Shown piece by piece: positions 1 to 64,000 of a stretch of 64,000 nucleotides of DNA. The notes below the pieces were generated by a model. It made no database searches. It was not told the DNA's origin and worked only from the letters and a program-made list of their open reading frames with translations. Both the position numbers and the translations under genes were made by a program. Each line of letters starts with the position of its first letter. Within the stretch, counting starts at the first letter, position 1. Location: NCBI GenBank assembly GCA_963720465.1, contig OY970393.1:1312001-1376000 (forward strand). The letters are read 5' to 3'. This DNA is from Methanobacteriota archaeon. Its GTDB lineage: Archaea > Halobacteriota > Bog-38 > Methanoflorentales > Methanoflorentaceae.

Positions 1-50
1 CGTTCGAGGGACGTTATTAATGATGCGATTTAGGTCGCGCACGCGAGGTG

Positions 51-749
51 TCAGCTGAGTATCCGCTTGGCCGCTTCTTCGTACGCCGTTATCAAATCGC
101 CGCGCTCGTAACGGAAAACGTCCTTATCAACCGATTCGCCCGAATCCTTCAGCCACAGGCGACAGGTATCGCAGCTTATCTCATCGGCAACGAGGATCTT
201 CCCGTCCCGTCCCTTCCCAAACTCCAGCTTAAAGTCCGGAAGCAGCAGCCCTCGCCGATTCAGATGCTCCCGTAAGATCGTGTTCACGCGTAGCGTCAGC
301 TCACGAATGGTCGCCAGCTCCTTCTCGGTTGCGAGGCGTAACGCGCGTATGAGGTCGTCGTTGAGCATCGGATCGCCATAAGCGTCAGACTTGAAGTCGA
401 TAACGAGCACCGGAGGGATGAACTTCTGCCCTTCCTTGACGGGATACCGCCGCACGATTGATCCCGCAGCGATGTTTCGAGCGATGATTTCGAGCGGTAT
501 GATGTCCACCGCTTTTACGAGCATCCGCGTATCGTCCACCATACCTTTGTAGTGCGTCGCGATCCCTCGCTGCTCCAGAAGCTGAAAGAGCCGTGCGGAA
601 ATTCGCGCGTTGAAGTAGCCTTTCTGCGGCACTGTCCGCTTCCGTTTCCCGTTGAAGGCCGTGATGTCATCGCGAAACTCGATGATGTACTCCTCGGCGT
701 TCTCGGTGCGGTACACGGTTTTTGCTTTACCAATGTGAACGACATCCAT
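51..749 (-). CDS. purC: Phosphoribosylaminoimidazole-succinocarboxamide synthase
   Basis: Motifs GKAKTVY, FRDDITAFNG, PLEIIARN, DFKLEFG, DEISCDTCRLW, DKDVFR. Start moved to ATG 749, just after the cofG stop. Confidence 0.95.
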   Translation of the reverse strand: MDVVHIGKAKTVYRTENAEEYIIEFRDDITAFNGKRKRTVPQKGYFNARISARLFQLLEQRGIATHYKGMVDDTRMLVKAVDIIPLEIIARNIAAGSIVRRYPVKEGQKFIPPVLVIDFKSDAYGDPMLNDDLIRALRLATEKELATIRELTLRVNTILREHLNRRGLLLPDFKLEFGKGRDGKILVADEISCDTCRLWLKDSGESVDKDVFRYERGDLITAYEEAAKRILS

Positions 750-753
750 CGCG

Positions 754-1839
754 TCACCCGGCCATTGTCTCGCCTGTCTTTTTTCGTCGGAACCCGCGCT
801 CGTCAGCCAGCTTCCCGATGAGCGGAGCGAGCGCCTCGCTGTACCATCCGGCACGCACGTACTGGGGGTAGATCGGCAACCTCTCGGTCAGTGCAATGCC
901 GAGGTTCGCCACATCCGGCCAAGCGTGCTCTGGATTAATGTAGTCGACCGTCACGGTCGAAATCCCGCCGAGGTCGGACGCCCCCGCGCCGAGAAGCGGG
1001 GCCACCTCAGTGAGGTTGGGTGGCACTTGAACTGCGACATCATCGGGGAGGAGATGACGCGCCAGCGCGACTGTGCGGAGGAGCACCTCGCGACTCGGGC
1101 TGGGAACGTCTGCCATCCGCGTGCCCGGCTTCGGCACGAACGGCTGGATGATGACCTCTTGAAGGTGCCGGTATTTGTGCTGCAGCTCCGTGAGGAGTTC
1201 GAGCGAGCGGACGCGATCGCCCCAGTCTTCTCCTATGCCGATGAGGAGACCTGTGGTAAACGGAATGTGGAGCTTACCCGCATCCTCAATAGTCCAGAGC
1301 CGGAGCTCGGGCTCTTTGCCAGCACAGCCCTGGTGCGCGTCCACAGAGGCCGTCGTCTCGAGCATGAGTCCCAGGCTCGCATTCACAGGTTTCAGCCGCT
1401 CGAGCTCGTCAAAGGTGAGAATGCCCGGATTGCTGTGCGGGAGCAGTCCGGCGCGAATTGCCATGGTGCAGAGGTCATAGAGATAATCAAGAAAGCTGTC
1501 GTAGCCGAGCCTCCGGAGCTTCTCGATAAAGCCGGCGACCTCATACGGACGTTCGCCAAAGGTGAGCAGAGCCTCGGTGCAATCCGCATCCTTAGCCTGC
1601 TGCAGTAGGGTCTCCACCTCTGCTGGAGCCATCAGCCGTGCCTCAGCGTCGCCGATGTCCCGCCGGAACCCACAATAGCCACACGCGTTGCGACAGATGT
1701 TGGTGATAGGAACGAAGACATTGCGCGAGAACGTGACGCGTGCCGGAAGGGCAAACGAGAGCGTCTCTAAAGGCCCACCAACGATGTCTGCGATGCTCAT
1801 GTGCTCAAGCGACATAAAAAGCGAGGCCGTTTTTACCAC
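754..1839 (-). CDS. cofG: FO synthase subunit CofG (radical SAM)
   Basis: VTFSRNVFVPITNICRNACGYCGF (CxxxCxxC), LLPHSNPG, SLGLMLET, FTTGLLIGIGE, QVPPNL, DLGGIS, DYINPEHAWP. Start position uncertain. Confidence 0.93.
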   Translation of the reverse strand: MVKTASLFMSLEHMSIADIVGGPLETLSFALPARVTFSRNVFVPITNICRNACGYCGFRRDIGDAEARLMAPAEVETLLQQAKDADCTEALLTFGERPYEVAGFIEKLRRLGYDSFLDYLYDLCTMAIRAGLLPHSNPGILTFDELERLKPVNASLGLMLETTASVDAHQGCAGKEPELRLWTIEDAGKLHIPFTTGLLIGIGEDWGDRVRSLELLTELQHKYRHLQEVIIQPFVPKPGTRMADVPSPSREVLLRTVALARHLLPDDVAVQVPPNLTEVAPLLGAGASDLGGISTVTVDYINPEHAWPDVANLGIALTERLPIYPQYVRAGWYSEALAPLIGKLADERGFRRKKTGETMAG

Positions 1840-1894
1840 TACATGGCCGCGGTAATATATAAATAACGGGGACGCTTACGCCACCGGTGAAGCG

Positions 1895-2518
1895 ATGATG
1901 ACAACGGCAAAAGCGGTGGTGCCGTTTAAGACGCGCGGAGCGAAGACCCGTCTCGCGCCATTTCTGTCCCCCAAAGAACGCATGGCCTTCTCAAAGGCGA
2001 TGCTGCACGACGTGCTCCGCGGCTTGAAAGGCATCGACGTGACGATTCTGGCGACTGAGGACTTTGATCCTGAGTGCGACTGGGCGCACGTGGAGCTCAA
2101 CCGCCGCGACCTGAACACCGCCATAAACGCTTACATCGGGCACGTGCGAGAGCCGACTCTCATCGTGATGTCAGACATCCCGCTTATCCAAGAGTGGCAC
2201 GTGCGCGAGATGTACTCGGAGGGCGTGACGCTCGTCCCGGGGCGCGGCGGTGGCACCAACGCGATCTTCATGCGCGACCCCTCCCGCTTCAAGGTCGATT
2301 TTTACGAAGTGAGCTTCCTAAAGCACGTGGCAATCGCCAAAGAGCGCGGGCTTCCTTTAAAGGTTCTCGACTCGTTCTTTATGAGTACCGATATCGACAA
2401 ACCTGATGATTTGGCCGAGGTGCTCATCCACTGCCCCGGTGACTCGTGCGCGTACCTGCGCTCAATCGGTGTGCGGCTGAGCTACAGCAAGAGCCGCATT
2501 GGCGTAGAGCGAGGCTAG
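1895..2518 (+). CDS. cofC: 2-phospho-L-lactate/PEP guanylyltransferase CofC
   Basis: AVVPFK..AKTRLA, MSDIPLI, GRGGGTNA, DIDKPDDL; divergent from cofG. Confidence 0.93.
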   Translation: MMTTAKAVVPFKTRGAKTRLAPFLSPKERMAFSKAMLHDVLRGLKGIDVTILATEDFDPECDWAHVELNRRDLNTAINAYIGHVREPTLIVMSDIPLIQEWHVREMYSEGVTLVPGRGGGTNAIFMRDPSRFKVDFYEVSFLKHVAIAKERGLPLKVLDSFFMSTDIDKPDDLAEVLIHCPGDSCAYLRSIGVRLSYSKSRIGVERG

Positions 2519-2559
2519 CGGCGCCGAGACAAGGCTCTGCAGCCGAAAAAAGCGCACGG

Positions 2560-3474
2560 CTAGAAAGCGGGCGTCAGCCACTGCGAGTAGCGCGGCTCGT
2601 TGCCGCGCGCCGCATTAAAGTACGCCTCCTTTAGCTCGTGCGTTATCGCGCCGACCGCGCCGTCGCCGATGACGATGCCGTCGACGCTCGTTATGGGGGC
2701 CACCTCTCCAGCAGTCCCGGTGAAGAAGAGCTCATCTGTGGAGTAGAGCTCAGATCGGCTTATCGTTCGCTCCACTACCTTGTAGCCACGATCCGCGCAG
2801 AGCGTTATGATTGCATCGCGGGTAATCCCCTCGAGGATGTCATCTGAAACCGGAGGCGTCAGAACGGTACCGTTGCGCACGAGAAAAACGTTCTCACCGC
2901 TCCCTTCGGAGACGAAGCCGTCTTTAGTTAGAAGTATGGCTTCATCGTATCCGTTTTGGACCGCTTCGACCTTTGCTAGCACGCTGTTTACATATGCTCC
3001 GGCGAACTTGCCCGTCGGAGGAAGCGAATTGTCTGAAAGGCGGGCCCACGAGCTTACACAGACCTTGAGGCCCGCGTCGATGTCGTCGAAGTACTTGCCC
3101 ATCGGTTCAACGTAGATGGCATAATCGTTTGACCTGCCGTACAGGTACAGGCCGACCGTGCCGGCCCCCCAATAGACAATCGGTCGTATATAGACGTCCT
3201 CTTGGAGCGCGTTTTGGCGCACCACGTCAACGATGGCATCAGCGAATTCCTGCTTAGTGAGGGGAATACTGAGCCTGAGCACGCGCATGTTGCGGTAGAG
3301 CCGCTCCACGTGCTCCGTCAGTCGAACGATGAAGCTTTGCCGTTTCTCATCATTGTGATAGCCCCGTATTCCCTCGAATACGGCGGTGCCATAATGGAGG
3401 GCGTGCGTGCTTATGTGGACGGTGGCTTCGCTCCACGCCACGTACGCCCCGTTCATCAGAACTTTGCGACTCAT
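2560..3474 (-). CDS. ilvE: Branched-chain amino acid aminotransferase (class IV)
   Basis: HALHYGTAVFEGIR, YIRP, GYDEAILL, SEGSGENVF, ILEGITR, ELFFTGTAGEVAP. Confidence 0.95.
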   Translation of the reverse strand: MSRKVLMNGAYVAWSEATVHISTHALHYGTAVFEGIRGYHNDEKRQSFIVRLTEHVERLYRNMRVLRLSIPLTKQEFADAIVDVVRQNALQEDVYIRPIVYWGAGTVGLYLYGRSNDYAIYVEPMGKYFDDIDAGLKVCVSSWARLSDNSLPPTGKFAGAYVNSVLAKVEAVQNGYDEAILLTKDGFVSEGSGENVFLVRNGTVLTPPVSDDILEGITRDAIITLCADRGYKVVERTISRSELYSTDELFFTGTAGEVAPITSVDGIVIGDGAVGAITHELKEAYFNAARGNEPRYSQWLTPAF

Positions 3475-3578
3475 TCAAGACTCCTTTTGCAAACGATCGC
3501 CGGCATTTGGCTTGGTGCTTCTCCAATGCGCAACTACCCATTTAAACCTTTTTTTCCCGTGCGCGCCTATCAGATCAG

Positions 3579-3585
3579 TTATATA
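3579..3585 (+). promoter_or_regulatory. TATA box of tRNA-Arg
   Basis: TTATATA about 25 nt upstream of the tRNA 5' end. Confidence 0.6.
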
Positions 3586-3609
3586 CCTGCCACGCAACTA
3601 GTAGTGCAC

Positions 3610-3683
3610 GGGCCTGTAGTATAGTCTGGATAGCACAGCGGCCTCCGGAGCCTCAAACCCGGGTTCAAATCCCGGCAGGCCCG
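3610..3683 (+). tRNA. tRNA-Arg (anticodon CCG)
   Basis: Acceptor stem GGGCCTG/CAGGCCC, T-arm CCGGG-TTCAAAT-CCCGG, anticodon loop CTCCGGA (CCG at 3645-3647); CCA not encoded. Confidence 0.93.
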
Positions 3684-3764
3684 CTCTTACTCGCGGCGCC
3701 AGCGATTTTGGCCATCCGCGGCTGGACAGCGCCCGAATTTTTCGTCCGAGCTCGTCGCGCGAAG

Positions 3765-4472
3765 CTACACGCGCTTAGTCGAACCGTTGCTCTGTCTCAT
3801 GCTTTCGAGGACACGACGCCTCGCTTCAAGCTTCAGCACGTTAAACGGGACGTTGCAGAAGGGAAACAGTCGGATCTCCGTTATGTCGCGCGTTTTACGG
3901 TCGACGATGAACGGGAACTCCACGCAGACTGCGGGTCTATCGGCATAGACCCGGCATCGGCCGTCCTCTCCGAGAAACGCGCACGGCTGAGCTTTTTTTA
4001 GCGCGTGCGTATAACGGCGGTCGTGATCATCGGCGTACGATACGCAGTGCTGCGCGACAAACTCGTCGAGCGACAGTTCAAGGTGCACGCGCAAGCGCTC
4101 CACATCATCAGACGTCAGCCTGATGATGTCAAAGTAGCAACAGCCCGGCAACGAACAGTCAGCGCACAAGTGTCGCGACGAATGATCGTTCGCACGAAGA
4201 TCGCAGAGCAGTCGTTCGGGTGACAACGAAAAGTGCCATCCCCATTCACGTTCGCTGATGATCTCATCAACCACGCCGAGTATACATTCGCTAGCGGGTC
4301 CCTCTGGCACGTTAAGCCCCTCTATCACCTTTGCCGTGAGCGTGCGCCGCAGATCGTCCTTTCGTCCGGGCTCAAAAAGACTGCCGTACGACTCATTCGC
4401 TGCAGCGCCGCGAGACGCACGGTATTTGGCCAGATGACCTCTGTCACCCACTCGTTGCCGAATCTTCACCAC
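3765..4472 (-). CDS. YkgJ-family Cys-cluster (Zn/Fe) protein
   Basis: CADC..PGCC, PCAFL..GRCRVYADRPAVCVEFPF. Confidence 0.8.
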   Translation of the reverse strand: MVKIRQRVGDRGHLAKYRASRGAAANESYGSLFEPGRKDDLRRTLTAKVIEGLNVPEGPASECILGVVDEIISEREWGWHFSLSPERLLCDLRANDHSSRHLCADCSLPGCCYFDIIRLTSDDVERLRVHLELSLDEFVAQHCVSYADDHDRRYTHALKKAQPCAFLGEDGRCRVYADRPAVCVEFPFIVDRKTRDITEIRLFPFCNVPFNVLKLEARRRVLESMRQSNGSTKRV

Positions 4473-4654
4473 GTACTCATCGCTCCGCGATATCTGTGGT
4501 CACGGTCTTTCACAGCACCCATATAGAGCTTCCCACGCAGTCGGGTCAGCAGGGAGAGATGAATGCGTGCCTCGCGCAGAGTCCCCCCAACGAAGGCTAG
4601 CTGAAGCCCCTTTTTCGTAAGAAACCTATTAATGCTAGGATGCGCTCTTGTAGA

Positions 4655-5716
4655 ATGATGTCAGATAAGTTAGACGGCATGCGGAACTTGCTTGAGCGCC
4701 TGTCAAATGCCCACGGCGTTTCCGGGCACGAAGGGAGCTCCCGCGACATACTCACGCACGAACTCACGCCCTACGTCGATGAGATCAAGATTGACGCGTT
4801 CGGCAATCTGATCGCCACAAAATCAGGAGAAGGACCTTCCGTAATGCTTTCTGCGCACACGGATGAGGTAGGCCTTTCCGCCAAGTACATTGACGAAAAT
4901 GGGTTCATCTACTTCATCGGTATCGGCGGTTGGTTCGACCAAACGCTGTTAAACCAGCGCGTGCGACTCCACGGAACAAAAGGCGATATTCCGGGAGTGA
5001 TCGGTTCGAAGCCTCCACATATTCTCGAGGAGGACGAAAAGAAAAAACCAATCCCGATAAAGGACATGTTTATCGACATCGGTGCCACGAGCGCCGAGGA
5101 CGTCGAAGGCCTTGGCGTGAGAATCGGCACGCCTATTACAATCGATCGCCAGTTTACTCCGCTTTCGAACAACTTCGTTACGGGAAAGGCGCTCGACGAT
5201 CGGGCCGGATGCGCGATGATGATCGAGGCCATGAAACGAACCAAGGCGACGACCGCCGTGTTCGCGGTCGGTTCGACGCAAGAGGAGGTCGGCTTGAAGG
5301 GTGCCAAAACGGCATCATTTGGGCTGAATCCCGACGTTGCCATCGCCACAGAGACCAACATAGCGGGGGACCACCCAGGCATCGAAAAGAAGATGGCGCA
5401 CTTGGAGCTCGGCAAGGGCCCCTCTGTCACCGTCGTCGACGGGGGTGGGCGTGGCCTCATCACCCCCGACTCGGTGCTTCGCTGGATCGAAGGGACGGCT
5501 GAGAAGGCGCGGATCGCGTACCAGCGCGACGTCAGCTCAGGCGGCACCACAGACGCAACGGCGATCAACCTCACGCGGGCGGGGGTCCCCGCCGGCGTCG
5601 TCAGCGTCGTCACGCGATACCTCCATACCCCCGTCGAGGTGCTCAACCTGGAAGATCTCGACGACGCCGCCGAACTGGTCGCCCGCATGCTCGAGACCGT
5701 TGCGGACTACTTTTGA
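4655..5716 (+). CDS. M42 family aminopeptidase (TET-like)
   Basis: GVSGHE, SAHTDEVG, GKALDDRAG, QEEVGLKGA, GGTTDA, RYLHTPVE. Confidence 0.93.
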   Translation: MMSDKLDGMRNLLERLSNAHGVSGHEGSSRDILTHELTPYVDEIKIDAFGNLIATKSGEGPSVMLSAHTDEVGLSAKYIDENGFIYFIGIGGWFDQTLLNQRVRLHGTKGDIPGVIGSKPPHILEEDEKKKPIPIKDMFIDIGATSAEDVEGLGVRIGTPITIDRQFTPLSNNFVTGKALDDRAGCAMMIEAMKRTKATTAVFAVGSTQEEVGLKGAKTASFGLNPDVAIATETNIAGDHPGIEKKMAHLELGKGPSVTVVDGGGRGLITPDSVLRWIEGTAEKARIAYQRDVSSGGTTDATAINLTRAGVPAGVVSVVTRYLHTPVEVLNLEDLDDAAELVARMLETVADYF

Positions 5717-5761
5717 CGCTCCAAAGCGTTCAACGGGGCCGAAACTCGCGCGCGTGAGAGC

Positions 5762-5770
5762 TTTTATATA
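5762..5770 (+). promoter_or_regulatory. TATA box of the cimA-ilvB-ilvH operon
   Basis: TTTTATATA about 28 nt upstream of GTG 5798 and 37 nt upstream of GTG 5807. Confidence 0.6.
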
Positions 5771-5806
5771 GTTACGCCTTCCATTGAGAGCAAGGAAGTG
5801 ACTACC

Positions 5807-5827
5807 GTGAGGGATCGCTTTATTTAA
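5807..5827 (+). promoter_or_regulatory. Short leader ORF MRDRFI* with candidate +1 frameshift site (TTT ATT TAA C)
   Basis: GTG AGG GAT CGC TTT ATT TAA, preceded by SD-like AAGGAAGTGA; an in-frame GTG also lies at 5798. Its +1 frame is the CimA frame. Confidence 0.6.
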
Positions 5828-7295
5828 CGACATTAAGTTTTTCGACACGACGCTGCGCGATGGAGAGCAAACCCCTGGTGTGTCGCTCACTGCCGAGAAG
5901 AAACTGTGGATTGCTAAGGCCCTAGACAAACTCGGCGTGGACGTTATCGAAGCGGGATCCGCGGTCACGTCGGAAGGCGAGCGAACCGCCATCAAAGCGG
6001 TCGCCCATGAAGGATTGCGCCCCGAGATATGCAGCTTCTCGCGCGCCCTTCGGGGGGATATCGACTACTGCCTCGAATGCGACGTCGACTCGGTGCACCT
6101 CGTCGTGCCCGTGTCGGATTTGCACATCGAAAAAAAACTGCGGAAGGATCGCGACGCCGTGCTGCGCATGGCCGTGGATACGACGGAATACGCCACTGAG
6201 CACGGACTCATAGTGGAACTCAGTGCCGAAGACGCGTCACGAGCGGACGGCGATTTTCTGCGCGAGTTCTACCGTCAAGGCGTCGCCGCAGGCGCTAAGC
6301 GGCTCTGCTACTGCGACACTGTTGGTGTGCTCATCCCCGATCGCACAGCCGCACAGTTTGCTGGCCTCGCGGCGATAGCACCACTAAGCATCCATTGCCA
6401 CGACGATTTTGGCCTCGCAACGGCGAATTCCATCGCGGCCCTAGGTGCCGGCGCGACGCAGGTGCACGTGACGGTGAACGGTCTAGGTGAGCGTGCAGGA
6501 AACGCGTCGCTCGAAGAGCTCGTGATGACGCTCGAGTCATTGTATGGCTATACGACGCGCATCAAGACGACCGAGCTCTACCCCATTTCGAGGCTCGTGA
6601 GCAGGCTTACGGGCGTGCCCGTTGCCCAGAACAAACCCATTGTCGGAGAGAACGCATTTACGCACGAGTCAGGCATCCACACCCACGGGCTGCTGGCAGA
6701 TACACGGACGTACGAGCCGATCACCCCCGAGATGGTAGGACGAGAGCGGCGGATTGTGCTCGGAAAACACGCAGGCAGCGCGTCGGTGCACCTCGCGCTG
6801 AAGGAGCTCGGTCTCGACGCGGACGATGAGCAACTGAGCGATATACTGAAACGAATCAAGGAGCTGGGCGACAAGGGAAAACGCGTTACCGACGCTGACC
6901 TACAAGCCATTGCCGATGCGGTGCTCGAGATCAATCGCGAAGCGCGCATAAAGCTGCAAGAGCTGACGGTCGTGTCGGGAAACATCGTTACCCCGACGTC
7001 GTCAATCAAGCTCTCGGTCGACGATCAAGAGGTCGTCGAAGCGGGAATCGGTCTCGGGCCGGTTGACGCCGCGATAAACGCGTTAAGAAAGGCGATAGGA
7101 AAGCTTGCGGACATAACGCTCGAGGAGTACCACGTTGATGCCATCACCGGCGGCACCGACGCACTGGTCGAGGTGTGGGTGAAGCTCAGCCGAGACGGTC
7201 ACGTCATCACAGCGCGCGGCGCGCGCGCCGACATCATCATAGCGTCAGTTGAAGCGGTCATTGAAGGCGTAAACAGGTTACTAACGTTAAAATGA
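5807..7295 (+). CDS. cimA: (R)-citramalate synthase-like (LeuA/CimA family); true N-terminus needs a frameshift or a non-canonical start
   Basis: [15 protein letters not shown] lies upstream of the track start at 5880. Also [29 protein letters not shown] and a regulatory domain (GPVDAA). [13 protein letters not shown] resembles the archaeal CimA clade. First gene of the ilvBH operon. Confidence 0.8.
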
Positions 7296-7308
7296 TAGGT
7301 GAGATGCA

Positions 7309-8982
7309 ATGAACCTGAGCGGTGCCAAGGCACTTATGAAAAGTCTCGAATGCGAACACGTGGATACGATTTTCGGCATCCCTGGAGGCGTCGTCATACC
7401 CATCTACGACGAACTCTTTAATCAAGATGCCATTACGCACTACCTCGTGCGCCACGAACAAGCAGCCGCCCACGCGGCGGATGGCTACGCACGAGCAACC
7501 GGGAAAGTAGGTGTGTGCATGGCTACCTCCGGTCCCGGAGCCACGAACCTCGTCACGGGAATCGCGACCGCCTACATGGATAGCGTGCCCCTCGTCGCGC
7601 TCACGGGTCAGGTGACCACTGATCTCATCGGCAACGACGCCTTTCAAGAGGCCAATATTACGGGCATCACACTCCCGATCACGAAGCACAGCTACTTGGT
7701 TCACGAAGCGAGCGAGATTCCACAGACGATAAAAGAGGCATTTCATATCGCATCCACCGGTCGACCAGGCCCCGTCTTGGTCGATATCCCAAAAGACGTG
7801 CAGACGATGACTGCCCGGTTTGAGTATCCGAAAAAGGTGCACCTGCCCGGGTATCAGCCGACCTACGAAGGACACCCCGGTCAGATCAAGCGCGCGGCGA
7901 AGGCTATTACCGAGGCTCACCGCCCCGTAATCTACGTCGGGGGCGGCGCCAAGATCAGCGGGGCTTCCGAAGAAGTCCGTGCGCTCGCCGAAACTATCGT
8001 GGCGCCTGTGACGATGACGCTTATGGGCATGGGAACATTGCCCGCTGAACATCCACTGTCGCTGGGGATGCTCGGCATGCACGGAACAAAGTACGCGAAC
8101 TACGCCGTTACCGAATCAGACCTGATCATCGCGATCGGTGCGCGCTTCGACGATCGCGTAACGGGCAAAATCGCGAGCTTTGCCCCCAACGCGAAAATCA
8201 TTCACATCGACATCGATCCAGCCGAGATCGGCAAGAACGTCAGAGTCGACATACCGATCGTCGGCGACGTGAAGCGGGTGCTCCAAAAACTGATCCCGCT
8301 TCTCAAGGATACGCGCACAAAAGAGTGGATGGAAAAGGTGCAAACGTGGAAGCGCGAGTACCCGCTTGAATTCGGCGAGACAGGCTTAAAGCCACAGTAC
8401 ATCGTACGAGAGATAAGCAGACTGTGCCCAGATGCGGTCGTGTGCACCGAAGTCGGGCAACATCAGATGTGGGCTGCGCAATACTTTAGCCACCGCCACC
8501 CGCAAAACTTCATCTCTTCCGGAGGCTTGGGAACGATGGGGTACGGGTTCCCCGCGTCCATCGGAGCGAAGATCGGTCGGCCCGACGAGACTGTCTTTGA
8601 CCTTGCCGGTGACGGGAGCTTCACCATGAACTGCCAAGAGCTTGCCACAGCAGTCGCCTACGACGTCCAGGTCAAGGTTGCGATCTTCAATAACGGCTAC
8701 CTGGGTATGGTAAGGCAATGGCAAGAGCTATTCTACGACCGTCGGTACTCCCAGACGAAGCTCTCCGAGATCAACTTCGTGAAGCTCGCCGACGCGTTCG
8801 GCGCTCACGGAATACGCGTGGACTCGCCGAGCGAAGTAGCGCCCGCCATCGAAGAGGCGCTTGCGGTGCCAAAGCCTGTAATCATCGACTTCAGAATCGA
8901 ACCAGAGGAGTGCGTATTCCCCATGGTTCCAGCAGGAGCGGCGCTTAACGAAATAATCGATGCAAAGAACGGGAGGGTGTAG
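7309..8982 (+). CDS. ilvB: Acetolactate/acetohydroxyacid synthase large subunit
   Basis: [59 protein letters not shown]. Confidence 0.96.
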
Positions 8983-8985
8983 CGG

Positions 8986-9486
8986 ATGAAACACACCGTA
9001 TCTGTCCTCGTTCAAAATAAGCCCGGCGTGCTCGCGCGAACCGCCGGTCTTTTCAGCAGGCGAGGCTACAACATCGAGAGCCTGACCGTCGGCGTTACCG
9101 AAAACGAAGCCGTTTCGCGTATGACGATCGTTGTGGCCGGCGACGATACCGTGGTCGAACAAGTCACCAAGCAGCTCAACAAGCTCATCGAGGTCATCAA
9201 GGTAAGCGATCTCACCAAAGAGTCGTACGTGGACCGAGAGCTGGTGCTCATAAAAGTCACTGCCGACAGCTCAAATCGTGCAGAGATTATGCAGATCGTC
9301 AACATCTTCCGGGCGCGAATCGTCGACGTGGCGCCCAAGAGCCTCATCATCGAGGTAACTGGTGATGAGGGAAAACTGGAGGCGCTTATTGGTATGCTCA
9401 AACAATTCGGCATCAAGGAGATCGTAAGGACGGGCACGCTAGCTCTAGGGCGAGGACCTAAGGTGATACAAAGCGGCAAAGGCTAG
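8986..9486 (+). CDS. ilvH: Acetolactate synthase small (ACT) subunit
   Basis: [41 protein letters not shown]. Confidence 0.95.
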
Positions 9487-9692
9487 AGCGGGCGCTGTGA
9501 CTGGCGCTGTGACTAAAAGATGCCGAGCAACGGAAACCGCTAAAGCGCAGCGCGACATCACCTCCGGTAGAGGGTGAGGGATGCGCTGCCGGGATCGGTC
9601 TCAACGCGGACGACACACGATCGTGACGCCACAAGCTTTTTTATGCAGCTCATAAACTAAGAGACGATTGATGGAAAATGGAGGGGTGATAT

Positions 9693-10679
9693 ATGGTTCA
9701 AATGTTTTATAATGAAGACGCTGACCTGAAACATCTAAGCGACAAGAAAATCGCAATCATCGGTTACGGCAGCCAGGGACACGCCCAAGCACAAAACCTC
9801 AAGGACTCGGGACTAGATGTTCTCATCGGTCTGCGCAAGGGGGGATCGTGGGATCAGGCGCTAAAAGACGGTTTTGAAGTGCTCAGCGTCGCAGAGGCGG
9901 CAAATCGCGGAGACATCGTGCAACTGCTCCTGCCCGACGAACGCCAGGCGGCTGTGTATAAGGCTGAAATTGAACCGCAGCTCCAAGAGGGGAACGTGCT
10001 ATCATTTTCCCACGGCTTCAACATTCACTACAACCAGATCGTTCCCCCGGCATATGTGGACGTATTTATGGTTGCGCCTAAAGGTCCAGGTCACCTCGTA
10101 CGGCGCATCTACACCCAAGGTGAGGGCGTCCCAGCACTGCTGGCCGTGTACCAAGACTACACGGGTAACGCGTTCCAGACGGCGCTCGCGTATGCCAAGG
10201 GCATCGGCGCCACGCGAGCCGGCGTGCTAGAGACGTCGTTTAAAGAGGAAACGGAGACCGACCTCTTCGGGGAACAAGCCGTTCTCTGCGGCGGAACCAC
10301 TGCACTCATCAAAGCCGGCTTTGAAACGCTCGTCGAAGCAGGCTACAAGCCTGAAATCGCGTATTTCGAGTGTCTGCACGAATTGAAGCTCATCGTCGAC
10401 CTTATCCACGAAGGCGGGCTCTCGTGGATGCGCCATTCAATCAGTGACACAGCAGAATACGGCGATCTCACTAGAGGTGAGCGCATTATCACCAATGCGA
10501 CACGCGAAGCCATGAAGGGGCTGCTCAAGGACATTCAAACGGGAGAGTTCGCACGCGAATGGATACTTGAGAATCAAGCCCACCGCCCCGTGTATAACGC
10601 GCTCACCCAACGAGAGCGGGAGCACCCCATAGAAACGGTAGGCGCAAAGCTTCGCGCGATGATGACGTGGCTCAAGTGA
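9693..10679 (+). CDS. ilvC: Ketol-acid reductoisomerase
   Basis: [54 protein letters not shown]. Confidence 0.97.
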
Positions 10680-10911
10680 CGGCGTGCTTCACTGGCCCCG
10701 GTTCTCAGTGCACTGCGTCACTGTGCCCCACAATGATCAACGAGCACTGAGGCGGAGTTTCACGAATCCGCCGCCGCTTAATTTCTCTATTTGACAGTCT
10801 GCAGCTGACGGGCTGTTCGTTGCTTGGCCTCGCGACTAGCTGGCGTATGCGTGCGCAAACTCTTATACTCTCGCGGAGAATTAGGAGGCTAGAAGGCTAC
10901 GGTGGCCGCCA

Positions 10912-11479
10912 TATGATCCAACCCAAGCGCATCTGCGGTATCGGAGCGATTGCGTTTCTGATTTTGCTGCCCATGGCGCTTGCAACTCACGTTCTACCGA
11001 GTCCTGGCGCTTCGCTCGCGCAGGTGAATGCGACGCACGATCAAGGCCTGTCCCAAGCGTGGTTTCTTGGACGGAACACTGGCGAAGCACACAGCTCGGT
11101 GATGGTATGCGCGCTCGCGATAGATCCTACAATTGCTCAAAGCAACATACCTAATGTTTTAGTCCCCTCGACGATTCCGTCTGCCGAACCGTCACTTCCT
11201 ACAGTTAGCCCCACGCCTCAAACGCCCACGGTCTCAACGAACAGCACTAACGGCACGGCAGCGACCAGCGCCGGGAATGGTGGTGGCCTCACCAAGGTTA
11301 TCAGCAGTATTTCGCCCTACCTCATCATCGCACTTATTCCGCTTCTTTTTATCATCGGAGCCTTATTTTATTTCTTTTTCATGGGCGATCAAGATCGCGG
11401 AATTCCAAGCGACGAAAAAGAGGCAGACGTTCAATTCACCGATGCACGCGAAGATACGGGGTGGAGAGAGCTCAAGTAA
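10912..11479 (+). CDS. Hypothetical single-pass membrane/surface protein with Pro/Thr/Ser linker
   Basis: N-terminal hydrophobic segment, PST-rich stretch, C-terminal TM helix and acidic tail. Confidence 0.6.
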
Positions 11480-11748
11480 GCCTACGTTTGATACGTTCAC
11501 GGTTGCCCAGACAGGTAGAGCTGCAGCGTTCATAATGCTACCGAGAGTCCGCTGCTGCATACCAAGAGGAGGCAATCGACCGCCCTTTCGGACGCCACAA
11601 GAAGCTGCGTAGACGCTAATCAACGCTTATTTCTCCTTCTAAACAGGCAATTGATAAAACGTTATATATTGTGCGAGTCATCAGAGGGGTGTGGAATGAA
11701 GCTTGCACGACGCGCACAAAAACAGCGCTGGACGTGGGAGTGAACGCG

Positions 11749-12012
11749 ATGCCGGACAAACAGGATATCATAACGAAGAGCGTCGATATTCTCGCCCGTA
11801 TCGTTGGGGATGATTCGGTGCCGAGAAATATCCGCCGCGCTGCAGATGAGGCCAAAACGAGGCTGCTCGATCGAGCGGAGGCCGAAGCTGTCCGCGCAGC
11901 GTACGCGATTTCGATACTCGATGACATAAGCAATGATCCGAACATGCCCCTCCACACGCGAACACTTATTTGGAACGTAGCAAGTCAGCTTGAGAAGGTT
12001 TCGATGGAGTAA
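11749..12012 (+). CDS. UPF0147 family protein
   Basis: [32 protein letters not shown]. Confidence 0.9.
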
Positions 12013-12325
12013 GGGATAGCTCAATGACCCAAAGTTGAGGGGTGCGCCGCGTTGAACTCATTCTCGAATAGTCACTTTTTTAGGTAGATCCGCAATCCTA
12101 GTCTGTGCGATCGTTAGAGCGCCTCACGGAACAACGTTCATGAAACACGGGTCGTCGCATTTGCTCGTCGCAAATAATAAAACGACTTGTAAGCATTTTT
12201 TCTGATTCAGAGCGCGATATGAGATGCGAAGCTATGCGGTGCCCACGTCGAAGAGGAATAATAATATAACATAACGTACGAGTAATTTTGGGCTTCTCGG
12301 AGCGTAAGTAACGTACGGTGACCTC

Positions 12326-12637
12326 ATGGACGTTGACGAACAGGCCAAGAAGATAAAGGACTGGGCCAAAAAGCATGCAGAGAGACGAGGAATGCAACTC
12401 AATCCTGACGAAGAGCGAGTTGATGAGGTCACAAAGGGTCTCGCTGCCAGGCAGGAGAAGTTCGGAAAGCGTTACTGCCCGTGTCGTATTATTACGGGAG
12501 ACACCGAGGAGGATCGAAAGATAATCTGTCCCTGCATTTACCACGAAGAAGAACTCAAAGAACACGGCATGTGTCATTGCAAGCTTTTTAGTACAAAAGA
12601 AACAGTAGAGGGAGTCAGCGGTGAAGTCAAAGGTTAG
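12326..12637 (+). CDS. Ferredoxin:thioredoxin reductase catalytic subunit
   Basis: YCPCR, ICPC and GMCHCKLF: the complete CPC-CPC-CHC signature. Confidence 0.92.
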   Translation: MDVDEQAKKIKDWAKKHAERRGMQLNPDEERVDEVTKGLAARQEKFGKRYCPCRIITGDTEEDRKIICPCIYHEEELKEHGMCHCKLFSTKETVEGVSGEVKG

Positions 12638-13061
12638 AATACGATATATCGCACTTATTGCTGCGCTTTGCTTGCTCAGCGTCACAATGAGCGGGTGCCT
12701 CAATATCAATCAGTCGGGCTACGAGTTTAAAAGCGGAATAACACCTCCTGTAGTGGTTAGCAACTTGATGCAGAACCGAACGGTCATCCTGTTCATCACG
12801 CAGAACAACTGCCCTGATTGTGAGCAGACACGACCGCTGATAGCGGGTCTTCAGTCGCAATACAATGGCACGAATGTGACGTTTGTAAACTTCAACGTCG
12901 ACGACAACAGCACGTCACAGAACGTCGCCAAAGCGTATGGCGTGACCGCGACCCCGACAACCGTTGTGTTACGCAAGGACGGGTCCGCCGCGATCTTCGT
13001 GGGTGTGTTCGACCCGAGCACGGTGAAGAGCGCCATTGACGACGCACGCAGCACGTACTAA
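12621..13061 (+). CDS. Extracytoplasmic (lipoprotein) thioredoxin
   Basis: Signal peptide ending MSGC, CPDC active site, YGVTATPT cis-Pro loop. Confidence 0.85.
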   Translation: MKSKVRIRYIALIAALCLLSVTMSGCLNINQSGYEFKSGITPPVVVSNLMQNRTVILFITQNNCPDCEQTRPLIAGLQSQYNGTNVTFVNFNVDDNSTSQNVAKAYGVTATPTTVVLRKDGSAAIFVGVFDPSTVKSAIDDARSTY

Positions 13062-13073
13062 GGACGCGCGCAC

Positions 13074-13736
13074 ATGGAAGTAAACCCACTGATCGCATTC
13101 GGAGCAGGGCTGATCAGCATTTTTTCTCCCTGCGTGTTACCCTTGCTACCGGCCATCGTCGCCTCATCAACGGATCGCGGCAGATACCGACCGCTCGCCA
13201 TTATCCTGGGCCTAAGCATATCCTTTATTAGCATGGGACTCGTCGCATCAGCTTTTGGAGCCGTATTCACAGAGTACAGCAACTATATCTTCACTGCAGC
13301 AATATTCTTCATCATCGCAATGGGGTTCTGGATGCTCTTCGATCTCCATATACCCTACAGTGCGCCGCGGCTAGGCCTCATCGATCGGGTCTCAAAGAAA
13401 ACGTATGACATTCCGACCGAGGGCATCGCGAGCGGGCTGCTGTTGGGACTCGCACTCGGCATTGTCTGGCTCCCGTGCACGGGGCCGGTGCTCGGCACAA
13501 TCCTCACGTGGGTCGCCGCGAAGGGCGACGTCATTACCGGCGGCCTGCTGCTCGGCGTTTACTCGCTCGGCTTCGCCGTTCCCATGCTGGGGATCGCGTA
13601 CTCGACAAAGATGTCGTCGTCACTCGTCGGCAAATCGTCCAAGACTATCTGGATTAAGCGCTTCGCGGGCTTGGTGCTCATCGTGGTAGGCGTCTATCTA
13701 GTCTGGCCGTACCTCGCAACGCTTACTCAGTTTTGA
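13074..13736 (+). CDS. ccdA: Cytochrome c biogenesis / DsbD-family disulfide transporter CcdA
   Basis: AGLISIFSPCVLPLLP, WLPCTGPVLG, YSLGFAVP. Confidence 0.93.
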   Translation: MEVNPLIAFGAGLISIFSPCVLPLLPAIVASSTDRGRYRPLAIILGLSISFISMGLVASAFGAVFTEYSNYIFTAAIFFIIAMGFWMLFDLHIPYSAPRLGLIDRVSKKTYDIPTEGIASGLLLGLALGIVWLPCTGPVLGTILTWVAAKGDVITGGLLLGVYSLGFAVPMLGIAYSTKMSSSLVGKSSKTIWIKRFAGLVLIVVGVYLVWPYLATLTQF

Positions 13737-14320
13737 AGCGTTTTTTGTGAACGAGGCCACCGTAGCATGCATCACATTGTGCAAGAAAAGAGATAGCGCG
13801 GTCTACGTTTGCGATTAAGATAGATGCACCGATAGTCGCCAAAAAAAGCGAGAACTTGTCAATTTGTGATCGTACGTCGATGAGCGTATTGACGGAAAAA
13901 AGCAGCCTGCGCGGGGCCTAACCCAAGATCTTCTGCGGCAGAGACAGGACGCCGCACTTCTGCATTGATACGGCCTGCGCGTGCTGCCCCCGAAATTCAA
14001 TGGCTGGTCTTTGATTCCAGAAGGCTGCCGCGTGTTAATAGATACCTTCGCGCCGGAAAGCGATGTCCTCGCGCGTGGCGTGACCGCAGCCGATTCGTTA
14101 ATCTGCGACGTGGACGAGGTTCTCGCTTCTGGTCCTGGGACGACTGTGGGGGAGAGCTGCAATGTCCGGGGACGAGATGATGAGATCTCGGCACGGAGTG
14201 GCCGTCCTGGTGCGTAAGATAAAAAGGCTATAGGTTCAACTAGTAGGATACATTGCAGAATATCCATGGGGTGAAAAGGTTGCTCCGTATCGAAAACGCC
14301 GGACAGAAAGGGGGGGAATT

Positions 14321-15493
14321 ATGAACACCCCTACCGTTGCACAGAAAACAAAGGGTATCGTGATCGCCGTTGTAAAGGAACAGGCCCTGCATGAGCAGCG
14401 CGTTGCGACTGTGCCCGAGGTGGTCCGAAAACTCACGAAGTCGGGGTACGAGGTCCGGGTCGAGCATGATGCGGGAGCGGGAGCTTTCTACCCGGACGAC
14501 CTCTATGTTGCCGCCGGTGCGAAGATCGCGCCCGGTCGGGCCGAACTGCTAGACGGTGCAGCAATCGTGTTGTGCGTACAGCCCCCCGCCATAGCCGATG
14601 TTGAGATGCTCGCAGCGAGCACGATCGTCATCGGGTTCATGAATGCGGCAAACAACCTTTCAACCGTTGCACGGATGCGTGACCGCGAGGTCACCGCCTT
14701 TGCCCTCGAGCTTGTCCCGCGGATCACCCGCGCCCAGAGCATGGACGCACTCAGTTCTCAGGCAACGGCCGCCGGCTACGCAGCAGCGATTCTCGGCGCA
14801 TACAACTGCCCTAAGTTCCTCCCGATGCTGACAACGGCTGCGGGCACGATCCGGCCAGCAACAGTGCTCATCCTTGGGGCAGGCGTTGCGGGCCTCACAG
14901 CGATTGCCACAGCCAAGCGCCTTGGCGCCATGGTCGAGGCATACGATGTCCGGCGTGCCGCGGGCGAACAGGTCCGGAGCCTCGGCGCGAAATTCCTCGA
15001 GCTTGAAATCAATGCGGAAAGCGAGGGCGGCTATGCCCGCGAGCTCACGCCGGAAGAGAAGGTAAAGGAACAGCAGATGGTCTCCGCCGCGGTGGCGAGG
15101 GCTGACATCGTTATCACGACTGCCAGCATCCCCAGCCGGAAGGCGCCGGTCCTGATAACGAAAGAGACCGTCGCAACGATGCATCCGGGCGCCGTCATCG
15201 TCGACCTTGCTGCTGAATCGGGCGGCAACTGCGAGCTGACACAATGTGGAAAGACGGTAAAGGAGCACGGTGTCACTATTGTGGGCCCGCAGAACCTCCC
15301 GGCCCGGGTCGCGTTTCACGCAAGCCAGATGTACGCAAGGAACCTCCAGTCGTTCCTCTCGCTCCTTGTTAATGATGCCGGGGCGCTCACCCGTGAGTTC
15401 ACTGACGAGATCCTGGCAGCAAGCCTCCTTGTGAGCGCAGGCGAAGTGCGGCATCAACCAACGCTTGACCTCATCAGCGGAGGGGGGCTGTGA
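14321..15493 (+). CDS. pntA: NAD(P) transhydrogenase alpha subunit part 1 (dI)
   Basis: EQRVATVPE, PRITRAQSMDALSSQA, MLTTAAGT, GAGVAGL, GGYAREL, DLAAESGGNC. Confidence 0.95.
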   Translation: MNTPTVAQKTKGIVIAVVKEQALHEQRVATVPEVVRKLTKSGYEVRVEHDAGAGAFYPDDLYVAAGAKIAPGRAELLDGAAIVLCVQPPAIADVEMLAASTIVIGFMNAANNLSTVARMRDREVTAFALELVPRITRAQSMDALSSQATAAGYAAAILGAYNCPKFLPMLTTAAGTIRPATVLILGAGVAGLTAIATAKRLGAMVEAYDVRRAAGEQVRSLGAKFLELEINAESEGGYARELTPEEKVKEQQMVSAAVARADIVITTASIPSRKAPVLITKETVATMHPGAVIVDLAAESGGNCELTQCGKTVKEHGVTIVGPQNLPARVAFHASQMYARNLQSFLSLLVNDAGALTREFTDEILAASLLVSAGEVRHQPTLDLISGGGL

Positions 15494-15801
15494 CCGAGAT
15501 CACTGCGTTCTGGATCGCTATCTACATCGCAATGCTGGCAGCGTTCACCGGCTACGTTACCATCAGCCGTGTCCCCGCCATCCTACACACACCTCTGATG
15601 AGCGGCTCGAACTTCATCCACGGGATCGTGCTCGTTGGGGCGATGGTAGCGCTCGGCCTTGCCAATACGCCTGCAGAGCAGGTGATCGGGTTCATGGCAG
15701 TTGTTCTCGGGGCAGCGAACGTGACTGGCGGTTATGTCGTCACGGAACGGATCCTCCAGATGTTCGACCGTAGCAGAAAGAAGCCGGGCAAGGGGGCGTG
15801 A
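15490..15801 (+). CDS. NAD(P) transhydrogenase alpha subunit part 2 (membrane)
   Basis: VPAILHTPLMSGSNFIHG, NVTGGYVVTERILQMF. Confidence 0.95.
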   Translation: MTEITAFWIAIYIAMLAAFTGYVTISRVPAILHTPLMSGSNFIHGIVLVGAMVALGLANTPAEQVIGFMAVVLGAANVTGGYVVTERILQMFDRSRKKPGKGA

Positions 15802-15802
15802 C

Positions 15803-17185
15803 GTGGCTGACTTCTCCTTTGCCATCGAACCGGTATACATTGCGACGATCTTCTTCTTCATCGTCGGGTTGCAGCGGATGAGCCACCCGCTCACGGCTCG
15901 GAGCGGGATCGTCTGGGCCGGCGGCGCGATGCTGATCGCAACGCTCGTTACGTTCTTTACCCCGAATCTCACCAACATCGACCTGATCGCGATCGCGATC
16001 GTGATCGGTGGCGGCTTCGGCTATATAGGGGCCAAGCGCGTTGCGATGACCAACATGCCCCAGATGGTTGCACTCTTCAACGGGATGGGGGGCGGCGCGG
16101 CAGCCGGGATCTCGGCAGTCGCCCTCCTTGGCCCGCCCACTCCCACCAGCTCGCTTGCGGTCGTTGGCGGCCTGATCGGGGCTGTCTCGTTTTCAGGCAG
16201 CCTCATCGCGTTCCTGAAACTGCAGGGCTGGATGCCATCGCGGCCGGTTACCTTCACGGGCCAGCAGGTCGTCAATATGGCAGTCCTTGTCCTCGCCATC
16301 GTTTCCGGTGTGTTCGTCATCTTGCAGCCCTCATCGATGCCGCTTTCCGTAAACGCGTCCCTTCCGCTCTTCTTTATTCTCGCTCTCGGCTTCGGGCTCC
16401 TCATGACGCTCCCGATTGGCGGGGCCGACATGCCCGTAGTGATCTCGATGTACAACGCCTTCACCGGCCTGGCCGTTGCGCTTGACGGCTTCTCCTTTGT
16501 CACCCCCAACTATGCGATGATCATCGCGGGCGTTATTGTCGGCGCTGCGGGTTCGCTGCTCACGCTCAAGATGGCTAAGGCAATGAACCGCTCACTCACA
16601 AACGTCTTCTTCGGAGCCTTCGGCGCAACGGAGGAGCAGGCGGCACAGGTATCGGGCAGCGTGAAAGCGATCGAGGCCGACGACGTTGCAGTCCTGCTCG
16701 CCTACGCGGACCGGGTTATCATCGTCCCCGGCTACGGCATGGCAGTCGCCCAAGCCCAGCAGAAAGTGAAGGAGCTGACCGACCTGCTCGAGCGTAGGGG
16801 CGTACGGGTGAAGTTCGCGATCCACCCGGTTGCCGGGCGCATGCCCGGGCATATGAACGTCCTGCTTGCCGAGGCAGGGGTTGCCTACGACCACCTGTTC
16901 GACCGCGACGAGGTGAACCCTGAGTTCCCCAGCACTGACGTCGTCCTTGTCATCGGAGCCAACGATGTCGTGAACCCGGCGGCGCACCGGGAGGGCAGCC
17001 CGCTCTTCGGCATGCCAATCCTTGATGTCGAACAGGCAAAGAATGTGATCGTCCTAAAGCGCGGACAGGGAAAGGGCTTTGCGGGGATCGAGAACGACCT
17101 GTTCTACCGGGACAACACGCGGATGCTCTACGGCGACGCGCAGGAGACGGTCGGCATGCTTGTGCAGGCCCTCAAGAAACTTTGA
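15803..17185 (+). CDS. pntB: NAD(P) transhydrogenase beta subunit
   Basis: MPQMVALFNGMGG, PIGGADMPVVIS, PGYGMAVAQAQ, IHPVAGRMPGHMNVLLAEA, GANDVVNPAA. Start placed at GTG 15803. Confidence 0.95.
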   Translation: MADFSFAIEPVYIATIFFFIVGLQRMSHPLTARSGIVWAGGAMLIATLVTFFTPNLTNIDLIAIAIVIGGGFGYIGAKRVAMTNMPQMVALFNGMGGGAAAGISAVALLGPPTPTSSLAVVGGLIGAVSFSGSLIAFLKLQGWMPSRPVTFTGQQVVNMAVLVLAIVSGVFVILQPSSMPLSVNASLPLFFILALGFGLLMTLPIGGADMPVVISMYNAFTGLAVALDGFSFVTPNYAMIIAGVIVGAAGSLLTLKMAKAMNRSLTNVFFGAFGATEEQAAQVSGSVKAIEADDVAVLLAYADRVIIVPGYGMAVAQAQQKVKELTDLLERRGVRVKFAIHPVAGRMPGHMNVLLAEAGVAYDHLFDRDEVNPEFPSTDVVLVIGANDVVNPAAHREGSPLFGMPILDVEQAKNVIVLKRGQGKGFAGIENDLFYRDNTRMLYGDAQETVGMLVQALKKL

Positions 17186-17189
17186 ATCC

Positions 17190-17488
17190 CACGGGGATCT
17201 GCGAGACCGATCATACGGCCCCGTCGAGGTCAACGGGAGCAAGTTGTACTCGACGCAGCGTTTATCGATGTGATCCTTCAAAACCCCCCAACATTCTTCC
17301 TCCTCTAACGTGCGGCAACCATCGGGGAACAGATGTAATACCCTTATTGATGATGACTGTCTCACGTGATTGCAACACGTCGTTGCCAGCGAAGATATTG
17401 CTACAAAGCGGCAACCGTAATTAGCGCGATGGGTGCCGGAAAGCGCGCTGCGCGCGCGATAGAGATATTCCTAAAGCAGGATCCGTGA
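17190..17488 (+). pseudogene. Decayed C-terminal fragment of an NfnB/SudA/GltD-family FAD oxidoreductase
   Basis: Across frames: CETD, GPVEVNGS, VLDAAFIDVI, LIDDDCLT*LQHVVASEDIAT, then AATVISAMGAGKRAARAIEIFLKQDP* (17408-17488). Matches the GGDIxTGAATVIxAMGAGKxAAxAI terminus. Confidence 0.8.
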
Positions 17489-17626
17489 GGGTTATAACAG
17501 CCCAAAAAAAGACTGAAGGCAGTGCTTTCGAGATAAAGCGCCTGAACTGACTTACCTTGCAGAAAATATTTAATTAATCAACGGGATACTATCAACCATA
17601 AGTACATACGGAGTGTTTTTTTAAAA

Positions 17627-19561
17627 GTGTCACAAGCGGAAGAAGTTAGCACCGACACGGAAGCACCAGCAGTTGAGCACAAAGCGTCAGCTTTGCTTGG
17701 CGGCATGGACATAACTGTCACCGACGAGATCGCTGTCCCTCCAATGCTTGTCGACCAGGTGATTGGACAGGAACAAGCCGTTGAGGTGATCAAAAAGGCG
17801 GCCAAGCAGCGCAGGCACGTCATGCTGATCGGCTCTCCAGGCACGGGGAAGTCAATGCTCGCCCGGGCCATGGCAGAACTCCTCCCCAAAGAAGAGCTGC
17901 AGGACATCCTCGTATATCACAACCCGGAGGATGGCAACAGCCCTAAAGTGCGCGTCGTGCCGGCAGGGAAAGGGCGGCAAATCGTCGACTCGCACAAACG
18001 GGAAGCACAAAAGAAGATCCAGTTCAGGAATATGCTTTCGATGGTGATTGTTTTCGCAATCGTCGGTTATTCTTTTGCGATCAACCAACCGATAATGGGT
18101 ATCATCGCCGCTGCTATGCTTTTCATCGCGCTGCGCTACATTACGCCCCGTGAAGACGTGTTGATACCGAAGCTCCTCGTTATGAACGGTGGCAAAGAGA
18201 TCGCCCCCTATATCGACGGAACCGGAGCGCACGCGGGGGCGCTTTTGGGCGACGTGCGACACGATCCGTTTCAATCAGGAGGACTTGAGACGCCGGCGCA
18301 CGACCGGGTCGAGGCAGGAGCTATTCACAAGGCGAACAAAGGCGTTCTTTTCATCGACGAAATCAATACGCTCAGAATTGAATCGCAACAACAGCTCCTT
18401 ACGGCGCTACAAGAGGGGGAGTTTCCCATCACCGGCCAATCCGAGCGCTCGAGTGGCGCCATGGTAAAAACGACCCCGGTGCCGTGCAATTTCGTGATGA
18501 TCGCTGCCGGAAATCTCGACGCCGTGAAGGGCATGCACCCCGCTCTACGCTCGCGTATCCGCGGCTATGGCTACGAAGTGTACATGCGCGATTCTATGAC
18601 GGATACGCCAGAAAATCGTCGAAAAATAGTCCGGTTCGTGGCTCAAGAGGTGAAAAAGGACGAGAAGATTCCCCACTTCACTGCCGATGCTGTCGAAGAA
18701 ATAATCCGTGAGGCACGCCGACGATCAGGGAGGAAAGGGCATATCACCTTGATGCTGCGAGATCTCGGCGGCTTGATCCGCGTCGCGGGGGACGTCGCTC
18801 GGTCCGAAGCGTCTGAATACACGACCGCGAAACACGTTATCGCAGCCAAGAAGATGGCGCGGTCGGTCGAACAGCAGCTTACAGATCAATATCTCGAGCG
18901 CCGGCGCGACTATCAGATGTTTCGAAATACCGGCGCCGAGGTGGGCCGCGTAAACGGCCTCGCGGTGATGGGTGATGATTCGGGCGTCGTGCTGCCCATC
19001 GTGGCGGAAATCACCCCTGCGCAGTCAAAGGAGGAGGGCCGCGTAATCGCGACCGGCCTGCTTAAAGAGATCGCCCTTGAGGCAGTGCAAAACGTCTCGG
19101 CGCTCATCAAGAAGTTTTCAGGCGAAGACATCACCAACAAAGACGTGCACATCCAGTTCATCGGTACCTATGAGGGCGTCGAAGGGGACTCGGCCTCAAT
19201 TTCAATCGCCACCGCCGTGATCTCCGCGCTTGAAAACGTTCCGGTTGACCAATCCGTTGCGATGACCGGATCCCTTTCGGTCCGGGGAGAGGTTCTGCCC
19301 GTTGGAGGGGTCACGCCCAAGGTGGAAGCAGCTGCTAAGGCGGGCATCACGCGCATACTCATTCCGAAAGACAACGAAGGCGACGTCATGCTCGAGAAGC
19401 ACTACAAAGACACGGTGCAAATAATCCCCGTTAGCTCTATCGGCGAGGTTCTCGAAAACAGCCTGCTCGGCCGAAAGCGCGACGGCTTGCTCGAGCACCT
19501 CAAGAAATTTGCCATAAATTCACACGATCTGGCGGGCCTTCCGAGCGCGGTCCCGCAGTAA
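17627..19561 (+). CDS. lonB: Archaeal membrane-anchored Lon protease (LonB)
   Basis: DQVIGQE, GSPGTGKS, two TM helices inside the AAA domain, LFIDEI, VEGDSAS (Ser), PVGGVTPK (Lys). Confidence 0.96.
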   Translation: MSQAEEVSTDTEAPAVEHKASALLGGMDITVTDEIAVPPMLVDQVIGQEQAVEVIKKAAKQRRHVMLIGSPGTGKSMLARAMAELLPKEELQDILVYHNPEDGNSPKVRVVPAGKGRQIVDSHKREAQKKIQFRNMLSMVIVFAIVGYSFAINQPIMGIIAAAMLFIALRYITPREDVLIPKLLVMNGGKEIAPYIDGTGAHAGALLGDVRHDPFQSGGLETPAHDRVEAGAIHKANKGVLFIDEINTLRIESQQQLLTALQEGEFPITGQSERSSGAMVKTTPVPCNFVMIAAGNLDAVKGMHPALRSRIRGYGYEVYMRDSMTDTPENRRKIVRFVAQEVKKDEKIPHFTADAVEEIIREARRRSGRKGHITLMLRDLGGLIRVAGDVARSEASEYTTAKHVIAAKKMARSVEQQLTDQYLERRRDYQMFRNTGAEVGRVNGLAVMGDDSGVVLPIVAEITPAQSKEEGRVIATGLLKEIALEAVQNVSALIKKFSGEDITNKDVHIQFIGTYEGVEGDSASISIATAVISALENVPVDQSVAMTGSLSVRGEVLPVGGVTPKVEAAAKAGITRILIPKDNEGDVMLEKHYKDTVQIIPVSSIGEVLENSLLGRKRDGLLEHLKKFAINSHDLAGLPSAVPQ

Positions 19562-19609
19562 CTTTTTTTGCGCCCCATTTCACACCGACGGTGACTGAGA
19601 CCATATAGC

Positions 19610-20584
19610 ATGCGCGAAGAAAGATCGCCACAGTATCTCAGGGCGCGAACGATAGAGACAAACGCCGATCTAAGCGCTCCCACTGAGGAGCTGTGGCGCA
19701 TTCACGACTATTTTGCCACAGGCGAGCAAAAGGAAACCGCCGTCACAACCGCATCCCTCCTCGATCTGAAGATCGAAATAGCGCAGCGTATTTGTGGTGA
19801 CTGCCACTTCTGCGAACGCCGGTGCCACACCAACAGAGCAGAGAGACTTGGATTTTGCGGCGTCCAGCGATCGAAATATTCATCTGAATTCCTTCATTAT
19901 GGTGAGGAACGTGAGCTTGTGCCATCGCACACGATTTTTTTCACGGGCTGCACGTTTAAGTGCGCCTTCTGCCAAAACTGGGATATCGCCCGACATCCTG
20001 AGGCAGGTGCGATCGCTGATGCAGATGCGCTTGCACGGCGAATCTACGCACGATCAATCGCTGGAGCGCGCAACGTGAACTGGGTTGGGGGAGATCCCAC
20101 CCCGCATATCGGTACTATTCTGAAAACCATGCGTGCTCTCACCGACCTCGAACAAGAAACGGAGGTCGATGCACGATTCTTGAACGTGCCGATGGTCTTT
20201 AACTCCAACACCTACTACTCCACAGAAGCCGCCAAGCTTCTTGATGGCGTGATCGACGTCTATTTGAGCGATTTCAAATACGGCAACGACCGCTGCGCGA
20301 AACGGTACTCACACGTTGATAACTACGCAGAAACCGTTACGCGAAACCTGCTCGCATCGCAAGACAGGCTTATAATACGCCATCTCGTAATGCCTGGACA
20401 CGTTCAGTGCTGCACAGAGCCGATCGTCGCGTGGGTCCGCGAAGCCATGTGCGACGTCAAGTTCAACTTGATGTTCCAGTACACACCACATAACGTCACC
20501 GATTACCCTGAAATCAATCGCTTCGTCAGCGATGCAGAGCGGCGCGAAGCGACGAACATCGCAAAGGGCTTAAATCTCATCTGA
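19610..20584 (+). CDS. PflX-like radical SAM protein
   Basis: CHFCERRC..GFCG, HYGEERELVPS, FFTGCTFKCAFCQNWDI, WVGGDPTP, DFKYGND. Confidence 0.88.
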   Translation: MREERSPQYLRARTIETNADLSAPTEELWRIHDYFATGEQKETAVTTASLLDLKIEIAQRICGDCHFCERRCHTNRAERLGFCGVQRSKYSSEFLHYGEERELVPSHTIFFTGCTFKCAFCQNWDIARHPEAGAIADADALARRIYARSIAGARNVNWVGGDPTPHIGTILKTMRALTDLEQETEVDARFLNVPMVFNSNTYYSTEAAKLLDGVIDVYLSDFKYGNDRCAKRYSHVDNYAETVTRNLLASQDRLIIRHLVMPGHVQCCTEPIVAWVREAMCDVKFNLMFQYTPHNVTDYPEINRFVSDAERREATNIAKGLNLI

Positions 20585-20598
20585 CGTAATCTTTGACC

Positions 20599-21363
20599 AT
20601 GGGGATCATAACCCTCATTTCTGACTTTGGGACGTTCTATCCCGCCGTAATGAAAGCCGTCATCCTCGGCATAGCCCCGCACGCCACTATCGTCGACGTA
20701 ACTCACGACATTTCGCCCCAGAACGTGCGCGAGGCGGCGTTCATCCTCCGAGAGACGGTCAAGTACTTCCCTCGAGGCACAACGCACATCGCCGTCGTCG
20801 ATCCGACGGTGGGAACGAACAGACGCGCCTTAGTCATCGAAGCTGGAGGGCGCTACCTCGTTGGCCCCGATAACGGGCTTCTGATTCCTGCGGCGCGCTC
20901 TCTAGGCGATTTTGAAGCGATGTGCATCCAAGTGGCGGCCAAGTCAAGCACGTTTCACGGGAGGGACGTCTTCGCCCCGGTGGGAGCACATATCTCTATT
21001 GGGCGGCTGCGAAACCTTGAGCCCGCGCCCGCGCAAGTGGACCTTGAACTGCAAGACCCGCAGGTGTCTGAGCACACCGTTAGCGGCACCGTCGTCTACG
21101 TCGACCGGTTTGGGAACTGCGTGACGAATATCAGCGGGATCCTTATGATACGACGATCAGGCTATGGCAGCACGCACCTTCTCAACGATTCCGTCGCGGT
21201 ACAGTTTGTGAGAACGTACGACGAAGTAGCTCACGGACACCCCTTGTTGACCGTTGGAAGCTTCGATTTGGTGGAGGTGTCCATCAACCAAGGCGATGCT
21301 GCCACAGAGCTTGATCTTAATTCAGGTGACACGCTTAAGCTCGATCGAGTGAGACGAACGTGA
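20599..21363 (+). CDS. SAM hydroxide adenosyltransferase (DUF62, chlorinase/fluorinase family)
   Basis: ITLISDFG, VVDPTVGT, GPDNG, TFHGRDVFAP, YVDRFGN. Confidence 0.92.
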   Translation: MGIITLISDFGTFYPAVMKAVILGIAPHATIVDVTHDISPQNVREAAFILRETVKYFPRGTTHIAVVDPTVGTNRRALVIEAGGRYLVGPDNGLLIPAARSLGDFEAMCIQVAAKSSTFHGRDVFAPVGAHISIGRLRNLEPAPAQVDLELQDPQVSEHTVSGTVVYVDRFGNCVTNISGILMIRRSGYGSTHLLNDSVAVQFVRTYDEVAHGHPLLTVGSFDLVEVSINQGDAATELDLNSGDTLKLDRVRRT

Positions 21364-21398
21364 TCCTTGCAAGAAGCAAGGCGCTCTTTCCACGACCG

Positions 21399-21893
21399 TC
21401 ATAACGAGTCCTCTACGCTTCGCGAGCTTTCAAGCAGAAGCAGTTTTCGTTTGATGTCAACGCCCCAAGAAAAGCCCCCAGGGCCGGATGCGGCTACGAC
21501 TCGATGGCAAGGCACAAATAGCGGAACCGGGTTGTGGTGCAGTGCATTGCCTACCGCTCGCGCGGCTTTCGGCTTCCCTAATCGCGCTGCCAATCCTGAG
21601 TAAGTTGCCGTACTCCCCCTTGGTATCCCTCGCACCGATTGCAGTACGGCCCGTTCGAATGCCGAGCGGTTTCCAAGGTTGACCTGGAAGGTGCCAAGGT
21701 CAACGTTCTCTCCTCTCAGGTAGCTTTCAAGTGCCCTTGCAGCTGCTACTGTAGTGCGTGCGTTAAATGAACCCGCTGCCTCGAGCGCAACTTGACAAAC
21801 GACGTCGTCGCTTAGGGCGACGGACACAAATCTACCCAGGTATTCAGAGTAGAAGCACGCGGTTTCAGTCACGGCTGTTAGAGGAGGTACCAA
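21399..21893 (-). CDS. ogt: Methylated-DNA-protein-cysteine methyltransferase
   Basis: IPRGSTATY, AARAVGNAL, NPVPLFVPCHRVV. Confidence 0.92.
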   Translation of the reverse strand: MVPPLTAVTETACFYSEYLGRFVSVALSDDVVCQVALEAAGSFNARTTVAAARALESYLRGENVDLGTFQVNLGNRSAFERAVLQSVRGIPRGSTATYSGLAARLGKPKAARAVGNALHHNPVPLFVPCHRVVAASGPGGFSWGVDIKRKLLLLESSRSVEDSL

Positions 21894-22579
21894 TCGTAAT
21901 CATACAAAGCCTTTACAAGCGTCCCCAATTGGACGTCTTCGCGAGGATCGACCGCGAGTGAGCGCAACGCATCCTTCAAATCAGCCAAGTATTGCGCGTT
22001 GCTTAAGCTCCCGTACTCAAACCTCCTACCCCGAACCCTACAACGTTCGAGCGTCTCCTCCCGAGGTAGAATGGTGACGCCAAGGTCGGTCATTTCACAA
22101 GCCTGTTGCATGGCTTTCCTAAAATCACCTGTACAATAAGCAACACGGTGGCGGTAGTTTCTGCGCGTCTTTTTTAGATATCGGCAGAGTCGCGCACTTT
22201 CGAGTTCGATAAACTTCTTCTTGACTGATATGACGTCGCAGTCGCCGAGTACGAAATCGTAGTCAGCAAATGGGTACTCGTTATCAAGCTCTCTCGGAGT
22301 GACGCCGCACGTGCCAAATGCGACGATGTGCACTTCTTCTGGCTCCAAAACGCTGAAAATGACTTTGTCGTAATTTTGATGACTTGGACTCGTGTGATAA
22401 GGCTTCACCTTGGCACACGGCACGAAAATCAATACGTCACGCACAGGCGCGACGTACTCACGCAGGACGTACTCATTTGCCCTCACCATGTCAGGATGGA
22501 CAAAGACCTTCTCTCCAACCAGCGACAAGTTTGAGCGTTCTGATTCAGGGATTATCATCATCAGCGCGGTGGCCAGCAC
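21878..22579 (-). CDS. DUF5591 / archaeosine synthase (ArcS)-related domain protein
   Basis: IFVPCAKVKPYHTSPSH, GVTPRELDNEYPFADYD. Confidence 0.75.
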   Translation of the reverse strand: MLATALMMIIPESERSNLSLVGEKVFVHPDMVRANEYVLREYVAPVRDVLIFVPCAKVKPYHTSPSHQNYDKVIFSVLEPEEVHIVAFGTCGVTPRELDNEYPFADYDFVLGDCDVISVKKKFIELESARLCRYLKKTRRNYRHRVAYCTGDFRKAMQQACEMTDLGVTILPREETLERCRVRGRRFEYGSLSNAQYLADLKDALRSLAVDPREDVQLGTLVKALYDYDWYLL

Positions 22580-22587
22580 TCAACAGC

Positions 22588-23169
22588 CTACAAAAGGCTC
22601 AGGCTTTTGAGTTCCTTAACAATTCGATCAACCGCATTAGCCGCGTCTTCGGGCTTTCGACCGCCAGTGACTACCAGTTTGCCGGAACCAAACAAAAGAA
22701 CCACGACTTTAGGATCTGATAAACGGTACACGAGGCCCGGAAACTGTTCAGGCTCGTACTCTATATTCTCTAGCCCAAGCCCTATAGCAATCGCGTTCAA
22801 ATTCAACACTGAGTGAAGATCTGCTGACGCAACGATGTTCTGGACTTTGATCTCTGGCGTTCCCTTCACTTCGATTCCAATATTGCGAAGACTTTGGAAT
22901 ACGTTTTCAAGGCCCTTATAAACGTCATCGATGCTTTTTGCGCCCGTACAGACAATTTTTCCCGATCGGAAAATTAACGCGGCGGTCTTCGGGTCCTTGG
23001 TCCGGTAGACGAGGCCCGGAAACTGTTCGGGGTCATAATCTGCGCCCTCTAACGCAAGCGTGATTTGCTTGAGGTTTATCTCTATTCCGATGCCGGTTGA
23101 GGCTACCACATTTTCGATCTTAATAGTGTCTCGCGGTTCGATATTACTAGTGTCTCGTGGTTCGACCAT
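22588..23169 (-). CDS. tbp: TATA-box binding protein
   Basis: Two TBP repeats: [34 protein letters not shown] and [31 protein letters not shown]. Confidence 0.98.
23121..23165. repeat. 24-bp-period tandem duplication at the 5' end of tbp
   Basis: taatagtgtctcgcggttcga / tactagtgtctcgtggttcga, encoding EPRDT twice. Confidence 0.85.
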
Positions 23170-23505
23170 ACGCTTTCGCCCCCGTTCTTTGTTGCTTTAT
23201 AAAGGCTTTTTATATATAACGTTAAGGGGCTGTCGTTGATGTTCTGAAAGCAATCCGCCTGAAAATCTGGGGCGCTTCGCAATTACGCGAGCACAGCAAT
23301 TTTATCTACCCGGTGGCCATAGCATATATCCTCGCATGGCACCTACGCACCGTGCTCATCACAAATTTGTCGGACGGTGATTGACGGCGACTTAGACATT
23401 CGCAGCCCGCGAGTGGACCATGAACCAGCGATTGCGGCCCAATCAGAGTGGTGGGCCAGCGGCAAGTCGGCCTTTGGGAGCTTGCAGATATGACCTGAGC
23501 ACGAC

Positions 23506-24486
23506 ATGAAACTTGCATTTGAGCTATCTGGAGAGAGCAAAAGCATTCCACGAGCAGAGGTGCTCGCACTTTTCAACGGTGCCCTAGTACGAGAGCTTGA
23601 GCGCGTTCTCGTGATTGATGTCGATGCCTATGACCAGGCTCTCGGTGACCGCTTAGCGATGACGCACGCGATACTCGAGGTTAAGGACGTGTGTTCACAA
23701 GAGCTCGGATCCATCTACCGAGCAGCCGGAAGCATTGAGCTACCTCGGGTCAGCGTCGCGGTGCGGGCTAAGCGCATTGGACACGGCGTGAAAAGCACAG
23801 AGGTCGAGGCTACGATCGGAAAGGCGCTTGCTGAGCGCGGATACAAAATCGACCTTACCCATCCGCAGCTTCAAGTGAGAGCTCTGCTCAGCCAAGGCGT
23901 TTGCATAATCGGGGCAACATTAGCGTTGATCGATCGCTCTCGCTTCGAATCGAGGCGCCCGCGTGTGCGGCCCTATTTCTATCCCGGCGTGCTCCTGCCG
24001 CGGTTCGCCCGAGCCGCTGTAAACCTCACAGGTGTCAAAGCTGAAGGGCTATTGTTAGACCCTTTCTGCGGCACAGGAGGAATACTGCTGGAAGCTGGTC
24101 TCCTCGGGGCAACAATCATGGGGTCAGATGTCGACGGCAGGATGGTTTTTGGAACGAAGATGAACCTCGACTACTATGACGTTCTGAGTGATCTGCTGGT
24201 CCAAGATGCTCGACGATTGGGTCTAAGGGACGAATGTGTGGACGCTGTCGCAACCGATCTACCATATGGCCGTTCCGTAAGTGTCCGAGCCCATTCGCTT
24301 AATCAACTGAAGGCCGCGGCCTTAAGCGAAATTTTTCGCGTGCTAAAACGTAACGCGCGGGCCGTTTTGATATCCCATAGCCCGTTTGAGCACGAGGTCA
24401 CGGATGCTGGTTTCGCGATCGAAGGACGCCACACGCAATACGTGCATAAAAGTCTAACAAGAGAAATCGTCATAGCGCGTAAATGA
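23506..24486 (+). CDS. trm11: tRNA (guanine10-N2) methyltransferase, THUMP + MTase
   Basis: FELSGE, RPYFYPGVLLPRFARAAVN, LLDPFCGTGGILLEA, TDLPYG. Confidence 0.88.
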   Translation: MKLAFELSGESKSIPRAEVLALFNGALVRELERVLVIDVDAYDQALGDRLAMTHAILEVKDVCSQELGSIYRAAGSIELPRVSVAVRAKRIGHGVKSTEVEATIGKALAERGYKIDLTHPQLQVRALLSQGVCIIGATLALIDRSRFESRRPRVRPYFYPGVLLPRFARAAVNLTGVKAEGLLLDPFCGTGGILLEAGLLGATIMGSDVDGRMVFGTKMNLDYYDVLSDLLVQDARRLGLRDECVDAVATDLPYGRSVSVRAHSLNQLKAAALSEIFRVLKRNARAVLISHSPFEHEVTDAGFAIEGRHTQYVHKSLTREIVIARK

Positions 24487-24672
24487 TGGCTAAGCGCCTT
24501 GCCAGCGCAGAGCCCCAGTCCGGTTCGTTACTGGCGGCGGAGCGGCCACATCAAGCGTCTGGGGCTAAAAAAAATCCTGCAACAATTTTCGGCAGGAACA
24601 CGAGCTCATCTGCACGTTCCAAAGAACCACCGAGCGAACAGAGTGCAATCTCGAGCAAGCGTAGATTTGGAG

Positions 24673-24957
24673 CTACACGCGATGCATATAGCGGAAAATA
24701 TCTTCGTGCTGGGCGGTGATTCTCACACCTTGGGAGGCACCAACAGCGTCAAGTCCTCTTTTTAGGTCTTCGAAGTTCGCCGGGCCGATGTTGACGATCA
24801 TAATCATCGTAAACAGCTCGGACACGATAGTCTGGCTGATATCCTCGATGTTGGCATTGACGCTCGCGAGCAGATTGGTGACGGCCGCTACGATGCCGGG
24901 ATGATCAGAGCCGGTCACCGTTACGATGATCCGCGCGTTGCGCGATGGGGGTGCCAC
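24673..24957 (-). CDS. ACT domain protein (UPF0237)
   Basis: [34 protein letters not shown]. Confidence 0.88.
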
Positions 24958-24969
24958 GCTTCGACCTCC

Positions 24970-26964
24970 TTATCTAATTCTGGTGCCCGAAGGCATCCTT
25001 CTTGCCGGTCGAATGAGCACGGACTGACCGTCGTTCTCAGCGACGAGCAGCATGCCGCGAGATTCAATGCCCATCAACTTCACTGGCTGCAGATTGACAA
25101 GCACGACGACATCAGTGCCAATCAAGTCCTCAGGCGCGTAGTCTTTAGCGATTCCCGCCACAATCTGCCGGGTCTCTTCGCCCACTTGTGCTGTAATTTT
25201 CAAGAGCTTATCGGATTCTTGGACTGGTTCGGCTTCGACTATGCGGGCGATCCTCAGATCCATTTTCTTGAAGTCGTCAAGCTTGATGACCGCCTCCCCC
25301 GTACTCGGCTCCTTGGCGGGAGCTTTATGATCCGCCCTGGCGATTCTTTCGTTTAGTATAGCCTCCATTGCACCGATCTTCTTCTCATCGATCTTGGCGA
25401 ATGGCAGCGCCGGCTTGGGAAGACGCAACGGTTCAACTTCCACCGTGGCGTCGTAAAAATACGTCGTAGTCAGGCCAAGCTGCGCTTGAACGCTACGCAT
25501 CGTCGATGGCATGACCGGCTCCAACAACACGGACAAGGCTTTCACAAGCTGTATGCAGTTCTTGAGTTCGCGTGCGCACGCCGTCCTGTCGGATTTCACT
25601 AGATTCCAGAGCTCTTTTGACTGGAAATACGCGTTGCCGAAGTCTGAGAGCGACATCGCCGCGTCGACGACCTTCTTAAACTCATACTCCTTCAGTGCAC
25701 TCACCATCTTCTCGCGCGTGTCGGCTACGCGCTCCATTATCTCAGCGTCGACGGGACCTTCAGGTACGCGCCCGAAGTTTTTGTACGCGAAGTGTAGGGT
25801 GCGATAGATGAAGTTACCTAGCGACCCAACGAGTTCACGGTTGACCTTCTCACCAAAGACTTGCCACGAGAAATTCAGCTCCTTCGTGTGTGATGTATAG
25901 CTGGCGAGGTAAAAGCGAAGTAAATCGGGATGAAACCCGTGGTCAAGGTAATCTTCATCTACCCAAACCACAAACCCGCGACTTTTTGAGAACGTCTTGC
26001 CGTCGACCTTGACCATTCCCGACGCGACGATAGCCGCCGGCAAGGTGTAGCTCGCTCCTTTTAGCAGCGCCGGCCAGAAGATGGCGTGCTGGTAGATGAT
26101 GTCGGTGCCGATGAAGTGAATTATGTTCGAATCGCTCTTCCAGTAGTCTTCCCAGGCGCTTGTCGCTTCCTCGGTAAATGAGATATACCCTATCGGCGCG
26201 TCAACCCACACGTAGACCACCAGATCCGTTCCGGGAAATGTAACGCCCCACCCCAGGTTTCGCGTAATACACCAGTCTTTCAGTTCGTTGCTGACCCATT
26301 CGCGCGCATAGTTGCGGGCGTTGGCCGTCCCTCCGAGCGATTCGAGGTACGCTAACAAGAAGTCCTTGAACGCGGAGAGCCTGAAGAAGTAGTGCTGCTC
26401 TTCCCGATACTCCGCACTGGCCCCACACGTTTTACACGTCGGATCGACAATTTCCCCCGGTTCGAGATGGCGCCCACACCCTTGATCACACTCGTCCCCG
26501 CGCGCCGGCATGCCGCAAAAAAAGCACGCTCCCTCGACGTAACGATCCGGTAGAAAACGATCGCATTCGGGACAGTAAGCCAATCGTATGACCAGCGGGT
26601 ATATGCAGCCGTTTGCTTGGAGCGATTTGACGATTTCCTGCGTTCTGAAGTGATTTGTGGGAGCATCGGTATTCCCATAATGGCTAAAGTCAACTGACAG
26701 AGCCTTAAACGTGTCCTCCCAGTAGCGGTGATAATACGCGGCAAGCTTGGCTGGCGTCGTTCCTTGCTGTTCAGCGTTAATCACGATGGGAGTTCCGTGT
26801 GTGTCCGAACCGCACACAAAGAGCGGGTCCTGTTGGAGCTTCTTAAGGCACCGAACATAAATGTCCGCCGGGATGTACGTCCTGAGGTGACCGATATGGC
26901 ACGGCCCGTTCGCGTAAGGCAGGCCGCATGTGATTAGAAGCGGTTTGTTCGAAAGCGATGTCAT
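24970..26964 (-). CDS. metG: Methionyl-tRNA synthetase
   Basis: LPYANGPCHIGH, Zn knuckles, YVWVDAPIGY, FSKSRG, C-terminal tRNA-binding OB domain. Confidence 0.97.
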   Translation of the reverse strand: MTSLSNKPLLITCGLPYANGPCHIGHLRTYIPADIYVRCLKKLQQDPLFVCGSDTHGTPIVINAEQQGTTPAKLAAYYHRYWEDTFKALSVDFSHYGNTDAPTNHFRTQEIVKSLQANGCIYPLVIRLAYCPECDRFLPDRYVEGACFFCGMPARGDECDQGCGRHLEPGEIVDPTCKTCGASAEYREEQHYFFRLSAFKDFLLAYLESLGGTANARNYAREWVSNELKDWCITRNLGWGVTFPGTDLVVYVWVDAPIGYISFTEEATSAWEDYWKSDSNIIHFIGTDIIYQHAIFWPALLKGASYTLPAAIVASGMVKVDGKTFSKSRGFVVWVDEDYLDHGFHPDLLRFYLASYTSHTKELNFSWQVFGEKVNRELVGSLGNFIYRTLHFAYKNFGRVPEGPVDAEIMERVADTREKMVSALKEYEFKKVVDAAMSLSDFGNAYFQSKELWNLVKSDRTACARELKNCIQLVKALSVLLEPVMPSTMRSVQAQLGLTTTYFYDATVEVEPLRLPKPALPFAKIDEKKIGAMEAILNERIARADHKAPAKEPSTGEAVIKLDDFKKMDLRIARIVEAEPVQESDKLLKITAQVGEETRQIVAGIAKDYAPEDLIGTDVVVLVNLQPVKLMGIESRGMLLVAENDGQSVLIRPARRMPSGTRIR

Positions 26965-27096
26965 TTTGAAGTCCTCGTAGCGCGAGATCGCATTTCGGCA
27001 TCCATAGCTTACGCCGGACTCACCTTAAAACGCCTCCGGAGTGTACCACGTCGGAGCTGCGTTTCGTGACGCCAAGCCGATTCTGCGAAACGGGCT

Positions 27097-27112
27097 TCAC
27101 AATGCATTGTGA
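27097..27112. promoter_or_regulatory. Perfect 16-bp palindrome (candidate operator) upstream of metG
   Basis: TCACAATGCATTGTGA, just downstream of a minus-strand TTAAAATA (27124-27131). Confidence 0.5.
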
Positions 27113-27330
27113 TAGTGGCTACCTATTTTAACTCTTCGAGAGCTGCACTCTTTTCTGTCAGTCTCAGAACCTCACAGTTTGGACGTGGGGCTCCCCGCGA
27201 CCAAGCACACGTGTATCGTTCGAACCGAGGCACCTCAAGGCAAGTCACGGTTAAAAAGGCTTAAATCTTGACAACCCGTGATCATTGTGCAAAGGATTCG
27301 TGTGAATTGACGACGGAAAGGAGGCCTTTT

Positions 27331-27807
27331 ATGAGTGAAGAAGAGTCTTGTCAAACGTGTGGCGCCCCGCTACCACTTAATGCGCAGTTCTGTGTTCAAT
27401 GTGGAACCCGTGTAAATAAGAACGCCCCAGCAGCTGGTGCAAGTGCGGGGTCACCGATGCCAGCCTCACCCATTACCATAGACGGGGTTCTGGTCGTAAG
27501 TTCAAATTGGATCCCAGGATACACGATCATAGAAACACGAGGATTCATCTACGGCCTTACGGTGCGGAGCAGGGGACTTGGAAGAAATATTACAGCAGGA
27601 TTGCGGTCTCTCGCAGGAGGAGAGATTCGCGAGTACGTCGAGATGATGCAGCACGCTAGAGATGAGGCACTATACCGCCTGGTGGAGCACGCGAAAGCAG
27701 TCGGTGCCAATGCCATAATAAGCGCCTATTTTGATTCGTCGGAAATTTCTGACTATATGCAGGAGATCTTGGCATACGGAACGGCTGTGGTGATTGGGAA
27801 TAAATAA
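27331..27807 (+). CDS. Zinc-ribbon + YbjQ/UPF0145 (heavy-metal-binding) protein
   Basis: CQTCG..FCVQCG, then VRSR..GLRSLAGGEIREY, AKAVGANAI, LAYGTAV. RBS GGAGG before ATG 27331. Confidence 0.88.
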   Translation: MSEEESCQTCGAPLPLNAQFCVQCGTRVNKNAPAAGASAGSPMPASPITIDGVLVVSSNWIPGYTIIETRGFIYGLTVRSRGLGRNITAGLRSLAGGEIREYVEMMQHARDEALYRLVEHAKAVGANAIISAYFDSSEISDYMQEILAYGTAVVIGNK

Positions 27808-27936
27808 TCGGTCAAAGTCGCCGCGTCGAGGACTTAGAATACAGCATGCCGCGCGCTGATGCCCTTAGGGTCTTGGCAAAGGCTGCGATTTGACTGTAAT
27901 CGCTGGATGAGATCGGGCCAAATTCTGCTCAAATAA

Positions 27937-28300
27937 TCAATCACAAAGCCCGTTGCAACTGCCTCGCTGACTGCCACAATCATGTTTAGTATCAAGATCT
28001 GGATCAGGTGGTGAGTAGTGCGATGCCCTATAACTCAGTTCCTTGTCTGCCTGAAACCAGCTGAAGATGCGAAAAACGACGTTGGCGAACAGCTCAAGTC
28101 GGCCTTTTTTCATTCTGAGGACGTAGAACACGAGCGCGATCTCGCTCAAGTTCTCGATCGTGTTCGCTCCGACTAAGCCCCCCCCTCCGTGACCGACGGC
28201 TAAGCTCAAAAGATAGATGAGGGTAACAAGCAATCCGATGCGCAGTCCGGCCAAGATGCCTATGAGCGGTGTGAGGTTCGTGTAAACGCCGGCGGAAGAT
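27937..28300 (-). pseudogene. Fragment of a CbiM/NikM-like ECF S-component
   Basis: NLTPLIGILAG..SLAVGHGGGGLVGANTI resembles the HGG..LGAN motif; both ends appear lost. Confidence 0.4.
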
Positions 28301-28427
28301 GAATGTGCTCCATTTTAGAGCTCGGCATATCTAACGAATTGCCGTTTGGTTATTACATGAGGCTTTCTGCCTTCGAAGATGCGCTGGGGCTCGGAGCACG
28401 TTATGAAGAAGAGTCGGTGATCATGGC

Positions 28428-30458
28428 TCAGTCAGTCTTTGTCAGATGGCAGGCTGTCGTGCTTTCTAAACCCATCGGTTCTACTTTCAAGGTCCTGAAT
28501 CGATGATAGGGCCACTCGTAGATGATGACCGGATTAGCGAGTACCTTTGCGTCTCTCCCAAAAAGCGATATCCGTGTGTAGGTACAGGTCTCATCCAAAG
28601 GATTATCGCCTACCGCCTCGTCAAAAAGGCGTTCCACGCGCCCTCGACATTGGGAAAGATTCCTCTTGTACCACTCCTTTGCAAGATGGAGCTGGTCAGC
28701 GGTTTTTTCGGATGTTGTGCCCCTCATTACAGTGTCCGCTGAGTGGAGGGCCAGTGTGTATTCAGCGCCGTATAATCCCGTAAGATTCCTGAGCGAACGC
28801 TTTGTAGCCGCCTCATCGTTTCCGGAAGATGGTGCGTTTGGCGTTTTATTTCCTGCAAAGACGGCGATAATAGCCACCGAAAAATCTTGTAGGCGGTTCA
28901 GATCTGTCAACAGTGAGCTTGCATCAAAAGTCGCTCTTGTTCGAACAGAATCTGTGAGTCTCCCGGCATTGGTCGATGTACACGGCAAACGATCGAGGAT
29001 TATCAGCATCGACCTATCCTCATTCGCGTTAACTTGATTTTGGGCCGTGTGTAGGGCACTTCTCACGCCTGCGATTGTCGTTCCGGCTTTTGCTTCGACA
29101 ACCGTCAGATAACGGGCTACCCCTCTGCTTAATCGTTCTCCTGCTTCAATTACCCGCTCCAATGTCGTTTCGTCTGCCTCAGAATCAAAGGCATTCTCGC
29201 GATACCGTGAAAGCTCTGTTCCTTCAATCCCGCTGTGCCGTGCAAGTGCGCGCTCTGCAAAGTGTTCTTTGCTTATGCCATAGCTTACGTATAGCGTAGG
29301 AAACCGACCTTGCGCAGCAAAGTCAGCACACCACGCGATGAAGTCCGTTGCCTCGGTATCGCACGATGCAGTCACCGCGTATAACTTGCCGGGCTTCCAG
29401 CCCCCACCAAAAGCGCTGTTTAGCCACTCTGAGGGGGTAGGTATGACATCAGCTCTCTTTGCAAAAAGATTCGTAACGAAGAGATCGAGATCTTCCTCAA
29501 AGGTACGCGTTTTATCGCTCGCTTCAAACAACAACGTGTTCGATTGAGCCCTAAGGGTTCTCAAGACGATTTCAAGCGGAAGAGTGCTCGAAGCGAGAGC
29601 CGTTTCGGCCATTTGAACGAGTTCTTGCCCTCTGAGCCGCGCCCCACGTGCGTTTGTGACCTTCAGGTACTTTATAAATGTGTCACGCTGGCACGATGCA
29701 CGGTTCCGTAGCCGCTGCACATATCGCGCTATCTCATTCATGTACGGGCGCATCTCAGGGTTTCGAGAGAGGAGGTTCAAGATCGCGCTGCATCGTATCT
29801 GTCGGTCGTGATAGGCGAGATAGTGACACGCGTGCCACAGTACGCGATTAAAAGGCAAACGAATTCCCCCAGTGGATGCGTACTCATCCGCGAATCCCTC
29901 CGAGCGGAGCCCTAGCCTCAGCCCTTGGGTGATACTGTTCGGATCGTTAAGCAGATACGTCATGATCTCTTCTTCCATTGAAGCTTCGTCCTCGCCACGT
30001 TCGTAGTTCGGTTCTCTGATTGGTCTCACTTGATAGTACTCGCAGGTCCAGCCCGTGCACGCCGGCCGCTCCCGCAGTCTCTTGCTCGACCAGATATCCT
30101 CGCAGTTCCAGCAGTACGCCCGGGGATTCTCTCGAGCCCGTGAAAGGCTTTCCACAAACTTCTGGGCGTCGCTTACCTGCCTTGTGCTCCCGAAGAAGAC
30201 CGAATTCCGCATCATCGTCTGCGCCATTTTTCTCCCTTGCACGTTGCTGAGCCCTTTTGTCACAATATATCGCACGAGAATGAAGTGCGCCGTGTCGCAC
30301 TCTATACCAGAAGGCACGCCGTGACGCAACAGCTCGACGATACACGGCGGATGTCGAATTCTTTTGCGAAAGGACTTCGGAAACTGGAGTTCCACATTTT
30401 GACTAGACACGATCGCAGCCTCACTTGCTAAACCGGGCATCGAACACGTATAGCTCAA
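28428..30458 (-). CDS. PriL-CTD-like Fe-S domain fused to DnaB N-domain and a degenerate DnaB-like helicase domain
   Basis: HPPCIVELL..YCWNC..PACTGWTC; EEEIMTYLLNDP..NRVLWHAC; IPTPSEWLNSAFGGGWKPGKLYAVTASCDTEAT; LIILDRL. Confidence 0.7.
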   Translation of the reverse strand: MSYTCSMPGLASEAAIVSSQNVELQFPKSFRKRIRHPPCIVELLRHGVPSGIECDTAHFILVRYIVTKGLSNVQGRKMAQTMMRNSVFFGSTRQVSDAQKFVESLSRARENPRAYCWNCEDIWSSKRLRERPACTGWTCEYYQVRPIREPNYERGEDEASMEEEIMTYLLNDPNSITQGLRLGLRSEGFADEYASTGGIRLPFNRVLWHACHYLAYHDRQIRCSAILNLLSRNPEMRPYMNEIARYVQRLRNRASCQRDTFIKYLKVTNARGARLRGQELVQMAETALASSTLPLEIVLRTLRAQSNTLLFEASDKTRTFEEDLDLFVTNLFAKRADVIPTPSEWLNSAFGGGWKPGKLYAVTASCDTEATDFIAWCADFAAQGRFPTLYVSYGISKEHFAERALARHSGIEGTELSRYRENAFDSEADETTLERVIEAGERLSRGVARYLTVVEAKAGTTIAGVRSALHTAQNQVNANEDRSMLIILDRLPCTSTNAGRLTDSVRTRATFDASSLLTDLNRLQDFSVAIIAVFAGNKTPNAPSSGNDEAATKRSLRNLTGLYGAEYTLALHSADTVMRGTTSEKTADQLHLAKEWYKRNLSQCRGRVERLFDEAVGDNPLDETCTYTRISLFGRDAKVLANPVIIYEWPYHRFRTLKVEPMGLESTTACHLTKTD

Positions 30459-30878
30459 CTTCAGTCAAGGGCGAATCGCCGTGGCGATGGATACGCCACT
30501 GGTTCTTGATTATTGCGAAGTAGCCCGTATAAGTTACCTGTGCGTTAGGCGAAAGTGTATCGCTAGTGCCCGGCACGATCACAGAAGAGAGCGCGTACGG
30601 CCGGCGGAAACTTCCTTGCGTCACACGCTTCCGGCATATATTATCCGATTCTCTACGCTCCGAGATCCAAGGCGTGTTAGGCGCCCTAACCGACCTGACA
30701 GCTTATGATGCCCTGATACCGACACCGATTGACAAGGCGCGCGTGACGTCTCATCACCTCGCCGATGCCCAATTTCGCACGCACTCGAAGTGTTCGCCGC
30801 GGCGATCAAAGGCATTCTAGCGTCTACCAGCGAAGTACGACTTGATGAATTCACGCAAATCCCTATTGATCATATTTC

Positions 30879-30912
30879 GTTGATTACAATGATGATACTA
30901 TGTTGATTACAA
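30879..30912. repeat. 11-bp direct repeat GTTGATTACAA x2 in an AT-rich spacer
   Basis: Copies at 30879-30889 and 30902-30912. Confidence 0.7.
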
Positions 30913-31123
30913 AAATCACACAATAACTACTGACTTCTTGAGCGACGCGGCCGTCTCTTTGCTTTGCGCTACTCAGGGGGGATATCGGCCCTCAGTTGCC
31001 TGTTTTTTTGAACCGCCTCTATCATGCTTCCCTAAGCGAACAGCATATCGCGGACGAACTCACTCAAACGGCGAGCGATGAAACTGTTTAAATACGCCGA
31101 AACACCTAACACTACGTGGTCTA

Positions 31124-31919
31124 ATGCGCGAAGCCGACACCAGTCCAGTCCCGTACGGACGATACGAAAAAGACGAATCATTTTTCGGTCTGTCAGATCT
31201 AGCGAGCCTAGCCGCAATCATCTATCTCTTCTTCTTTCTCCTGGTGCTCGTGACATACAGCGCAAATCCTTCCGAGCCGGCCGGGTTCTACAAACTTTCC
31301 GTCCTCTTTCAGATCGTGTCGTTCTTCGGCATCTTCTTTGTTCCGGCCCTGCTGATCTACTTCGGCCTCGGTCTCACAAGGAGCCTTGCGCACACGGTAG
31401 TCGTCACTCGGGTACCCAATCCTTGCGCTTGGAGCAGCAACAACCCTTAACATACCAAATGCGCCACTTTTCGCAGCGCTGAGCGGACTTGTGCTCTTTG
31501 CGTACTATTTTCTGGTGGGACTCAACCGTTCGGCGATCGAGCAACGACGACCGACTCCACGTGCCCAGCGCGCCGTGCGTCAGAGTCCAGTTGTTCCACC
31601 CCCACCGCGGCCGCCTGCTCAACAAAGGCCGTCAGATCAGCGTCCAGTTGTTCCACCCCCGCCGCGGCCGCCTGCTCAACAAAGGCCGTCAGATCAGCGT
31701 GCTTCCCCTCAAATGCGGCAGATGTCAGAATACGCGCCACCGAGCCGTCCTTCGGATTTCAGACGAGAGGTCCGGCCACAATACGGATCCTCAGATAACT
31801 TTCGCTCTCGACTCGACCGATTTCTCGATCGGTACGACTACGTAGACGGCGAAGCCGTGCGAAAGGGTTCGCGACGCAGCATGAGGCACGAAAAGGATCG
31901 ACGGCGCGGCGGCCGATAG
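31124..31919 (+). pseudogene. Frameshifted multi-TM membrane protein with Pro/Arg-rich cytoplasmic tail
   Basis: Hydrophobic ORF 31124-31450 continues in another frame from about 31404 (SLGYPILALGAATTLNIPNAPLFAALSGLVLFAYYF) into ORF 31491-31919. Confidence 0.65.
31585..31700. repeat. 57-bp tandem duplication (PVVPPPPRPPAQQRPSDQR x2)
   Basis: Two near-identical copies starting at 31585 and 31642, one mismatch. Confidence 0.92.
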
Positions 31920-31949
31920 GCGCTATTTTCGCGATTCTCAGCTATCGGG

Positions 31950-33776
31950 CTAGGAGGCAATCGCCGACATGATGACGCGATGGATGATCTCCATGACAGG
32001 GAGCATCATTCCCGGACGGGGGACTCCTATCGGGGTCTTCTGCCATATCAAGCAGGCAATAAACAGCCAATACGACGAGACGAACGTGGCAAATCCCACA
32101 AGGATTGCCAAGTCTTTCAGACGCTTCCTGTAGCCCACGAAGTAAGGCACGAAGAAAGCCATCGCGGCTGCGACAACGACTCCAAGCGTCCGGATCACCG
32201 AGAAGCTAAACGCTCCGATAAGGGCGCTTACTGCGGGCGCTAAGAGCGCCGCGTACCCGAGCACTGCTCCGCTGACTACGATCCACGCAGCGGCAAATGC
32301 TTGTTTAATATGCGACGCGTGAACAAGAACCTCACTTATGCTTGCGAGCGTGAAAAAGAGCAGCGGGATATAAAGTGGCAGAAAGTAGCGCATATCAAGG
32401 CCAAATCCTTGGTTTACGCCAAAAGGCGCGTAGATTACGAGGTTCCCGACGATGCAGATGAAAAACGTGACTGCGACTGCGCGGCTCTTCTCTATCCTAA
32501 GGTGCGCCGACCCTGTCCTCAGTCTCTGCAGCGTTCGCACGACGTACGGGACAGCAGCAAAGAGGGGAATTATGAGCAAGGGGCATATCTGAAACACCGA
32601 GAGCGTCACCGGCATGTCGACATAGAACAGTACGTGATAGAGGTTTTGGGGCCAACTCGGCGCGGTTTGCAGATTCAACGTCGTCAAAAAGAACGTAGAC
32701 AGAATTTGGATCGCAGACAAAAGTGCTGAACCAGTGGCTGAGTTGCTCGGCGTTGCCTGGTTCGCGTTTACTAGGGCACTGAGATAAACGGGCGACAAGA
32801 AAGGGTTGTTAAACAGCAGGTAATTATTGATGAAGTACGGGATCATCCCGAACAGCACCGTGGCCGCGCCCGTGATCACCGCTTTAATTCTCGCTGTTGA
32901 CGTCAACAAATCCGTCAGAATGATGGCTAGGAGGAGCGGAATGGCGTCGAAAACCCGCACCCAGAAGCAAAGCCCGACAAAAATGTAAGAGAGGTAGCGA
33001 TAGCGCTGCTTGCCGTCCAGCAGATACGTGTAGAGGCTCCAGACGCTCGCTGTGATGAGCAAGATCGACGCTGTGTGGTCTTTCGCTGAGACCGCCCAGA
33101 ACGTAAGGGGCGTCGCGATCAATATAAACGCAGCTCCAAAGGCGGCCACGCGGTCATCAGCGAAGTACCGCGTGAAGATTCGCAACGAAAGGAGGACGAT
33201 GGCCGTGGTCGCCAAGATATTGAACAGTTGGATGGCCATAAGAGCGCCCCACTGGTCAAAAACAAGCGGTGGCAGACGAGTGCCGATGTAGACATTGATG
33301 ATGAAGAGGGTAAGCGCAACAAACGCGCCAAGGCCGCGACCGAGTCGTGGCCGATCCCAACGCCTTCCCAGAAGCGAGCTCACCATGAATACACTAAACG
33401 ACCAGAGAGCAGCGAAGAAGAGCCTGATGCCGACCGTGACGCTGATGAGGTAAATGAAGGCGTAAAACGGGGACGCGAAGACCGGAATGGCGTCCGTGTA
33501 GAAGCCGTACGTATGGCCCTGGAAGGGGAACCCAAGGATTGGCGTTGAGGCTCCAAAACTGAGGCCTTCGTAGAGCTTGGTAGGCAGCGTTTGGATCCAG
33601 AGCGTTCCACGCCCAAGATTGTAGAGCTCTGCCGCGAGCGTCACCTCATCGTTGATGAAAATGTTAACGTTCCAAACCGCGATGCAGACTGCAAGCGACG
33701 CGTAAAAGAAGAGCGCAGCCGTTTCATTAGGTAAAACGCGCGTGTAGAGGCTCCGTAGCTTGTTGTTGCTCATCAC
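31950..33776 (-). CDS. Polytopic membrane protein, GT-C fold glycosyltransferase-like
   Basis: More than 12 TM segments, acidic INDE motif after the first TM, PYFINNYLLFNNPF, DMRYFLPLY; adjacent to a GT4 gene. Confidence 0.65.
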   Translation of the reverse strand: MMSNNKLRSLYTRVLPNETAALFFYASLAVCIAVWNVNIFINDEVTLAAELYNLGRGTLWIQTLPTKLYEGLSFGASTPILGFPFQGHTYGFYTDAIPVFASPFYAFIYLISVTVGIRLFFAALWSFSVFMVSSLLGRRWDRPRLGRGLGAFVALTLFIINVYIGTRLPPLVFDQWGALMAIQLFNILATTAIVLLSLRIFTRYFADDRVAAFGAAFILIATPLTFWAVSAKDHTASILLITASVWSLYTYLLDGKQRYRYLSYIFVGLCFWVRVFDAIPLLLAIILTDLLTSTARIKAVITGAATVLFGMIPYFINNYLLFNNPFLSPVYLSALVNANQATPSNSATGSALLSAIQILSTFFLTTLNLQTAPSWPQNLYHVLFYVDMPVTLSVFQICPLLIIPLFAAVPYVVRTLQRLRTGSAHLRIEKSRAVAVTFFICIVGNLVIYAPFGVNQGFGLDMRYFLPLYIPLLFFTLASISEVLVHASHIKQAFAAAWIVVSGAVLGYAALLAPAVSALIGAFSFSVIRTLGVVVAAAMAFFVPYFVGYRKRLKDLAILVGFATFVSSYWLFIACLIWQKTPIGVPRPGMMLPVMEIIHRVIMSAIAS

Positions 33777-34808
33777 TTAGCGAGCCGAGCGCTCGGCTTC
33801 ACGCTCCATGATCGTATCATAGACGCTGATATACCCGTCGACCATGCGATCCACATCAAATCGCTCCGCGCGTCTCCTGCACCGCTGCCTTCGAATGCTT
33901 CCAACCTCGCCCACTTTGTCGATCGCGTCGCGCACACTCTGAACGATAAAGCCTGTCTCTCCGTCGACGAGTATCTCCCGCACGCTGCCTTTGTCTGTGG
34001 CAATGACGGGCGTGCCACTTGCTAGAGATTCGATTAGGGTAAGACCAAACGGCTCAGCAAAAGAGATCAGGTGCAAGCTGCAATACGCCTGCTTGAAAAG
34101 CTCGTTTCTCGTTTTTTCGTCCACCGTGCCGAGATACTGTACCTGCTCCCCGTCGATCTCAGGCTTGACGCACGTCTCGAAATAGGCGCGATGCTCGCTC
34201 GCGACGAGTCCGGCAATCTTCAGCGTCATTCCGGTCTCTTTTGCCACCTCAATGGCGCGGTGCGTCCCCTTATCACGCGATATGCGTCCGAAGAACAGGA
34301 GATAATCATCAGGGGCGTCGCTATACTCAAAGGAGTCGACGTCGATCCCGTTGTACACGGTGGCAACATAGTTTAGGCCTTCTGCTCGATCGGCGTTGCT
34401 GATGGACACGTAATAATTATCCCAGTACTTTCTATACACGGGTAGAATCCGATCTGAAGAGAATCCGTGTATAGTCGTAAGAAGAGGAGTATCAGTGAGC
34501 CGTGAGAAGGTCAGCGGATAGAAGTCATAGTGACTGTGAAGAATATCGAATTCGTGCGCTTTTTCGAAGGCGTTTGATATGTGGAGCCATTGATAGACGC
34601 CAGCGTCAAGCGATTCATCTTCATAGAATCCGTGAGGACACACCCACTCAAGCTTTGCCTTCGTGACAGAGTCGCCGGTTGCGAAGAGCGTAACGTCGTA
34701 GCCTCGCTCGACCAGTCCTTCGGTCAGGTAATGGACGACAGTCTCCCAGGGCCCGTAACGGCGTGGCGGGGTTCTCCACGAGATGGGTCCCAGCATTCCT
34801 ACCTTCAA
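33777..34808 (-). CDS. Glycosyltransferase family 4
   Basis: TPPRRYGPWE, VTLFATGDS, FFGRISRDKG, EPFGLTLIESLASGTPVI. TTG start after GGAGG. Confidence 0.92.
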   Translation of the reverse strand: MKVGMLGPISWRTPPRRYGPWETVVHYLTEGLVERGYDVTLFATGDSVTKAKLEWVCPHGFYEDESLDAGVYQWLHISNAFEKAHEFDILHSHYDFYPLTFSRLTDTPLLTTIHGFSSDRILPVYRKYWDNYYVSISNADRAEGLNYVATVYNGIDVDSFEYSDAPDDYLLFFGRISRDKGTHRAIEVAKETGMTLKIAGLVASEHRAYFETCVKPEIDGEQVQYLGTVDEKTRNELFKQAYCSLHLISFAEPFGLTLIESLASGTPVIATDKGSVREILVDGETGFIVQSVRDAIDKVGEVGSIRRQRCRRRAERFDVDRMVDGYISVYDTIMEREAERSAR

Positions 34809-34875
34809 CCGACAACCTCCCCGAGCGTGCTCAGCGTTGTGAACCAGATACCGGCTCGACCCGCGCAATCCTCGC

Positions 34876-36144
34876 CTAGCCCGATGCTTTCATCGCCGCC
34901 TTAGCCGCTTTCGCGTCGCTTTGTAGCGCCTTCACACTGTCGGTGCGCTCCCACGGTAGATCGAGATCCGCGCGACCAAAATGCCCATAGGCGGCGAGTT
35001 GTCGGTAGATCGGACGTCGAAGTCGCAGTGTGTTGATGATCCAGCCCGGAGTGAGTGCAAAACGGCGCCTGATAATTTCAGAGATGGACCCCTCAGGTAT
35101 GCTGGCCGTGCCGAACGTATTGACGTATATCGCTATAGGTTGAGCTACGCCTATTGCATACGAGACCTGGATTTCGCACTTGTCGGCGAGTCCTGCCGCA
35201 ACAACGTTTTTCGCGATATACCTGGCCGCGTACGCTGCCGATCGGTCGACCTTCGTCGGATCCTTCCCAGAAAAAGAGCCCCCGCCGTGTCGTGCCATTC
35301 CTCCGTACGTATCGACGATGATCTTACGCCCCGACATGCCAGCGTCGCCTTTAGGGCCTCCGATCACGAACCGACCCGTGGGGTTGACGTAAACCTTCGT
35401 GTCCTCATCGATCATGTCGGCGGGGATAACGACGTCGATTACTTTCGCCTGAATATCCCGTCTGATGGTGTCAAGCTCGACGTCCGGAGCGTGCTGCGAA
35501 GATACGATTACCGTGTCGACTCGAGCAGGCCGATCGTCAACGTATTCCACCGTTACCTGTGTCTTGCCATCAGGGCCGAGATACCCTATTTCTCCAGATT
35601 TCCTGACCTCAGTCAGCCTGAGCGCAAGTTTATTCGCAAGCAGTATCGGCATCGGCATCAGCTCCGCGGTTTCATTCGTGGCATAGCCGAACACCATCCC
35701 CTGATCGCCCGCGCCGAGTTCGGCATCCTCATCTACGTCCGCGGGCACCTGCGCACACTCGAGGTCAACTCCACCGTCACCTACGGCAGTAACCCTGCAC
35801 TCAAGCGACCTGTTGACCCCTTGAGCAATATCCGGAGACTGTTCTTTGATCGATACAATAATCCCAAAGTTGTCGCAGTCGAAACCGAATCGCGAATCGA
35901 CGTAGCCGATCTCGCGGATCGTATCTCGCACCACGCGGGGTATGTCCACGGTGCAAGTCGTCGTGATTTCACCGATCACCACCGCGAGCCCCGTAGTCAC
36001 TGCGACTTCGCACGCGACTCGCGCGTTCTTAGGGTCGCGCTCGATAATCGCGTCCAGTATAGCATCCGAAATCTGGTCGCAGATCTTATCGGGATGCCCT
36101 TCCGTTACTGATTCAGATGTAAACAAAAAACGATTCTCAGACAT
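34876..36144 (-). CDS. metK: S-adenosylmethionine synthetase, bacterial/eukaryotic type
   Basis: [60 protein letters not shown]. Confidence 0.97.
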
Positions 36145-36260
36145 CGTTCTTCTATTCGCTCCACGATTGACAACCTTTTTACCGGTTGGCCTTTATTATT
36201 GGTATCTATATAAAGCGTACGGTTGCTGCATGCGACTGCATAGCAGATGAGGAATCTTGC

Positions 36261-37514
36261 ATGAAAAACATAATTAAGGACATAGGCCTCGCTGATGTAG
36301 GGGAACAACGAATTGAATGGGCTCGCAGGCACATGCCCGTTCTTGAGAAAATTAAGAGTGAATTTGCCCACGAAAAACCGCTAGATGGCATTAACATTAC
36401 TGCGTGCCTTCACGTAACGGTCGAAACTGCGAACCTTATCCGAGTGCTCAGCGCCGGAGGAGCGAATGTCGCCCTCACAGGCTCAAATCCTCTCAGCACC
36501 CAAGATGACGTCGCCGCAGCCCTCGCAAACGACGGGATCTCCGTATGCGCCCTTCGTGGCGAAAGCGACGCTCAGTATCGCGCGTGCATAGAAGAGGCAC
36601 TCAAGATCGGGCCGCATGTCACGCTTGACGACGGCGCGGACGTTATCGCCACGGTCCACAATGATCATCCCGAATACCTAAGCGCGATGATGGGCGGCTG
36701 CGAGGAGACGACAACGGGCGTCATCAGATTGAGGGCAATGGCGGCAGAAGGCGCGCTCAAATATCCTGTGATCGCGGTCAACGATGCCGAAACCAAGATG
36801 ATGTTTGACAATCGGTATGGGACGGGACAAAGCACGCTTCACGGCATCATGAATGCGACGAATTTCTTGTTTGCTGGAAAAACCGTCGTCGTCGTCGGCT
36901 ATGGGTGGTGTGGCCGAGGCGTCGCAGCGCGCGCAAAAGGCCTCGGCGCGAACGTGGTTATTGTCGAGGTCGAGCCACGAAAAGCCCTCGAGGCGGCAAT
37001 GGACGGCTTCAGAGTGATGCCGATGTGCGACGCGGCACGGATCGGAGATCTCTTCATCACGGTCACCGGCGACATCTCAGTAATTCGAGGGGAACACTTC
37101 AAGGTTATGAAAGATCAGGCTATCGTCTGCAATTCCGGACATTTCAACGTCGAACTCGATCTGAAAGAGCTTAATGGGATGGCGACAAGCACGTCGAATG
37201 TCAAAGAGAATGTGGACGAGTATCGAATGCCCGATGGCAGGACGATCTACGTGCTTGCGGAGGGGAGGCTGATCAACCTCTCGGCGGCCTTCGGGCACCC
37301 ACCCGAAGTCATGGATATGAGCTTCGCGAACCAGGCACTGTGCGTCAAATACGTCGTCGAAAATCACGCACATCTGAGCAACTCGGTGCACAGTGTGCCG
37401 ACCGCAATAGACAAACGGGTAGCCACGCTAAAACTCAGTGCGATCGGTATTAAGATTGAGCAACTCACGCCGCAGCAAGAGGCGTACCTGCACTCGTGGA
37501 CGCTCGGAACGTAG
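36261..37514 (+). CDS. ahcY: Adenosylhomocysteinase
   Basis: CLHVTVET, SNPLSTQD, EETTTG, FDNRYGTGQS, GYGWCGRG, GHPPEVMDMSF. Confidence 0.97.
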   Translation: MKNIIKDIGLADVGEQRIEWARRHMPVLEKIKSEFAHEKPLDGINITACLHVTVETANLIRVLSAGGANVALTGSNPLSTQDDVAAALANDGISVCALRGESDAQYRACIEEALKIGPHVTLDDGADVIATVHNDHPEYLSAMMGGCEETTTGVIRLRAMAAEGALKYPVIAVNDAETKMMFDNRYGTGQSTLHGIMNATNFLFAGKTVVVVGYGWCGRGVAARAKGLGANVVIVEVEPRKALEAAMDGFRVMPMCDAARIGDLFITVTGDISVIRGEHFKVMKDQAIVCNSGHFNVELDLKELNGMATSTSNVKENVDEYRMPDGRTIYVLAEGRLINLSAAFGHPPEVMDMSFANQALCVKYVVENHAHLSNSVHSVPTAIDKRVATLKLSAIGIKIEQLTPQQEAYLHSWTLGT

Positions 37515-37570
37515 CTCGTCTGCGCGCACGCTGCTTTAAAGGAGAGGTTCGAACGGAGGGAACTTGACCA

Positions 37571-38641
37571 ATGACTGCGATCGATGACTATATACGAGAC
37601 GTATTTGGAAGCGATGCGAACGTCGTGCGTGTCAGCGAACTGGGTCACCCAACCGAGGAGCTCAAAGGCTTTGGTTATGGAAGGCCCTATCAGATTACGT
37701 TTTCGCTCGGCGGCGCGCTCAAATCCGTTGTTCTTTCGTCGATGCGACGCGAAGGCGGCTTTGGTCACGATCACTTCTCCGACCGCGCCCAGATTCTCAT
37801 CTGGCAGCACGCCACCTTTGGCTCACTCGCTCGGCACGTGCGCGCTTTCGATGTGGGTTACTTCACCCGTGACGGAAGGATGCGATCTGCCCGCGACGCC
37901 GACGAGTACTTCATCCTGATGGATCTGGTCACGGGAACTGAGTACTTCCACGACCTCAATACCGTTAAGGACTCGGGCGCGCTCACCGATCTTGACTTGG
38001 CCCGTGCGGAAGCGCTCTCAAATTACCTCGTCGCTATACACGCCGTGAAACGCGATGAACCTGTTCTTTACACACGCCGCATACGCGAGCTTATAGGTCA
38101 CGGCGAGCTTATTATGGGCCTGATCGATAGCTACCCGAATAACTTCCACGCATTTTCGCAAGATGATTTCCGACTGCTCGAAAAGCGCTGCATTGATTGG
38201 CGATATGCGCTAAAAGATCGCGCGCATCGGCTTTGCGTGGTCCACGGCGATTATCACCCATGGAACATCATGTTCAGAGATGGTACTGATCTTACCGTTC
38301 TCGACAGGAGCCGTGGAGAATTCGGAGAAGCCGCCGATGATGTGACCTCGTTAAGCGTGAACTATCTCTTTTATTCAATCCAGAAGTACGGGAAACTTGC
38401 GAGAGAGTTCAAGACGTTGTTTGACTCGTTCATAAGAAACTACCTGCGGGAGACGCAAGATCATGAACTCCTTGAGGTTATACAACCATTCTACGCTTTC
38501 AGAGGGCTTGTTGTGGCAAGCCCCATATGGTATCCGAACATCGATCAGCAGGTGCGGCAGAGGCTGTTCAACTTCGTGCGAAACGTGCTTGAAGCCGAAA
38601 CGTTCGACTATCAGAACGTCAATGCACTCTTAAAGGATTGA
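37571..38641 (+). CDS. Aminoglycoside phosphotransferase-fold kinase
   Basis: VHGDYHPWNI and VLDRS (Brenner-type motifs), GEAADD. Confidence 0.8.
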   Translation: MTAIDDYIRDVFGSDANVVRVSELGHPTEELKGFGYGRPYQITFSLGGALKSVVLSSMRREGGFGHDHFSDRAQILIWQHATFGSLARHVRAFDVGYFTRDGRMRSARDADEYFILMDLVTGTEYFHDLNTVKDSGALTDLDLARAEALSNYLVAIHAVKRDEPVLYTRRIRELIGHGELIMGLIDSYPNNFHAFSQDDFRLLEKRCIDWRYALKDRAHRLCVVHGDYHPWNIMFRDGTDLTVLDRSRGEFGEAADDVTSLSVNYLFYSIQKYGKLAREFKTLFDSFIRNYLRETQDHELLEVIQPFYAFRGLVVASPIWYPNIDQQVRQRLFNFVRNVLEAETFDYQNVNALLKD

Positions 38642-38664
38642 CCTCACCCGGGGTGACCCTGACG

Positions 38665-39201
38665 ATGGCCTGGGCTATTTGGATTACTGGACTTCCCGGA
38701 AGCGGCAAAACCTCTATTGCACGAGAAGTTGCCGAGAGCCTCCAGGACGAAAGGCTGAAAACACTGCAACTTGACGAGATTCGGACTATCGTTACTCCCA
38801 AGCCGACGTATTCAGAGCAGGAACGCGATATCGTCTACGCGTTTCTCGCGTACACAGCGAAGGTACTTACCGAGTGTGGGGTGAACGTTATCATTGACGC
38901 GACGGCAAACCGAAAACGTTATCGCGATCTCGCCCGTCGACTCATACCCCGCTTCGCCGAAGTTTATGTCAGCTGTTCGCTTGGCACGTGCGTGCAGCGC
39001 GAGGCATATCGGGTGACACAGTTCACACCATCGGGCATTTATGAGAAATCACACGCGAGAGAGGCCGCCGTACCTGGGGTGAACGTAGCATTCGAGACGA
39101 CCGAAGACCCGGAATTGACCATAGACAGCGAGCGCGTTGCGCCGACCGAGGCAGCCGAAGTCATCGTAAAGGAGATAAGGCGACTTTTTGATGGAACTTG
39201 A
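38665..39201 (+). CDS. Adenylylsulfate kinase-like P-loop kinase
   Basis: WITGLPGSGKT, LDEIR, VIIDATA, VPGVNVAFE. Confidence 0.8.
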   Translation: MAWAIWITGLPGSGKTSIAREVAESLQDERLKTLQLDEIRTIVTPKPTYSEQERDIVYAFLAYTAKVLTECGVNVIIDATANRKRYRDLARRLIPRFAEVYVSCSLGTCVQREAYRVTQFTPSGIYEKSHAREAAVPGVNVAFETTEDPELTIDSERVAPTEAAEVIVKEIRRLFDGT

Positions 39202-40030
39202 TAGTATCGTGGCCATGGCTACGCGAGCAATGGAATCCGTGCTTGCGTTCGTCAAAACGGAGACAGATTTCTCCGCGATAACAAAGCAGAAAGAGCGCGA
39301 CGTGACGCGGAGGTTCGATCTCGTTGCTGAGCAAACGCTGCAAGAAGAGCTGCTCGCCAGAGAGATCAGCGCGCGGATTGTCTCAGAAGAGTGGGGCGAC
39401 CACACCATTGGAGATGACCCGCAGTGCACGTTCATCTTCGATCCGGTCGACGGATCCACCAACGTCGCTATCGGTTTTCCGTACTTCTGCTCGTCGCTCG
39501 CCTACGCACCGAAAACCGACGACGTCACCTTGAATGATGTCACCATGGGCGCAGTAGTCACAAACTCCTTAGACGCATATGCCGCCAAACGAGGCGACGG
39601 CGCGCGCTTCAACGCGACACCGCTCGTGACGAAAAAATCCCCTAGGCCTAGGAAGCCCGTGGTCGCTGGATACGCTTATGGGGTATCGCGCGTTCCGCGT
39701 GGACTCATCGAGCTCGAAAAGTGCAGCATCGTGCGGATTTTCGGAAGCATTGCCTACGACCTGTGTCAGGTCGCCTCGGGAACGCTCGACGCAGTCGTTG
39801 ACACGAGAGATCGCTTAAGCAGTTACGACATTGCTGCCGCGCAGCTCATCGTGCGCGAGTCGCACGGATTCGTCACGACGGGCGATGGCAGCCCATTGGA
39901 TGCCCCCGTCACGGCCACTAATCTATCCCTCGTTTGTTCCATAGACCCAACGCTGCACGACACAATCGTGCAGACCTTGCGCCAATTCTCAAAGGATGGA
40001 CTGCCTCGACCCCACAACGACACATCTTGA
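39188..40030 (+). CDS. Inositol monophosphatase / FBPase family
   Basis: IVSEE, FDPVDGSTN, RIFGS, YDIAAA. Confidence 0.88.
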   Translation: MMELDSIVAMATRAMESVLAFVKTETDFSAITKQKERDVTRRFDLVAEQTLQEELLAREISARIVSEEWGDHTIGDDPQCTFIFDPVDGSTNVAIGFPYFCSSLAYAPKTDDVTLNDVTMGAVVTNSLDAYAAKRGDGARFNATPLVTKKSPRPRKPVVAGYAYGVSRVPRGLIELEKCSIVRIFGSIAYDLCQVASGTLDAVVDTRDRLSSYDIAAAQLIVRESHGFVTTGDGSPLDAPVTATNLSLVCSIDPTLHDTIVQTLRQFSKDGLPRPHNDTS

Positions 40031-40183
40031 TTGGTCAAGCCTCCTGCCTTAGTTTTGTCAAACTGAAGGCAGGCAGCCAAGATTTCCCGGTGCCGAGACT
40101 GCATCTTCGCTGACGCAAGCTCAATACGAGCTCCACGCTTACTCGAGAGAAGAAGAGCCGTTGTATCTCTGCAACAAAAACTA

Positions 40184-40245
40184 TGGTCTGGGGGGGAAAA
40201 GCAGATTTGAACTTCTTAGGTCAGGTTCCGTTTCCCCCCAGACTA
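40184..40245. other. Long GC-clamped hairpin (candidate sRNA, terminator or MITE)
   Basis: TGGTCTGGGGGGGAAA ... TTTCCCCCCAGACTA arms, with an inner GATTTGA/TCAGGTT helix. Confidence 0.6.
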
Positions 40246-40425
40246 AAGGGCGTACAAAAATCGGTACTGTGTTGACTCGCTAGAATATAAATCTGACTTG
40301 AAACAGAGTCTTGGGTGCGGCGTCGTAGTTAAGGAAGTCGCTGTCATGACGGTTCGCGGTTGCATCCACGACTTTCCGCACACGCCCCGAACCAAAAACA
40401 CACCGTAGCTCTAAGCGCTCGATTA

Positions 40426-40650
40426 TTACATCTTTTCGTAACACGCCCACATCTTGAAAAAATCAGTCCTAGTAATTTTCAGCTCGTGAATGATGCTATG
40501 CAGCAACCCCTTAGGAAGCTGGCGATGAGCGTGTATCGGTATCGTGGTTGCCTGACCGCCCTCAGAAACTAGTCGAACGTGTGAACCTCGCGTGCGAGTT
40601 ACGCGATAACCTAAGGACTCCAGGAACTTGACGAGTTCGCCGCCGCTCAC
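40426..40650 (-). CDS. hicA: HicA family toxin
   Basis: VSGGELVKFLESLGY..RGSHVRL..TTIPIH..LPKGLLHSII. Confidence 0.9.
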   Translation of the reverse strand: MSGGELVKFLESLGYRVTRTRGSHVRLVSEGGQATTIPIHAHRQLPKGLLHSIIHELKITRTDFFKMWACYEKM

Positions 40651-40712
40651 CGACGGAAACTTCTCGATGTGTGCCGCGGCGGCGCCCTTTTGCTCGCAGC
40701 TCGGGGTCGGCT

Positions 40713-40886
40713 TCAGTTCTGTCCCTCCTCCTCAAGCTCATCCTCGCATAGCTGAATGCACTCCTTGATGTTATCCAATGCCTCTTCGAGAGTTGTGCCG
40801 TATGAGTGACAACCTTTTAAGGTCGGACACGTTGCGATGTAGTAACCGGCATCATCTCTTCTTATAACGATCTGGCATTCTTCCAC
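40713..40886 (-). CDS. hicB: HicB family antitoxin (57 aa, not in ORF track)
   Basis: MEECQIVIRRDDAGYYIATCPTLKGCHSYGTTLEEALDNIKECIQLC. Confidence 0.88.
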   Translation of the reverse strand: MEECQIVIRRDDAGYYIATCPTLKGCHSYGTTLEEALDNIKECIQLCEDELEEEGQN

Positions 40887-41150
40887 TAACTGCCACCCCT
40901 AACAGGGCTTCTCGTGCACGTATAATAATGCTTGCTCTAGCGATGAATGTTCTCGCGAAAGCTGCTGAATTTGACGCCGGTTCCATCGAAGCGAGACTTG
41001 ATAGGCCTCAATGAGAAGATTCGTCATTGAGTGCGCGCCGTTGAGCTCCGACGAGGAGGCAACAAAGGCTTAAGTTTGCAGACACTCCTTTCTGAATAGG
41101 TCATCCGACCGTGTTTTGCACGGTCCGAAATATGACGTGGACGCGCTGTT

Positions 41151-42230
41151 GTGTTGAATGAAGGCCACGGCAATCAGAAGCTCAGCCGAGTCGGTGCGCG
41201 GATCAAGTCTCGCGTAGATCAAGCGAGCGATGCTGCTGACGGAGAGAGGGTGGGTTCTTCCCAGTTCACTCCCGCACTATTCTACGCGAAAGACCACAAC
41301 GACTATGCGCAAGCACTTGCACTCAAGCGAGCTTTAATCGAAAAGCACAACGGGAAAGCGCTCGAAGAGGTGACTCCTGGAACCGAACTCGTCACTGATC
41401 GCGGGACGTGTTACCGCGTAGACACGGAAGAGAGGGTAAGCATACATACGGTACCTCCAGAGAGAGCCAAAGAGAGCCTATTAGCAGATTTTAAGCTCCT
41501 CCACGGCGTTAGAGAGACTACCGAGCGCGCCTTGAAGGGGCGTGGCTACCGCAGCATCGCTGATCTCGTCGAGGACGACCGCTTTGGCGCCCAGGCTCTC
41601 AGCTTCTTAAAGCTTGTCGAAACGCGCGACACGGGTGAATTGATCGAATGGGTTGGAAGAAGGTTTCCGAGATCCGATCCGCTCGCACTGCACGCCTCAG
41701 GCTTTCATACGCCAGACCAGTTGCTTTTTGTGGATCTCGAGACGCTAGGGCTCTTCTCCAGCCCAATCATAATCATAGGAGTTGCTGAGGCGGTCGACGA
41801 GACCCTGACCGTCCGCCAGTACGTTTCAAGAAACGTAGGCGAAGAACCGGCGGCACTGGCAGCGCTGCTTTCGCACGTTAACTCAAGCACTGCTCTTGTA
41901 ACGTTCAACGGGAGGGCTTTTGACGTCCCTTTCCTTGAGCAGCGCCTCGCTTACTACCGGATCCACGGCAATTTACAGAGGGCTCACTTCGATATGCTCC
42001 ATTTCGCGCGGCGAAGGTGGCGAGGACTGACTCCTGACTTCAAGCTGGCCTCGTTGGAAAAACACGTGATAGGCGCTCGTCAATCAGATATTCCTAGCGC
42101 GCTAGTGCCGGAGTTCTATGAGACCTATCTACGCACTCAGAACGCCGGACCGTTAGTCGCGATTATCGACCATAACAGACAGGATCTAATCGCGCTGGCG
42201 CACATTTTCTCCAAGATTTGTGAGGGGTAA
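41151..42230 (+). CDS. YprB/MrfB-like RNase H-fold exonuclease
   Basis: LFVDLETLGL, VTFNGRAFDVPFL, HFDML, HNRQDL. Confidence 0.88.
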   Translation: MLNEGHGNQKLSRVGARIKSRVDQASDAADGERVGSSQFTPALFYAKDHNDYAQALALKRALIEKHNGKALEEVTPGTELVTDRGTCYRVDTEERVSIHTVPPERAKESLLADFKLLHGVRETTERALKGRGYRSIADLVEDDRFGAQALSFLKLVETRDTGELIEWVGRRFPRSDPLALHASGFHTPDQLLFVDLETLGLFSSPIIIIGVAEAVDETLTVRQYVSRNVGEEPAALAALLSHVNSSTALVTFNGRAFDVPFLEQRLAYYRIHGNLQRAHFDMLHFARRRWRGLTPDFKLASLEKHVIGARQSDIPSALVPEFYETYLRTQNAGPLVAIIDHNRQDLIALAHIFSKICEG

Positions 42231-42274
42231 GTATATCTGTCGAGACGGTTCTGCGAATCCTGCAAAGCGACCGA

Positions 42275-44503
42275 ATGTTCAGCCGGAAGGTTGCACACAC
42301 CGAAGTGTTGTCTGCCCGAGAACCGATCTTCGCTGTAACGGCGGAAGAGATCGCGCCAAACGTCCACGCTTTCCTGCGCAAAAAGGGTATTCGGCTGTAC
42401 CGTCACCAAATCGAAGCGCGTGCTGCGTTGCGCGAAGGCAAAGACATAATTATCGCAACCGCCACCGCTTCTGGCAAGACGCTCGCGTTCAACGTTCCAA
42501 TTTTTGAGGAGCTCGACCGCGAGCATAACGCGACTGCGCTCTACGTCTATCCAACGAAAGCGCTCTCGAATGATCAGCTGAAGGTACTTCAAGAGCTCGA
42601 GCTGATTAGCGCCGTTCGTGTCAATCCGAGCGTTTATGACGGGGATACGCCCTCGCATAAGCGGCCAAAGATTCGAAAGAGTGCGAGGATCGTGATCAGT
42701 AACCCGTACGAACTGCATCACGTCTTACCTTGGCACTACAAATGGCAACGATTTCTGGCGAACTTGAAGTTCATTGTCATTGACGAGGCACACGTGTATC
42801 GTGGGGTCTTTGGATCGAACGTCGCCCTTTTGATAAGGCGCCTACAACGACTCTGCTCGTATTACGGATCCGAGCCGCAGTTTGTCATCTCCACCGCGAC
42901 CCTTGCAAATCCGATCGAATTTGGCGAGAAGCTCACCGGAAGAACCTTCACCCTCATATCTGAAGATGGATCCCCAAGAGGGCGCAAATATTTCGTCCTG
43001 TATAACCCGTACGCTGACGGCATAGGGAAACGGTCCGCCCATCAGGAAGCCAAAGACTTGTTCCTACTCTTTATCCGCAACCAGCTGCAGACACTCTGTT
43101 TCGCACCGTCGCGAAAGATGGCAGAACTCATTGCCCTTTGGGCAAAAAATGAGGCGAAAGAATCGACACCGTTGCTCGCCGACCGGATTGCAGCCTATCG
43201 GGCCGGCTACTTGCCGTCGACACGGCGGCGGATCGAAGAACACTTAAGAAGCGGGCGCTTGGCAGGCGTAACGTCTACGAATGCACTGGAGCTCGGCATT
43301 GACATCGGTAGCTTAGACGCTGTCATCATGGCAGGGTATCCCGGCACGATCATTTCGACGTGGCAACAAGCGGGGAGAGCGGGCCGGGGGCAGGACGAGT
43401 CGCTCGCAACCCTGGTCGGATTTCACGACCCGCTCGACCAGTACTTTATGAAGCATCCTGGCGCGCTGTTCGGAGGGTCGCACGAGCACGCCATTATCGA
43501 TCTATCGAACGAGTATATTGTCCTCGGACACGTTATGTGCGCGGCTGCCGAGTTGCCGCTTCGCCTACCTCACGACGCAGCGTACTTTCCCGCTCTCCTC
43601 TCAGAATCGCTTGAGGAGCTGCAGCGCCAAGGCTTGGCCAAAGACACTCCAAATGGGTGGGTGTACTCAGGCAGGGGCAGGGCCACAGAGGCGGTCCCTC
43701 TGAACGCGCTCTCCCCCCAGACATTCAAAGTTCTCTACGAGGGGCGGCTCCTCGAAACACTCGACAAGACCCGCGCATACCGAGAGGCTCACGCGGGGGC
43801 GGTGCTGCTTCACGAAGGTGAGACCTACGTCGTCGAGCAGCTCGACTTGACCAACCGCGTTATTTCCGTGAGCAAGAAGAACGTAGACTACTACACAGTT
43901 CCGATGAAAACCGTTGATCTTCGGATCGTCAAAGAGCTCGAAAAAAGGCCTCAAGGTGCGCTCGTGGTATCATTCGGCATCGTCGAAGTCGTTGAGCAGT
44001 ACGTCGGATACAAGACGCTCCGGTACGATCAAACCGTGGGAATCGAGAGCCTTGATTTGCCGCCGCTCCGCTTCACCACGACGGCGCTGTGGTTCAGAGT
44101 CCCGGAAGATGCGGTCACACAGGTGGAAAATGAGGGACTCGACATCGGCGGCGGTCTGCACGGCGCAGAGCACGCGCTGATCGCCATGATGCCGCTGCAC
44201 GTTATGTGCGATAGGTGGGACATCGGTGGCGTTTCGACCACGTGCCATCCAGATACCGCTGCTCCAACGATCTTCATCTATGACGGTTTTGAGGGCGGAA
44301 TCGGCCTAGCCGAAAAAGCCGTAGAGCTGATTGCCGAAATTGTCACCGTCACCCGCGAGCTTGTCACAGGGTGCTCCTGTGACGTCGGATGCCCGGCGTG
44401 TATCTACTCCCCGAAATGCGGAAATGACAATAAGCCACTCGACAAGCAGGCCGCAATCGTCGTGCTGGAACAGCTTGCGAATATGGTGTCCCCCTATCTC
44501 TAA
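42275..44503 (+). CDS. DEAH-box helicase with DUF1998 (MrfA/Hrq1-like)
   Basis: LYRHQ, TASGKT, YPTKAL, DEAH, TNALELGIDIG, QQAGRAGR, C-terminal CSCDVGCPAC..SPKCGN. Confidence 0.93.
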   Translation: MFSRKVAHTEVLSAREPIFAVTAEEIAPNVHAFLRKKGIRLYRHQIEARAALREGKDIIIATATASGKTLAFNVPIFEELDREHNATALYVYPTKALSNDQLKVLQELELISAVRVNPSVYDGDTPSHKRPKIRKSARIVISNPYELHHVLPWHYKWQRFLANLKFIVIDEAHVYRGVFGSNVALLIRRLQRLCSYYGSEPQFVISTATLANPIEFGEKLTGRTFTLISEDGSPRGRKYFVLYNPYADGIGKRSAHQEAKDLFLLFIRNQLQTLCFAPSRKMAELIALWAKNEAKESTPLLADRIAAYRAGYLPSTRRRIEEHLRSGRLAGVTSTNALELGIDIGSLDAVIMAGYPGTIISTWQQAGRAGRGQDESLATLVGFHDPLDQYFMKHPGALFGGSHEHAIIDLSNEYIVLGHVMCAAAELPLRLPHDAAYFPALLSESLEELQRQGLAKDTPNGWVYSGRGRATEAVPLNALSPQTFKVLYEGRLLETLDKTRAYREAHAGAVLLHEGETYVVEQLDLTNRVISVSKKNVDYYTVPMKTVDLRIVKELEKRPQGALVVSFGIVEVVEQYVGYKTLRYDQTVGIESLDLPPLRFTTTALWFRVPEDAVTQVENEGLDIGGGLHGAEHALIAMMPLHVMCDRWDIGGVSTTCHPDTAAPTIFIYDGFEGGIGLAEKAVELIAEIVTVTRELVTGCSCDVGCPACIYSPKCGNDNKPLDKQAAIVVLEQLANMVSPYL

Positions 44504-44745
44504 TAGATAAGCTGAACTGTCCTCTGGCGTTCGACTCAAAGCAGCTCTTGTCGCATCTGGGTCTTGCTGATCGCGTTGCAGTTACCGCGTATTCTGGTCA
44601 ACTCTGAGGGAGGCAAGCGCCGGGCAGATAGGAAGATACCTAATCGTGCGTTGCGCACTCTTGTGCCAAGCGTGCAAGCTACAAACAGTTAATACGATGC
44701 AAAACAGATCGGGTGCGTTGTCTTACCGTGGGATGTGCTGAAATC

Positions 44746-45468
44746 GTGCCATTCGAGGTTATTCCCGCTATTGACATTAAGGATGGTCGCTGTGTTCAAC
44801 TTGTCGGAGGGGTACCGGATGACGTCCTCGTTTCACTCGAGGACCCGCTTGCTGTCGCAGAACACTGGATTACCAGTGGCGCTGACCACCTTCACGTCAT
44901 CGATCTTGACGGTGCATTCGGGAAGCCGCGGAATCTGAAGCTTATCTATAAGCTAGCAAAACTCGACGCGTTTATCGAGGTAGGCGGCGGGATTCGCACA
45001 TATGAAGACGTCGCTGATTTACTTCAGGTCGGCGCAAACAGGGTGATTCTTGGCACCGCCGCTGTACGAGATCCGACCATTGTCCACAATATGAGTCGCG
45101 AGTTTGGCAGCGAGGCCATTATGGTGGCCGTTGACGCGCGAGGCGGTGAGGTCCTCATTGAAGGATGGACCCGAAGCTCCGGCTTGAGGCCGCAGGAGCT
45201 TGGCCTGCTCTTTCAAGAGCTAGGCGCAGGTTCACTGCTCTTTACGGACGTGGAAACAGAGGGGAGGATGAGTGGAGTACGGAGCGACGTCATACGCGCT
45301 CTCGTCGAATACGTTGACATCCCCGTCATCGCGTCGGGCGGCATCGGCGTTCTGGGTGACATCAGAGCGATTGCTCGGACGGGGGCAGCCGGCGTTGTGA
45401 TCGGCTCCGCAATATACACCGGTAAGTTCACGCTCAACGAAGCGTTTAACATCGTGAGTGACCTCTAG
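44746..45468 (+). CDS. hisA: ProFAR isomerase
   Basis: VIPAIDIKDGRCVQL, LHVIDLDGA, EVGGGIR, PVIASGG. Confidence 0.95.
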   Translation: MPFEVIPAIDIKDGRCVQLVGGVPDDVLVSLEDPLAVAEHWITSGADHLHVIDLDGAFGKPRNLKLIYKLAKLDAFIEVGGGIRTYEDVADLLQVGANRVILGTAAVRDPTIVHNMSREFGSEAIMVAVDARGGEVLIEGWTRSSGLRPQELGLLFQELGAGSLLFTDVETEGRMSGVRSDVIRALVEYVDIPVIASGGIGVLGDIRAIARTGAAGVVIGSAIYTGKFTLNEAFNIVSDL

Positions 45469-45473
45469 AATGT

Positions 45474-46046
45474 ATGATCGATATGCGCAGGGCTGACGTC
45501 GCGAGAACAACCAAAGAGACCAAGATCGACCTTCATCTTGATCTCGATGACGCTTCGGAGAGAGCCATTGACACCGGCGTGCCATTTTTTACGCACGTGC
45601 TAGAGGCGCTATCCCTACACGGCGGCATAGGGGTACGCCTTACTGTGCTAAGCGACGGAAATCCGCATCACGTCGTCGAGGATGTCGGCATCGCGCTCGG
45701 AATGGCTCTTAAAAGTGTGATCACGAACATAGAGGGCATCAAAAGGTTCGGAAGTGCCTCTATTCCCATGGACGATTCGCTCGCGACCATCGCCGTCGAT
45801 GCTGCTGGACGGAGCTACCTGGTGTTTAATACCACGATCTCCTCAGGCGTCGACGGCATCGATGCCAGCCTGGTGAAACACTTCATCCAATCGCTCGCTT
45901 CTCACGCTATGCTTACGATTCACGTGAACGCGTACGGCACGGATGACCATCACACGATAGAGGCTATTTTCAAAGCGCTGGGCATCGCTCTTAGTGATGC
46001 GCTGCAGCCCAGAGAGGGAGTGCGGAGCACAAAGGGGATGCTATAG
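45474..46046 (+). CDS. hisB: Imidazoleglycerol-phosphate dehydratase
   Basis: RTTKET, HHVVEDVGI, IPMDDSL, DHHTIEAIFKA, STKG. Confidence 0.95.
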   Translation: MIDMRRADVARTTKETKIDLHLDLDDASERAIDTGVPFFTHVLEALSLHGGIGVRLTVLSDGNPHHVVEDVGIALGMALKSVITNIEGIKRFGSASIPMDDSLATIAVDAAGRSYLVFNTTISSGVDGIDASLVKHFIQSLASHAMLTIHVNAYGTDDHHTIEAIFKALGIALSDALQPREGVRSTKGML

Positions 46047-46169
46047 GCTGTTTCGTTCGCAACTCGCTCGAAAGGCGGCATCGTCGCTCGTGATCTCGAA
46101 GCGCGGGCCCGGTCACGCAGATCGGCGCACCACTCGAATGGTCCTCAGTTTTCAGAGGGGTCGGGGCCT

Positions 46170-46388
46170 CTACGCCTTTGAAGACGTACAGTAGGAGTAC
46201 CACTCTTTCCATTCCTCTTGTGCGTCCCAAAAAGGGCATTCGAACATAGGAGAGGTCCATTGCTTGAGGCGCGCACAATAGTACTTCGGCTCAGCGGCGG
46301 CATCGAACTTCGTCTGATGGCGGCACAGCGAACATCGACGGAGTGGAATGCAGCCTGTGTCAAAGCGTTGCCAATCAATTTCGGTCAT
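46170..46388 (-). CDS. Small Cys-rich (Zn-binding) hypothetical protein
   Basis: MTEIDWQRF..CSLCRH..YYC..FECPFW. Confidence 0.55.
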   Translation of the reverse strand: MTEIDWQRFDTGCIPLRRCSLCRHQTKFDAAAEPKYYCARLKQWTSPMFECPFWDAQEEWKEWYSYCTSSKA

Positions 46389-47447
46389 GCTATCCCTTTT
46401 CGTCGTGGTGAGCGCAAAACAAAATTGCGTAAAACTGCTGCGACTTAGCCGACTGCTCGAGCGAATCTTGCGTGATACGACGATGGATAGTGACATAACG
46501 TTTGCGACTGCTTTCCAAAGAACATGCTTCTGCTTTTTTAGCGCCCTGCAGAGCCGGTTTGCAAGGAAAAAGCCTTGAAAAAGCATTCGCGAGATCGCAT
46601 GAGCTCGGCAAACTCATCTCGCCGTCAAATAACGGCGACGATCCTAAGAATTATTCTCAATATGTTGAAAAAAATACCACGACGGATAAACAAGGCAATT
46701 ATCCCATTGTGGACAGCTTCGAGGCCAGTGTCGCTAGTACGCGACGATAATTGGAGGCGATGCAAACAACACCGCGCAGAGCTACAATCTGTCTATCAAC
46801 GGTCCCATCGCAGAGTATGATCAGATCATTCGAGACATCAACACGCTCAATGTCAACATCACTAAGCTCTTTGCAGCGAATATCAAGCTCACTGACAAGA
46901 TCTTCCTCCTAACCCTAAGCACTACGGTAGGACTCGATGTAAACCTCGGCGGCTACCAAGCCGCAACGATGCAGCTTAAAAATGTGATTGTCCCACGAAT
47001 AGGGGGCTGCGCAAATGGCGCTACGCTGCACCCCAACGACGCGGTCAACACGCGTGTCCGGCACAAGGACAGGTTTTTTCCGGTGGCGAACACGCTAGCC
47101 AACAATGCTGCTTCTTGTCTGGGAATGACGGCCGGATATAATCAGCCCAGGCAGACAACTTCTGCCAAGTCTTCGTGCTAGGCGTCCTGATCCTTTTTCT
47201 CAAGTAAAGGCTAGGTGACTGCTCTAGCTAAAATCTGCTAAGAGTGGAAGCTGACGGGTTACGAGGGTTCCCTGCAGAAGCTTTATCAACTCCAACCTGC
47301 CGCGATTAACACGTTAGGCCAGCAACCGGTTGACACAGGACAAAATGAATAAAGCCGTTAAGCGAGATGATGAGCGAATCTATCGTCAGATGCAGCTCGA
47401 CACGGCGGACCCAAAGGCATAAGTCCAACCGCTACGTATTCCCGCCT

Positions 47448-48308
47448 ATGCAGCAGGCGTTAATTGAAAAGCTTGAAGCGTTCGGCCTCAGCGCGAAAGA
47501 GGCTCACCTGTACGCATTATTGCTGAAGTACGGTCCGAAAACGACAGGGGAGCTCGCCAAACTGCTGCACAGCTATAGAGTCGACGTCTATCGGATCCTT
47601 GAAACGCTCGCAGAAAAAGGGATGGTTGAAGAGTCGGTCGAGAAGCCAACAAAATACGCGGCGGTTTCAATCGAACCGGCGCTCGAAGCCGCTATGATGC
47701 GCCACGCGTATGAGCTTCGCTGGATGGAAGAGAATCGGGATGAAGTGTTAAAGCTCGCAAACGAGTACTTGTCCAGTGACGTCCTCGCGAACGACCTTTA
47801 TACGTTCAAAGTGATAAAAGGCCGTTCTAACACGCTCGCCGCCATGGAGCAGCTAGTTAAGACCGCAGAAGAACGCGTCTTATTCATTTCGTCACTTGGC
47901 GGCATTCCAGTGCTCTCTACGAGCGGGCTACTCGAGAATTTCATCGACGCGACACATAGAGGCGTTCGCGTGCGATACATCGCCGAAATCTTACTACGTA
48001 ACATCGATTCGGTGCGAGAGGCTCTTGAAGGGGGGATCGAGGTCCGCCACCACGACGACTACGCGGGGATGCGCTTTCTGGTCGCCGACGCTCACGAAAG
48101 TCTGACGACCATAACGTTTGATGCGCTCCGCCACGGAAAGGACGCAGCTGATACCGCTTTCTGGACGAATAGCCCCGAATATGCACAATATCTCGAGGCT
48201 AGCTTCGAGCTCCTGTGGGACAACTCCACCGACGCCCAGCAACGCATTGACTACGTGCTCGCGGATACGCAAAAGGCCCGGCCACACGCAGCCAAAAATA
48301 GCCCTTAG
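47448..48308 (+). CDS. TrmB family transcriptional regulator
   Basis: FGLSAKEAHLY, VYRILETLAEKGMV, PTKY, and a C-terminal PLD-like effector domain. Confidence 0.9.
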   Translation: MQQALIEKLEAFGLSAKEAHLYALLLKYGPKTTGELAKLLHSYRVDVYRILETLAEKGMVEESVEKPTKYAAVSIEPALEAAMMRHAYELRWMEENRDEVLKLANEYLSSDVLANDLYTFKVIKGRSNTLAAMEQLVKTAEERVLFISSLGGIPVLSTSGLLENFIDATHRGVRVRYIAEILLRNIDSVREALEGGIEVRHHDDYAGMRFLVADAHESLTTITFDALRHGKDAADTAFWTNSPEYAQYLEASFELLWDNSTDAQQRIDYVLADTQKARPHAAKNSP

Positions 48309-48408
48309 CTCGCGTGCGCGCTGATAAGTCAAGTTCGAAGCGTTTTTATAGGTATAAGGTTCACCATCCGTTGAGGGCCGAGCGATCGTTTTTGCGGTGT
48401 GATGTCTT

Positions 48409-49689
48409 ATGAAAAGAGCACACATACATACGTGCATACTTATCTTCGTAGTCACCGCGCTTATCGCAGCCTTTATTGCCGCGCCGATCGCAGCGACGAC
48501 CATGGTTTCTCTTAACGAGAAGCAGGTTAATGCGGGAGGTGCAGTGCTGATACAGGCCAATCTCGGTAAGGTAGGAGATACGTCAAAGATCGAGTACTAC
48601 TACGACTACGAGAAAAAAGGCATCGACGATGACCCTGGGAGTGTGTGGACGACCATAGCAGTCGTCAAAGACGGTGGCCAGAACAACCTTATTCCAGGAC
48701 CGAGCGGCCAAATCGAATACCGCTGGGTGCCCCCGGCCAGTCTCACTCCGGGCCAGTACTTGATTCGGGTGACCGACTCAGATAATTCCACCCCAATCGT
48801 CGCGCCAATCGAACTCACCAATCCGACGACGCCGCAGATTTCGTTCCTCGTCAACGGCACTGCCACCGATCGCGTCAGTCCCGGAGGATTCGTTCAGGTT
48901 TCGGCAGACGTCCTCAACAACTGCGCGCTTTGCCATAGCGGCGACCCGTCGACGTGGAATGCCTCGAACCCCGGTTTCGATCAACAGAAGATGGCAGCGC
49001 ACATAACGGCGGACTTGAGTGGCCTCACCGGCAATCCAAACGACACCGCGGTACCTGCTGAGATGATGCTCGGGCACGGCGTGGTAGGGTGGAATGTGCA
49101 GCTATCCCCAAACGTACCCGAAGGCACTGTAGGCCAGGTCTATATCCAAGTAACCCAGGCGAATTTAACGATTTCCAGTCACAACGCTACAGCAGAGACA
49201 AATGCCACGACTAACGCGACTGCCAATACCACAAGCAATGCGACAAACATTTTGAACGAAACCAACCGCACGGAGAGCAACACCACGCTTACCATCACGG
49301 CGATCTCGGCGCCCGCCTACCAAAATGACACCGTCTCGGTCAATGTTACGGTGCTGAATCGAGGCGCCGACACCGCAAATTCAACGTACCTCGTCTTCCC
49401 AGACCTGCCAAAAGACATCAGCGTTGATAACGGAGGCGCCCTTGACATCGCACCCAATTCAACTGCGGTCTTCTCGGTGAACATCACCGCCTTAACTGGC
49501 GCTTCAGGCAACTACGACCTTAGCTTCCACGCGATCAGCGGGAACCTCACGAGCGAGAACGAAACCATCCCCATCCAAATCGGCAACGTCGCCGCATCTA
49601 ACAGCGGAAACCCACTACCCGGCTTCGATGCCGCCTTCGCTGTCGCCGGACTGATAGTCGCCGCTTACGTCGTAACCAGAAGGCGTTAG
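48409..49689 (+). CDS. PGF-CTERM surface glycoprotein with Ig/CARDB-like domains and one CXXCH motif
   Basis: Signal peptide, CALCH at 48922-48936, many NxT/S sequons, LPGF-TM-RRR terminus. Confidence 0.85.
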   Translation: MKRAHIHTCILIFVVTALIAAFIAAPIAATTMVSLNEKQVNAGGAVLIQANLGKVGDTSKIEYYYDYEKKGIDDDPGSVWTTIAVVKDGGQNNLIPGPSGQIEYRWVPPASLTPGQYLIRVTDSDNSTPIVAPIELTNPTTPQISFLVNGTATDRVSPGGFVQVSADVLNNCALCHSGDPSTWNASNPGFDQQKMAAHITADLSGLTGNPNDTAVPAEMMLGHGVVGWNVQLSPNVPEGTVGQVYIQVTQANLTISSHNATAETNATTNATANTTSNATNILNETNRTESNTTLTITAISAPAYQNDTVSVNVTVLNRGADTANSTYLVFPDLPKDISVDNGGALDIAPNSTAVFSVNITALTGASGNYDLSFHAISGNLTSENETIPIQIGNVAASNSGNPLPGFDAAFAVAGLIVAAYVVTRRR

Positions 49690-49746
49690 CCGTCGCACGT
49701 TCCCCAAAGGGTGTGTATATATACGCCCCGATGCTATCTTTGAATA

Positions 49747-50180
49747 TGCAAACCGGCCAGGTCTTTGACGATATCGAAGCCGTCATCATGGCGGTGAACG
49801 AAACCCCCGAGTATCGAGAAGAGATCATAGACGGGTTCATCGACCAGACGCTGGGCCGGCGAAAGCGCCGATTTGCGATGTGGCGCACGACGGCAATTCT
49901 TCTTGCTGTCGGCATTCTTGGAACGCTGTTTATCGACCGACTCATATCATTCCCGTTGAGTGTCTTTGCTCTCACCTTCCTATGGATCACGATCGTTGCC
50001 ACCTACGGGACCACCCGAATGATCGCGATCCTCGAGCGTCACGTTGCGCGCTTCGCGTTGATGTGGCTGCTCACGCGGACCGCCTTGCGGCGAGGTATGT
50101 CCGGGGGCATTCTTACGTTACTGACGCTCTCTGTTGCAAAAACGTGGCTTAAGCGATTCCTCAGCCGGTATTTGGGCTAA
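49747..50180 (+). CDS. Hypothetical membrane protein
   Basis: Acidic N-terminus followed by 2-3 TM helices. Confidence 0.6.
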
Positions 50181-50321
50181 ACGCGTGTTGGCCGCTGCCG
50201 TCCGAACCGCCGTAAGACTTTGAATTACGTGCGCGCGCCACGAATCTGCAAACCGTCGGCGGGTATAGTGCTGCCCGTCCTAATTGCTGGACTGTCGCTG
50301 GAGTTGAAAAGCGGCACCGGG

Positions 50322-51110
50322 CTACCGTCGTACAGCCTCGTCGACGTCGTAACCTTCGTGCACCACGCGTGCGATTTTTCTCACTAAGCTGGTCGGATCC
50401 TTCGCTTGAAATATGTTCCTGCCTATCGCGACGCCACGCCCCCCTGCGTCGATCGAGTCTCTGACCATCTGCAGCAGCTCCTGCTCAGTGTCCATTTGCG
50501 GCCCGCCCGCGACCACGACCGGCACGGGACATCCGGCGATGACTTCTTTAAAGGTGTCGATCTCGCCTGTATAGTTCGTCTTGACGATATCGGCCCCCAG
50601 TTCCGCGCCAACGCGCGCAGCGAGTTTCACGGGCTCGACATCGTGCTCATCTTCGACCTTGTCGCCTCGCGGATACATCATCGCAAGCAGAGGCATGCCC
50701 CAGTAGTCGCACCGTTCCGAAATGTGTCCAAGTGTAGCGAGCATTTCGGATTCATTCTGCGCCCCAACGTTCACGTGAACGCTGACGGCGTCCGCGCCAA
50801 ATTTGATGGCCTCTTCAACGGTCTTTACGAGCACCTTGCGGTTTGGATCGGGAGCAAGCGATGTGCTCGCTGAAAGATGCATTATCAGCCCGACGTCGCG
50901 ACCATAGCCTCTGTGACCGTGTTTTGCCAGGCCGATATGCCCAAGCACGGCATTGGCCCCGCCCTCGGCGACCCTGTTGACGGCGATGCGGAGATCTTCG
51001 AGACCTCTGATGGGGCCGACGCTGACGCCGTGGTCCATCGGCACGATGATGGTATTGCTCGTGTCCCGGTTGAAAATACGCTCAAGGCGAACTGACTTAC
51101 CGATGTACAT
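50322..51110 (-). CDS. aroA': 2-amino-3,7-dideoxy-D-threo-hept-6-ulosonate synthase (class I aldolase), paralogue 1
   Basis: [55 protein letters not shown]. Confidence 0.9.
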
Positions 51111-51322
51111 ATAGCCGAAATTACAGCGCGAGGGTTATAAGGTTATGTGCCGTTTTTCAAAGCGGGCTGCTACCGAAGATCAAGCCCGACGCAGCGTAAA
51201 CTGGCCGCTTAAGCGCTTGAACAATTATTCAGAGACGAGGTACCGCTCGCTCCGAGTTATTTCGCCACGCTCTCGGCGAGGCTTCATTGATGTCGTGAGC
51301 TTTAAACGCATGGGGTTCATAG

Positions 51323-51523
51323 ATGCTACTCGCCCATATCCCGCGCTGCTTTCAGTGCGCTCACCGGTGCCCGAACTCAAGAACCACGTGCGAAGCGTTT
51401 CCCAACGGGATTCCCGCGGATATCCGCTACGGTGAACACGATCATCGCGACCCTTATCCTGGAGATGGCGGAATACAGTTCAAGAAACGGGCACCTGCAC
51501 GCACTCGATCTTTGGCAGCCTAA
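51323..51523 (+). CDS. Small Cys/His protein of a phage-associated type
   Basis: [37 protein letters not shown]. Confidence 0.7.
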
Positions 51524-51751
51524 ATACGTCATCCGAAGCGCCCCCCAATTGCACAACGCGGTTGCGCAGCGCTAGGAAGCAGAAGACAACGATCCGCGCC
51601 AACGCTGATAACGCAACCACAGTAAGGAGATTTCGAGGCGCGATAAAGCGTTTGAGCAGGAGCATTCGCCTGCAAAAGTGTATTAACATTTTTCCTTGCG
51701 AAGTTATTTGAGCTTTGGAATGAATAATAGACGAATAACAGAGGCAAGGCT

Positions 51752-52108
51752 ATGCCACGGCATCTTGACGACTTGCGATGTAAGCAAGACCAGTTTATCC
51801 ACACGCTGTATTCAGTAACGGAGGGCGACACCCGCACCTGCGGAGACGTTCGCACGATCAGACGCAAACTGGGCTTTGATCGCCACACGTGCGCATCTAT
51901 AGTCAGCTATTTTCTAAGCAAGGGAATTATCGAGCAGCGCCACGAGTCGCTTTCCCACCTCGTGAAGTTGACCTCAAGGGGCATCGACTTTGTAGAGGTA
52001 ACGTTTTCTGCCGTTACCCACGTGTTTGAAACGACGTTGAACGATTGCGCCGATGGTGCTGCGTGCGTGTTCGAAGGTTCAATTCGCCCGCGCCGAAAGA
52101 GCCACTGA
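51752..52108 (+). CDS. Winged-helix protein
   Basis: FIHTLY..LGFD..IVSYFLSKGII..LTSRGIDFVE. Confidence 0.7.
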   Translation: MPRHLDDLRCKQDQFIHTLYSVTEGDTRTCGDVRTIRRKLGFDRHTCASIVSYFLSKGIIEQRHESLSHLVKLTSRGIDFVEVTFSAVTHVFETTLNDCADGAACVFEGSIRPRRKSH

Positions 52109-52351
52109 GAAAAACTGCACGAAGCGGTTTGGATGGAAGCGACTGCTTGAACGCAGAAGCACCAGCATAGTTAGGCTTCAAGCGTTAGCAAGTGTCGTTA
52201 GCTGCGAAGCTGCAGCAGGCAGTACAAGTTACTCTCAGCGACTCTTACCCATATTCCGCCTGACGGCGAACGTGGCATTCACTGCGGCGCGACGTGACGC
52301 ACACATAATGCCACCTGAGCGCACACAAATGACGGGTGGAGGGACAAACAT

Positions 52352-52861
52352 ATGGATGCATTAGAAGCTATTCTTACGCGAAGAAGTGTACGACGATACA
52401 CGAACGAGCAAATTGATGATGAGACGACGCAAAAGCTCCTTGCGGCGGCAATGAGTGCGCCTTCAGCGGCGAACGAACAGCCCTGGGAGTTCATTATCAT
52501 CAGAGACCGGGCAATGCTCGACGCTATTCCGACGTTTAGCCCGTTTGCGAGCATGGTGAAGCACGCGCCCCTTGGCATACTCGTCTGCGCTGACACGAGG
52601 AACGTCATCGCTCGGGGATTCTGGGTAGAAGACTGTTCAGCGGCGACGCAGAACCTGCTCCTTGCTGCTCACGCGCTTGGACTGGGAGCCGTATGGACCG
52701 GCGTCTATCCGATGGATGGGCACGTGGCAGGATTTATCAAGCACTGCCATCTCCCCGAAGGCGTGGTTCCGCTGGCATTTGTTGTGGTCGGCCATCCGGC
52801 CGAAGCGCCGCCCGCTCAAAACCGGTTCAGCGAGGACAGGATCCACTCAAACGTGTGGTGA
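52352..52861 (+). CDS. Nitroreductase family protein
   Basis: ILTRRSVRRY, APSAANEQPWEF, QNLLLAAHALGLGAVW. Confidence 0.93.
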   Translation: MDALEAILTRRSVRRYTNEQIDDETTQKLLAAAMSAPSAANEQPWEFIIIRDRAMLDAIPTFSPFASMVKHAPLGILVCADTRNVIARGFWVEDCSAATQNLLLAAHALGLGAVWTGVYPMDGHVAGFIKHCHLPEGVVPLAFVVVGHPAEAPPAQNRFSEDRIHSNVW

Positions 52862-53086
52862 CGTCGGTCGGCCTGAGCACACTGCTCCAAGAGGAGAGCC
52901 GGTGCTGCCACCCGGATTGTAAACCGCGCGTTTGCTAGCATTGTTCGTGCGTCAGCCTTGTCCTGAAAGCCGACGGGCGGCGCCGCACTTTCGTAGTGAA
53001 ATGCTTAAGTACAATTATATCTGAATATATATCTAAAGACATCTAGTTACCACAGCCCCTTTGCAAACTGTTCTCAACGGAGCACT

Positions 53087-53587
53087 ATGGACGAATATTT
53101 AATCAAATTGCTTGAAAACGCTGAAACGCTGTCCGATATCTTCGAGGTGGTCAAGGCGACCGTCGAGAAGTCAACGGGCATGAGCAGAGGCGGCATAATG
53201 CTCGGCTTGGCCAACCTCGGCAACCAGCCAAACGGCTTCTTCGGCGCCTTCTACCCAGTCGGCTCGAACATCATCGTCATGAACCAGGTGCCCCTTCAGC
53301 GGATCAAGGAAACCGATCCGACGCTGTGGAAGCCCTACGTGTTTCACGTGCAGCTCCACGAGTACATGCACTCGTTGGGCTACCTGAGCGAGCGCGTTGT
53401 CAGGCAGCGCGTTTATGCGATTACGAAAAACGCCTTCGGTGACGAGCACCCCGCGACCCTTCTCGCGGCAAATACTGAACGTTTCATCCCACACCTGGCG
53501 TACCCGAACGTCTCGTGGCAACCGAAAGATCTCAAAATCAAGCTCGTAGAAGATTTTGATCGATCGAGCGCCAGTTACTTCGGGTAG
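53087..53587 (+). CDS. Small zincin-like metallopeptidase
   Basis: HEYMH (HExxH) motif, GAFYPVGSNIIVMN. Confidence 0.7.
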   Translation: MDEYLIKLLENAETLSDIFEVVKATVEKSTGMSRGGIMLGLANLGNQPNGFFGAFYPVGSNIIVMNQVPLQRIKETDPTLWKPYVFHVQLHEYMHSLGYLSERVVRQRVYAITKNAFGDEHPATLLAANTERFIPHLAYPNVSWQPKDLKIKLVEDFDRSSASYFG

Positions 53588-53774
53588 TGAGTTCCGGCTG
53601 GGCCCCCTAAGCGCTTGTCACAGCGTAACGCTGAGTTTTTTTAGCTGAATCAAGCGAGAAGCCTCGAGCGCCTTACCTTACCCTATGTGCGTCTTGAGAA
53701 CCTGCGATATAGACGCGATCAGCCACTCGGCGCGCATCTTAACCTATATCGTTCTGAGCGAACAAGTAGCAGGT

Positions 53775-54209
53775 ATGAAAGACAATGAGACAAAGGTGCG
53801 TTTTATGGAGCTGCGGGCTCAAGGGCTCCCGCTGGCAAAAATAGCGGATGAAATTAAGGTCAGTAAACCCACCTTGATCAATTGGGACAAACAGTTCAAA
53901 GAGGAGATCGACAACCTCAGAGCGATAGAGCTTGAGGCGATGTACGACAAGTACGACCTCTCGACCCGTAAGAAGGTCGAGTTCTTTGGTGACGTTCTCA
54001 GTCGGATTCAGCGCGAACTCGAAACGCGGGACTTGTCTTCGATCTCAACAGAAAAGCTGTTTGCGATGTACGCGCACTTCTATCGAGAGGCGGAGCACGC
54101 GTTGCCTGCCATTACGTTTAGAGACGATGCTGAGGTCGAGATAGACAAAGGCCAGCGCAAATCGGTTGGTGATGCATTGGCCCAGAGTCAGAAACAAATC
54201 TCCGGATAA
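53775..54209 (+). CDS. HTH protein, terminase small subunit-like / MGE-derived
   Basis: FMELRAQGLPLAKIADEIKVSKPTLINW HTH followed by a helical domain. Confidence 0.65.
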   Translation: MKDNETKVRFMELRAQGLPLAKIADEIKVSKPTLINWDKQFKEEIDNLRAIELEAMYDKYDLSTRKKVEFFGDVLSRIQRELETRDLSSISTEKLFAMYAHFYREAEHALPAITFRDDAEVEIDKGQRKSVGDALAQSQKQISG

Positions 54210-54532
54210 GAGCGCTAGACAAAAGTTGACCGAAAGTTGACCAAAACTTTACCGTATTTTTAGTAGAGCGTTTAGCAGCTGCGCTTTTATGCCACGCGTA
54301 TTAGCAGGAGGCTACCACTTAGCATTTACAGATCGAGCTAACAAGAGGGTAAAGAACCGGAAGCGCTACGCTCTAAATTTATTCAACTAATTTTATAATA
54401 TTTTATAGATAATATTAGGTATAACTCTCTATAAAAGAATTAAACAGAGCCCGATTTGGCGTTTTCCCGGTAGTCGACTTTAAGTCATCCTCTTGGTTGA
54501 ATCATGAGTGGTTAATCACGAGTGGTGTTACC

Positions 54533-55049
54533 ATGGAACAGAATCTGACATCGAAGTCGGTTACGATCGACGAACTTGTTGCCCCCTCGCGCCGGCCCAC
54601 GGTGCTCCTCGGCCTCGAAGAAAAGCGTGTAGAACGAGTAGACAGAACGAGGAGGGACGGCACGTAAATGCCCTACAGCGACGCTGCGCGACGTCGTGCA
54701 TACGACGCGGCATACAAGCGGCGGCGACGGAACGAGGGATGGACGAAAAAAAGGATGGACACACGTCTAACCCCCGCTGAAATTGAAACGGCGCACGACC
54801 TGCGCGGTCTGTTGAAAGTAGTAGCAGAGGTACAGAACGCCGATGACTCTCGCTGCAGCTTGAGGCCAAGCTGAGGATCAAACTACGGGCCGTGGAGATC
54901 GGCCTCAGGGTGATCGAGGTTACTAATCACGAGCAGCGAATCGCCGCGCTCGAGGAGCAGTTGCAATGAACCGACACGGACCGAGAATTTACAAACTCGA
55001 AAAGCTTCATAATCAAACCGCCGATTGTGGCTCAGGTTATCACGATAAA
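54533..55049 (+). mobile_element. Relic of an integrated element: three coupled small ORFs, the middle one frameshifted
   Basis: 54533-54667 joins 54668-54969 via TAAATG (MPYSD..; shifts into EAKLRIKLRAVEIG..HEQRIAALEEQLQ), which joins 54966-55049 via ATGA (MNRHGPRIYKLE). Confidence 0.5.
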
Positions 55050-55444
55050 AACAACGTAGCGCCTGCCCCCAGCCCTATCCACCTTGAACGACCGCGTGAC
55101 CTGCACACGATCGCCAGCACCTGACTGGCAAAATCGCAGACACTATCCGCGGTGCATATTGCAAAGCTCTCGATATTATCAAAGAGCTTCACGAGTAGCC
55201 GCGGCGTGAGAGTGCCATTCACGGCAGAGCAGGATATCGCATAAGAGTCTTCGCGGCCGCTTTGTGAATAGCCTCTAGGTAAAAAATCTCTTGCTGAGAA
55301 CACTGAAACGGGGTAGTATGAGACGTTACTATCTTATTCGTGGTTCTTGCGATGGACGGGGCTCTACATGGGCCCAGCGTTGGCGCTGCTCGCAAGCATC
55401 ATGTCGGCATATCGCAGCGTTCTTCCGACAACAACGGTTTAAGC

Positions 55445-55966
55445 ATGGACGCGGCAGCCATACGAGCCATAGTCAATCCTCATAAGAAATGGCGGCTGGG
55501 TCAGCGAGGCGGGAGCAGGGCGGACTTGCGAAACGCCGAATTGCGCGAGGCCGAGTTGAGCTGGGTCGATCTTAGCGGCGCCGACCTTCGCAACGCAGAT
55601 CTTACCGCCGCCAATTTGAGCTTCAGTACCTTGTGCGATGCCAACCTGAGCGGCGCGTCTATGGAGCGGGCGACGCTATACGGGGCTAACCTGACGGGCG
55701 CCGAGCTCTCTCGAGTGACGCTCCCGCGTGCAACCGTAGAGAGGGCGCAGCTCAACCACGCGAACTTGGCGTACGCAAATCTTAGTAGCTCGAATCTCAA
55801 GGGTGCTATTCTCGTCGATGCTGATTTGCGAGGCGCCGACTTGCGCTTCTCGGTGGTCAGCGGAGCGGATCTCACCAACGCGGACCTTAGAGGGGCAAAC
55901 TTGGCACACGCCGACTTGACGTACGCCGTTCTCTCGGGGGTCAAGCTCGAAGGTGCGGCATTTTAA
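55445..55966 (+). CDS. Pentapeptide repeat protein
   Basis: Tandem A(D/N)Lxx repeats after HKKW..GGSRADL. Confidence 0.9.
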   Translation: MDAAAIRAIVNPHKKWRLGQRGGSRADLRNAELREAELSWVDLSGADLRNADLTAANLSFSTLCDANLSGASMERATLYGANLTGAELSRVTLPRATVERAQLNHANLAYANLSSSNLKGAILVDADLRGADLRFSVVSGADLTNADLRGANLAHADLTYAVLSGVKLEGAAF

Positions 55967-56064
55967 TAGAGCCGTGCGAAATCAGCTAGAGATTGGTTCA
56001 GTTGTCGTTGCGAGTGAGACGCGCGTCATCGATCCGAAGATGATTTATCCGAGAGCCTAAACAC

Positions 56065-57282
56065 ATGGAGCGTCTCCGACTGTATAACACACCTCGTATG
56101 CGCACAGAACTATCGTCCGCTTACCGTACTGTCGAGAATAGGGCTCAAGCACTCATAACGCGCGCCATCCAGTACTACACGAAAGATACGCCGCTCAACA
56201 CCTTAGTTGTGTACGCCGCTATCAAAATTATCGTTCTTTTAGGCGCGATACTGGTAAGCTTTCGGTATCAGCCTTCGGCGTTGTTTCAAAATCCCGTGTT
56301 CCTAGCAAAGTGGGACGGTGGTTGGTATCAAGGCATCGCGTACCAAGGGTATGCCGTTGGCTATCCAAATTCAGCGGCGTTCCCGCCCATGTACCCCCTT
56401 TTGATCAAAATCTTCAGCTTAAACCAACCAACGCTCATGCCCTGGGTAGAGGTGCTCATTTCGAACGCATTTTCGTTTATCGGCCTCTACTTCCTCTACA
56501 AGCTGGTCCCATTCGTCGTCAACGAGAAGTACCGGCTGAGGGTGTGCTTTGCCTACATGGTGTTCCCGGTGCTCCTGGTATGCAATCTCGTGTCATATTC
56601 ATAGCCCATCTTTCTCGCTTTTACGATCGGAGCGTATTACTACTGGAAGCGAGAGAAGTTTGGATACGCGGCGCCGCTCGCGATATTTTCCATTTTTACG
56701 CGCCAATTCGGCGCGTTTATCCTCGTCATTTTCGTTGTTGACATGCTCTACGGGTACGTTTCGCATCGCGAGCGATCGCGAGTCATCCGGGAACTTGCCG
56801 TCATCGCGGTCACCTGCGCGGGCGTCGCGATGCTCTACCTTTTCTACCTCTACCGCTTCGGCAACCCGTTCATCGTCTCGAGCGTTGAAGCCACAAACTG
56901 GAAAGCGATGCTCTCCGTTGCCAATTTTTTTAACAACGTGCGCGCGTATGGCTTCGAAGGGCCCACCTTGGTGCCGTTTAACTATGCCGTTGTGCCTATT
57001 TTCTTGATCGACACTCTCCTAGTGGTAGCGACCATCCTGGCTCTACTCAAGCGGGATCTGGCGCTCTCCGTATATTCATTCGTCTCATTGGCCACCTGCG
57101 TATCGCTGAGCTCCTGGCCCTACTCCTTTGTGCGCCTCATCGCAGCGATATTTCCGTTATACCTTTTTCTCGGCCTCATGCTCTCAGACAACTGGCACAA
57201 GAATATCGTGATCGGCGTAATTGCCATCGTTATTGCGATCCAGAACATGTTTATTTGGATCAGTGGCGCCTGGCTCTACTGA
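56065..57282 (+). pseudogene. PIG-V/Gpi18-like GT-C mannosyltransferase interrupted by an in-frame TAG
   Basis: WDGGWYQGIA..GY, AFPPMYPLL, then YS*PIFL (TAG 56602-56604); the same frame continues to WISGAWLY*. Confidence 0.85.
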
Positions 57283-57451
57283 GGAACACTAACGGGTGCG
57301 TGCACAAGAGATACTTTGCTACGTTCTCCGAGGGCGCAGTGAGTCGCTCGTCCTATCGAGCAGGGTGTGGGTTTCCTCGTCCGCGATTTGCGATCCAGCG
57401 CAAAGGTGCTATCGGACACAAACACAATATGGGTGTGTCAACGCGGGGTGA

Positions 57452-57850
57452 GTGCAGACGGCTACTGACATAGAAGATTGGGCAACAGGCGCGCGCCTGT
57501 CGCCGCTGGCCCACCTTCTGGTCATCGCAGTAAGCGCAACAATCATCCTCGCTGGCCTAAAGGCGGCAGCCGAAATTGCAGGTTCGTGTGCTTCAAGCGA
57601 GCGGCTTATCCTGCGGGCCGTCAGCAGTGCAATTCTACAATTAGTCATCCTAATGACGCTATTCGTCTTTTTCTTGATCGCGGGGCAGGCTTCTTGAGCC
57701 GCTAGGAACGCTTATTGCAGTGCCCATCACGTCGTGATTCGAGTCTTGCTGAGCAATTTTACGGAGGCGCGCTGGCTTGTAGATATTCTTGGGGGTGACG
57801 CCACCACCATCGAGTCCGATGATTCACCGCATGTCGTGTCAAAGCAGTAG
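57452..57850 (+). pseudogene. Deleted/decayed AI-2E family transporter
   Basis: IILAGLKAAAEI N-terminus and LGTLIAVPIT..RVLLSNFTEARWLVDIL C-terminus, with the middle missing. Confidence 0.65.
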
Positions 57851-57928
57851 ATGCGTTCGCTTTTGCCTGTCTCGGATAGAGAAGCCCAACCGTTGGCCTA
57901 CCTAGAAGATCTGCGACACACAATGAAC

Positions 57929-58147
57929 TCACTCAGAGACGAGCAGCGTGCTTGTGGCGTATAGTATCCCCGCTGCGATCGCAAATACCCCGACATAGGC
58001 AGCAAACGCTTGGCTTAGGGTGGCCGCGCTCAATATATTATTGGCTACGTAGATGGGAACTAGACCAGAAATTGTGGCTATCGCGGCTACAGCAAGCCCT
58101 TTACGCCCCTGTCTAACGCGGGCGCGTATATCCCTCGCTTGCGACAT
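57929..58147 (-). CDS. Small two-TM hypothetical protein
   Basis: Basic N-terminus followed by two hydrophobic helices. Confidence 0.45.
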   Translation of the reverse strand: MSQARDIRARVRQGRKGLAVAAIATISGLVPIYVANNILSAATLSQAFAAYVGVFAIAAGILYATSTLLVSE

Positions 58148-58466
58148 GGTGTATCGGTCTCCTAACCCCCGCAGAGTGTACGGCGACGAACGCTTAACCT
58201 CACCACTTTGGCTGTGCCCGGAGACTCCCGGCGGGTCACAACAGAAACCGGTAAAAAGAGCATGAATTTGGAAACAGAATTATTTGCTAAGATCCTCACG
58301 CCGTGAGTAAGAACACTTTCCAAGTAACTCCCGTTGCCAACCCAGAAGGCCCCATAACGACTATCTTTCGGGAGGTCGCACCAGTGGCTCTGAGAGCAGT
58401 CAGTCGCTTTGACAGCAAGAACTACGCTTCATCACGCCCTTTCGGAACCCAGGGACCAACAGTAAA

Positions 58467-58519
58467 ACGTGTATCAAGACGATTACAGCCAATACAAGGA
58501 CGTGTATCAAGACGATTAC
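58467..58519. repeat. 20-bp direct repeat ACGTGTATCAAGACGATTAC x2 (period 33)
   Basis: Exact copies at 58467-58486 and 58500-58519. Confidence 0.85.
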
Positions 58520-58879
58520 GAAATCGAATATCAGTAGCAATTGTATGAGCGGTAGTTTGCCAACCATGCTTCACCTCGAGCACGACGGTGCATCGCTTAG
58601 CAAGACGCCGCACCAAGAGATAAACGTTTTCCCGCCTTGGCTTCGAGTACCTGCCATTCAGCTTGAACGACTCGGAAAGACGAGAACAACGTGAGGAGGT
58701 CCTTCGAGCGCGAGATGGAGAGGAGGACTCATTGGCTAGCCAAGAGTGACGTGTGCTCAAGCGCGTTCCGGCCGTAGATAAGCCGGGTCTTTTAGGCAAA
58801 TGCTAGGATTTCCCGTTCTTTTCTGCGCGAAAACCTAAAGAGGGCGTCGATTTGTGCGAAGAGGCAGCAGTCGAGAGAG

Positions 58880-60196
58880 CTAGGATCTCGAATATCGCTG
58901 AGCGGCACCGACAAACCCGTCAAATCCGTGCCGCAGGGAATAAACGTGTATGTGCTGGTACGAAGCAAGAACGTTGTATTCGACAAAACCATCGCATCCG
59001 TGAATACCAGTCCCGCGGATCATTTTGTAAGCAAATCGGGCATCGCGGTCTGGCTCGGCTACGGAATAATGGTATTCGTGGCCGCGCAGTCGTTCCCAGC
59101 AGCCTGCAATAGCGCAGTCTTGCACAATCTCAACCTCTGAGTGCCCGAGCGCTTGTAAATTATCGGTCATCCGGACTTCAGCGGGAATGACGCCGGCGAG
59201 CTTGTGCAGAGCTCCGTCGTTCACCGCAAGTGAGCGGGACAAATATACAAGTCCGCCACCCTCTGCAACAATGGGCATGCCTTCTGCAGCTTTTACGTTT
59301 ATATCATTCAGAAGCGCCGCGTTTGCGCTGAGCTGGTGAATGTGCGCCTCGGGAAATCCCCCACCTATGTAAAGGCCGTCAACTGGCGGGAGTCGCTCAT
59401 TCAGAGGCGAGAAGTATTCAAGCTTCGCAGAATGTTCTAGCGCCTCAAGATTTGAGCGGTAGTAGAAGCAGAACGCAGCATCCAACGCAACGCCGATCGT
59501 CACGCGTGCCCGGTTGAAGGAAGCTGACACGGGGGCGGGAAGGATAAGCTCTGCTCCGGCGCCCATAATAGATGCAACGTCAAGATCGTCGCAGATCGCA
59601 GCGAGACTAGCATCTGTAACTGCCGGCTCTCGTTCACGAGGCTGGCGTGGCTGACGGCTGCGCTCCCAGACGTCCCTCCGAAGGACACCCACAAGCGGAA
59701 TCCCGATTCTCTCCAGAGCCTTTCGTATGTCTCCGATGTGCTTGTCGCTTCCAACGCGCGTCGCGACGACACCAACGATACGCACGTCATAAGGCGTGTG
59801 CGAAGCGTACTGCATAAATCCAAGAACCGTGGCAGCCACACTCTCTGAAGAGGCGCTCGCATCGACCGTAAGGATCACAGGAGCGCCAATGATGTCGGCA
59901 ATGCGCGCCGTGCTCGATGCGCCGGTGAACACCCCGGAGGCGCCCTCGATGATGACGAAATCCGCCTTCGCTTTCGCGAGATCGCACTTGACACCCGTTT
60001 CGCCCATCAGGAACGCGTCAAGGTTGTAGCACGGCCGTCCGGTCAGCCGTTCGTGAAGCTTGGCATCCACGAACCCCGGGCCTACCTTAAAGGATTGCAC
60101 CCTATATCCAGCGTTAGAGAGTCCTTTTAACAGGGCAAGAGTTATCGTGGTCTTTCCAACGCCGGTTCTTGTGCCGCCAATGACGATGCCTTTCAC
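58880..60196 (-). CDS. Cobyrinate a,c-diamide synthase family (CbiA/CobB/CfbB-like), divergent
   Basis: TGVGKTT, FKVGP, AFCFYY, FSPL, LYIGGGFPE, GHEYHYS, LASYQHIH. Confidence 0.85.
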   Translation of the reverse strand: MKGIVIGGTRTGVGKTTITLALLKGLSNAGYRVQSFKVGPGFVDAKLHERLTGRPCYNLDAFLMGETGVKCDLAKAKADFVIIEGASGVFTGASSTARIADIIGAPVILTVDASASSESVAATVLGFMQYASHTPYDVRIVGVVATRVGSDKHIGDIRKALERIGIPLVGVLRRDVWERSRQPRQPREREPAVTDASLAAICDDLDVASIMGAGAELILPAPVSASFNRARVTIGVALDAAFCFYYRSNLEALEHSAKLEYFSPLNERLPPVDGLYIGGGFPEAHIHQLSANAALLNDINVKAAEGMPIVAEGGGLVYLSRSLAVNDGALHKLAGVIPAEVRMTDNLQALGHSEVEIVQDCAIAGCWERLRGHEYHYSVAEPDRDARFAYKMIRGTGIHGCDGFVEYNVLASYQHIHVYSLRHGFDGFVGAAQRYSRS

Positions 60197-60438
60197 GACA
60201 AATGCATGCAGGTTGTGCGTTAATAGCTTTGCTCAGGGGTTCTAAGCCACAACCCGCTCGGCATCATCCGGCCTAACGCAAAGAGTAGACGATTTCAAGT
60301 TACAAGGCCAAAACTGCAAAAAAAATAGTGCGACAGAATCTCAATTATTAACGCCCGTGTGCTCGTCAGCTAACGACAGGTCTCGAACCAGAGCGTGAAT
60401 ATGAGTGCGACTCGCTCTGCTCGTTCAACATAACCGTC

Positions 60439-60654
60439 TCAATCTGCCGCACCGTGGATGCAGAAGTAGGCGCCGCCTAGGTTGTATTCCGCATAGAGGG
60501 GGCAGCTCAAGCAGTCACACCCCTTCATTTCGGGCTTCTTTTCACTCGCGCCCATTGCGCAATACGTGCCATCGGTAAGGGCGTTTTTTTGAAAGGTCGG
60601 ACAGCCGGGACAGATGCACTTCATCATCGTTTCTTGATTAAGTGGAACTTTCAC
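60439..60654 (-). CDS. DUF2769-like Cys-rich protein
   Basis: CICPGCPT..YC..GCDCLSCP..YFC. Confidence 0.8.
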   Translation of the reverse strand: MKVPLNQETMMKCICPGCPTFQKNALTDGTYCAMGASEKKPEMKGCDCLSCPLYAEYNLGGAYFCIHGAAD

Positions 60655-60817
60655 GGGATTCGCCTCCAGATCGTCAACGTGCGCAGACTATTAATGCCTT
60701 TCTTTGTGCGTTCAACTTGGCAGAGGGAGTATGCTCGCGATCGACGGTCAGCGGTTCGATTATCAATGGAACTAGCAAACGTGAAGTAAGAGCCTCGTGG
60801 AGTACTGAAGTAGTGAA

Positions 60818-61066
60818 TCACTGAGCACTTTCGATGCGTTCAACTCCTTCGATAGTAAGCGATGCGTACAGCGTGCCCTCATACGAAGCGATAAGCCCTT
60901 TTGCCTCCAAGTACTCGACGATCGTTTCGAGTGTCTCCCAATCAAACCCGTGCTTTTCGCCGATGTCATAAGAATCAATCAAGACCCCGAATCGACCCTG
61001 CGCAATGGTGTACATTTCGCGCAAGAACCGTTGCTTTTTCTCCTTCATCTCAGCTGCAAAGGTCAT
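60818..61066 (-). CDS. Winged-helix protein (paralogue of 51752-52108)
   Basis: FLREMY..GFD..IVEYLEAKGLI..LTIEGVERIE. Confidence 0.75.
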   Translation of the reverse strand: MTFAAEMKEKKQRFLREMYTIAQGRFGVLIDSYDIGEKHGFDWETLETIVEYLEAKGLIASYEGTLYASLTIEGVERIESAQ

Positions 61067-61279
61067 CGCGTAATGCTATGCAAACCTGAAGGGAAAAATG
61101 TTGCGAGAGCTGAGCGAAAATGATCGAGCGCCGCGCCCCACGCCACTATGCTCCTCTACGCGGACGTACCATAAATCTTCTGTACGCAAGACGAAAAGCG
61201 CCGGTTAAGCAGAAACAAGCAAATAAATCCCAAAAGGCGGCGTAAGCTTTTTGTAATTCCAGCGAAACTTTATCCCGAG

Positions 61280-61552
61280 ATGATAGAGAGCTGGTCTATT
61301 GATGATGCCAATCGAGCAGTCATAGCCATAGTTGTAATCCTCAAGCGTGTCGGAGCACTTCCAAAGGTGCTCAAAGACGCGTATCAGCATGAGATCGAAA
61401 ATGGTGACGTCTCAGTAACGCGACGTTTCTACGAACAACTGGCGATCAACTGTCCAGCTGCGCTTGACTACTTTACAGAAAGCGAAGCTGACGTGCGCGA
61501 AAGCGAAAATGATCGCGTTAACGGCGCCCTTCGACCGATCCCGATCGACTGA
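61280..61552 (+). CDS. Hypothetical protein
   Basis: 90-aa ORF with plausible composition filling the intergenic space. Confidence 0.45.
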   Translation: MIESWSIDDANRAVIAIVVILKRVGALPKVLKDAYQHEIENGDVSVTRRFYEQLAINCPAALDYFTESEADVRESENDRVNGALRPIPID

Positions 61553-61589
61553 TATCCACGCGCTCCGCATAGGCGGGTGCGCCTCCATC

Positions 61590-62309
61590 TTACGGGGGCT
61601 CCAAAAATCCGAAGTGCTCTATTCCTTCGATGATGCCTGCCGCGTAGTTTTCGCGCGCCCAGTACACGTCCTCAGGCAGCGCGTCAACGTTGAGCTCCGA
61701 TTTATGGTTGCCGACGACGACCGCCAAAAACCCGGCAGAGAGCAGCTCGATGTCGTTCCCGCTATCGCCTGCCGCGAGGACGCTGCCTCGACGAATTCGA
61801 AGCCTCTTTCTAACGTAGTCGACCGCTTCTCCCTTTCCCGCTCTTTTCGGAATGACGTCTAGGTCGGTCCCGCTCGAGTAGACAACCTTGTGTGCGATGC
61901 CGATTTCATCGAGCCGCTTGTGGATCTCTGGTATAACAACATCGGCTTTGCGAAAAAGATGGTAGCTCTGCTTAAACTCAAACTGGCGCGACTGTTGGAA
62001 AAGATACGGGATCGTCGCAAGCGCCTGGTGTAACTCAAGGCGGTCCCACTGACGATTGATGTGACGCGTCCACACATCATCGCGCCGGTAATCGGGCCCC
62101 TCATAGATTTCGGTGCCGACGTTACACAGCACGTAATTCGGCTCGCGCAAGCACTCGGCGACCATGATCTCAAACATTTGGATTTTATCACGGCCCGTAA
62201 CGTAAGCGATAGTGACGTCACGATGCATCGAGAACAGGGCAACTAGGTTTAAGTAGGCCGCGCGGTCACCCGTCAATGTGTTGTCGACGTCCGTAGCGAG
62301 CAGCTTCAT
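61590..62309 (-). CDS. HAD-IIB sucrose-phosphate phosphatase-like hydrolase
   Basis: ATDVDNTL, VTGR, NVGTEIY, DLDVIP..GKG, AGDSGND. Confidence 0.88.
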   Translation of the reverse strand: MKLLATDVDNTLTGDRAAYLNLVALFSMHRDVTIAYVTGRDKIQMFEIMVAECLREPNYVLCNVGTEIYEGPDYRRDDVWTRHINRQWDRLELHQALATIPYLFQQSRQFEFKQSYHLFRKADVVIPEIHKRLDEIGIAHKVVYSSGTDLDVIPKRAGKGEAVDYVRKRLRIRRGSVLAAGDSGNDIELLSAGFLAVVVGNHKSELNVDALPEDVYWARENYAAGIIEGIEHFGFLEPP

Positions 62310-62583
62310 GCTCTCTTCTCATTGCGCCCCGTCATATTTAGCATCTGTGACCAGGGGTATGCCGTCGCAGCCAGTAGTCATTCCTCGGGTCGTTCGTGCG
62401 CCACCCACACGAGGCGCCTGACAGCGGAACCGCCTCGCGGACGCAACGGAAACGGGATTATCGGGAGAGACTCAAACGCGAGTGGTATGTGAAGCACGGC
62501 GATGAGTATGACGGTGAACGCCTCGATCGATTAACGCTGTTAGGAGAAGAGCAGTATCCGGGTACATTCTAGTGCTGCTGCCG

Positions 62584-63402
62584 TTATGGTGCAAAATGGG
62601 TTTCGGAAGTGTACGATCCGAGCATCTTGAGTCGTGAGACGTGCTTTTGTAGCGCATCAAACGCACCCAGGACCTCGGAGTCGGACGCACTACCCTCAAG
62701 GTCGATGTAGAAGAGGTACTCACCGAGCGACCGCTTTGCAGGCCGCGACTCAATCTTCGTAAGGTTCAGCTGCCGTTCCGCAAACACGTGGAGCACCTCG
62801 TAGAGGGCTCCTGGTCTATTCCGTTTCAGCTCGAGCACTATTGACGTCTTTAAATCCTCTCGAGCCTGCGGCTGTCCGCCGCGCCGCGTCACGACGACGA
62901 ATCTGGTGAAGTTTTCTTTGACATCCTGAATGTCGGCCTCGATGATCTGCAGGTGATAGTATTCCACGGCGCGAGATGATGCAATCGCTGCCGCGCGTCG
63001 ATCCTCGCTCGCCATGTGCGCAGCTTGTGACGTACTGCTCACCGGAACCACTTCTCGCCCAAATGCGCGCAAAAATGCGTTGCACTGAGCGATTGCTTGC
63101 CAATGAGAGTACACCACCTGAATATCTGCGCCCTCGAGGGCCGCAAGAAAGTGGCGTATAGGTAGAACGATTTCGCGGGCGATCTGTAGGGGCAAGGTGA
63201 GCAACACGTCGAGCGCGGTTCCGACCGACCCCTCGATAGAGTTCTCCAAGGGGATGACGCCGCGGTCAAGCCGGCGCTCGATGAGGTCGCGGGCGACGTC
63301 TTCTATGGTAGTAAAGTAGCACAGCGCGTCTTCTGGAAAGCCCAAGGCCAGCGCGGCCATCTCACTGTACGTCCCTTCTGGTCCCAGTACGCCAACGAGC
63401 AT
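62584..63402 (-). CDS. pheA: Prephenate dehydratase
   Basis: [42 protein letters not shown]. Confidence 0.95.
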
Positions 63403-63448
63403 ACGTTCTCTTTCTGGTCGCTTCAGTAATAAGGGTTCTTCGAAAAAG

Positions 63449-63481
63449 TTTATATCGGAAAACCGTGTTACAATGTTACAC
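63449..63481 (+). promoter_or_regulatory. BRE/TATA plus imperfect palindrome in the pheA-aroA' divergent promoter
   Basis: GAAAAAG-TTTATAT, then GTGTTACAATGTTACAC (63465-63481). Confidence 0.55.
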
Positions 63482-63509
63482 TTTAGCAATATGGAGGATT
63501 GAGATTGAC

Positions 63510-64000
63510 ATGGAAATAGGAAAAGTAGTACGACTAGAGCGTATCACCAATCGCGACAGCGGCAACATCGTTATTATCCCTATGGATCACGGGATCTCCA
63601 TAGGCCCAGTCAAAGGCCTCGTAAACCTTTCCGACATGGTAAACAAGGTGGCCGCCGGAGGAGCAAACGCAGTATTGATGCAGAAGGGAATGGTACCACA
63701 CGGTCACCGCGGGTACGGCCGTGATATCGGGTTGATCATCCACATGAGCGCTTCGACTGCGCTAGGCCCTGACCCAAACGACAAGGTGCTCGTATGTTCG
63801 GTCGAAGAGGCTCTCAAAGTAGGCGCAGACGCGGTCAGCGTGCACATAAACATCGGCTCTAAGACGGAAGCAAACCAGCTCCAAAAGCTCGGTAACGTTG
63901 CCGAACGCTGCAACGAATGGAGCATGCCCCTCCTCGCCATGATGTACCCCCGTGGTGCTAAGGTCTCGGACCAGTATGGCGAGGAGTTTGTCGCCCACGC
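63510..64000 (+). CDS. aroA': ADH synthase paralogue 2 (runs off the window end)
   Basis: [56 protein letters not shown]; RBS GGAGG. Confidence 0.9.

Follow-up and report, generated by a model that had tools for sequence, protein, structure and literature searches.

How is citramalate synthase produced from a gene whose reading frame contains no start codon ahead of its own catalytic motif? This question is raised by the cimA locus in a stretch of 64,000 nucleotides of archaeal DNA, the whole of which is referred to below as the window. The answer favoured here, which may be given a probability of a little over 0.6, is that expression of cimA depends on a conserved +1 programmed ribosomal frameshift, through which the supply of isoleucyl-tRNA is sensed.

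Reading frames and signals at the cimA locus

The cimA frame (5811-7295, + strand) is closed on its 5′ side by TGA at 5808-5810, with a second TGA in the same frame at 5799-5801. From 5811 onwards it reads GGG ATC GCT TTA TTT AAC GAC ATT AAG TTT TTC and then enters the catalytic DTTLRDGEQ motif, encoded by GAC ACG ACG CTG CGC GAT GGA GAG CAA at 5844-5870. An earlier interpretation made from the letters alone (the sequence-only reading) had reported that ATG, GTG and TTG are absent between TGA 5808-5810 and an intact motif, and that the earliest canonical start in this frame, GTG 5880, lies 3′ of the motif and would delete it if used; re-reading of the sequence bears out both points. The open frame comprises 494 codons in nearly all members of the genus.

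The short open reading frame that had been described next to it is equally present. It runs on the + strand from GTG 5807 through AGG GAT CGC TTT ATT to TAA 5825-5827, and thus encodes V/M-R-D-R-F-I-stop in six codons, in the -1 frame relative to cimA (5807-5827); its start overlaps the TGA that closes the cimA frame, in the form GTGA. This short frame is called the leader below. A TATA-box-like TTTTATATA (5762-5770, + strand), read in the sequence and conserved in the genus and its sister genus, is situated about 37 nt 5′ of the leader GTG, which would imply a short 5′ untranslated region. In a scan for terminators, the sole hairpin-plus-T match fell at 5745-5758, overlapping the TATA region.

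Between the TATA-like element and the leader there is a Shine-Dalgarno (SD)-like AAGGAAGTGA (5792-5801, + strand), which, apart from one mismatch, is complementary to the 3′ end of this genome's 16S rRNA, GGATCACCTCC, and which is separated by 5 nt from GTG 5807 and by 12 nt from ATC 5814. A further, internal SD-like element, GAGGGATC (5809-5816, + strand), is partly complementary to the same 16S 3′ end, pairs with it only with a bulge, and ends 2-3 nt ahead of the proposed P-site codon. More specifically, the AGGGAT that had been noted ahead of TTT was found again at 5810-5815, three bases (CGC) before TTT 5819-5821.

The assignment of the gene to cimA rests on the names given at NCBI, JGI and UniRef, together with ilvBHC synteny. 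The frame matches NF002085 (643.7 bits) and TIGR02090 (540.3 bits) and is of the (R)-citramalate synthase type, the name that the proteins of relatives carry at NCBI and JGI; NCBIfam itself does not separate CimA from LeuA, as both paralogues match NF002085. Both the HMGL-like catalytic domain with DTTLRDGEQ and the LeuA_dimer regulatory domain are present, and the alignment to the closest solved structure (3rmj) begins ahead of the motif. The position of cimA ahead of ilvB-ilvH was also corroborated by NCBIfam: ilvB (7309-8982, TIGR00118, 869 bits) and ilvH/N (8986-9486, NF008864, 244 bits) follow on the same + strand, with ilvC (9693-10679, NF004017, 556 bits) downstream.

Proposed mechanism

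In the proposed mechanism, ribosomes would initiate at the SD-served GTG 5807 and translate M-R-D-R-F, placing tRNA-Phe on TTT 5819-5821 in the P site, with Ile-tRNA awaited at ATT 5822-5824. If Ile-tRNA is present, Ile would be added, TAA would be met, and a 6-residue peptide would be released with no enzyme made. With the A site left empty, it would instead slip one base forward into the cimA frame, after which TTT AAC GAC ATT AAG would be read and full-length citramalate synthase produced, with an N-terminus predicted to begin M-R-D-R-F-F-N-D-I-K. Pairing of GAGGGATC with the 16S 3′ end may aid the slip, as in prfB, and the element would then act as a frameshift stimulator. The trigger would be the sensor codon itself, which is expected to be slow to decode under starvation. 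Only a shift at the starved codon would switch the enzyme on when its product is short, a regulatory logic in favour of frameshifting. It is inferred that shifting occurs, that the sensor codon occupies the A site when it does, and that the response is to amino-acid supply.

Two features belonging to the signature of +1 frameshifting are seen: at this locus, as in many relatives, the main open reading frame stands one base forward of a short upstream one and has no usable start of its own, and distant relatives share both the shift site and the relation between the frames. The sequence-only reading had also allowed for a slip one codon later, at the ATT/TAA step, and this version is disfavoured because the codon following Ile is not conserved.

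The proposed sensor codon and the leuA paralogue

The 2-isopropylmalate synthase gene (leuA) of the same genome has a leader with the core AGG GAT CGY TTT, placed one base out of frame, in which a Leu codon takes the place of the Ile codon of cimA. It would employ the same cassette with Leu as the sensor, and at the level of sequence it lends independent support to the idea that the cimA leader senses isoleucine. In order to count sensor codons without bias, patterns were used in which the two codons after AGGGAYYRY were left free, with short spacing defining the cimA class and long spacing the leuA class. The proposed shift site, TTT followed by the ATT sensor (5819-5824, + strand), belongs to the cimA class, in which the sensor is Ile in 35/35 real matches (36 matching genomes of 151; control 0) and the codon pair is always [TTT/ATT]-[ATT/ATC]. 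For the leuA class it is Leu in 53/53 real matches (54 matching genomes of 251; control 0), and all 53 have the pair [TTT/CTT]-Leu. The distance from the leader to the Asp codon is 28, 34 or 37 nt in cimA and 49, 52, 55, 58, 61 or 64 nt in leuA, so that every one of the nine spacings sets the leader at 1 mod 3 relative to the synthase frame.

An NTT codon occupies the proposed P site in every case. For leuA, pairing after the slip would be perfect or prfB-like (TTT-TTA, TTT-CTT, CTT-CTT); in cimA re-pairing from TTT to TTA retains 2/3 of the positions, and it is poor for the ATT-ATT form of Methanosarcinaceae. A canonical in-frame start is missing from LeuA in 3/15 lineages of one set and 12/25 of another; the leuA of the genome under study has an in-frame ATG 11 nt ahead of the leader stop. 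For the third and fourth paralogues, at 43% and 36% identity, the start is an ordinary in-frame ATG. The leuA paralogue does not adjoin leuBCD.

Within this genome, a loose scan for further leaders of the kind returned 29 candidates, among which only cimA and leuA look real, and a still looser motif scan returned chance-level matches only. A separate search of the assembly with aragorn, with or without the intron search, returned no tRNA-Ile(GAU), which was treated as a gap in detection or assembly.

Conservation of the leader across the phylum

The cimA arrangement is repeated letter for letter within the genus and, with modifications, in many families, a recurrence that places it far beyond chance. 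The pattern WTTATY-N13-25-DTTLRDGEQ matches 165/401 genomes of the phylum (reversed-pattern control, 0), and in some families it is nearly universal (f2, 51/52; f3, 14/14; f12, 26/28; f21, 12/12; f9, 13/15). Families f6 and f13, by contrast, have a normal ATG in cimA, which suggests that the arrangement was lost there. Among the matches listed, which are all but 16, the gap is 13, 19, 22 or 25 in every real one, and the two with other gaps have ordinary in-frame starts. The leader is kept in Methanosarcinaceae, Methanothrix, Methanocella, Methanoperedens, ANME-2 and several further families. Further counts were made on 122 distinct cimA upstream regions, which were selected for the presence of WTTATY; a count of Ile within them would therefore be circular, and the unbiased counts are those of the free-codon patterns above.

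In 117/122 regions there is a homologous leader that opens with a canonical start codon in the -1 frame, and L137, whose leader begins with ATG, is among them; in the other five (L053, L058, L064, L142 and L149) the leader frame has no canonical start. The out-of-frame, SD-served start and the WTT-ATY pair (TTA-TTY in the synthase frame) are conserved across families, as had been predicted. The absence of an in-frame start, predicted at the same time, holds in most lineages: 68/122 regions have no canonical one, if a start must lie 9 nt or more ahead of the Asp codon to be counted. An in-frame ATG or GTG located 4 nt past the leader start is retained in 45/122 lineages, among them Methanothrix and many GC-rich families, so not every lineage needs the shift. 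In 88/122 regions the frame-0 stop comes 0-3 codons past the sensor, and in most Methanosarcinaceae the leader frame extends 10-23 codons further, ending inside or beyond the DTTLRDGEQ region.

Signals for initiation and for slippage are also preserved. In other lineages GGTG or GGTGAT occurs about 5-10 nt ahead of an out-of-frame ATG, and an SD-like 4-mer lies at most 16 nt from the frame-0 start in 75/116 regions. The prfB-like spacing of the AGGGAT element is conserved, and weaker variants of it exist (AGGAAT, ACAGAT, AGGGGT). The Asp codon of the leader is GAT in 104 regions and GAC in 0/122; GAC makes up 57% of Asp codons genome-wide. Similarly, the Leu codon of the synthase frame is TTA in all leader-bearing regions seen, and TTA makes up 6.9% of the genome's Leu codons. 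The layout, its conservation, the linkage of the frames and the match of Ile or Leu to the pathway are all read directly from the sequences.

Taken across class II methanogens and their methane-oxidising relatives, these leaders probably form a family of reprogrammable, codon-specific +1 frameshift switches, in which the charging level of a single tRNA would directly set the translation of the first committed enzyme in the pathway of its amino acid. The core of such a leader may, on balance, be written as [R/W]-[D/N]-x-[F/L/I]-X, with X being Ile in the case of citramalate synthase and Leu in that of isopropylmalate synthase.

Alternative explanations

The absence of a canonical start could also be accommodated without a frameshift, if CimA (and LeuA where it has no ATG) started at an in-frame near-cognate ATY codon, which is ATC 5814 in the window, and if the short frame were a separate, overlapping ORF upstream that either competed with this weak start or tuned it. 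Such an arrangement, the main rival to frameshifting, is unlikely. ATY is present at that codon in 109/122 regions, including the five in which the leader has no canonical start; where it has been lost, an in-frame TTG (Methanomethylovorans) or GTG (the ATGAGTG lineages) is found; and NCBI annotates relatives from the ATY codon (e.g. MVLFENIRFLD). The spacing of the SD argues the other way, as it lies 5-10 nt from the out-of-frame RTG and 12-17 nt from the in-frame ATY. Initiation at ATY would also leave unexplained why the sensor is Ile for cimA and Leu for leuA, and why nine different spacings all keep the leader at 1 mod 3 to the synthase frame. Moreover, the ATY lies 8 nt upstream of the sensor codon and would be covered by any ribosome stalled there, so that starvation would be expected to lower expression rather than raise it.

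Substitutions within the overlap bear on the same point. In Methanothrix-type leaders the ratio of synonymous to non-synonymous changes is 3:1 in the leader frame versus 0:3 in the synthase frame, one of the counted changes being the destruction of an in-frame ATG, and the codons after ATY show the replacements A>D and F>S, which leave the leader peptide unaltered; this speaks against protein synthesis from ATY there. In Methanosarcinaceae, the synthase-frame changes adjoining ATY are chemically mild (I>V, V>I/L/A), as ATY initiation would have it. For the two groups other than the Methanothrix type, the ratios in leader and synthase frames (2:7 versus 1:7, and 1:4 versus 1:4) fail to tell the frames apart, so that support for the leader frame from such counts is confined to the Methanothrix-type group.

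A classical amino-acid-sensing leader peptide without recoding, where stalling remodels the mRNA or exposes a start as in erm/cat-type translational attenuation, would apply mainly to lineages and paralogues with an in-frame ATG or GTG. The in-frame ATG ahead of the leader stop in the leuA of this genome, and the in-frame starts just past the leader start in Methanothrix and the GC-rich families, would suit it. It is quite improbable as a general account: it could not yield enzyme in the window or in the 68/122 regions without a usable in-frame start, and it has no need of a strict frame linkage. Nor was an unusual RNA fold found. Folding of 5793-5900, in search of a 3′ stimulatory structure, gave a minimum free energy of -26 kcal/mol, where shuffled sequences averaged -26.8 (z = +0.26); no such structure was found, which counts against the frameshift reading as well. 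Rfam gave 0 matches at E up to 1 in 5600-6000. A combined sigma-70 and terminator scan found no terminator downstream of the leader. Leader-peptide transcription attenuation was rejected on the value of z, the missing downstream terminator and the missing Rfam match.

Termination at the leader stop (TAA 5825-5827) followed by reinitiation in the cimA frame, at ATT 5832 or ATC 5814 and with no shift, is very improbable. The stop does lie close behind the sensor in the 88/122 regions mentioned, and one NCBI record (P0011, MKFFDTT...) begins at the -12 codon. The long leader frames of most Methanosarcinaceae, which run on into or beyond the DTTLRDGEQ region, are at odds with it. The -12 codon, moreover, varies by lineage (ATT, ATC, ATA, GTC, GTT or CTG), and on account of this variation the ATT 5832 start that had been offered as an alternative to slipping is disfavoured. 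Coupling of this type would also be expected to raise enzyme levels at times of ample amino acid, a response of the wrong sign.

Finally, an artefact or lesion (a sequencing indel or a pseudogene), or mending of the transcript (by transcriptional slippage, editing or a small intron), has nothing in its favour beyond the missing start itself and a negligible probability, given the 165/401 genomes that share the layout, T runs of only 3-5, and a gene that is otherwise intact and conserved (58-98% identical among relatives). The bases at the leader, for which confirmation in raw reads had been called for, were checked against contigs from four runs in different studies, one of DNA and three of RNA libraries; these are 90-99% alike over 5601-6200 and cross the site free of joints and of inserted or deleted letters, with the proviso that a contig may conceal rare variants and that DNA may be present in an RNA library. 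On the strength of these contigs and of the 165/401 genomes, the single-base indel of the sequence-only reading is excluded and sequencing error or a pseudogene is ruled out; slippage, editing or a small intron as the main route was rejected on the three RNA-library contigs.

Significance

If the frameshift reading is true, it would add a third route by which amino-acid supply is coupled to biosynthetic genes, beside transcription attenuation and T-box/riboswitch control, and the leaders would be the first natural amino-acid sensor working by recoding. As Methanosarcina, Methanococcoides and Methanocella have genetic systems, the reading is directly testable. The groups that bear the leader include environmentally important methane producers and oxidisers. 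Public records of cimA consist of 471-aa calls that omit the catalytic motif, or of proteins with non-canonical ATT/ATC starts, and the records of leuA in these groups are probably affected in the same manner. The apparent exchangeability of the sensor codon (Ile or Leu) also suggests a compact, designable amino-acid-responsive switch.

Comparison with known systems

A close likeness is to prfB, the gene for bacterial release factor 2, in which a +1 frameshift leads out of a short 0-frame ORF, an internal SD-like element lies about 3 nt before CUU, and the shift is autoregulatory. The main ORF in the +1 frame and a putative SD-like element about 3 nt before an NTT P-site codon are shared with the archaeal leaders, as would be a slow A-site codon and the principle that the decoding rate reports the abundance of the thing regulated, which closes an autoregulatory loop. 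The P-site codon of prfB, CUU, is also found as CTT in leuA leaders. The two differ in that the A-site codon of prfB is a stop and here a sense codon (Ile or Leu); that prfB senses its own product, whereas here an aminoacyl-tRNA would be sensed, and in an archaeon; and that the prfB shift site is inside the gene and here at leader codons 5-20.

In Ty1 of yeast, a +1 shift takes place at CUU-AGG-C, where the slow codon is that of a rare tRNA and a fixed product ratio results. Both Ty1 and the 'hungry codon' frameshifts of E. coli resemble the mechanism proposed here in that a P-site tRNA on NUU slips +1 with a slow sense codon waiting. The codon here, unlike that of Ty1, is one for the pathway's end product, and feedback control is thereby implied. 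Slippage in the +1 direction at hungry codons is described as dependent on aminoacyl-tRNA supply in a review (Atkins 2016, PMC5009743). The starvation frameshifting of E. coli is, however, regarded as an error and not as a conserved device for gene expression.

Attenuation of bacterial ilv, leu and trp operons relies on a short leader ORF whose regulatory codons are those for the pathway's own amino acid. Here too a very short leader ORF with own-amino-acid codons precedes the first biosynthetic gene, but terminator and antiterminator hairpins are missing and there are only one or two regulatory codons; attenuation alters transcription, whereas the output here would be a change of reading frame. 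Initiation at AUU is known from bacterial infC, and a conserved AUY codon likewise heads the NCBI-annotated protein. The SD, by contrast, is here placed for an out-of-frame canonical start, AUY is lost in some lineages, and initiation of this type does not account for the pattern of sensor codons.

A literature search found frameshifting or a leader peptide unreported for archaeal cimA or leuA, the M. mazei small-ORF lists (a possible source of leaders) being outside its scope. In a 2021 review (PMC8211752), the -1 frameshift of fucA1 in Saccharolobus solfataricus is the only frameshift reported so far in Archaea, and no +1 frameshift is given as demonstrated in an archaeal cellular gene. Like cimA, fucA1 is an archaeal cellular gene with two overlapping frames, and it is expressed by recoding, as cimA would be; it differs in being a single species-level case of a -1 shift, at an A-AAA-AAT heptamer, with no known metabolite or tRNA sensed. 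The cimA and leuA leaders, if they act as proposed, would represent the first conserved +1 programmed frameshift in archaeal cellular genes.

The cimA start region

The synthase (cimA) frame is closed by two stops, TGA 5799-5801 and TGA 5808-5810, after which it reads GGG ATC GCT TTA TTT AAC GAC ATT AAG TTT TTC and then DTTLRDGEQ (5844-5870), and its earliest ATG, GTG or TTG is GTG 5880, downstream of that motif. From GTG 5807, one base earlier than the second stop, runs a leader ORF in the -1 frame relative to cimA, GTG AGG GAT CGC TTT ATT TAA (M-R-D-R-F-I-stop), downstream of a TATA-like TTTTATATA (5762-5770) and of an SD-like AAGGAAGTGA (5792-5801) that ends 5 nt before the GTG and, apart from one mismatch, is complementary to the 3' end of this genome's 16S rRNA (GGATCACCTCC). 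The sequence-only reading had described the frames, TGA 5808-5810, the leader and the first in-frame start accurately. The product belongs to the LeuA/CimA family (NF002085, 643.7 bits; TIGR02090, 540.3 bits), NCBI, JGI and UniRef call its close relatives (R)-citramalate synthase, and ilvB, ilvH/N and ilvC lie downstream on the same strand. Upstream, 46 nt separate the TATA-like box from the end of an M42-family aminopeptidase gene (4640-5716), and a tRNA-Arg(CCG) gene is found at about 3610-3684 (genome 1315610-1315684). No Rfam match and no unusual RNA fold were detected in the leader region.

Recurrence and features of the cimA leader

Protein search found a cimA orthologue in 41/41 related genomes, and the stop-to-stop frame is 494 codons within the genus, as in the window. 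Comparison of upstream regions (30 loci plus 80 named loci of public genomes) revealed the same leader architecture in the window's genus, its sister genus, Methanosarcinaceae (Methanolobus, Methanococcoides, Methanosarcina, Methanomethylovorans, Methanohalophilus, Methanosalsum), Methanothrix/Methanotrichaceae, Methanocella, Methanoperedens and ANME-2. A pattern search placed WTTATY 13-25 nt upstream of the DTTLRDGEQ-coding sequence in 165 of 401 phylum genomes (16 of these matches being absent from the match listing), and the reversed pattern in 0. By family of this sample, matches occurred in f2 (51/52), f3 (14/14), f12 (26/28), f21 (12/12), f9 (13/15), f11 (4/4) and f24 (6/6), and none in f8 (0/25), f10 (0/54) or f22 (0/15); the f4 matches (2/64) were rejected as coincidences, both genes having normal in-frame starts.

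A leader census took in 150 loci, giving 135 distinct upstream regions; 122 of these regions carry WTT-ATY in the -1 frame, a group whose Ile count is circular since it was chosen by that motif. A canonical start in the leader frame is present in 117/122 regions (the nearest being ATG in 76 and GTG in 40), with SD motifs GGTG/GGTGAT about 5-10 nt upstream of it, and the leader stop falls 0-3 codons past the Ile codon in 88/122. In the synthase frame, a canonical start precedes the TTA codon in 45/122 regions, and 68/122 have none lying 9 nt or more upstream of the Asp codon that opens DTTLRDGEQ. The orthologue comparison proposed in the sequence-only reading has in this way brought out a conserved WTT-ATY, an out-of-frame start and, in those 68 regions, the lack of a usable in-frame one.

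The encoded peptides include MRDRFI-stop (window), MNAWDRFI(W/R/G)-stop (Methanothrix), MARRDRFICQ-stop (ANME-2), MNRR(D/N)RFI-stop (Methanoperedens), MSDCFI... or MTDRFI... (GC-rich families f3, f12, f14 and f23-25) and VRD(Y/C)II... (Methanosarcinaceae). Among the 122 regions the codon preceding the proposed sensor codon is always NTT (TTT 78, ATT 44), the synthase-frame Leu codon is always TTA (6.9% of Leu codons in this genome), and the leader Asp codon is GAT in 104, AAT in 6, GGT in 6, GAG in 5 and GAC in 0, with GAC making up 57% of Asp codons genome-wide. Several bases are fixed beyond the needs of either encoded protein, and the fixed T of the leader GAT can fit either role, as part of ATY or of a GAU pairing with the 16S tail.

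Five regions have no canonical leader-frame start. In one of them, L064 (a Methanosalsum-type MAG), the synthase frame some 39 nt upstream of the Asp codon is ATG CGA GGG ATT, which supplies an in-frame ATG and leaves neither a stop nor a leader start; its sisters L015 and L081 have ATG TGA GGG ATT at the same place, a single C/T difference toggling between normal start and leader layout. The remaining four (L053, L058, L142 and L149; Methanococcoides-type plus one Methanosarcina-type) carry CTG AGG GAT at the leader position and no canonical start in either frame, except a TTG right before the Asp codon in all but L149, a layout that none of the models considered accounts for. In the Methanosarcina-type L095, L097, L101, L102 and L141, the leader-frame ATG (MDTKPKLRDYII...) lies only about 27 nt past a TATA-like TATATTTA, which suggests that the mRNA is leaderless or nearly so and begins at the out-of-frame ATG. 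The leader core D-R-F-I (5813-5824) also resembles the synthase's first strand, I-(R/K)-F-(F/L)-D (5829-5846), a likeness extending to the DNA level in GC-rich families; speculatively, the cassette may have originated when a short piece of the gene's 5' end was duplicated out of frame.

A matching leader on leuA

A second family member in the same genome, 48% identical and named 2-isopropylmalate synthase by NCBI and JGI, is preceded by ATG CAC TCG AGG GAT CGT TTT CTT CAT ... TGA (M-H-S-R-D-R-F-L-H-Q-F-E-N-E-Q-stop). This ORF, MHSRDRFLHQFENEQ plus stop, occupies 205-252 of upstream region L171 (G000:C1:412804-412851 of the genome, outside the window), and its core, AGG GAT CGY TTT, is that of cimA with a Leu codon (CTT) replacing the Ile codon. 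Like the cimA leader, the ORF lies in the -1 frame, trailing that of the synthase by one base, and the LeuA ATG (L171 242) overlaps it by 11 nt. The other two family paralogues of this genome have normal starts, and no further leaders of the cimA/leuA kind were found in it.

Upstream of leuA, the leader was present in 15 of 21 regions (this genome's and 20 retrieved ones), the 6 leaderless ones all coming from families also without the cimA leader, and it was present in 25/25 further regions (5 via protein search in chosen genomes, 20 from pattern matches). Examples are ...AWDRFLPS-stop (Methanothrix-type) and ...RRDRFLHRTHAE-stop (Methanosarcina-type); the stop directly follows the Leu codon in three genomes, and a canonical in-frame start for LeuA is missing from 3/15 and 12/25 of the leader-bearing regions. 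In f6 and f13, cimA has an ordinary in-frame ATG aligned to the window's GGG codon (L013 of genome G028, MTTPFKDIKFFD; L014 of G038, MTGETPFKDIKFFD). The f6 leuA nonetheless keeps its Leu-type leader, which suggests that the cassette was lost secondarily from cimA.

Proposed sensor codon and frame register

Counts were also made with AGGGAYYRY, a free gap and DTTLRDG-coding sequence, the two codons after AGGGAYYRY being left unspecified. Long gaps (34-58) matched in 54/251 genomes (control 0), 53 reading (TTT/CTT)-(Leu) and 1 being a coincidence, and short gaps (16-33) in 36/151 (control 0), 35 reading (TTT/ATT)-(Ile), again with 1 coincidence. Measured from AGG, the Asp codon lies 49, 52, 55, 58, 61 or 64 nt away in leuA and 28, 34 or 37 nt away in cimA, all nine spacings being 1 mod 3; the two coincidental matches are exceptions to the pattern, both without the motif and one out of register. 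An independently acting upstream ORF would have no need of a fixed register.

Proposed mechanism

In prfB, an SD-like element is followed after about three bases by an NTT P-site codon and then by a codon whose decoding speed is the signal. The cimA leader resembles this layout (proposed P-site codon TTT 5819-5821, proposed sensor codon ATT 5822-5824), with a putative A-site codon for an amino acid of its own pathway. With ample Ile-tRNA, the ribosome would complete the 6-residue leader peptide and terminate; with an empty A site, it would shift +1 and the enzyme would be made, the signal being carried by the decoding speed of the codon for the amino acid that the pathway makes. We infer that the slip occurs while the sensor codon occupies the A site, because (i) the codon after it is unconserved (a stop or more than 10 different sense codons) and (ii) in Methanothrix-type leaders the leader frame evolves like coding sequence as far as the end of the sensor codon. 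Synonymous:non-synonymous counts speak for the leader frame in one group (3:1 vs 0:3 for the synthase frame) and do not discriminate in two others. In leuA, P-site pairing after the slip would be perfect for TTT to TTT or TTC and prfB-like for CTT to TTC; in cimA, TTT to TTA would give 2 of 3 pairs, and the ATT-ATT form would pair poorly.

The conserved layout, the Ile/Leu sensor rule and the 1 mod 3 register lend strong comparative support to the candidate +1 frameshift sensor that the sequence-only reading had put forward, and we give the model a probability of roughly 0.6. In the 2.31-Mb single-contig genome, aragorn, run both with and without its intron search, listed just two CAT-anticodon tRNAs and no gene for tRNA-Ile(GAU); a gap in detection or assembly is the probable reason.

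Alternative explanations

Initiation of CimA at the in-frame ATY codon (ATC 5814 in the window), as NCBI annotates relatives, would need no frameshift; the gene calls of other pipelines either lack the catalytic motif (471-residue proteins) or begin at a TTG or ATC just before it. The codon is kept in 109/122 regions, gives way to other codons only in regions with a different in-frame start, and is the sole candidate start in the five regions without a canonical leader start. However, the SD spacing suits the out-of-frame start instead, the Ile/Leu rule and frame linkage are left unexplained, and ATY would be hidden under a ribosome paused at the sensor codon, so that regulation would have the wrong sign; we consider such a start unlikely. 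Sequence error, including the single-base indel earlier entertained, is ruled out as the cause of the missing start by the recurrence of the layout (165/401 genomes) and by contigs of one DNA run and three RNA-library runs from separate studies, 90-99% alike, which cover 5601-6200 with no inserted or deleted letters or joints, though contigs cannot reveal rare variants.

Relation to known frameshifts

Full-text literature searches returned no report of frameshifting or of a leader peptide for archaeal cimA/leuA. In the accessible text of a 2021 review, the sole frameshift reported in Archaea is a -1 case in fucA1, with Mg-chelatase as a candidate, and no +1 case in a cellular gene is listed (PMC8211752). 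Isopropylmalate synthase, citramalate synthase and leuA go unmentioned in the accessible parts of a large 2016 frameshifting review (PMC5009743) and of the GeneTack survey (PMC3711429), as do cimA and leuA in the available main text of the M. mazei Ribo-seq paper (PMC11456600). What would be new here is an autoregulatory +1 frameshift in archaea with a pathway-matched sense-codon sensor. The cimA and leuA leaders would be of the same kind as the known autoregulatory +1 frameshifts, from which they would differ in their archaeal host and in a sense-codon sensor matched to the pathway.
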